From Methanococcus maripaludis (GTDB lineage Archaea > AGJL01 > Methanococci > Methanococcales > Methanococcaceae), in assembly GCF_002945325.1 (NCBI RefSeq), contig NZ_CP026606.1, positions 300,001 through 332,000 of the forward strand: 32,000 nt of DNA, written 5' to 3'. Below are positions 1 to 32,000 of the stretch, piece by piece; the first letter of the stretch is position 1; the number at the start of each line of letters is the position of its first letter. Below the pieces are notes generated by a model, which did not search any database, had not been told where the DNA came from, and worked only from the letters and a program-made list of their open reading frames with translations. A program made the position numbers and the translations under genes.

Positions 1-47
1 TTAAAAAACAGAAGATTACTTAAAAATTAAAAAATTAAAAAGAGGAA

Positions 48-737
48 TTATTCTTGTGTTTCAGCAGCAGCAGCAGCAGCAGCTTCTACTACTTCCTCAG
101 CAGCAGCTTCTTCCACAGGTGCTTCAGCAGCTTTTCCAAATTCTATAACTTCGGATTTGAAGATTTCTACTCTTTTTAATGGGAACATTTTTTTACAGTC
201 GCCGTAGATTTTTGAACCTAATCCGCCCATTAACATAGCGTGTACGAATTCAGCAAATGGAGTTTCTTTTGCCATGTCTTTGATTATTTGTTCCATTCTA
301 ACTCTAATTTCTGTTTTGTGGTGGTCTCTTGCTCTTACAGCTGTTAAAACTAATGCTTTAACTCTTACTTTGAAACCATCTTTTGTTCTTACTTCAACGA
401 TTGCGTTGATTTTGCTTCTTCTTCTTCTTCTAACTTGTGATTTTAAGTATTCTCTTGTTGTGTCGTGACCTACAAACTGTGATGTAGCGTTGTTTCCACT
501 TACGCCATCAACTTTGAAATACATTCTTGTCATGTGTTTTGAATGTTCGTTTGTCAAGTCTCTTAAGCTGATTTCTGAAATCCTGCCGATCAAGTTTGCA
601 GGGTCGTTTGCTGGAGTTTGTCCAATTACGTCTCCACCGAATGATTGTGGTGTGTAAATATCATACCATACTTTGGATTTCCATGTATCTTTGGCCACTC
701 TTTTTCCTTTAGCGGACCTAGCTTTCATTCTTGCCAT
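48..737 (-). CDS. rps3ae: 30S ribosomal protein S3Ae (eS1)
   Basis: 229-aa ORF with ATG start. The sequence (KGKRVAKDTWKSKVWYDIYTP, RRRRRSK basic patch) is recognisably archaeal S3Ae/eS1. There is a 12-nt gap to the co-oriented upstream gene and an unusual Ala/Glu-rich C-terminal tail. Confidence 0.9.
   Translation of the reverse strand: MARMKARSAKGKRVAKDTWKSKVWYDIYTPQSFGGDVIGQTPANDPANLIGRISEISLRDLTNEHSKHMTRMYFKVDGVSGNNATSQFVGHDTTREYLKSQVRRRRRSKINAIVEVRTKDGFKVRVKALVLTAVRARDHHKTEIRVRMEQIIKDMAKETPFAEFVHAMLMGGLGSKIYGDCKKMFPLKRVEIFKSEVIEFGKAAEAPVEEAAAEEVVEAAAAAAAETQE
62..82. repeat. (CAG)7 trinucleotide microsatellite, read as GCT = Ala7 on the minus strand
   Basis: Seven perfect CAG units at 62-82, plus three more at 98-106. 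They lie inside the 3' end of rps3ae and encode the AAAAAAA / AAAEE tail. Confidence 0.95.
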
Positions 738-749
738 TGTTACACCTCA

Positions 750-1358
750 TTATAACATATATTCGGTTAAATCTGTGTAATCTCTAAGTGGTTTTACAGG
801 TTCACCGTATATTCTTTTGATTTTACGGGCTAATTCCCTTGAAAAATTTCCTTTTTCTGTTTTTATCTGTTTTATTCTGAAGAAATCTCGTCCTGCACGA
901 TATATCTTCTTTTCTTCGAATACATAATCTTGTGGAACAAGTATATTGAATGAATATGTACTTTCTCTCGAATTTATAGATATGCCAACTTTTTTAGGAA
1001 CATCTATTGATCTTGCCCATATCATCTTTAAATCTTGTGCAGCGGATGAAGAAACTCTTCTTGAATCTTCAGTTTCTAAAGCAGTAATTTCAACAGATTC
1101 GTCAAACGCCAAGATTACATCTTCAACTTTCAAAATCTCATCTGTCGCAATTTGAAGTACAGATTGTTCTGATTCGTCGTATCTGCTTATCACTATTTTA
1201 ATATCTTTTAATTTGAAATTTTTTTCTATATCGTGTACAGTTCCACATTCCTGACACTTTACAGTAATTTTCAAATGTTTTTTCGATTCTTTTTCTTTTA
1301 ATACAGTGTGGAGAGTTACTTCATCGCAACCCGGGCATTCGAGATACAAATCTTCCAT
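750..1358 (-). CDS. Zinc-ribbon protein of unknown function (archaeal COG1326-like Zn-finger protein)
   Basis: 202-aa ORF with an N-terminal C4 zinc ribbon, CPGC-x23-CQEC. It is packed between rps2 (29-nt gap) and rps3ae (12-nt gap) on the same strand. The family name is from memory and unverified. Confidence 0.6.
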   Translation of the reverse strand: MEDLYLECPGCDEVTLHTVLKEKESKKHLKITVKCQECGTVHDIEKNFKLKDIKIVISRYDESEQSVLQIATDEILKVEDVILAFDESVEITALETEDSRRVSSSAAQDLKMIWARSIDVPKKVGISINSRESTYSFNILVPQDYVFEEKKIYRAGRDFFRIKQIKTEKGNFSRELARKIKRIYGEPVKPLRDYTDLTEYML

Positions 1359-1387
1359 TTAAACCACATAAATCTTTTTAAGAAGAA

Positions 1388-2050
1388 TTATCTTCTTCTT
1401 CTATGGAACCTTCCTCTTTGTCTGTTTGAAGGGTTCATTTTTACTTTAACATTCATTGCTTTTTCGAGGAACTGGTCGTATGAGAATGGAGCTTCTTCAC
1501 CAATAAGTCCTCTGTTTTTCATGTATTCTCTTGCAATAAGGTAGTACATTAATGATACTGATTTTCTACCTTTGTTGTTCGTAGGGATGATGAAATCGAT
1601 GTGTGCTGTTAAGTGTTCTGTATCACACATACCAATAACAGGGATTCCGATTTCGATTGCTTCTTTTAATGCTTGTTTGTCAACCCTAGGGTCGCTCAAA
1701 AATAAAACTTCTGGTTCAGCGAATTTTCTAGCTGAAGGGTTTGTTAATGTACCTGGAACGAACCTTCCAGCTACCGTGTTTATTCCTGTAACTTTTCCGA
1801 ATTCTTTTAAAGGACCTACTGAGTAAACTCTTCTTGTAACAGCCATGATGTCTTCAGGCTCATAGTTTGATAAGAATTTAGCAGCGAGTCTTAACCTTTC
1901 ATCAGTCTTTCTAACGTCTAAAACATATAATCCGTCAGCCCTAACCCTGTAGATAAATCTTCTCATATCTTCAGTTTTTTGCTGAGTACCGATGTGTATC
2001 CCAGACGCCAAATAGGTGTCTAAGGTTGTCAATAGATTTTCATCTGACAT
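1388..2050 (-). CDS. rps2: 30S ribosomal protein S2 (uS2)
   Basis: 220-aa [29 protein letters not shown] and IPVIGMCDT are typical uS2 blocks. GGAGGAAGAA precedes the ATG on the minus strand. Confidence 0.92.
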
Positions 2051-2417
2051 TTTTCTTCCTCCAAAAAAGTGGTTTCTTGACTTTGATAAAATAAAGCCTT
2101 TTGCGGTATATTTTTTTATGTGTATTTGTGTTTTAGTCTTTCAAATTCAAAAATTGACTATTAGAAAAATTTAAACAGTATATGAATATGTAATTTACTA
2201 TATATACTTTTCTAAAAAACGGAAATTGACCCCATTTACATACTTTTGAAATAATATTTTTTTAATTATTAAAAAAGTTTTAAATAAAGTTAGCTCCTTA
2301 AGTGATAATTCGAACTAGATTTTAAAAACCTTGATGTTCATATATTATGAATTATTTTATAATTAAAATGAATATAATATTGCATTATCTCTGATATCGA
2401 TTATATTGGTGGAACAG

Positions 2418-4043
2418 ATGGAATTTGCACTTATAGCAGGTGTTCTTGGTGGGCTCGCATTATTCATTTACGGTATGAATTTAATGGGTAACGGGCTTCA
2501 AAAAGTCGCAGGAGATGGATTAAAGCGACTTATCGAAGTTTTAACTAAAAATAAATATCTTGGAGTGTTAGTTGGAACTGTTGTAACGATGCTAATCCAA
2601 AGCAGTAGTGCAACAACAGTTATGGTTGTTGGTTTCGTAAATGCATCCTTGATGAACCTTACTCAAGCCATTGGGGTGATTATGGGTGCAAACATTGGGA
2701 CAACAGTTACTGCACAGCTTGTTGCATTCAAATTAACAGACATTGCCCCGCTAATTGTTGCAATTGGGGTGATTATGCAGCTTGTCTCAAAAAAACGAAA
2801 ACACTCAGATATTGCTGAAGTTTTAATTGGTTTTGGTATTTTATTTATTGGAATGCACACAATGTCAAGCGTATTAAAACCACTTGCAGCTGAACCATTC
2901 TTTACAAATCTGTTAATGGATCTTGAAAACCCAGTTCTTGGATTATTCGTAGGTCTTGGAATGACGCTTATGATTCAAAGCAGTAGTGCAACAATTGGAC
3001 TTTTGATTGCTGTAGCATCAACAGGTGCATTAAGCCTTGCTGTTGCATTTCCAATATTATTTGGTGACAACATCGGAACTTGTGTGACAGCCCTTCTTTC
3101 AAGTATTGGTGCAAACAGGACTGCAAAAAGAGCAGCTCTCATGCACTTGATATTCAATATTACAGGTGCATTAATATTCATGGTTTTGATTTACACAACA
3201 CCGTTAATTCCATGGATTCAAAGTTTAAGCGCAGGTAGTGTTGAAAGGCAGATTGCAAATGCACACACGATATTCAACGTTACAAACACGCTTATAATGC
3301 TCCCATTTGCAGGATTTTTCGTTTATGCAGTTGAAAAATTAATACCGATAAAAGACTACGAAAAAGAATTTATGCCCATAAAACATCTTGATTCAAGAAT
3401 TATTATGGAAACACCATCCATTGCTGTTGGTCTTGGGGTAAAAGAAGTCGTGGAAATGGGAAAATTTGTACGTGAAAACTTAAGACTCTCAAAAGAGGCC
3501 CTTGTAAATAAAAATGTCCAGAGTATCAAAGAAGTGCACGAAAAAGAAAAAATAATCGATACAATGGCTCACGAAATTACAAATCACTTAATTGAACTTT
3601 CGAACCAAGAAATTTCGGATAGTCAAAAATTAAAAATTACAAGCCTTATAAGTAACGTTACAAGCCTCGAAAGGATTGGCGACCTTGCAGAAGACATTGT
3701 AGAACATGCTGAAAATGTAATTGAAGACAATATCGAATTTACAAACACTGCAGTTGATGAACTCAATTTCATGTTTGATAAAGTAATAGTTTCGATAGAC
3801 ACTGCAATAGAAGCTTTTGAAACTGAAGATGAAGTACTGGTCGAAAAAGTAACATTCCTTGAAGATGAAGTCGACAACCTTGAAAAAACATTTAGAAAAC
3901 AGCACATAAAAAGATTAAACGCTAAAGAATGTGCCCCAAAAGCAAGTATTGTATTTTTGGACATTATTGGATATCTTGAAAGGATATCTGACCACGCTGT
4001 AAAAATTGCAACAGGCCTTGAAGAAGAAGAGTTTGATGCATAA
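2418..4043 (+). CDS. Na+/phosphate cotransporter family protein with C-terminal PhoU-like domain
   Basis: The ORF track starts at TTG 2406; I prefer ATG 2418, which is preceded by GGTGGA (2408-2413). There are two QSSSAT repeats (MLIQSSSATT, MIQSSSATIG) in a multi-TM N-terminal half. PhoU-like motifs (ERIGDLAEDI, ERISDHAVKIA) occur in the C-terminal half. Confidence 0.85.
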   Translation: MEFALIAGVLGGLALFIYGMNLMGNGLQKVAGDGLKRLIEVLTKNKYLGVLVGTVVTMLIQSSSATTVMVVGFVNASLMNLTQAIGVIMGANIGTTVTAQLVAFKLTDIAPLIVAIGVIMQLVSKKRKHSDIAEVLIGFGILFIGMHTMSSVLKPLAAEPFFTNLLMDLENPVLGLFVGLGMTLMIQSSSATIGLLIAVASTGALSLAVAFPILFGDNIGTCVTALLSSIGANRTAKRAALMHLIFNITGALIFMVLIYTTPLIPWIQSLSAGSVERQIANAHTIFNVTNTLIMLPFAGFFVYAVEKLIPIKDYEKEFMPIKHLDSRIIMETPSIAVGLGVKEVVEMGKFVRENLRLSKEALVNKNVQSIKEVHEKEKIIDTMAHEITNHLIELSNQEISDSQKLKITSLISNVTSLERIGDLAEDIVEHAENVIEDNIEFTNTAVDELNFMFDKVIVSIDTAIEAFETEDEVLVEKVTFLEDEVDNLEKTFRKQHIKRLNAKECAPKASIVFLDIIGYLERISDHAVKIATGLEEEEFDA

Positions 4044-4105
4044 AAAATTTTAATTTTTAATTTTTTAAAAACAGAAACAAAACAATTATAATAAAAAATC
4101 TATTT

Positions 4106-4603
4106 TTAAAGTTCATTTAAATCTTTACAAATGCAAAATTCACATATCGAAAGTTCATTTGATTGTGCATTTTTTATCGGACAGTAATAATTTCCATTTT
4201 TTTCGATTATCTGCTTTCCACCAGGAAATCTTGTAGTTAAAGCGTGTAGTGGTCGTTCATTTATAAAAATTAAGTAATTTATAACTGTTTTTACAAGTTT
4301 TTCGTAAGATTCTCGTCCAGTTTGTTTAGAACCCATACTGCAAAGTCTTAAATCAACCCGTTTTATTTCTTCATCTTCAATTTCAAAATCTTCAATTTCT
4401 TCTTCGGTTTTATTTTTTATTTCTTTCAAAACTTCGGGGAAAAATGTAAAAAAGTCTTCAATATATCCTTTTTTATAATCTTGTGGCAAATAAGTCATAT
4501 CTTTTTCTAAATAGACTTTTGCATTCATTAAATCAAAAATACTTACATCGTAAGATTCTTCTTTGAGTTTAGAAAAAAATTTTCTGCTTTTCATAAGTTT
4601 CAC
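4106..4603 (-). CDS. Conserved hypothetical protein, possibly methanogen UPF0305/DUF2115 family
   Basis: 165-aa ORF starting at GTG 4603 or ATG 4594. It has an acidic central stretch (EEEIEDFEIEDEE) and a C-terminal Cys cluster (CPIK...CEFCIC). The family call is from memory only. Confidence 0.45.
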   Translation of the reverse strand: MKLMKSRKFFSKLKEESYDVSIFDLMNAKVYLEKDMTYLPQDYKKGYIEDFFTFFPEVLKEIKNKTEEEIEDFEIEDEEIKRVDLRLCSMGSKQTGRESYEKLVKTVINYLIFINERPLHALTTRFPGGKQIIEKNGNYYCPIKNAQSNELSICEFCICKDLNEL

Positions 4604-4637
4604 AAAAATATTGGATTATTAAGTAAATATTATCTAA

Positions 4638-5198
4638 TTATCCAAATAGACTTTCAACACCAAAACAGATCATTGCAACGATTACTCCGCCAAGAACCAT
4701 TTTTAGCCCCGAAATTAAAAGATTATCTCTTGAGAGCTTTCCAATGAAAATTCCAAGTCCTAAAAGTATCAATAAAGTAAATGCTATTGCCATTATTAAA
4801 GCAGTGCTCTGTTCAAATATAAAAAACGGAATTACGGGAATTACCGCACCAACACAGGTTGATAAACCATCATAGGTCCCACTGTACATCGTTTTATTTA
4901 ATTTGTACTGGTATTCATGAGTTCCTTTTAAATTCCCGTTACCAATTAACAGGCTTTTTTCCTTTTTTTCCCGTTCTTCTTCAATTATTGCACGTTCTGC
5001 AGTTAATGCACCAAGTATATTTGATATACCGTTTGCAATTCCACCGCCGATTCCTGCTGCAATAATTATCGAGGTTTCCCCACCACTTGCACCGATAACT
5101 ACCCCAAGTGTCGAAAGCGAACCATCGATCAAACCCCTCACAACATATCTTGTATCAAATTCCTGCTTGAAATTTCTTAAAACTTCTTTAATTTCCAC
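4638..5198 (-). CDS. VIT1/CCC1-family (DUF125) putative Fe/Mn transporter
   Basis: 186-aa ORF with a GTG start and GGGGA upstream. Gly-rich TM helices (DGSLSTLGVVIGASGG, AAGIGGGIANGISN) and a charged loop (EEEREKKEKS) are followed by further TM helices. Confidence 0.65.
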   Translation of the reverse strand: MEIKEVLRNFKQEFDTRYVVRGLIDGSLSTLGVVIGASGGETSIIIAAGIGGGIANGISNILGALTAERAIIEEEREKKEKSLLIGNGNLKGTHEYQYKLNKTMYSGTYDGLSTCVGAVIPVIPFFIFEQSTALIMAIAFTLLILLGLGIFIGKLSRDNLLISGLKMVLGGVIVAMICFGVESLFG

Positions 5199-5225
5199 TA
5201 AAAATCCCCTTTTTAATTTTGAGAG

Positions 5226-6845
5226 TTACTCTAATTTATCATCGGCCACGTGCCATATCAAATTATCGAGAATACTAACTTCTACAATATTGTCTGCTTT
5301 TTTAATTAATTTATCACAATCCTTGCTCAAATTAAGAAGGTGCAATTGCTTTCCATGCTGAGTATATTTCTCTGCAACCGTATTTATTGCTTCAATTGCG
5401 GAATGATCATAAACCCTTGATTTATTAAAGTCTATAACCACATCAATTGGGTCATTTTCATAATCAAATAGGTCTTTGAATTTTGATGTTGATGCAAAAA
5501 ACAAAGGGCCGTGAAGCATGTATACTTTTTTGTTCTTCATAGATTTTGTACTTGCCCATACATCTTTTCCTCGATCCCATGCAAAAACAAGTGCTGCTAA
5601 TATAATTCCCAAAAATACCGCTGTTGCAAGGTCTAATACAACAGTCATGATTGAAACAACTGCAATAATTACTGCATCGGAAAGTGGTATTTTTTTCAAA
5701 ATTCTAAAGCTAGACCACTCGAAAGTGCCAATTACAACGATAAACATGACTCCAACAAGTGCTGCAAGCGGAATCATTTCAATTATCGGAGCGCCCCATA
5801 CAATAAATACCAGCAATAGTACTGCAGCAGAAGCTCCTGAAAGCCTGCCTCGTCCACCGCCCCGAATATTTATCATGCTTTGGCCGATCATTGCACAGCC
5901 ACCCATTCCGCCAAAAAATCCGTTTAAGATGTTTGCAATACCCTGACCAATACATTCCTTATTACTTCTACCGCGAGTTTCGGTTAATTCATCAATTAAT
6001 CTTAAAGTCATTAATGATTCGATTAATCCAACACATGCTGCTAAGAATGAATAGGGAAGAACCGTTTTAATTGTATCCCAATTTAACGGAACATTTGGCA
6101 AAGCAAAGGAGGGCATTGAAACTGCGAGCGTTGTTTTTAGAGGTTCTATTGATTTTATAAAATCAAGAACTGTTAAAACTGTGTATCCTGCATTATTTAA
6201 GAAATACGAAATTATCGTTACAGTAATTATTGCCACAAGCGTTGCGGGAACTGCACGTGTGATTTTTGGCAGGAAAATTGATATAGCCATTGTTATTGCA
6301 ATTAAAACAAGCATTATTGAAAGAATTGGCCAAGGCAGTAAATTTCCATCTGCACCATAAAATTGACCGATTTGTGATAAAAATATTATTATTGCAAGCC
6401 CATTTACAAATCCAAGCATTACCGGGTGCGGAATAAGTCTTACAAACTTACCAACTTTAGATATACCAAAAAATACCTGAAGAATACCCATCAATAAAAC
6501 CGCAATAAAAAGATATCCAAGTGCAGACTCCATTCCACTGGTTTGAACTTTTGATATCACCAATGGGGCAAATATAACTGCAACAGAACCTGTAGCTCCA
6601 CTTATCATTCCAGGACGTCCCCCAAGTAATGCAGTTACAATTCCCATAATAAATGCGGCATAAAGTCCGATTGTAGGATCAATTCCAAGAATAAATGAAA
6701 ATGCAATTGCTTCTGGAACCAGTGCCAGCGCTACGGTTAAGCCGGATAGCACATCATTTTTTACACTTCCATTTTTTGGAATTACCAATTCAACTATTTT
6801 ATTTTTTAAATCCTTAGTTTCATTCGTGTTTATTTTTTCATTCAT
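5226..6845 (-). CDS. SulP-family anion (sulfate/bicarbonate-type) permease with C-terminal STAS domain
   Basis: 539-aa ORF with about 10-12 hydrophobic segments. A SulP-like core (GIANILNGFFGGMGGCAMIGQS) is followed by a STAS-like tail (VYMLHGPLFFASTSKF...IDFNKSRVYDHSAIEAI). Confidence 0.85.
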   Translation of the reverse strand: MNEKINTNETKDLKNKIVELVIPKNGSVKNDVLSGLTVALALVPEAIAFSFILGIDPTIGLYAAFIMGIVTALLGGRPGMISGATGSVAVIFAPLVISKVQTSGMESALGYLFIAVLLMGILQVFFGISKVGKFVRLIPHPVMLGFVNGLAIIIFLSQIGQFYGADGNLLPWPILSIMLVLIAITMAISIFLPKITRAVPATLVAIITVTIISYFLNNAGYTVLTVLDFIKSIEPLKTTLAVSMPSFALPNVPLNWDTIKTVLPYSFLAACVGLIESLMTLRLIDELTETRGRSNKECIGQGIANILNGFFGGMGGCAMIGQSMINIRGGGRGRLSGASAAVLLLVFIVWGAPIIEMIPLAALVGVMFIVVIGTFEWSSFRILKKIPLSDAVIIAVVSIMTVVLDLATAVFLGIILAALVFAWDRGKDVWASTKSMKNKKVYMLHGPLFFASTSKFKDLFDYENDPIDVVIDFNKSRVYDHSAIEAINTVAEKYTQHGKQLHLLNLSKDCDKLIKKADNIVEVSILDNLIWHVADDKLE

Positions 6846-6893
6846 TTTTAAATACCTTATATTTTATTGATTAAACGAATTTTTCGCTTTAAA

Positions 6894-7124
6894 TTATTTT
6901 TTAAGATTTACAATATTTTCTGCAAGTTCGTAATTTACAAAAAAGTCATCGAGTATATTTTTTAAAGATCCAACTGAATTAGATTTAATATTAACTTTAA
7001 TCTGTTCATTATCAAATTTAGTGTCAATTATAAGTCCATCGTCTATATCGTCAACTTTTAAGCTGTCTATAATTTTTTCTTTTGAATCGTAAGTCATTTC
7101 AAAATCTATTTTCATAAAAATCAT
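6894..7124 (-). CDS. Small protein resembling KEOPS subunit Pcc1 (CTAG/Pcc1 family)
   Basis: 76-aa ORF. Its ATG at 7124 overlaps the TGA of the upstream gene as ATGA (7121-7124). By eye, KIDFEMTYDS... and IKVNIKSNSVGSLKNILDDFFVNYELAENIV align with archaeal Pcc1 as I remember it. The call is tentative because the protein is so small. Confidence 0.45.
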   Translation of the reverse strand: MIFMKIDFEMTYDSKEKIIDSLKVDDIDDGLIIDTKFDNEQIKVNIKSNSVGSLKNILDDFFVNYELAENIVNLKK

Positions 7125-7996
7125 TCTTTTAAATTTTTAAAATCGAGCCCTCTTCTTTTAAGCTCTTTATATATTTCTTCAGAAACTTCCGGGCACTCTA
7201 ACGCTTTTTCTGCCTGTTCGCGTGTCATGAGCCCATATCTAATCATTGCAGAAACTCTATCGTATTCAAAACTAAATCCGTGCTTTTTCTTAAATTCAAC
7301 AAGCGCTGGAGCAAGTACTAAACAGTTTGTCGTGTATCCACCAAGATCGGGTTTTTCCCAAGGAATTTCTTTTAATATCTTATATCTATCTTCTTCTGTT
7401 AATTTATATGCAACGAGGAGCCTCAACATATTTATTCCTTTTTTCATCTCCCTTATTGCAGTTGTACCAAATGGAAGTTCGTGTCCCGTCACAATCGTGT
7501 CGATATTCGTCTGTCTTGCAAACTGCCAGAGTTCGTGCATATTCATGTCAGAACATACTCTGCATGGAGATTCTCCTTTGGAAATGGTTTCCTTGAAGAA
7601 TTTCGTAAAATCCTTGTTTATTACAAGCCAGTCTACTCCAAAATATTTTGCAACGTTTTTACAGTTTGTAAGCGCTTCTTCTGCTAAATAGCCGTTATCA
7701 ACAGTTACACATAAAGGCCTAATTCTAAGTTCTTTTACGAGTAAATAAAGAGCAACAACGCTATCTTTTCCGCCAGAAAATCCCAAAATACAGTTGTATT
7801 TGTTATTTCTAATTCTGAGTTCATCTAAATATTCCATTACTTCGTTTTTCATTTCTTCGAAGTTTCTTGGAAATTTTAAGGCGTTTAAGCATTCGATGCA
7901 GATGTTTTTTCCTTCGTGTTTGAACATCGGGCGTGTTTTGCTGTTGTGAAGGCAAATTTCACAGTTTACCGTGTTTTTTCCTTTAATTTTTTCCAT
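7121..7996 (-). CDS. PP-loop (adenine nucleotide alpha-hydrolase) ATPase with N-terminal zinc ribbon
   Basis: 291-aa ORF with the PP-loop motif GFSGGKDS. It has an N-terminal CEIC-x17-CIEC ribbon and later Cys residues (CRVC, TNC). The C-terminal IRYGLMTREQAEKAL resembles N-acetyl-sugar amidotransferase (WbuX-like) or tRNA-thiolase type PP-loop enzymes. The exact subfamily is unresolved. Confidence 0.7.
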   Translation of the reverse strand: MEKIKGKNTVNCEICLHNSKTRPMFKHEGKNICIECLNALKFPRNFEEMKNEVMEYLDELRIRNNKYNCILGFSGGKDSVVALYLLVKELRIRPLCVTVDNGYLAEEALTNCKNVAKYFGVDWLVINKDFTKFFKETISKGESPCRVCSDMNMHELWQFARQTNIDTIVTGHELPFGTTAIREMKKGINMLRLLVAYKLTEEDRYKILKEIPWEKPDLGGYTTNCLVLAPALVEFKKKHGFSFEYDRVSAMIRYGLMTREQAEKALECPEVSEEIYKELKRRGLDFKNLKE

Positions 7997-8200
7997 GATC
8001 TTCTACCAATACTAACTACTTAATTAAATTACTTAAATACATAACTCCAATAAAAATAATTTTACAAAAATTCTTTTTAAAATTTAGAGATTGATTTTCT
8101 TTTTAAAATTATATTCCCAATTAAATCGCAAATGAAATATATTCTTTTTTACAAATGAATATCCATAGTAATTATTATTAAAATTACGAAGGGGTTTAAA

Positions 8201-9325
8201 ATGGGTTTTAAAGAAGATTTACAAAAATTATCCGTACAAGTTGGCGAAAGAAAAGATTATATCAATAATGAAGAAACTACAAAACAGTCATTAATAATTC
8301 CTTTTGTTCAAACACTCGGTTTTGAAGTATTTAATCCCTTGGAAGTACGGCCAGAATATATCGCCGATTTTGGAAAGAAAAAAGGCGAAAAAGTCGATTA
8401 TGCTCTTTTTAAAGATAAAAAACCAGTCATGTTTATTGAAGCTAAATCAGTTACTGAAAATTTAAAAAACCATGATGCACAGCTTTCAAGGTATTTTAAT
8501 GCAGTTCCAGAAGTTAAACTTGCAATTTTAACTAATGGTGTAGATTATAAATTTTTTACAGATTTAAATTCTGAAAATATGATGGATGATAGTCCGTTTT
8601 TAACGTTAAATATCATGGATTTAAAGGATAGTGATTATGAAACCCTTCAAAAATTTAGAAAAGATGAATTCACCAAAGAAGAATTATTAAATCATGCCGA
8701 AGAACTTGTTTACATGTCGGCATTAAGGGGAACCCTCAGAAATTTGTTTAAAAATCCAAATGACGATTTTGTAAGGTTTTTAATAAAAGATGTAAGTGAA
8801 ATAAGAGTTACAAGTGCAGTGATTGAACGTTTTAGACCCCTAGTAAAAAAAGCAATATCTAATACAGTTTTAGATATTGTTTCTACAAGTTTATCTAAAG
8901 ATGAACATTTAGAAGAACCAGAAGTTATTGAACCCGAAATTTTAACTGAAATTCAGGAAACTGAAAATTCACAAAAAAGAGAAGTAATTACGACACAAGA
9001 AGAACTCAGTGCGTATGATAGGGTTGTGCAGATACTTGGGAAATACGGTAAAGATATTTCAGATGTAAATTATAAAGATACAACAATTTACTTTGGAATA
9101 TACCGTAAAAATATAACAAACTGGTTTTTGAGGTTTAATTTAGATTCTCAAACTAAACATATTATTACCAAACTAGAAATGGACGAAGCTAAATTATTGA
9201 GTAATGGTTTCGAAGTTGGACCGCCACAGAAAAGAAATGGCAATAGCAGAATATATTTTAATTCGATAGAAGACCTCGAAAAATTAGAAAATTTAATTGT
9301 AAAATGCTATGACCAATTAAAATAA
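8201..9325 (+). CDS. Stand-alone type I restriction HsdR N-terminal-like (PD-(D/E)xK) domain protein with uncharacterised C-terminal half
   Basis: 374-aa ORF with GGGGT 6 nt before the ATG. The N-terminal ~130 aa follow the HSDR_N pattern: NEETTKQSLIIPFVQTLGF, then VDYALF...PVMFIEAKS (D...ExK), then AQLSRYF...LAILTNGVDYKFF. No helicase, methylase or specificity genes lie nearby. Confidence 0.65.
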   Translation: MGFKEDLQKLSVQVGERKDYINNEETTKQSLIIPFVQTLGFEVFNPLEVRPEYIADFGKKKGEKVDYALFKDKKPVMFIEAKSVTENLKNHDAQLSRYFNAVPEVKLAILTNGVDYKFFTDLNSENMMDDSPFLTLNIMDLKDSDYETLQKFRKDEFTKEELLNHAEELVYMSALRGTLRNLFKNPNDDFVRFLIKDVSEIRVTSAVIERFRPLVKKAISNTVLDIVSTSLSKDEHLEEPEVIEPEILTEIQETENSQKREVITTQEELSAYDRVVQILGKYGKDISDVNYKDTTIYFGIYRKNITNWFLRFNLDSQTKHIITKLEMDEAKLLSNGFEVGPPQKRNGNSRIYFNSIEDLEKLENLIVKCYDQLK

Positions 9326-9533
9326 TCTCTTTTTAAATTTTAAAAAGAATATCTTTAATTTTTACATCTTTTTTATAATTTTAACCATTTTTAGAAAAAA
9401 TACCTTAATATATAAGTAAAAAACACTCAATATTATATAAGTTTAAATAGGATATTAAAAAAGCCTAAAAATCTGTGCATTTGTAAATTATAATACGTTC
9501 TATTCTTCATACGAGTTTATCCCGGTGAATATA

Positions 9534-10052
9534 ATGGATTTAAGAAAAAAGATAAGAATTGTAGAAAATTTTCCAATAGAAGGAATAAGCTTTAAAGATG
9601 TAACTCCGATTTTAAAAGACCCAAAAGCAATGAAGCATACGACAAAAGAGATTGCAAAATACCTCGAAGATAAAAATGTCGATGTTATAGTTGGCCCTGA
9701 AGCACGCGGTTTTTTATTCGGTGTTCCTGTTGCTCATGAACTTGATATAGGGTTTGTTCCAGTTCGAAAACCGGGAAAATTACCTTACAAAACTTTTTCA
9801 GTTGATTATGCACTTGAATACGGATCAGACAGCCTTGAAATTCACAGCGATGGAATTGAAAAAGGCCAGAACGTTGCAATAGTTGACGACCTTCTTGCAA
9901 CCGGCGGAACTGTTTTAGGTGTTAGTAAACTTGTAGAAAAACTTGGCGGGCACGTTTCAGCGCTTAATTTTGTAATCGAACTCACAGAATTAAAGGGAAG
10001 GGATAAATTAAAAGGATACGACATACAGTCGCTTGTTAAATACGATTTATAA
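9534..10052 (+). CDS. apt: Adenine phosphoribosyltransferase
   Basis: The ORF track starts at GTG 9525, but that GTG sits inside the RBS GGTGA, so I prefer ATG 9534. The PRPP-binding motif VAIVDDLLATGGT is present and the overall sequence is Apt-like (FKDVTPILKDP, VGPEARGF). Confidence 0.9.
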   Translation: MDLRKKIRIVENFPIEGISFKDVTPILKDPKAMKHTTKEIAKYLEDKNVDVIVGPEARGFLFGVPVAHELDIGFVPVRKPGKLPYKTFSVDYALEYGSDSLEIHSDGIEKGQNVAIVDDLLATGGTVLGVSKLVEKLGGHVSALNFVIELTELKGRDKLKGYDIQSLVKYDL

Positions 10053-10094
10053 CGCTTTTTTTAAATACTAATTATTTTGATTTTGGTGAAGAAT

Positions 10095-11306
10095 ATGGTT
10101 GAATTATTGGCCCCTGCAAGAGATTTATCGGGCTTGATTACTGCATTCAATAATGGTGCAGATTCAGTGTACTGCGGACTAAAAGAAATGAGTATGCGTG
10201 CAACCGCTAAAAATTTCGAAAGAAATGAGCTAATTGAAGGCATTAACCTCGCACACGATGCAAATAAGCGAGTATATCTATGCACAAACACGGTAGTTTA
10301 CGAAGATGACGTTTTAAATGTAAATGAAATACTCGAATTTGCTAAATCTGCGGAAGTGGATGCCGTAATTGTAAATGATATTGGAGCGATGAGCCTTGCA
10401 GATGAATTAGGACTTGAAATTCACGTGAGCGTTCAAAACAACATTACAAATTCAAAAACTGCTGAATTCTTTTCGAAATTTGCAAAAAGAGTTGTTTTAT
10501 CAAGAGAACTTACATTAACCCAAATTAAACAGATTAAAGAAAATTTAAAACTAAATAAAGTTGATTTAGAACTTGAAGGATTTATTCACGGGGCACTCTG
10601 CACTGCAATGAGTGGAAGATGCTATTTGAGTTCATATTTATTTAATAGAAATGCAAACTGCGGAGACTGCTTACAGCCTTGCAGACGTTCTTGGAAATTA
10701 GTAAATGAACACGCAGACGGAACTCACGAGCTAATTTGCGAAGGAAAATATCTTCTTTCACCAAAGGATCTCTGCATGATTGAACATATCCCAGAAATGA
10801 TAGATGTTTTTGACTGCTTTAAAATTGAAGGGCGTGCTAAAAACGTAGATTACGTGATGCGTGCAACAAAAACGTACCGAAATGCCATTGATTCAGTAAT
10901 TGATGGAACTTATGAAGAAAAATTGCCATTATTTAAAAAAGAACTCGATAAGATCTACAATCGAGGATACGATACAGGATTTTATTTCAGAGATATTGCC
11001 TGTAACCACGATTTACAGTACGAATTTGAAGGAAATATTTCGCCTTACAAAAAAATTGAAGTTGGAAAGGTTGTAAATTACTTTAAAAAGGTCGATGTTG
11101 CAGAAATCACCCTTATTGACGATTTAAATGTTGGAGACAGCGTTTTAATAATCGGGCAAACTACAGGATGCATTGAAGAAAAAATTGAGTCAATGCAGGT
11201 CGAAGGCGAAAACATTACTACTGCCAAAAAAGGTCAAAATGTTGGAATCAAACTTGAAAATTTAGTAAGAGAAAATGACAAAGTTTACATTCTAAAAGAG
11301 GATTAA
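10095..11306 (+). CDS. Peptidase U32-family protein (collagenase-like / Fe-S hydroxylase-type family)
   Basis: The track starts at TTG 10077; I prefer ATG 10095 after GGTGA. The U32 N-terminus is present (ELLAPARD...NGADSVYCGL). A Cys cluster follows (CTAMSGRCYLSSYLFNRNANCGDCLQPC). Confidence 0.8.
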   Translation: MVELLAPARDLSGLITAFNNGADSVYCGLKEMSMRATAKNFERNELIEGINLAHDANKRVYLCTNTVVYEDDVLNVNEILEFAKSAEVDAVIVNDIGAMSLADELGLEIHVSVQNNITNSKTAEFFSKFAKRVVLSRELTLTQIKQIKENLKLNKVDLELEGFIHGALCTAMSGRCYLSSYLFNRNANCGDCLQPCRRSWKLVNEHADGTHELICEGKYLLSPKDLCMIEHIPEMIDVFDCFKIEGRAKNVDYVMRATKTYRNAIDSVIDGTYEEKLPLFKKELDKIYNRGYDTGFYFRDIACNHDLQYEFEGNISPYKKIEVGKVVNYFKKVDVAEITLIDDLNVGDSVLIIGQTTGCIEEKIESMQVEGENITTAKKGQNVGIKLENLVRENDKVYILKED

Positions 11307-11397
11307 TTTAGTTTTTAAATTAAAATTCCGAAATTAGTACACTAAATTTTTATATTTAGAAGTATGAATTATGAATATCAAACTCATGGTGATTATA

Positions 11398-12291
11398 ATG
11401 AAAGAAGATAAGATGTCTAAATTTGCACATATTACAAGCGTACACCCTTGCTACAACGAAAAACTCCACCACAAAATTGGAAGAGTTCATTTGCCCGTTG
11501 CACCAAAATGTAATATTGCGTGCAGATTCTGTAAAAGGAGTATCGGAGATGAATCAGTCTGTGAAGACAGGCCCGGTGTTTCACATCACATCATGAAACC
11601 AGCAGAAGTTGAAAATTATTTAAATGATTTACTTGAAAGAAGTCCAAACATCAAAGTTGCAGGAATTGCAGGACCTGGAGACAGCTTGTTCAATGAAGAA
11701 ACTTTTGAAACATTGGAAGTTTTAAAAGAAAAATTCCCTGATTTAGTTAGATGTCTTTCAACAAACGGACTTTTACTTCCAAAATATGCTGAAAGATTGG
11801 CAGAACTTGGAGTAAAAACCGTAACAGTAACGGTAAACGCGGTAGATCCAAAAATTCAAGCACAGATTGTTGACTGGATATACTACGAAGGAAAAGTTTA
11901 CCGTGGAGAAGAAGGTGCTGAAATTTTAATCAAAAACCAGATTGAAGGAGTTAAAAAACTGGCAGAATTTGATGTTGCAGTTAAAATTAACACGGTATTG
12001 ATCCCTGAAATAAACATGGACCATATTGTGGAAATTGCAAAAACTTTCGAAAAAGATGCGTTCGTTCATAACGTAATTCCTTTAATTCCAATGTACAAAA
12101 TGGAAAATTTAAGAAAACCAACCTGTGATGAAATAAGCAACATAAGAGATACTGCCGAAGAATACCTCCACCAGTTTAGAGCATGCCAGCAGTGTAGGGC
12201 AGATGCAGCAGGACTTATTACCGAACACAAACACCTTGGAGAAAAAGGTAAAAAATTAGACATTTACGATTTAAAACACTTCTCACACTAA
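11398..12291 (+). CDS. nifB: NifB-type radical SAM protein (minimal, radical-SAM domain only)
   Basis: I prefer ATG 11398, 4 nt after GGTGAT, over the track start at 11371. Motifs are HPCY, then LPVAPKCNIACRFCKR (CxxxCxxC radical SAM), then GIAGPGDSL. About 297 aa with no C-terminal NifX-like extension. Confidence 0.75.
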   Translation: MKEDKMSKFAHITSVHPCYNEKLHHKIGRVHLPVAPKCNIACRFCKRSIGDESVCEDRPGVSHHIMKPAEVENYLNDLLERSPNIKVAGIAGPGDSLFNEETFETLEVLKEKFPDLVRCLSTNGLLLPKYAERLAELGVKTVTVTVNAVDPKIQAQIVDWIYYEGKVYRGEEGAEILIKNQIEGVKKLAEFDVAVKINTVLIPEINMDHIVEIAKTFEKDAFVHNVIPLIPMYKMENLRKPTCDEISNIRDTAEEYLHQFRACQQCRADAAGLITEHKHLGEKGKKLDIYDLKHFSH

Positions 12292-12392
12292 TTTCTTTTT
12301 TAAATTTTTTATTTTTTTAACCATAAGGTATAAATGATACTTTTTAAAGATAAAAGCTAGATAAGAAACATGATTTTTTAAAGGTGCTATTT

Positions 12393-12665
12393 ATGGAAAA
12401 TGTGGTAATTACCGTTGTTGGTGTTGATAAACCAGGTATCGTTGCAGAAGTTACAAAAGTTCTCGCACAAAACAGTGCAAACATCGTAGATATCAGGCAG
12501 ACAATCATGGAAGACCTGTTCACAATGATCATGCTTGTTGATATTTCTAAAATAAGTTCAGACTTTTCAGAATTAAACGTTGCTCTTGAAAAGCTCGGAT
12601 CAGAAATCGGAGTTAAAATAAACGTGCAACACGAAAATATCTTTAAATACATGCACAGAATTTAA
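12393..12665 (+). CDS. ACT-domain protein (UPF0237-like)
   Basis: ATG 12393 follows AGGTG; the track start 12384 is the GTG inside that RBS. The ~90-aa protein begins VITVVGVDKPGIVAEVTKVLAQNSANIVDI, a typical ACT beta-alpha-beta opening. Confidence 0.75.
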   Translation: MENVVITVVGVDKPGIVAEVTKVLAQNSANIVDIRQTIMEDLFTMIMLVDISKISSDFSELNVALEKLGSEIGVKINVQHENIFKYMHRI

Positions 12666-12740
12666 CTTTTTTAAATTTTCAAAAATACTTTTTTTAAACT
12701 TTAAAATAAAAATTAAAAGAGAATTAATCATTTAACGTAA

Positions 12741-13292
12741 TTATTTAAATATTTTAAGCTCTTCTTGAAGTTTTACCGCTTCATTCATCCATTCTTCTTC
12801 TATCGGCTTTTCTGATGCAACCATTACTATGGTTTTATCCCTAATTGTTTTTCGAATTCTCATTCCTTCTGGAAAAACACGGTTCATAAAATCAAGGACC
12901 CTATCAATAAAATCCTCTTTTGCATCGTGAATTACCATGTTTAAATCAACTTCTGAATCTGTAACGACTTCAAATCTTGAAGGCTGATCCATAACATTTA
13001 TTTTTGCTAAAAGCTCTGTTGCGTAAGTTTCATCATCAATATTTAATTTAGTTATCGTCTTTCCGTCAGATTTCTTTGATTCATCTATTGTTGCAATATC
13101 CCTTAATCTTATCAGCTTTGAAGTTGATTTTGGCAAAATTCCAATTATAAAATATGGAACGTCCTGTTTGCATATCATTTTTGCCTTTATGATAGATTTT
13201 CCTAAAACGAGGTCTTCGAGAGACGTTTGAATAATTCTTTCGTAAATTGCTTTTCCAGCTTCGTCATTACATTCGACATCAATATAAGCCAT
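12741..13292 (-). CDS. Conserved archaeal protein of unknown function, possibly methanogenesis marker protein 17-like
   Basis: 183-aa ORF with ATG start, no TM segment and no motif I can assign. Size and context fit my memory of the methanogen-restricted marker-17 family. Unverified. Confidence 0.35.
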   Translation of the reverse strand: MAYIDVECNDEAGKAIYERIIQTSLEDLVLGKSIIKAKMICKQDVPYFIIGILPKSTSKLIRLRDIATIDESKKSDGKTITKLNIDDETYATELLAKINVMDQPSRFEVVTDSEVDLNMVIHDAKEDFIDRVLDFMNRVFPEGMRIRKTIRDKTIVMVASEKPIEEEWMNEAVKLQEELKIFK

Positions 13293-13367
13293 ATTACCCC
13301 TGAATCTTAAAAATGGATGATTATTTTCTAAAGTAATATATTGTAAAAATAGTATATAAATAAAGTC

Positions 13368-13571
13368 TTAGCCACCTGAAACAATTGGAACCAGTCTTAA
13401 AGTGTCTTTTTCAAAAAGATCATCAGTTTCAGAAAGAATTTCGCCATTTCGAACAACGAGATTGTCTTTTACGTCTATCTTTTCGATGAAATCTTTTAAC
13501 TTTGCATTTTCCGGCAGTTCAATTTCGGACAATTCTCCAGCATTCTTTATAAAAACTTTCAAAAGAACCAC
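13368..13571 (-). CDS. ThiS/MoaD-like beta-grasp (ubiquitin-like, SAMP-like) small protein
   Basis: 67-aa ORF ending ...LVPIVSGG followed by the stop. The C-terminal Gly-Gly and the size are typical of ThiS/MoaD/SAMP proteins. Confidence 0.6.
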   Translation of the reverse strand: MVLLKVFIKNAGELSEIELPENAKLKDFIEKIDVKDNLVVRNGEILSETDDLFEKDTLRLVPIVSGG

Positions 13572-13619
13572 CTGATTTTAAAATAATAAAAAAATAGTTA
13601 AAAATGAAAAATAAATAAA

Positions 13620-14612
13620 TTATTCTTCTTTTTCAAGACCGCACATTTTTCTTAATTTTGCGCCGACTTCTTCGATTTGTAAGTCTCCTTCGAGTCTTCT
13701 CATTGATTTTAAATGAGCATAGCTTACCTGTTTTTCGAGAAGGAATTCTTTTGTGAATCTTCCATCTTGGATTTCTCTTAAGATTTCTTTCATTGCAGCT
13801 TTTGAATCAGCTGTAACGATTCTGCTTCTTCTTGTAAGTCCACCGTATTCTGCAGTGTTACTTACATCGTTCCACATGTTTTTGAATCCTTTTTGGTAGA
13901 TTAAGTCAACGATTAATTTCAATTCGTGGCAGGTTTCAAAGTATGCCATTTCTGGTGCGTATCCTGCTTCAACGAGTGTTTCAAATCCTGCTTTGATTAA
14001 TTCGGTAACTCCACCGCATAAAACAGCTTGTTCACCGAAAAGGTCAGTTTCTGTTTCTTCTTTGAAAGTTGTCTGGATAACTCCAGCTCTTGATAAACCG
14101 ATTCCTTTTGCCATTGCTGAAACAATATCAAATGCGTTGTTTGTTGCATCAATTTCGATACAGATTAAACCTGGAACACCGAAACCTTCTTCGTATGTTC
14201 TTCTAACCATTTTTCCAGGTGATTTTGGAGCAACTAATACCACGTTAACTCCTTTTGGTGGAACAATGAATCCATAGTGGATGTTAAAACCATGTGAAAA
14301 GCTGAGTGTTTTTCCTTCTTTTAAATATGGTTTTATCTGGCTTTCATAAACTTCTGCCTGTAATTCATCAGGTATTAAGATGTGGATGATGTCCGCTTTT
14401 TCAGCAGCTTCTTCAATGGTCATTACATTGTGACCGTCTGCTTTAGCGTTGTTCCATGAAGCACCGTTTTTTCTTAAACCAACAACAACGTTTAATCCGC
14501 TGTCTTTCATGTTTAAGGACTGTGCTCTACCTTGACTTCCATAACCGATTACTGCAATTGTTTTTTCTTTTAAAGCATCTAATTTAAAATCTGAGTCATA
14601 GAATACCTTCAT
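13620..14612 (-). CDS. ilvC: Ketol-acid reductoisomerase
   Basis: I prefer ATG 14612 (MKVFYDSD), 5 nt after GGTGA, over the track start at 14633. The Rossmann motif [17 protein letters not shown] is present. The sequence is strongly IlvC-like throughout. Confidence 0.95.
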
Positions 14613-14731
14613 TGTCTTCACCTCTAATCTCACAATCTTTTATAGTATAATCATATATAATGATATCTAAAATTAGGCATAAACTATAATAAATTACGGC
14701 AAAACACGAACTTTTGGGCGAGGCGATATTA

Positions 14732-15697
14732 ATGGATCGGGGGGCTATTCAGCTAAAAAAGACTCTTTGGAAACTTACAAAATTTTCAGAAGATTATTTT
14801 GCATTACTGGTTATTTTAGGTTCAATTATTGGTTTTTTTAATCCGAGTATATTTGGATGGGCAATCCCCCACATTTCTCTGTTTCTCGGAATTATCATGT
14901 TTGGAATGGGTATGACATTAAATAAAGATGATTTTAAAACAGTTTTAGAAAGGCCAATTGACGTAGTCTTTGGATCAATTTTACAGTTTAGTTTAATGCC
15001 ACTGCTTGCTTTTTTAGTGATTACAATATTTCATCTACCAACAGAACTTGCATTAGGGTTCATTTTACTGGGTTCATGCCCGGGAGGCACTGCATCAAAT
15101 GTAATAACATACCTTGCAAAAGGAGACGTTGCACTCTCAGTTGCGATCACGACATTTTCAACACTTCTCGCACCAATGATTACCCCCATACTGGTACTAT
15201 GGTTTGCTGGAACGTGGATAGATGTTTCAGCATATTCGATGTTTCTATCAATTGTAAAAATTGTATTAATTCCAGTAATTCTAGGAGTAATTATAAATAA
15301 TTCACTTGGAAAAAAAATTGATTCGATAAGGCATGTTTTACCGCTTTTATCGGTTGTTGCAATAGTTTTAATCGTTGGTGCAATAATTGGAGTTAATTCA
15401 GAAAAAATTGTATCTTCAGGAGTTATTGTTTTACTTGCAGTAATAATCCACAATGCTTTCGGACTTTTATTTGGATATATCGGAACAAAAATCATTGGAA
15501 TGGATGAAAAAAAATCAAGGGCTGTTACAATAGAAGTTGGAGTTCAAAATTCGGGACTTGCAGTAGCACTTGCAACAATCCATTTTTCACCACTTGCAGC
15601 AGTTCCTGGAGCAATTTTTAGCGTCTGGCATAATATTACAGGGCCAATTCTCGCAAACTACTGGTCTAAAAAAGATAAAAAGGAATCTTTTGTTTAA
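14732..15697 (+). CDS. Bile acid:Na+ symporter (BASS) family transporter
   Basis: The track starts at TTG 14714; I prefer ATG 14732. The protein has about 9-10 TM segments. BASS-like blocks are present (GFILLGSCPGGTASNV, TIEVGVQNSGLAVALA). Confidence 0.8.
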   Translation: MDRGAIQLKKTLWKLTKFSEDYFALLVILGSIIGFFNPSIFGWAIPHISLFLGIIMFGMGMTLNKDDFKTVLERPIDVVFGSILQFSLMPLLAFLVITIFHLPTELALGFILLGSCPGGTASNVITYLAKGDVALSVAITTFSTLLAPMITPILVLWFAGTWIDVSAYSMFLSIVKIVLIPVILGVIINNSLGKKIDSIRHVLPLLSVVAIVLIVGAIIGVNSEKIVSSGVIVLLAVIIHNAFGLLFGYIGTKIIGMDEKKSRAVTIEVGVQNSGLAVALATIHFSPLAAVPGAIFSVWHNITGPILANYWSKKDKKESFV

Positions 15698-15718
15698 TCC
15701 GTTCAAATTATAACTCAT

Positions 15719-16171
15719 TTATATTTCATTTATAAATTTTTTTAAATCCGAAAAATTTTCTGGCTTTACATACAGCCTAAACCAGTTATCTTCAAAACCC
15801 CATAATATGGAGGGTATTTTCTTTTCTTTTAGTTTTAAATAGCCATAAAAAAGTCTAGATATTTTATCCATAATGTCAATTTCTCGAAATTCTGATATTA
15901 ATTCAATTTTATCGTTTCTGTAAGGTATTCTAACGTTACAAATCCCTAATTTTTCAGAATTTATATCCTGAAATATCACTGTATCGTAGGTGCATAATTT
16001 TGAAAAGTATGCATTTATCGTATTCATCGAAATATCATTTTTTTCACACATCCACTCTTCATATACGCAGATATCTTTAAAAGGATGGTTTCTAGATACA
16101 ATATTTTCCCAAATCTGATTTAGGGGCGCTTTTGAATAATAATTTCTGGTTTCGATATCCTCACCGTTCAT
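15719..16171 (-). CDS. Hypothetical protein (orphan, no recognisable domain)
   Basis: The track gives a 170-aa ORF from TTG 16231. I prefer ATG 16171 (150 aa), because GGGGTGGT lies 4 nt upstream and a TATA-like TTTTATATAA (minus strand, 16191-16200) lies just beyond it. That TATA box would fall inside the longer ORF. No family recognised. Confidence 0.5.
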   Translation of the reverse strand: MNGEDIETRNYYSKAPLNQIWENIVSRNHPFKDICVYEEWMCEKNDISMNTINAYFSKLCTYDTVIFQDINSEKLGICNVRIPYRNDKIELISEFREIDIMDKISRLFYGYLKLKEKKIPSILWGFEDNWFRLYVKPENFSDLKKFINEI

Positions 16172-16579
16172 GAGTACCACCCCAAAAACGTTATATAAAA
16201 TAAATAAAACTAAAAGAATCAAACAGTTCAAAAGTTTAAAGGCAATAATATATCTGCCGTTCTTTGATATATATTATTCGGATAATCCATTCTTTAAACT
16301 TAATTTAGACAATTAATTGAAAGTAATACGAAAAAAAAGAAAAAATGACGGCTACCTACTAAATAAATAATTATAATATTCATTTAAAAATATATTAATG
16401 GGCAAAATATAATAATCCAAAAGAAGGGGATAATTATATAAATTTTAAAAATTATAAATTTTATCAGGAAATAATCTTTGATATTGCCTAAAACTCCGTT
16501 TTTTACGAAATTTTATGGGAATAATCGAAAATTAATTCCTACGAACTCTCTATTTAAGCTAAATCAGCTTATTAAATTG

Positions 16580-16627
16580 AGGCATTTGTTTTTGGAGCCC
16601 CCCTTCAAAAAATGCTTAATTTTTTTT
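16580..16627 (+). terminator. Imperfect hairpin followed by T8 (terminator-like) inside a long non-coding spacer
   Basis: Positions 16580-16617 fold into a ~15-bp stem. The arms are AGGCATTT(g)TTT(tt)GGAG and CTTCAAAAAATGCTT, with a CCCCC loop and two small bulges. TTTTTTTT follows at 16620-16627. It is not positioned after any annotated plus-strand gene. Confidence 0.25.
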
Positions 16628-16775
16628 CTATTTTTAAAAAAGTTTAGAGTTACCCCAATTTGGAAAATAAAATTTACATAGTATAATATTTTTCTTTTGT
16701 TCACAACCTATCAATTTTTTATACACCTCCTAACAAAGTTATGATTTATACTAAATAGCTTAATTTGGTGATTTT

Positions 16776-18299
16776 GTGGGGATTGGCGATATTTTCAACG
16801 CGGGAAAATTTAAAAAAGAAATTGAAAATTTAAAAAAGGAAAACGAACGTTTAACTCAAGAAATTGAAAATTTAAGAAAAGAAAACGATGAATTAAATAA
16901 AAAAGAGTTAAATCTTGAGCAATTGAAATATCTTGATTTAAAAAAGGAAATTGAAAATCTCGAAAGTACAAAGAAAGAGAAAGAAAATGCCTTAAAAATT
17001 TCTTTAGAGAATTTGGATCAAAAACGACAAGATAAAATATACCATATAAATGCAGAAATTAAAAGATTAGAAGAAGAAAAACAAGCTAAAATTAAAGGAA
17101 TCGATCTAGAACTAAAAGCATTTACAAAAAAGACCAATTTAGAAATGAAAAAATTAAAAGAAAGAAAAAATGAACTTTTAGATACTATCGAGGATCTTGA
17201 AAAGAAAATTATCTCTTTTGAAGAAGAAATTTTAATACAATCTTTTGGATTTTATGATCCAAGGTATAATTTAACCACCTCCGAAGCATACAAAAATAAA
17301 TTAACAGAAGTAAGAACTCAACAAAAAGAAATGGTTAAGAATAAAAAAGCTGTTGATTATTTTGACGGTTGGGAACTAAATGGAAGTAAAAAAGAAGGTC
17401 AAAAGATGAACAATGATAATATAAAACTCATTGTTAGGTCTTTTAATAATGAATGTGAAGCCAGTGTTTTCAAAGTTAAATATAATAATATAGATGCGAG
17501 TGAAAAAAGAATTAGAACGTCTTATGATACATTAAATAAGTTGGGGGAAAGAAATAGAATAACAATTACCTCCAGATACCTCAATTTGAAATTACAGGAA
17601 TTGTATTTGGCTTATGAATACGAATTAAAGAAAAGGGAAGAACGTGAAGAACAAGCGAGAATAAAAGAACAGATGAGGGAAGAAGCCAGGGTTTTGAAAG
17701 AAATAGAAACAATGAAAGCCAAAATTGAAAAAGAAGAAACTCATTTTAAACAGGCAGTTGCCGGGATAAAAGAAAAAATGGAAAATGCGACTGAAACTCA
17801 GAAATTAAAATATGAAGAAAAATTAAGGGAACTCGAAGAGAAAATTAGGCTTTTAGAAAAAGATAAAGAAGATGTATACAACAGAGAACAGAATACAAGG
17901 GCAGGTTATGTATACATTATTTCGAATATCGGTTCGTTTGGGGATGACATATATAAAATCGGAATGACTAGACGTCTTGAACCATTTGAACGGGTAAGAG
18001 AACTTAGTGGGGCTTCCGTCCCATTCCCATTCGATGTTCATGCCATGGTATTTAGTGAAGATGCTCCAAAACTTGAAAATGCACTCCATAATTACTTTAG
18101 AGATAGACAATTAAATAAAGTAAACAACAAAAAAGAATTTTTCAAAGTTAATCTTCATGAAGTGGAGAAAGTTGTTAAAGAAAATCATAACAAAGTCGTT
18201 GAATTCACGAAAATTGCTGAAGCTGAACAATATCGCCAAAGTATTGCAATGGATAACAAAATAACTGAAAAAGAAGAAAAAATAGGGTATGAAGCTTAA
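16776..18299 (+). CDS. Coiled-coil + DUF4041 + T5orf172 (GIY-YIG-like/MUG113-type) nuclease-family protein
   Basis: 507-aa ORF with a GTG start 3 nt after GGTGAT and an in-frame stop at 16761. The first ~150 aa are heptad-rich (EIENLKKENERL...). The middle matches my memory of DUF4041 (SFGFYDPRYNLTTSEAYKNKL, KLIVRSFNNECEA, LAYEYELKKREEREEQARIKEQMREE). The C-terminus is T5orf172-like (GYVYIISN...IYKIGMTRRLEPFERVRELSGASVPFPFDVHAMVFSEDAPKLENALH...KEFF). I see no hydrophobic TM segment. Confidence 0.75.
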   Translation: MGIGDIFNAGKFKKEIENLKKENERLTQEIENLRKENDELNKKELNLEQLKYLDLKKEIENLESTKKEKENALKISLENLDQKRQDKIYHINAEIKRLEEEKQAKIKGIDLELKAFTKKTNLEMKKLKERKNELLDTIEDLEKKIISFEEEILIQSFGFYDPRYNLTTSEAYKNKLTEVRTQQKEMVKNKKAVDYFDGWELNGSKKEGQKMNNDNIKLIVRSFNNECEASVFKVKYNNIDASEKRIRTSYDTLNKLGERNRITITSRYLNLKLQELYLAYEYELKKREEREEQARIKEQMREEARVLKEIETMKAKIEKEETHFKQAVAGIKEKMENATETQKLKYEEKLRELEEKIRLLEKDKEDVYNREQNTRAGYVYIISNIGSFGDDIYKIGMTRRLEPFERVRELSGASVPFPFDVHAMVFSEDAPKLENALHNYFRDRQLNKVNNKKEFFKVNLHEVEKVVKENHNKVVEFTKIAEAEQYRQSIAMDNKITEKEEKIGYEA

Positions 18300-18317
18300 T
18301 TAGTAGGGGTGTCAATA

Positions 18318-18734
18318 ATGCATTGTACAGAATGTGGATCTGAAGTTTTTGAAAACGAAAAATTTTGTCATAATTGTGGGGCCAAAATTAGTAGAAATTT
18401 TAAAACAGATATGTCAATTACTACGAACGAGGTTAAAGAACCTGCAATGCAAGTTAAAACGATAGAAGCTCCAAAAACCGCCAAAGTCATCGCAGTTACA
18501 AATGACCGGAAACCTACCACAATGGTAAAAATCATCGCAATAATTCTTTCAATATTTTTACCAGGTGTAGGTCATATGATTTTGGGTGGTTCTTATATAA
18601 ATAAAGGACTCTGGATTTTTATTGGCACGATTGCATGTGCTGTAACAAGTTTTTTAATCCTTCCAATTCTCATACTTATGGGGCTCTGGATTTACGCCAT
18701 TTTTGATCTTGCAAAAGTCCAAACTATTGATTAA
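18318..18734 (+). CDS. Zinc-ribbon membrane protein (N-terminal CxxC-x11-CxxC ribbon, 2-3 C-terminal TM helices)
   Basis: I prefer ATG 18318, 6 nt after GGGGTG; the track start is GTG 18309. The stop of the upstream gene is only 18 nt away, which suggests an operon. The ribbon is CTECGSEVFENEKFCHNCG. A ~45-aa linker leads to IIAIILSIFLPGVGHMILGG...KGLWIFIGTIACAVTSFLILPILILMGLWIYAIF. T-runs follow the stop. Confidence 0.65.
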   Translation: MHCTECGSEVFENEKFCHNCGAKISRNFKTDMSITTNEVKEPAMQVKTIEAPKTAKVIAVTNDRKPTTMVKIIAIILSIFLPGVGHMILGGSYINKGLWIFIGTIACAVTSFLILPILILMGLWIYAIFDLAKVQTID

Positions 18735-18820
18735 ACTACTTTTTTTATTTTTAAATATAAATCTCAAAAATAATTTGCTATTTAAAATATACATTCTTAA
18801 AAAACGTTTAAAAAAGAAAA

Positions 18821-19330
18821 TTATGCTTTATTTGATTTTAAAATTTTAGATCCTCGCATAAGAGCAGTAAGTCCAGTTCTTGCAATTTCTTTTATGCCCA
18901 TTGGCCTTACAAGGTCTAAAAAGGCGTTTACTTTTTGTTCGTCGCCAGTAATTTCAACAGTGAGTGTTTCAGTGCTTAAATCGATAATTTTTCCCCTAAA
19001 TATATTTGCATACTGGATTACCTGAGATTTACTATCTTCAGTAGGCGCATAAACTTTTACAAGACATAATTCTCTTTGTACTGACTTTTTACTGTTTAAA
19101 TCGGTAACTTTTACAACTTCTACCAATTTATTCAACTGTTTTACAACCTGTTCAAGTACTGTATCATCTCCCTGAACAACTATTGTCATTCTTGCAACAT
19201 CAGGGTTTTCAGTGCTTCCAACAGTCATGCTTGAGATATTAAACCATCTTCTGGTAAACAGACCTGAAATTCTCTGCAATACGCCAGGTTTGTGCAAAAC
19301 CAAAACTGAAATGATGTGTTTGTGTTCCAT
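18821..19330 (-). CDS. ilvN: Acetolactate synthase small (regulatory) subunit
   Basis: I prefer ATG 19330 ([11 protein letters not shown]), 4 nt after GGTGAT. The ACT-type N-terminus is present ([32 protein letters not shown]). It lies directly downstream of ilvB. Confidence 0.9.
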
Positions 19331-19343
19331 TGCAATCACCCGA

Positions 19344-21107
19344 TTAGACCTTAGGACTAAGTATTTTTTTCATTTCGCTAAAGCATTGAGCTTTTGGAGT
19401 TGGCTCCTGTCGGTCAGGGAATAATATATTTGTCATGTTTCCTCCAGGAGGTACCATATGCAGTGCTTCTGACGGGTCGATTATGATATCGAGTAAATAT
19501 GGTTTTCCACTGTTTAATGCAGTTTTGAAAGCTTCATTAATATCTTCAGGTTTTTCAACTCTCAAAGCACCGATTCCATAGCTTTCTGCAAGTTTTATGA
19601 AGTCAGGTGTTTCCCCAAGGTGTACTGCACACTGTCTTTTTCCATAGTATAAGTTCTGCCATTGGTAAACCATTCCAAGTGTCCTGTTGTCAAAAATTAC
19701 AACGATAACAGGTATTTCGTATTCTGCAATTGTTGCAAGTTCTTGTGAATTCATTAAAAATCCACCGTCTCCAGTTACAGCAATTACATTTGCATCAGGC
19801 CTTGCAAATTTAGCACCAATTGCCGCAGGGAATCCAAAGCCCATCGTACCCTGACCTCCTGATGAAAGGAAAGATTTTGGAGCGCTTGTTTGGAAATAGT
19901 GTGCCATCCACATCTGATTTTGACCTACATCGGTAGTAAGAACCGTGTTTGTTAAACCGGGATCAACTTCTCTAAGTGCCGCCATCATTTCTTTGATAAC
20001 CTTTTGGGGTTTTATTGGAGTATTGTCAAATTCCATTACAGGCATGGACTTTTTCTGAAGTTTTTTAACATTTTCCATCCATTCTGTTTTATTTACCATT
20101 TCTTTTTTCATCAAATGGATCAGAATATCTTTTAAAATTGCTTTTGCATCTCCAACTATTGGGATATCTACTCCAACATTCTTTCCAATCTCTGCTGGGT
20201 CAATATCTATGTGGATTACCTTTGTGTTTGGTGCAAAGCTTGAAAGATCCCCAGTAATCCTATCTGAAAACCTGCATCCGATTGCAATTAAAACATCGCT
20301 TTCGTAAACAGAATAATTTGAAGCTTGTGTTCCGTGCATCCCAACCATACCTAATGAAAGAGGGTGTTCTTCAGGGAAAACGCCTTTACCCATTAAAGTA
20401 GTACAAACTGGAATTTGAGCATATTCTGATAATTTTATAAGTTCAGGAGTTGCATTTGCAATCTGAACCCCGCCGCCTGCAATAATAACAGGTCTTTGTG
20501 CGATTTTCATTAATTCTGCAGCTTTTTTGATCTGTAAAGGGTGTCCAAATTTCGTTGGTTTATATCCTTGAAGATTAATTTCAGCAGGAATTGGGTATTT
20601 TTCTAAGTCTAAATCATCATCCTGAACATCTTTTGGCAAATCAACATGAACTGCACCGGGCCTTCCCGTTTTTGCAATTTCAAATGCTTTTCTAAATATT
20701 TTTGGAATTTCGCTTGTTTTTTGAATCTGGAAGTTGTGCTTTGTAATCGGCATGAAGATTCCAAGTGCGTCAATCTCTTGGAATGCATCATTTCCTATTA
20801 ATTTTGTTGGAACCTGTCCAGTTAATGCAACAACTGGAGAAGAGTCTGCATGTGCTGTTGCAACTCCTGTAACAAGGTTTGTAGCACCTGGACCAGATGT
20901 AGCAACACATACACCTACATCGCCACTTGCTCTTGCATATCCATCAGCTGCGTGTGCTGCAGCCTGTTCGTGCCTTGTTAAAATGTGTAAAAAGTCACTT
21001 TGATAGAGTGCGTCGTAAAAGGGAAGTAATTGGCCCCCAGGGTATCCGAAAAGGACTTTTACATTTTCTGCTTCTAGGGCCTTCATCATAGCCTCTGCTC
21101 CTTTCAT
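19344..21107 (-). CDS. ilvB: Acetolactate synthase large (catalytic) subunit, ThDP-dependent
   Basis: 587-aa ORF with GGTGAT before the ATG. The N-terminus is [25 protein letters not shown] and the ThDP motif [15 protein letters not shown] is present. Confidence 0.95.
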
Positions 21108-21268
21108 GAGATCACCAAGTAATAAAGACGTAATGGATTTAAAATTAATTCGTTTTTAATTTATTAACTCAAAATCTTATATAAATATTATGAAAACATA
21201 AAAATTGTAAGAATTGTTTATTTTAATTATCTCATCAGACATATATTAAATTAATTCAATGTGAAAGT

Positions 21269-22804
21269 ATGATTTTAGGTATCTGTGATGGCCATGCTTC
21301 AAGTGCGTCGTTAATTGATGAAAAAAAAGTAATCTATGCTGCAAGCGAAGAAAGATTTACAAGAAAAAAGAATTTTAGAGGATATCCAGTAAATTCCATA
21401 GATTACGGGTTAAATTCTTTTGTAAGTAATGAGGATAAATTATCGGCAATTACTGTTGGTGGGCAGTTTAGAAAGGGGGGGCGGCTAAAAAAACTTAAAA
21501 TTCTTCAGGAAAATTTAGAAATCCCGATGTATTACTTTAATCATCATTTATGCCATGCTGCAAGCTATAAACTATCAAATTTTAAAGAATGCCTAATTCT
21601 AACAATGGACGGTGGAGGAGATGGACTTTCTTCAACGCTATCTATAGGAAAAGGTTCAAAAATAGAAACGATTGCTCAAAGTGATTTAATCGATTCAGTA
21701 GGCGATTTTTACGCATCAATTACGGAACTACTGGGATTTAAACCAATGGAAGATGAAGGAAAAGTTATGAGTCTTTCAAGTTTTGAATCAAGTGATTCTA
21801 AAATTAATCTCGATACTATTGATTACAACGAAAAAACTAAATCTTTTAAAAATTATCGCGGAGTAATCGGCTCTGAATCTACAAAAGCATTAAAAAGAAT
21901 TTTAGATTATTCAACGCCAAATAATTCATACGATATTCAAATTTCAAAATTTGCTCAAAGTAAATTAGAAGAAGTTGTTTTAAAACTTTTAAAGCAGTTT
22001 GTAAATGAAACAGGGATTAAAAATATTGTATTTAGCGGTGGGGTTGCACAAAACGTCAAATTGAATAAAAAAATAAGTGAACAGGAGTTTGTGGATAATT
22101 TATACGTCCCCCCATTTACAGGGGATGAAGGTTTAGCAATTGGATCGTCGATTTTGTGTTCTAAAAAAGATTTTGATTTAAAAAATACCTATTTAGGTTA
22201 TGAAATTGATAATTATAATGTTGAAAAACTTGTTGAATCAGAAAAAAACTTCAAATTTAAATATGTCGAAGAAAAGGACATTCCTGAAATTATTGGCTCA
22301 TTGATTCTGAATAATAAACTTGTATGCGTTTCAAGACAAAAAATGGAATTTGGACCTCGTGCTCTTGGAAACAGAAGTATATTAGGACTTCCAACAAAAG
22401 AAAATTCGAAAAGACTTGCAAAAACTCTTAAAAGAAATTCATTCATGCCTTATGCTCCAACAATTCTTAATGAATACTCTGAAATTTATTTAAAAAACAA
22501 GTTAGAAAGCCCGTACATGACCATGCTCTTTGATTGTTTTGAATCTAACAAAAAGGATATTGAAGGAACCGTTCATGTCGATGGAACTACAAGAGCGCAA
22601 ACACTAAAAAAAGAATTTAACGAAACATATTACAATATTGTTAATTTTGTAAATGATAAAACAAAAATTCCTGCAGTTTTAAATACCAGTTTCAATTTAC
22701 ATGGTGAACCGATTGTCTGCAGTGAAATCGATGCTATAAATTCATTTAAAAAAGTTGGAGATGCACTTTTACTTGGAAATTATTTGATTGAAAAAATTAA
22801 TTAG
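21269..22804 (+). CDS. NodU/CmcH-family carbamoyltransferase-like protein
   Basis: 511-aa ORF. Supporting blocks are ILGICDGHASSASLI...AASEERFTRKKN, NHHLCHAAS and a C-terminal TSFNLHGEPIV, all typical of the carbamoyltransferase (Kae1-like N domain + YrdC-like C domain) family. Confidence 0.8.
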   Translation: MILGICDGHASSASLIDEKKVIYAASEERFTRKKNFRGYPVNSIDYGLNSFVSNEDKLSAITVGGQFRKGGRLKKLKILQENLEIPMYYFNHHLCHAASYKLSNFKECLILTMDGGGDGLSSTLSIGKGSKIETIAQSDLIDSVGDFYASITELLGFKPMEDEGKVMSLSSFESSDSKINLDTIDYNEKTKSFKNYRGVIGSESTKALKRILDYSTPNNSYDIQISKFAQSKLEEVVLKLLKQFVNETGIKNIVFSGGVAQNVKLNKKISEQEFVDNLYVPPFTGDEGLAIGSSILCSKKDFDLKNTYLGYEIDNYNVEKLVESEKNFKFKYVEEKDIPEIIGSLILNNKLVCVSRQKMEFGPRALGNRSILGLPTKENSKRLAKTLKRNSFMPYAPTILNEYSEIYLKNKLESPYMTMLFDCFESNKKDIEGTVHVDGTTRAQTLKKEFNETYYNIVNFVNDKTKIPAVLNTSFNLHGEPIVCSEIDAINSFKKVGDALLLGNYLIEKIN

Positions 22805-22814
22805 GAGAATATTT

Positions 22815-23828
22815 ATGATCACAATTGATGGAAGTTATCTTGAAGGCGGAGGGCAGATTGTAAGAACCGCGGTTTCTCTTTCTGCAATAACTAAAAAACC
22901 AGTTAAAATCATAAATATTCGAAAAAACAGAAAAAATCCAGGGTTATCAAACCAACATATCGCTTGTGTATCGGCAGTTTCAAAAATTTGTAATGCAAAA
23001 GTTGAAGGGCTTATAAAAGGCTCTGAAACTTTAGTTTTTTATCCTGGGGAAATTATTTCTAAAAATTTTGAAATAGATATTAAAACTGCGGGAAGCATTT
23101 CTCTTGTTATTCAATCAATACTCCCGATTGCCCTTGCAATAGATAAAAATATTGAAATTACAATAATTGGTGGAACTAATGTCGAATTTTCACCACCAAT
23201 CGATTATATTAAAAATATAACATTGAAATTTTTGGAAAATATAGGAATTAATTCAGAAATAACGATATTAAAACGAGGATTTTTCCCAAAAGGTGGAGGG
23301 ATTGTCAAAATAACGCTAAAACCCTCAAAAATAAATCCATATGAACTAATTGAAAATGAAAATATCGAAATTAAAGGAATTGTTTTCAACCAGAACCTCG
23401 ATGAAAATATTTCAAAAAGAATTAAAAAGTCAGCAAGTGATGAATTATTAAACAGCGGATTTTGCCCAGAAATTAAACTTGAAAAAACAAATGGCGAAAG
23501 TTCAGGTGTTGGAATATTTTTGTATACAAATTATATCGGTTCAGACTGCCTTGGAAAAAAAGGACTTTTATCTGAAGCCGTTGGAAAAACCGCATCTGAA
23601 AAGTTATTTGAAGAATTAACTACAAAAATGGCAATAGATTCGCATTTGGCCGATCAAATAATTCCATTTATGCCTTTTTCAGATATTAAAATAGGCGTTT
23701 CAAAAATTACAAACCATACACTGACAAATATTTATGTTGTCGAAAAATTCTTTGATGTTAAGTATAATATCAAAAAATACGAAGAAAAAAATGCAAACGG
23801 ATACATAATATCCACTAAAGGTGTTTAA
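22815..23828 (+). CDS. rtcA: RNA 3'-terminal phosphate cyclase
   Basis: I prefer ATG 22815 after TAGGAG; the track start 22788 overlaps the previous gene. Supporting blocks are [30 protein letters not shown] and [11 protein letters not shown]. Confidence 0.85.
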
Positions 23829-23831
23829 ATT

Positions 23832-24248
23832 ATGTATAATTACTTTGAAACTACCGCAGATATTGGGATAATTGCTTTTGGAAAAACTCTTGAAGAATCT
23901 TTTGAAAATTCTGCAAGAGGCTTATCAAATATTATGGTTGATATCGAATCAATTGAAAAAATTGAAAAGCATTCGTTTAAAGTTATTTCTGAAGACCTTT
24001 TCGGGCTTTTATATGACTTCTTAACAGAACTTTTGATACTCCATGATTCGGAGTTGTTAATATTTTCGGAATTTAATGTAAAAATCGAGAAAAACAAATG
24101 TTATGAATTAAGTTGTGTTGCTTTTGGAGATAGGTACTCAAAAGACAAATACGAACCAAAAGAAGAGGTAAAAGCAATTACATATCACAGAATGGAAATA
24201 ATTAAGAACGAAAACTGCTGGAAAACACAGTTTATCGTAGATTTGTAA
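23832..24248 (+). CDS. Archease
   Basis: 138-aa ORF starting 3 nt after the rtcA stop. The N-terminus FETTADIGIIAFGKTLEESFENSARGL and the C-terminal KAITYH are typical archease. Confidence 0.85.
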   Translation: MYNYFETTADIGIIAFGKTLEESFENSARGLSNIMVDIESIEKIEKHSFKVISEDLFGLLYDFLTELLILHDSELLIFSEFNVKIEKNKCYELSCVAFGDRYSKDKYEPKEEVKAITYHRMEIIKNENCWKTQFIVDL

Positions 24249-24249
24249 T

Positions 24250-24450
24250 TTAACATTTCATTGAGATATCATATGCAGTATCTGCCCATGAATCCATGAT
24301 AAATCTTGCATTTCTCCGACCAGACTTTTTGATGGCCATTTTTCTTAAAGTAAATATAGTTTCGTCCAATTCTTCTTTGGACATCATTGGAGCTTTTAAT
24401 AACATTTCTACTGCCATTTTATCCATTTTGGAATCTTCTTCCAGACTCAT
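24250..24450 (-). CDS. Small hypothetical protein (66 aa)
   Basis: The ATG is preceded by GGGGAT with a 5-nt spacer on the minus strand. It is convergent with archease, leaving 1 nt between the stops. No family recognised. A 62-aa plus-strand ORF overlaps it. Confidence 0.4.
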   Translation of the reverse strand: MSLEEDSKMDKMAVEMLLKAPMMSKEELDETIFTLRKMAIKKSGRRNARFIMDSWADTAYDISMKC

Positions 24451-24663
24451 AAATTATCCCCGAAAATCTGTCTATCCTGTATAAATTTAAAATATTAATA
24501 TTAATTTTAATAAATTACGTTTATAATAATACTAATTTTAAATATATTATTATGATATATATAAATATCTGTAAAAGATAATATTAAAAAATTCCTGCAT
24601 TCGGTTAGATATATATGTATAAAAGTCGATATAGGAATTGTTTTTAATGGCAAGGGTGAAACT

Positions 24664-25608
24664 ATGGACGTATCAATTATTGGGGCATCAGGCAAAATTG
24701 GGAGTGTTTTATCATTGCTTTTAGCAAAAGAAAGCTACATAAAAAATATTAATTTAATTGCCCGAAATAGTTCCATCAATAAGTTAAAAGGACTTAAAAT
24801 GGACCTTTATGATGCAATGGCCGCCGCGGGACAGGATACTAACATTGACATATGCTGTGACGATGATTTATCATGTACTGCTAACTCAGATATTACCATA
24901 ATTACAGCAGGTATGGCCAGAACTGGAGAGATGTCGAGAATCGACCTTATGAAGGGAAATGCAAAAATTGTAAAAAATTATGTGAAAAATATTGCTAATT
25001 TTGGGGATACTAAAATATTCATGATTTCAAATCCTGTTGACCTGATGACTTACAAAGCACTTATCGAAAGTGGCTATGAAAAAAATCAAGTCTTTGGACT
25101 TGGAACGCACCTTGATTCAATGCGATTTAAAGTAGCAGTTGCAAAACATTTTGAGGTTCACCTTGATGATGTTAGAACAAGGATTGTTGGAGAACATGGC
25201 GACAGCATGGTTCCAGTAATCAGCGCGACTGCAGTAGGTGGAATTCCAATCAAAAGATTGCCAAAATATGAAGATTTCCCGTATGAAAAGATACTTGAAA
25301 GAATTAAAGGTTATGGGCAAGAAATCATAACTTTAAAAAACGGTTCTGAATACGGCCCTGCATCAGCAATTGTAAACATTGTACGATGTATTGCACATGA
25401 TGAAAAACGACTTTTAACCCTTTCTACATACATCGAAGACGAAATCGAGGGTATTGAAGGAGGCTGCTGTATAGGAGTTCCTGTAAAAGTAGGCAAAAAT
25501 GGAATTGAAGAAGTAATCCATATAAAAATGGAAGATAATGAAATTGAAGGATTTAAAAAATCTTTTGAATTAGTTAAAGGATACTGCAGACAGATTGAAT
25601 CTATTTAA
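24664..25608 (+). CDS. mdh: LDH-like malate dehydrogenase (LDH/MDH superfamily)
   Basis: 314-aa ORF with GGGTGA before the ATG. Supporting blocks are IIGASGKIGSVLSLLLA (Rossmann), MISNPVD, GLGTHLDSMRF and VGEHGDSMVP (catalytic His). Confidence 0.85.
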   Translation: MDVSIIGASGKIGSVLSLLLAKESYIKNINLIARNSSINKLKGLKMDLYDAMAAAGQDTNIDICCDDDLSCTANSDITIITAGMARTGEMSRIDLMKGNAKIVKNYVKNIANFGDTKIFMISNPVDLMTYKALIESGYEKNQVFGLGTHLDSMRFKVAVAKHFEVHLDDVRTRIVGEHGDSMVPVISATAVGGIPIKRLPKYEDFPYEKILERIKGYGQEIITLKNGSEYGPASAIVNIVRCIAHDEKRLLTLSTYIEDEIEGIEGGCCIGVPVKVGKNGIEEVIHIKMEDNEIEGFKKSFELVKGYCRQIESI

Positions 25609-26500
25609 TAAATGGGAAGATAGCGTGGAAGTTTCTGAAAGAATAATCATAGGAAATAAAATTTCAAAAATCACGATTGTTGCAAATATTGGCTTATCCA
25701 TTCTAAAAATACTTACAGGAGTATTTGGTAGGAGTAGTGCTTTAATTGCGGATGGAATGCATTCATTTTCTGATATTTTAAGTACAGTTGTGGTTATGCT
25801 TGGATTAAAACTTTCAGAAAAGCCTGCAGATGAATCCCACCCGTATGGTCATGAAAGAATCGAACCTGCATTAACAAAAATTTTAGCGGTAATTTTACTT
25901 GTAACTGCCTTGATGATTTTTTACTGTGGATTAACCACCATTATTGGCGGAAATTACCAAATCCCTGGAAATATAACCATAATTGCGGCTTTGATCTCCA
26001 TTTTTACAAAAGAATGGATGTATAAGTACACCAAAAAAGGTGCTGACCGAATTGAAAGTTCAGCACTCCTTGCAGATGCCTGGCACCACAGATCTGATGC
26101 ATTTTCATCAGTTGGAACATTAATTGGTGTTGTTGGCGCAAAACTTGGGTATCCAATACTTGATCCCATTGCATCAATAGTAATTTCATTATTTATTGCA
26201 AAAATGGCATTTGAAATATATTTCAAAGCATTAAACCAGCTTCTCGATAGGGCGGCGGATTCAAAAACTATTGAAGAAATTAAAAAAATAATTCTTTCGG
26301 TTGACGGTGTTTTGGAGATAGATGTATTAAAAACGAGAATTCATTCAAACAAAATCTATGTTGACGTTGAAATTTCAGTTGATAAAGATTTATCATTAAT
26401 TGAAGCGCATAACATCTCTGAAAACGTCCACTCACAAATTGAAAGAAAATTAAAAAGAGTAAAACACTGTATGGTTCATGTGAACCCGTATTTAAAATAA
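25595..26500 (+). CDS. Cation diffusion facilitator (CDF) family metal transporter
   Basis: Six TM segments and the CDF motifs ADGMHSFSDILS and ADAWHHRSDAFSS, with a cytoplasmic C-terminal domain. The start is ambiguous. TTG 25595 overlaps the mdh 3' end by 14 nt, and GTG 25625 is the alternative. There is no early ATG. Confidence 0.8.
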   Translation: MNLFNKWEDSVEVSERIIIGNKISKITIVANIGLSILKILTGVFGRSSALIADGMHSFSDILSTVVVMLGLKLSEKPADESHPYGHERIEPALTKILAVILLVTALMIFYCGLTTIIGGNYQIPGNITIIAALISIFTKEWMYKYTKKGADRIESSALLADAWHHRSDAFSSVGTLIGVVGAKLGYPILDPIASIVISLFIAKMAFEIYFKALNQLLDRAADSKTIEEIKKIILSVDGVLEIDVLKTRIHSNKIYVDVEISVDKDLSLIEAHNISENVHSQIERKLKRVKHCMVHVNPYLK

Positions 26501-26504
26501 TAAG

Positions 26505-27518
26505 TTAACTTAAACTTCCTACAACCTTTTCAAACATTAATTCGGTCGGATCTTCCAAAGTTATTCCGTTGTTTCTTTTTCCAATATTATCCATTACGTG
26601 ATTTACGATTTCGTCTAAGTCTCTTGTGTGAATCATCCTTTCTTTTTCAATTAGGTAATTATCAACACCCAGAAGTTTTTCAGGATAGCATGAAATCGTT
26701 GGAACTCCCAAAACTGCTGCTTCACGGTTCATCGTTCCGCCAGCTCCAATCATTGCATCTGAATAATAAAGTAAAGATATTGCATCGATTGTTTTTGGAA
26801 CAATTACACCCATTGATACATATTTTTCCCTTTGATCTTCATCTCTTGGAAATGCAACAATATTGCAGTCCATTTGACTCTTTAATTTATCAATTATCAT
26901 TGGAATAATGTCTTTTTTCCCGTTACAGTACGAAGAATTTGGCCTTGGCCTCATTATTGTTATAGGCAATGATTCATCGATATTTAACTTTTCCTTTATC
27001 GATTCATCAATTGAAAAAGAAGAATTTAACCTTGAATTAACATTAGAAACTTCACACGTTCCTTCAAAAGAATCGATGTATTTTCCAAAAGAACTTCCGT
27101 TTAAAACCAGCTTTGTGCCTTCTGGACAGATTATGTCGTTTACAAGGGGGACTGTTAATCTATTCTGTGCACTTGCGTGTTCATTGTCTAAAACAAATAT
27201 TGAATGGATATTCATTCCAAAAGCTACTCTTGGAAGCTCTACTGAGTGTTTTGCAATTGCGATTTTTGGTTCCAACTTCTTTGCAATTTTTGTGAGTTCA
27301 ATTACTCTTTTTGAAGAATTTATGAGCTTTTCTTCTAACGAATCTGCATGGTTTCCAACAGAAATATAATCATAACCATAAATGTCGATTAAATCTTCTA
27401 AACTTTGAAATTTTCTCGCTGTTATATAATATTCAATTCCTTCCCGGTTAAACTTGTCAATTAACTGCGAGAAATAATGAATATGAGGGGAATTTGTTAA
27501 ATCGATCCATACATCCAT
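26505..27518 (-). CDS. DUF354-like protein (GT-B/epimerase-like fold family, function unknown)
   Basis: 337-aa ORF with GGTGAT before the ATG. The N-terminus MDVWIDLTNSPHIHYF...GIEYYITAR and the C-terminal GAGGTMNREAAVLGVPTIS resemble the archaeal DUF354 family as I remember it. Confidence 0.5.
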   Translation of the reverse strand: MDVWIDLTNSPHIHYFSQLIDKFNREGIEYYITARKFQSLEDLIDIYGYDYISVGNHADSLEEKLINSSKRVIELTKIAKKLEPKIAIAKHSVELPRVAFGMNIHSIFVLDNEHASAQNRLTVPLVNDIICPEGTKLVLNGSSFGKYIDSFEGTCEVSNVNSRLNSSFSIDESIKEKLNIDESLPITIMRPRPNSSYCNGKKDIIPMIIDKLKSQMDCNIVAFPRDEDQREKYVSMGVIVPKTIDAISLLYYSDAMIGAGGTMNREAAVLGVPTISCYPEKLLGVDNYLIEKERMIHTRDLDEIVNHVMDNIGKRNNGITLEDPTELMFEKVVGSLS

Positions 27519-27660
27519 AAAATCACCAATATATCTCTACTGGATCACTAAAATTATTCTATTTAGCAATAATATTGAATCAAAAAGTTCTTAATAAAGT
27601 AGCACTGTTTTATATATAATTATTGGTATTTGAAATTTATTATCTTTTGTATGGGAGATT

Positions 27661-28638
27661 ATGATTGTTGTAGGGATTGATCACGGCACATCCGGAATTA
27701 CCGCATGTGTGATGGAAAACAAAACTGTAAAATCTATTTTTAAGATGAAAAGAACCGAAATAAACGAAAATTCTTTTTTAAAAGAACTTGAAAAACATGT
27801 TAATTTAAATGAAATCGACCTGATGGGTGTATGCTACTCTATGGGCGATGGAATAGCTAAAATAACGGATATAAAACGGGTTGAAAACAGGGGTGTAATT
27901 AACCTTGAAGGAATTGGAAAAAAAATTGGTGGCGGAACGAAAGTTTATGATGAAATAAAATCATCAGATATTCCAGCAATTGTTATTCCAGGACTTCACA
28001 ATAGCGTAAAAAGTATGGATAAAAGATTTAACGCCCTTTTTTCGCATATTGCATCTCCTGAAAAAATATCCATCTGCTACAATGCATACAAAACGTTTGG
28101 TTTTGAAAATTTCATTCTTTCAGACATTTCTTCAAACACAGTTACGCTTTTAATAAAAGACGGTAAAATATTTGGCGGATTTGATGCTTGCGTTGGTGCT
28201 GTTGGAATATTACACGGGCCCCTTGATCTAGAATTAATTAGAAATATCGATGCAAATAAAATCACTGCAAATGAAGCTTTTTCAAAAGCAGGTGTTGTTA
28301 AAGTTACAGATTCTTACAAAGGCGTTGAAGATACAAAATTTGAAATTATGAATAACTATAAAAAAGACGATAAATGCACTTTGGCAGTTGATTCACTCGT
28401 TTTAAGTGTTTCAATGGAAATAAATTCGTTAATGTTTTTAACACCTGAAAGAAATGTAATTCTTGCAGGATCCATTGGAACATGGGAAAACCCGAACGTT
28501 TCTGAAATGATAAAAGAAAATATCGATGGAAATGTTCTTGTTTTAAATGGGGAAAGTGGTGCAATAGGCAGTGCAATGATTGCAGAAGATATCCTAAATG
28601 GTAAAAAGGAAATTCTTGGAATACCGGTTGATTTTTAA
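27661..28638 (+). CDS. ASKHA-type ATPase-like protein, probably methanogenesis marker protein 12 (UPF0285/DUF1464)
   Basis: 325-aa ORF with GGGAG before the ATG. The N-terminus is an actin/Hsp70-like phosphate-1 motif, IVVGIDHGTSGI. Size and methanogen context fit the marker-12 family from memory. Confidence 0.5.
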   Translation: MIVVGIDHGTSGITACVMENKTVKSIFKMKRTEINENSFLKELEKHVNLNEIDLMGVCYSMGDGIAKITDIKRVENRGVINLEGIGKKIGGGTKVYDEIKSSDIPAIVIPGLHNSVKSMDKRFNALFSHIASPEKISICYNAYKTFGFENFILSDISSNTVTLLIKDGKIFGGFDACVGAVGILHGPLDLELIRNIDANKITANEAFSKAGVVKVTDSYKGVEDTKFEIMNNYKKDDKCTLAVDSLVLSVSMEINSLMFLTPERNVILAGSIGTWENPNVSEMIKENIDGNVLVLNGESGAIGSAMIAEDILNGKKEILGIPVDF

Positions 28639-28673
28639 ATTTTCTAAATTTCCAGTAGATTACACCATAACTA

Positions 28674-28680
28674 TTATATA
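28674..28680 (+). promoter_or_regulatory. Candidate TATA box of the rpl7ae-rps28e-rpl24e operon
   Basis: TTATATA at 28674-28680 is the only strong TATA-like element between the upstream stop (28638) and rpl7ae. It would place the TSS near 28700 and give a leader of about 85 nt. Confidence 0.3.
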
Positions 28681-28744
28681 CCACTTTTCAATATATGGTA
28701 GTTGCCGCTCTTTTAAAACCATGATGATATGAGTGGGCGCCATC

Positions 28745-28772
28745 CGGATAAAAAAATTTTTTTAAGTGATGA
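28745..28772 (+). promoter_or_regulatory. Candidate k-turn (box D-like CGGA + box C-like GUGAUGA) in the rpl7ae 5' leader, abutting the SD
   Basis: CGGA lies at 28745-28748. A 6-bp A-U hairpin follows (28749-28754 paired with 28759-28764, AAUU loop). Then comes a 3-nt bulge AGU (28765-28767) and GAUGA (28768-28772). This allows tandem sheared G68.A48 and A69.G47, then U70.G46 and G71-C45. The SD AGGAGGU at 28773-28779 follows directly, with the ATG at 28786. Confidence 0.4.
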
Positions 28773-28785
28773 AGGAGGTCATAAT

Positions 28786-29139
28786 ATGGCTGTATATGTT
28801 AAATTTGAAATATCACAAGAACTCGAAGAAAAAACTGCGGAAGTAGTTGCTAACGCTGAAAAAATCAAAAAAGGCGCTAACGAAGTTACAAAAGCAGTAG
28901 AAAAAGGAATTGCAAAATTAGTTGTAATCGCACAAGATGTACAACCTGAAGAAATCGTTGCACACATTCCAGTAATTTGCGACGAAAAAGGAATTGCATA
29001 CTCATACAGTTCAACAAAAGAAGCTTTAGGAAAAGCTGCTGGTTTAGAAGTACCTACATCAGCTATTGCAGTTGTTGCTGAAGGAAGCGCTGACGAATTA
29101 AAAGATTTAGTTGAAAAATTAAATGGATTAAAAGCATAA
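28786..29139 (+). CDS. rpl7ae: 50S ribosomal protein L7Ae (k-turn binding protein)
   Basis: I prefer ATG 28786 after GAAGGAGGT; the track start 28729 is an unsupported extension. [45 protein letters not shown] is classic L7Ae. Confidence 0.92.
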
Positions 29140-29178
29140 GTTTAGCAGCTAACAATTAAATAAAATCAGGTGATTTAA

Positions 29179-29409
29179 ATGGCTGATGATATGGTATACC
29201 AGGAAGCAGTGGCTGCTGAAGTTATCCAAGTTAACGGAAGAACAGGAGTTACTGGTGAAATTTTCCAGGTAAGATGCAAAATCTTAGGTGGAAAAGACAC
29301 AGGAAGGATTTTAACAAGAAACGTGAAAGGACCTGTTAAATTAGGCGACCTTATCATGTTAAGAGAAACCGAAAGAGAAGCAAAACAACTCGGTAAAAGA
29401 AGAAAATAA
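29179..29409 (+). CDS. rps28e: 30S ribosomal protein S28e
   Basis: 76-aa ORF with GGTGAT before the ATG. Supporting sequence: [26 protein letters not shown]...[22 protein letters not shown]. Confidence 0.92.
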
Positions 29410-29428
29410 TTCCCGCTAGGTGATTACA

Positions 29429-29617
29429 ATGGAATGGAAAACATGTAGCTTTTGTGAAGGCACAATTGAACCTGGATGCGGAAAAAAATACGTTAAAAAA
29501 GACGGTTCAGTTATGCACTTCTGTTCATCAAAGTGTGAAAAAAATTTCAAACTCGGAAGAGTTGGAAGAAAATTAAAATGGACTAACACTTTCAAAAGAA
29601 TTAACAGAGGACAATAA
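29429..29617 (+). CDS. rpl24e: 50S ribosomal protein L24e
   Basis: ATG 29429 lies 4 nt after GGTGAT; the track start 29420 is the GTG inside the RBS. Supporting sequence: CSFCEGTIEPGCGKKYVKKDGSVMHFCSSKCEKNF. Confidence 0.92.
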   Translation: MEWKTCSFCEGTIEPGCGKKYVKKDGSVMHFCSSKCEKNFKLGRVGRKLKWTNTFKRINRGQ

Positions 29618-29711
29618 TTCCTCTAAATCTCTTTTAATATTTGTTTTGAATTAAAATTAACTTTTTTGAAAAATATTTTAAAAATTTAAAAAAAAGAAAT
29701 TAGTGTCTTAA

Positions 29712-31949
29712 TTATTCGACTGTTATTTTATAGATTATTGTATTTATAGAACCTTCAACCCCTTCCCATGAGCGGTAGTAATCAAATGTTAGCTCTACTT
29801 CGCCTGATTCAGTTGCATTAAAAGTCCATTCGTGAACTCCACCTGCACCAACGATTCCATCATCTGTTTCATCTTCAATGTATTCGTCAGACAATAATTC
29901 TATTTTATCATCATCACTTATCGAATAATTCCAAGTGTAGCCAGTTGTAGGGTTTTCATCAAGTTTTATCGATATATTTTCCCCAATAGCAACTTTTTCA
30001 TTGATAGTTTCTATTTCAACGTCTGTAAAATCTTCCACTGGTTCAATATATGGTTCAAGGTATGGATATTCATATTTTGGTAAATTAATCGTTTTTACAG
30101 TTTTCCAAGTATTTTCATCAATTACGTGTATTTCATAGTTTGAAAACGTGTAGAGATAGTCTCCAATATACAAAGACCTTAAAACGCTGTAGTCTTTGAA
30201 AACGTCATCTTTAACCATTTTAATTCCACTTTCTTTAACTTCGAAAGCGTATGCGTGGCTTCCTGCGGGAAGTACGAGTATTTCTTTTTCAGCATCCCAC
30301 AAAAATGCATGGTGTTCGTAAAGGGCAACTGACCAGTACTCGTTTAATGAATATTTTGAAAGTTCTTTTGGATTTTCAAGATCAGTTGCATCGAATAATG
30401 AAATTTTTACCATATTTGAATCGTCTTTTCCAATCCCAATTAATTTATTATTTCCAATTGGATGTAAATAAGTAGAATATCCAGGAATTTTCAGTTCCCC
30501 TAGTAACTCCGGATTTTTTGGATCGTCTAAATCAATTACAAGTAACGGATCCGTCTCTTTATATGTTACAACATATGCTTTATCCCCCATAAATCTTGCA
30601 GAGTATATTCTTTCTCCTTCTTCAAGACCAGTCACTTTTCCAATAACATCCATATTTTCATCGAATACGTAGATGTTATTTGTTTGAATATCTCTAAATC
30701 TCCAGTCATTTCCAATTGTTGTTGCAATTCTTAAATTTCCTTCGTATTCGTCCATTGAAAAGCTGTTTAAAATGGTTCCAGGAACTTTTCCACTTGTTAC
30801 TTTGAAGTCATCGAGACTTATTTTTGCAATACCTGTTCCTTCAAGTTCTTCCCAGTGTTCTTTCAAATAAATTTCATAATCATTTTCAATTTCATTTTCT
30901 AAATTATTTATTTCTTCTGAGGATAGTGTTTTTATGTAATCTTCGAGAATTTCAGTCATCTGTACGTATTTTGCACTGTCTCCAAAATCAGTATTTGAAA
31001 ATACTCGATCAAGTTTGTCTGTAACTTCTTTTGGGAAATATTTATCAGCATTTTCCGCCACAAACTTCATCATCAGTTTATCTTCATCGTAATCCAGTTC
31101 ATAAGCAAAATAAATATTTTCTTCTGAAACATATATTGTATTACTGTATGAACCAACCAGTGCAGCCGTATTTTCAATTTCTCCGCTTTCAACGTTTATT
31201 GATGAAATAATATACGTTGTTTCAAAGTTTTGGCGAATAATTTCGGGAATTACTGGAAGATAAATATCATCGTATCCTATTTTAACGTTATTCCAGATTA
31301 TTGGCCCGGTTATTCCATATTCCTGAATTATTATGTATAATTCACCATCAATTAATCTTGAATCAACATATGACCCGTTTAAATCTTTTGCCCAGACCAA
31401 TTCAGGCGTTTTTGGATTTGAAATATTGTAATTTTTAATTCCATCATAAGTAATTACGACTAAATTATCCCCTTCAAGGTAAAGATTGCCACCATCAGTG
31501 ATATTTCCAATTACCTGAGCAGTTTCAGGAGGTAATGCATCAATTACGTAAGTACTCTGCCCACCATAATAATTAACCCATGCTGGACTTTGCGTCGTGT
31601 AAAATATATATTTTCCATTTGTTTTTACAATATCAGCTTCATCAACGCCCACTACCTGAACATTTGTCTCGGAATACCTCGCATCGGAATACCCAGAATC
31701 CCTTAAACTGTCTTCATTGGCAGTCGCATAAGTTATATCCTCTTTTACTGCAATATTACTGCTACCATAATAATAGCCTGAATCAGATGCCAGTTTTAAA
31801 AAATTATTAAAATTTCCCTCTGAATCTGCGGGAACCATATCAAAGTCTCCAGTATAACTTATTCCAGAATCGTTTTCCGGGTTATAAGTTAAAAAAACTG
31901 CAGAAGTTACTAAAATTAGCCCTAAAATAATAATTATATTGCGATTCAT
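29712..31949 (-). CDS. Secreted/membrane-anchored beta-propeller-domain protein with C-terminal chagasin-like (I42) peptidase-inhibitor domain
   Basis: I prefer ATG 31949 (MNRNIIIILGLILVTSAVFL, a signal/anchor), 3 nt after GGTGAT. The track start 31979 is a non-canonical ATT. The long central region resembles the secreted 'beta propeller domain' family (VVGVDEADIVKTNGKYIF...). The last ~100 aa carry all three chagasin motifs: NPTTGYTW, GAGG and a degenerate RSW in place of RPW. Confidence 0.7.
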   Translation of the reverse strand: MNRNIIIILGLILVTSAVFLTYNPENDSGISYTGDFDMVPADSEGNFNNFLKLASDSGYYYGSSNIAVKEDITYATANEDSLRDSGYSDARYSETNVQVVGVDEADIVKTNGKYIFYTTQSPAWVNYYGGQSTYVIDALPPETAQVIGNITDGGNLYLEGDNLVVITYDGIKNYNISNPKTPELVWAKDLNGSYVDSRLIDGELYIIIQEYGITGPIIWNNVKIGYDDIYLPVIPEIIRQNFETTYIISSINVESGEIENTAALVGSYSNTIYVSEENIYFAYELDYDEDKLMMKFVAENADKYFPKEVTDKLDRVFSNTDFGDSAKYVQMTEILEDYIKTLSSEEINNLENEIENDYEIYLKEHWEELEGTGIAKISLDDFKVTSGKVPGTILNSFSMDEYEGNLRIATTIGNDWRFRDIQTNNIYVFDENMDVIGKVTGLEEGERIYSARFMGDKAYVVTYKETDPLLVIDLDDPKNPELLGELKIPGYSTYLHPIGNNKLIGIGKDDSNMVKISLFDATDLENPKELSKYSLNEYWSVALYEHHAFLWDAEKEILVLPAGSHAYAFEVKESGIKMVKDDVFKDYSVLRSLYIGDYLYTFSNYEIHVIDENTWKTVKTINLPKYEYPYLEPYIEPVEDFTDVEIETINEKVAIGENISIKLDENPTTGYTWNYSISDDDKIELLSDEYIEDETDDGIVGAGGVHEWTFNATESGEVELTFDYYRSWEGVEGSINTIIYKITVE

Positions 31950-32000
31950 AAAATCACCATTTATATTAATAATAAACAATGTGTATTAACACTTAAAAAT

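Follow-up and report, generated by a model that had tools for sequence, protein, structure and literature searches.

A SNIPE-family nuclease gene and a zinc-ribbon membrane protein gene in a strain-variable cassette of Methanococcus maripaludis

Does a SNIPE-type nuclease without a transmembrane (TM) segment act by itself in an archaeon, or together with the membrane protein encoded immediately downstream? This question is raised by two co-oriented genes, here called A and B, in a 32,000-nt stretch of Methanococcus maripaludis DNA (the window, in whose coordinates all positions are given). In bacteria, SNIPE, or PD-lambda-1, was discovered by Vassallo et al. in 2022 (PMC9519451) and described by Saxton et al. 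as a protein with an N-terminal TM segment, DUF4041 and a GIY-YIG domain (Nature 2026, Laub lab, PMC13190303) that cuts injected phage DNA (PMC13190303). This agrees with the initial annotation, which named a membrane-bound nuclease from the Laub lab that cleaves phage DNA during injection. PD-lambda-1 has been handled as a single-gene system (PMC13190303; bioRxiv 10.1101/2024.10.26.620412). The survey in PMC13190303 covers bacteria only, with neighboring genes outside its analysis, and it mentions no archaeal example, in line with the annotation's remark that it was aware of no characterized one. The annotation had gone on to propose that A and B are a split version of this system in which B supplies the membrane localization in trans.

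Gene A as a SNIPE-family nuclease

Both ORFs have the coordinates, sizes and 18-nt spacing originally assigned to them (Table 1). By its profile matches A adds an archaeal protein to a defence family already known. It combines, as first annotated, DUF4041 (Pfam E 1e-20; 73.8 bits with a cut-off of 27; profile positions 1-56, complete) with T5orf172 (E 1.7e-18) and MUG113 (aa 393-469, E 4.9e-20), and the PADLOC PD-Lambda-1 model (PDLC03976) matches aa 45-501 over positions 42-481 of its 491 (E 1.9e-160). Our searches found 7545 homologues of A, the closest of which are Firmicute and prophage SNIPEs with 53-66% identity. In an alignment of 20 homologues the nuclease hallmarks Y378/Y380, Y393-K-I-G396, R399/R400, E434 and N447 are invariant; spacing to UvrC and I-TevI suggests their catalytic roles, and E434 would be the counterpart of E414 in E. 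coli SNIPE. The N-terminal coiled coil of the initial annotation corresponds in the AF2 model to long helices at aa 9-41 and 47-148 (pLDDT mostly 74-95, ~62 near aa 41-50), which are compatible with a coiled coil, and the modeled architecture agrees with the published description of SNIPE (PMC13190303). Foldseek with this model returned Slx1 GIY-YIG structures as the best, though weak, matches (E 0.4), and a search of solved-structure sequences with a full-length A-family profile gave no match.

What A has in common with E. coli SNIPE is the combination of DUF4041 with a C-terminal GIY-YIG/T5orf172 domain, a helical body of elongated shape, and similarity to the PD-Lambda-1 HMM over nearly its whole length. 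Unlike E. coli SNIPE, it has no N-terminal TM helix, is accompanied by a second, co-transcribed membrane gene and belongs to an archaeal host with ether lipids, no periplasm and no ManYZ. The absence of a TM segment from A, also part of the first description, is borne out by a top 19-aa Kyte-Doolittle window of 0.74. It does not set A apart from the family: a TM segment is present in 66% and absent from 34% of SNIPE homologues (PMC13190303), so that it is not strictly defining for SNIPE, and a SNIPE that lacks it need not on that account have a partner protein.

The N-termini of published TM-less SNIPEs resemble DivIVA, DUF2510, PH, DUF4428 or T3SS-ATPase (PMC13190303). Unlike in these proteins, DivIVA, PH, DUF2510 and DUF4428 were not detected in A. 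Like TM-less SNIPEs from Clostridium, Planctomycetota, Chloroflexota and other groups, it begins with an M-x-x-x-D-I-F motif (family consensus M-[GS]-x-x-D-I-F-[KR]-x-x-K-[IF]-K), in which M1, D5 and K13 never vary and F7 is at least 90% conserved among 20 TM-less homologues. The alignment of this motif confirms the GTG start of A, and an in-frame stop at 16761, five codons upstream, excludes a longer N-terminus. Two candidate identities for this region were rejected. For aa 2-19 the hydrophobic moment reaches just 0.19, as against 0.42-0.57 for PspA and Vipp1 sequences, and so gives no support to a PspA/Vipp1-like amphipathic membrane helix. A DivIVA-like N-terminus found no Pfam match, and a profile of 20 N-termini run against PDB sequences gave coiled-coil noise only (RSV F, keratin). 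A motif G-[FIL]-x-D-[ILV] lies just behind the TM segment in 4 of 32 TM-bearing SNIPEs (L019, L020, L189 and one dubious case) and in 1 of 48 controls. The pattern hints that A is similar to a SNIPE body cut at the juxtamembrane point, but it is specific to certain lineages and no general rule.

Table 1. Features of the A-B locus, in window coordinates
Feature	Position	Strand	Description and basis
Presence/absence cassette, 2.16 kb	16647..18807	.	Upstream region, A, B and a 73 bp tail; blastn against empty-site strains
Upstream region of A	16703..16775	+	Conserved with the C5 copy; DNA homology to L007 begins at 16703
Gene A	16776..18299	+	SNIPE / PD-lambda-1 family nuclease, 507 aa, GTG start, TAA stop
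N-terminal motif of A, M-G-I-G-D-I-F-N-A-G-K-F-K-K	16776..16817	+	Conserved in TM-less homologues
Long helical, coiled-coil-like region of A	16800..17219	+	aa 9-148; AF2
DUF4041 domain of A (PF13250, now 'SNIPE')	17424..17591	+	aa 217-272; Pfam
GIY-YIG-superfamily nuclease domain of A (T5orf172/MUG113)	17904..18182	+	aa 377-469; Pfam and alignment
Shine-Dalgarno of B, AGGGGTG	18305..18311	+	6 nt ahead of the ATG; sequence reading
Gene B	18318..18734	+	138 aa, zinc ribbon and YozV/TM2-like membrane protein; same frame as A
C4 zinc ribbon of B, CxxC...CxxC	18321..18386	+	aa 2-23; Pfam Zn_Ribbon_1, AF2
Membrane domain of B with motif PGxGH...G...KG	18519..18716	+	aa 68-133; alignment, AF2, Kyte-Doolittle
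Oligo-T tract, T7 A T5	18740..18752	+	6 nt past the B stop; sequence reading

The cassette and gene B

Comparison among M. maripaludis strains bears out the earlier impression of an accessory insertion in an ilv neighborhood and narrows it to one indel. In blastn comparisons with the empty-site strains L258 and L259 the flanks are 96-98% identical up to 16646/16647 and again from 18808, and at the empty sites seen (L258, L259, L260, L262) ~15 unrelated bp occupy the position of the cassette. The indel holds exactly A and B, which are gained or lost as one unit; the symporter gene and the 150-aa gene of the ilv neighborhood lie outside it. Presence and absence across strains, a check suggested in the initial annotation, show the locus to be variable: in strains whose IlvN is identical, the cassette is present in at least 11 contigs and absent from 8. 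The ORF of A is intact and identical in at least 8 contigs. A target-site duplication at the cassette ends was rejected, the ends showing merely an imperfect TTAAAAAA(C)GTTTA repeat. Base composition is uninformative as a marker of origin, since the GC contents of A (0.29) and B (0.34) are both inside the range of neighboring genes.

M. maripaludis C5 carries a second, diverged copy (84%), a pseudogene at a different locus beside a TA pair and CRISPR-cas. Its homology to the window covers 16703-18301 and ends exactly at the stop codon of A, and neither tblastn nor blastn found a remnant of B in this strain. On the strength of the clean indel, the bacterial-type nearest relatives of A and this diverged copy elsewhere, the cassette is mobile and accessory.

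Within the cassette A and B form a compact operon with an 18-nt spacer, B having its own Shine-Dalgarno sequence. Upstream of A lie a Shine-Dalgarno sequence (GGTGAT, 16767-16772) and two AT-rich TATA-like boxes, TTTATACA (16718-16725) and TTTATAC (16745-16751), that may serve as the promoter. No hairpin terminators were found within 16200-18900, the A-B spacer included. Oligo-T tracts have an established role in archaeal transcription termination, and for this reason the tract that follows B is likely the terminator of the A-B transcript.

The ORF of B spans 18309..18734, with the ATG at 18318, 18 nt past the TAA of A. The zinc ribbon and 2-3 TM helices first ascribed to its product were recovered, the former by Pfam (Zn_Ribbon_1, E 6.6e-6, 26.2 bits with a cut-off of 25) and with an AF2 pLDDT of ~92, the latter as hydrophobic segments at 66-92 and 96-135 (Kyte-Doolittle) and as AF2 helices at 68-89, 93-109 and 114-133. 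A word-based search recovered only B itself; the relatives came from a full HMMER scan with 655 matches, in which full-length relatives carry the annotation 'TM2 domain-containing membrane protein YozV'. B is 39% identical to P0127 over its full length (E 3.4e-15) and 47% identical to P0123 across the TM part (E 1e-17), and the family alignment (A3) shows no variation at G83, G85 and G90. Membership of Pfam TM2 (PF05154) was rejected, neither whole B nor its C-terminal half giving a match at E<=1; its relatives have weak DUF6677/DUF5683 matches only, and PADLOC returned nothing for B apart from a weak zinc-ribbon match. Judged by its sequence, B is a member of a widespread YozV/TM2-like family of small zinc-ribbon membrane proteins that normally occur without SNIPE. 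Like YozV/TM2 proteins (Pfam TM2, DUF6677, DUF5683) it aligns over its full length and has a PGxG[HQ]..G..KG motif and an N-terminal zinc ribbon; unlike them it falls below every Pfam TM2 threshold, and the family is usually not adjacent to SNIPE.

Roles of A and B

The best explanation, to which we give about an even chance, is that A is a self-sufficient SNIPE-type archaeal defence effector and that B is a neighbor carried along, not a conserved subunit. The cassette would be a horizontally acquired, strain-variable defence unit with A as its effector. The predicted layout of A runs from a short N-terminal motif through a long coiled coil and a DNA- and tape-measure-binding DUF4041 to the C-terminal GIY-YIG/T5orf172 nuclease. 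By homology, A would be expected on the cytoplasmic side of the membrane, cutting viral DNA during injection and discriminating self from non-self by location, not by sequence. It falls in the TM-less third of the family and, like most such members, is probably a single-gene, self-sufficient system. E. coli SNIPE without its TM segment is toxic (PMC13190303), so a natural TM-less SNIPE needs some restraint; in A, the N-terminal region of the protein itself, or proteins of the host or the virus, could provide localization and restraint. B, from a very common YozV/TM2-like family whose small zinc-ribbon membrane proteins are found in the accessory parts of mobile elements, would be co-transcribed with A and most likely came along as a neighbor from a donor element.

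The distribution of neighbors supports this explanation. SNIPE acts as a single mobile gene at the C5 locus, at the C. botulinum (Clostridium) locus, at three archaeal loci (L033, L036, L051; Methanomicrobiales, Methanoregulaceae and Methanobacteriota MAGs) and at most of 80 non-redundant TM-less loci, none of these having a B-like neighbor. A small Zn-ribbon/TM neighbor lies beside ~5% of the 80, more than 90% are without one, and the contrast between TM-less and TM-bearing SNIPEs (~4-7/80 vs 0/32) is not significant. The reverse comparison agrees: none of the best 80 viral Zn/TM2 loci has a SNIPE within 2.5 kb. Co-occurrence of the pair across genomes, put forward with the initial annotation, was therefore not found in either direction. 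The genes upstream of those 80 viral loci fall into 18 clusters; together with the absence of SNIPE, this suggests that both kinds of gene simply reside in the accessory regions of prophages. A search of viral contigs for the L046-type Zn/TM2 protein found no relatives. The closest relatives of B are likewise without SNIPE, one lying in an integrase/D5-primase element and others beside housekeeping genes. A gut-prophage Zn-ribbon/TM2 gene (L245 type) occurs in 25 contigs at 95-100% identity with SNIPE in only 5; the other 20 retain the TM2 gene and have SNIPE swapped for an unrelated gene. In this bacterial locus, the one most like A-B, the Zn-ribbon/TM2 gene belongs to the resident prophage and the slot next to it varies.

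Several observations count against B as a passenger. A and B lie in a single indel and are closely spaced in one operon, with no terminator between them. The low hydrophobic moment and the lack of a DivIVA match leave membrane binding by the N-terminus of A unsupported. Fused zinc-ribbon+TM SNIPEs exist, and the TM2-type ORFs in 240 SNIPE loci are always SNIPE-adjacent. Five independent bacterial SNIPEs have such a gene as their immediate neighbor, TM2-type genes making up 5 of 212 adjacent genes and 0 of 758 non-adjacent flank genes in the 240 loci (p = 5e-4), and small Zn+TM genes are enriched in the same way (7/212 vs 4/758, p = 0.003). The TM-less SNIPEs of L046, L122, L124/L245 and L037 have a Zn-ribbon/TM2 or TM2 gene on the same strand no more than about 40 nt away. 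Four non-redundant bacterial proteins (L038, L089, L098, L099) join an N-terminal Zn_Ribbon_1, TM helices and SNIPE in one ORF, the same three modules that A and B have between them. These fusions and the positional enrichment keep alive the idea of a split SNIPE in which B is a trans-acting membrane anchor or adaptor of A, a role we regard as possible but doubtful. Its cytoplasmic zinc ribbon or linker might bind A, and its YozV/TM2-like helices might tether the complex to the membrane. With similar reserve, B might do the work of the N-terminal TM in E. coli SNIPE, keeping the nuclease off the chromosome, a role to which the toxicity of the delta-TM protein lends weight. The nearest relative of B is on an integrase/D5-primase element, whereas those of A are bacterial; a bacterial-type TM-less nuclease captured in a methanogen together with a membrane gene of an archaeal mobile element is a history we hold to be conceivable rather than probable. 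We speculate, with no greater confidence, that the TM2/YozV zinc-ribbon proteins beside TM-less SNIPEs (L046, L122, L245, L037) are interchangeable membrane docks, and that the cytoplasmic modules (zinc ribbon, DUF2510) common to YozV-type proteins and SNIPE N-termini, a tentative parallel, belong to the same picture. If the split were real, A and B would recall Kiwa KwaA/KwaB and Zorya (cited in PMC13190303), which pair a membrane protein with a cytoplasmic DNA-targeting effector at genome entry; they have no sequence relationship to A and B, and the likeness is one of analogy.

What stood of the original split proposal is the TM-less SNIPE, the joint gain and loss and the tight operon. The expectation of a B-like gene beside the relatives in C5, C. 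botulinum and archaeal MAGs did not hold. The fused proteins differ from A and B in being single polypeptides with TM parts that are not of the YozV/TM2 type, and their module is N-terminal, yet B is encoded downstream of A. Persistence of the L245-type TM2 gene without SNIPE and the viral loci described above weigh in the same direction. B as the missing membrane anchor of A is plausible, but it is unsupported by comparison with other genomes, and we lean against it.

Two further readings have lower probability. B could be another kind of functional partner. It might hold a cytosolic nuclease in check, as an immunity or regulator protein, or it might be an independent membrane exclusion factor expressed from the promoter of A, so that two defences are stacked. 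The operon, the joint indel and the toxicity of untethered SNIPE would suit this, as would the frequency with which prophage accessory regions encode small membrane proteins; with PADLOC giving B just a weak zinc-ribbon match, a family without known function and a pairing that is not conserved, we think it improbable. Alternatively, the cassette could be neutral cargo, and A either a decaying remnant or a selfish T5orf172 endonuclease of the homing type. T5orf172 domains are reported in phage homing endonucleases (PMC10448857), and the C5 copy is a pseudogene. The ORF of A, intact and identical in at least 8 contigs, encodes the complete PD-lambda-1 architecture with every nuclease hallmark residue and a coiled-coil/DUF4041 body absent from homing endonucleases, which makes this reading very improbable.

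Significance

New here are the clean A+B indel, the Firmicute and prophage SNIPEs as nearest relatives of A and the placement of B in the YozV/TM2-like family. If B does act as a trans anchor, PD-lambda-1 would have to be re-annotated as sometimes a two-gene system, and the abundant prophage YozV/TM2 zinc-ribbon proteins that now lack a function would acquire a role. SNIPE represents location-based self/non-self discrimination, so far studied in bacteria only, and there is now an intact archaeal copy. Its presence prompts the questions of whether entry-site nucleases are also effective on tailed viruses of archaea, by what means a TM-less SNIPE stays off the chromosome, and what substitutes for bacterial membrane cues in a cell with ether lipids and an S-layer. 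M. maripaludis is genetically tractable and has natural strains with and without the cassette, which makes a genetic dissection of these questions feasible.

The probable nuclease gene and its relatives

Our results argue that gene A, the first of two co-oriented open reading frames found where the initial annotation had placed them, very probably encodes a nuclease of the SNIPE family that, judging by homology, is a defence effector. The product contains DUF4041 (PF13250, now named 'SNIPE' in Pfam labels; aa 217-272, E 1e-20), T5orf172 (aa 377-469, E 1.7e-18) and MUG113 (E 4.9e-20), all scoring well over the Pfam curated cut-offs, and the PADLOC PD-Lambda-1 model aligns to it near full-length (E 1.9e-160, aa 45-501 on profile positions 42-481 of 491). 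These matches bear out the domain architecture proposed earlier, as does a hydrophobicity scan of the full protein, which found no hydrophobic segment that could be a transmembrane (TM) segment of its own. The start is fixed by the alignment of the N-terminus with homologues and by a stop codon that lies in frame five codons before the GTG. The AlphaFold2 model, built from an alignment of 20 homologues (mean pLDDT 79.8), has four parts: long helices (9-148), an alpha/beta unit (169-264), two long helices (266-375) and an alpha/beta nuclease domain (377-477). Its best structural match, a weak one (E 0.4), is the GIY-YIG nuclease Slx1.

E. coli PD-lambda-1/SNIPE is an inner-membrane protein composed of an N-terminal TM segment, DUF4041 and a GIY-YIG domain (Saxton et al., PMC13190303). 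It cuts lambda DNA during injection, much as the initial annotation had said, and without its TM segment it is toxic through chromosome cleavage (PMC13190303). Among the SNIPE homologues of that study 59% have one TM segment, 7% two and 34% none (PMC13190303). By analogy with the E. coli work, A would be stationed on the cytoplasmic side of the membrane, where its DUF4041 could bind DNA and a tape-measure-like protein of the virus and its GIY-YIG domain would cut the incoming DNA. Archaeal head-tailed viruses with tape-measure proteins have been described, which makes suitable targets for A plausible.

Homologue searches returned M. maripaludis proteins identical (100%) to A and B, and at least 7545 homologues of A with E <= 1e-10 among the best 8000 candidates scored. 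Among these candidates, the closest outside M. maripaludis are from Clostridium botulinum and other Firmicutes (53-57% full-length identity); a Firmicute prophage protein with an N-terminal TM segment (L178) is 66% identical over the body. Viral contigs are rich in SNIPE homologues, often near prophage ends, in agreement with published reports that PD-lambda-1 is enriched in phages. Further archaeal homologues were found in Methanoregulaceae, Methanomicrobiales and Methanobacteriota MAGs (L033, L036, L051); the SNIPE paper (PMC13190303) contains no occurrence of archaea. M. maripaludis C5 has a second, diverged SNIPE copy at another chromosomal site (84% aa and 79-82% nt identity), flanked by a gene for a 157-aa unknown protein and a ParE/DUF2683 toxin-antitoxin pair, with cas4-cas2-cas1 about 4 kb away. 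This locus looks like a small defence island.

A strain-variable cassette with two genes

Gene A resides in a mobile, strain-variable cassette. Public assemblies were retrieved by the window's IlvN sequence and then aligned, and strains with the same flanks occur both with and without A and B; the cassette is present in at least 11 contigs and absent from 8. An imperfect direct repeat, TTAAAAAA(C)GTTTA, lies at both junctions. Empty sites have about 15 unrelated bases (AATTTAATTTAAAGAT) in the cassette's place, and these match neither junction, so the event was not a simple insertion with target-site duplication. The initial annotation had proposed an accessory insertion in an ilv neighbourhood; this holds for the segment with A and B. 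Two genes between ilvC and A, one bile-acid/sodium-symporter-like and the other encoding a 150-aa protein, are found in both kinds of strain and thus lie outside the insertion. The 150-aa protein has no Pfam, PADLOC or NCBIfam match.

Features of the window and of related loci
Feature	Contig	Coordinates	Strand	Remarks
Gene A	window	16776-18299	+	GTG start, 507 aa; ORF reading of window
Gene B	window	ORF from 18309, ATG 18318	+	138 aa
Cassette	window	16647-18807		2.16 kb: 129 bp upstream, A, B, 73-bp tail; strain alignment
Direct repeat	window	16631-16646, 18795-18808		cassette junctions
150-aa protein gene	window	15719-16171	-	divergent from A across 600-bp AT-rich spacer, GC about 0.25
C5 SNIPE locus	L007 (CP000609.1)	4877-8400		pseudogene in 119-, 31- and 354-aa fragments
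P0123 element	L268 (metagenome contig Ga0210057_1003358)	975-8691		GC 0.33, similar to window
Variable-slot locus	L272	1121-2887
Variable-slot locus	L273	1190-2887
Bacillales-type TM-bearing SNIPE	L095	3755-5227
Unrelated protein starting MGLFD	L044	1223-2413
Unrelated protein starting MGLFD	L076	3257-3700
Unrelated protein starting MGLFD	L077	3221-3643

Gene B has a good Shine-Dalgarno sequence (AGGGGTG, 6 nt upstream of the ATG). No terminator-like element was found by sequence scan in the A-B spacer, and a T7AT5 tract is present after B; the two genes are therefore most probably on one transcript. The predicted zinc ribbon and two or three TM helices of B are supported by a C4 ribbon matching Zn_Ribbon_1 just over the Pfam threshold, two hydrophobic stretches by hydropathy, and an AlphaFold2 model made with the family alignment, in which helices 68-89, 93-109 and 114-133 follow a disordered linker.

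A word-indexed search for relatives of B returned B itself only; HMMER, run in full against 1.84 billion representatives, gave 655, many of them matching through the zinc ribbon and nothing else. Proteins of 95-170 aa form a set that aligns along the whole of B, with a common motif (PGxG[HQ]..G..KG) and G83, G85 and G90 invariant. Source annotations of full-length relatives read 'zinc-ribbon domain-containing protein' or 'TM2 domain-containing membrane protein YozV'; B itself stays below the threshold of the Pfam TM2 model, and its relatives have weak DUF6677/DUF5683 matches. Many YozV/TM2-like relatives carry DUF2510 (PF10708) instead of the ribbon (for example P0297, P0301, P0304 and P0340). 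DUF2510 is also the third commonest N-terminal match of TM-less SNIPE homologues (Supplementary Table 3, PMC13190303), so the same small cytoplasmic modules decorate both families. The two closest relatives, P0123 and P0127, have no SNIPE at their loci. P0123, closest to the membrane domain of B (47% identity), belongs to what is probably an integrated mobile element, which encodes a tyrosine integrase, a HEPN_Swt1-like protein, an archaeal-type HTH protein (HVO_A0261_N) and a D5_N/DUF5906 primase-helicase; P0127 is encoded between an HMGL-like synthase gene and an Rnf-like gene.

Relationship between B and SNIPE

The initial annotation envisaged a split SNIPE, in which B anchors the TM-less A in trans. 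A set of 240 SNIPE loci, drawn from genomes, metagenomes and viral contigs, yielded 112 non-redundant complete proteins. The N-terminal region is TM only in 28, zinc ribbon plus TM in 4 (L038, L089, L098, L099) and zinc ribbon only in 7; the other 73 have an M-x-x-x-D-I-F motif or its variants, with a few truncated or unclassified. The Zn_Ribbon_1-TM-SNIPE fusions, confirmed by Pfam, show that such a module is able to act as a SNIPE N-terminal region. Small zinc-ribbon+TM genes account for 7/212 SNIPE-adjacent genes, two or three of the seven being dubious, and 4/758 elsewhere in the flanks (p = 0.003). TM2/YozV HMM matches in these loci are all immediate neighbours of SNIPE (5/212 versus 0/758 non-adjacent, non-redundant; p = 5e-4), lying upstream in L037 (20 nt), downstream in L046, L122 and L124/L245 (10 nt in the last) and divergent in L091. 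All four same-strand cases adjoin TM-less SNIPEs, and in M. maripaludis A and B form one indel. However, co-occurrence across genomes fails. DNA homology with C5 stops exactly at the A stop codon with no trace of B, neither the C. botulinum locus nor three other archaeal loci have a B-like neighbour, and close relatives of the L046 SNIPE (L096, L113, L090) differ in their neighbours. Moreover, TM-less and TM-bearing SNIPEs do not differ significantly in having such a neighbour (roughly 4-7/80 versus 0/32). In the reverse direction, the L245-type Zn/TM2 gene occurs in 25 viral contigs (95-100% identity) with SNIPE upstream in only 5. Of 536 viral Zn/TM2 loci the 80 best were inspected: no SNIPE lies within 2.5 kb in any of them, and the genes upstream sort into 18 clusters. 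A role for B as a trans-acting anchor or adaptor of A is therefore possible but doubtful, and we consider it improbable that B is a partner of another kind. We give an even chance to B being a co-transferred neighbour or an independent accessory gene. Most simply, SNIPE and TM2-type genes would both be prophage accessory cargo, with SNIPE tending to enter variable slots that TM2-type genes flank.

In these 25 contigs, gut viral contigs L271-L295, the Zn-ribbon+TM2 gene begins 10 nt after a variable slot. A TM-less SNIPE occupies it in 5/25; most of the rest have an unrelated gene there, whose 412/427-aa product has no Pfam or PADLOC match. The two kinds of slot gene have only the 5' end in common, up to the codons MGFLD, as if cargo were swapped by recombination at the start codon. 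Separately, the N-terminal TM region of the L095 SNIPE (KKWYLSAW...IIPFFVGLGLLIW) scored 4.8e-5 against an ad hoc YozV-like membrane-domain HMM, which may reflect similarity in hydrophobic composition only.

N-terminal motif and place in the family

TM-less homologues have in common an N-terminal motif, M-[GS]-x-x-D-I-F-[KR]-x-x-K-[IF]-K, with M1, D5 and K13 invariant and F7 conserved in at least 90%. In TM-bearing relatives such as L019, L020 and L189 the motif comes straight after the TM segment, an arrangement found in only 4/32 TM-bearing SNIPEs, and A thus resembles a SNIPE body cut at a juxtamembrane point. An amphipathic helix was unconvincing (hydrophobic moment 0.19), and the N-terminus gave no DivIVA or other match in Pfam or from a profile of N-termini run against solved structures. 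Some unrelated proteins, whose genes immediately precede SNIPE genes, start with MGLFD as well (MGLFDIFKK..., MGLFDKVF...), so the motif is not SNIPE-specific.

In NCBI, A already carries the annotation DUF4041 domain-containing protein; PD-Lambda-1 is the name that PADLOC-type tools would give it. Already published are the SNIPE family, its members without a TM segment and the zinc-ribbon (DUF4428) N-termini of these. New here are the archaeal setting of SNIPE, the exact cassette indel, the contrast of a Firmicute-like origin for A with the YozV-like membrane gene B, and the positional link between TM2-type genes and SNIPE, along with the opposing evidence.
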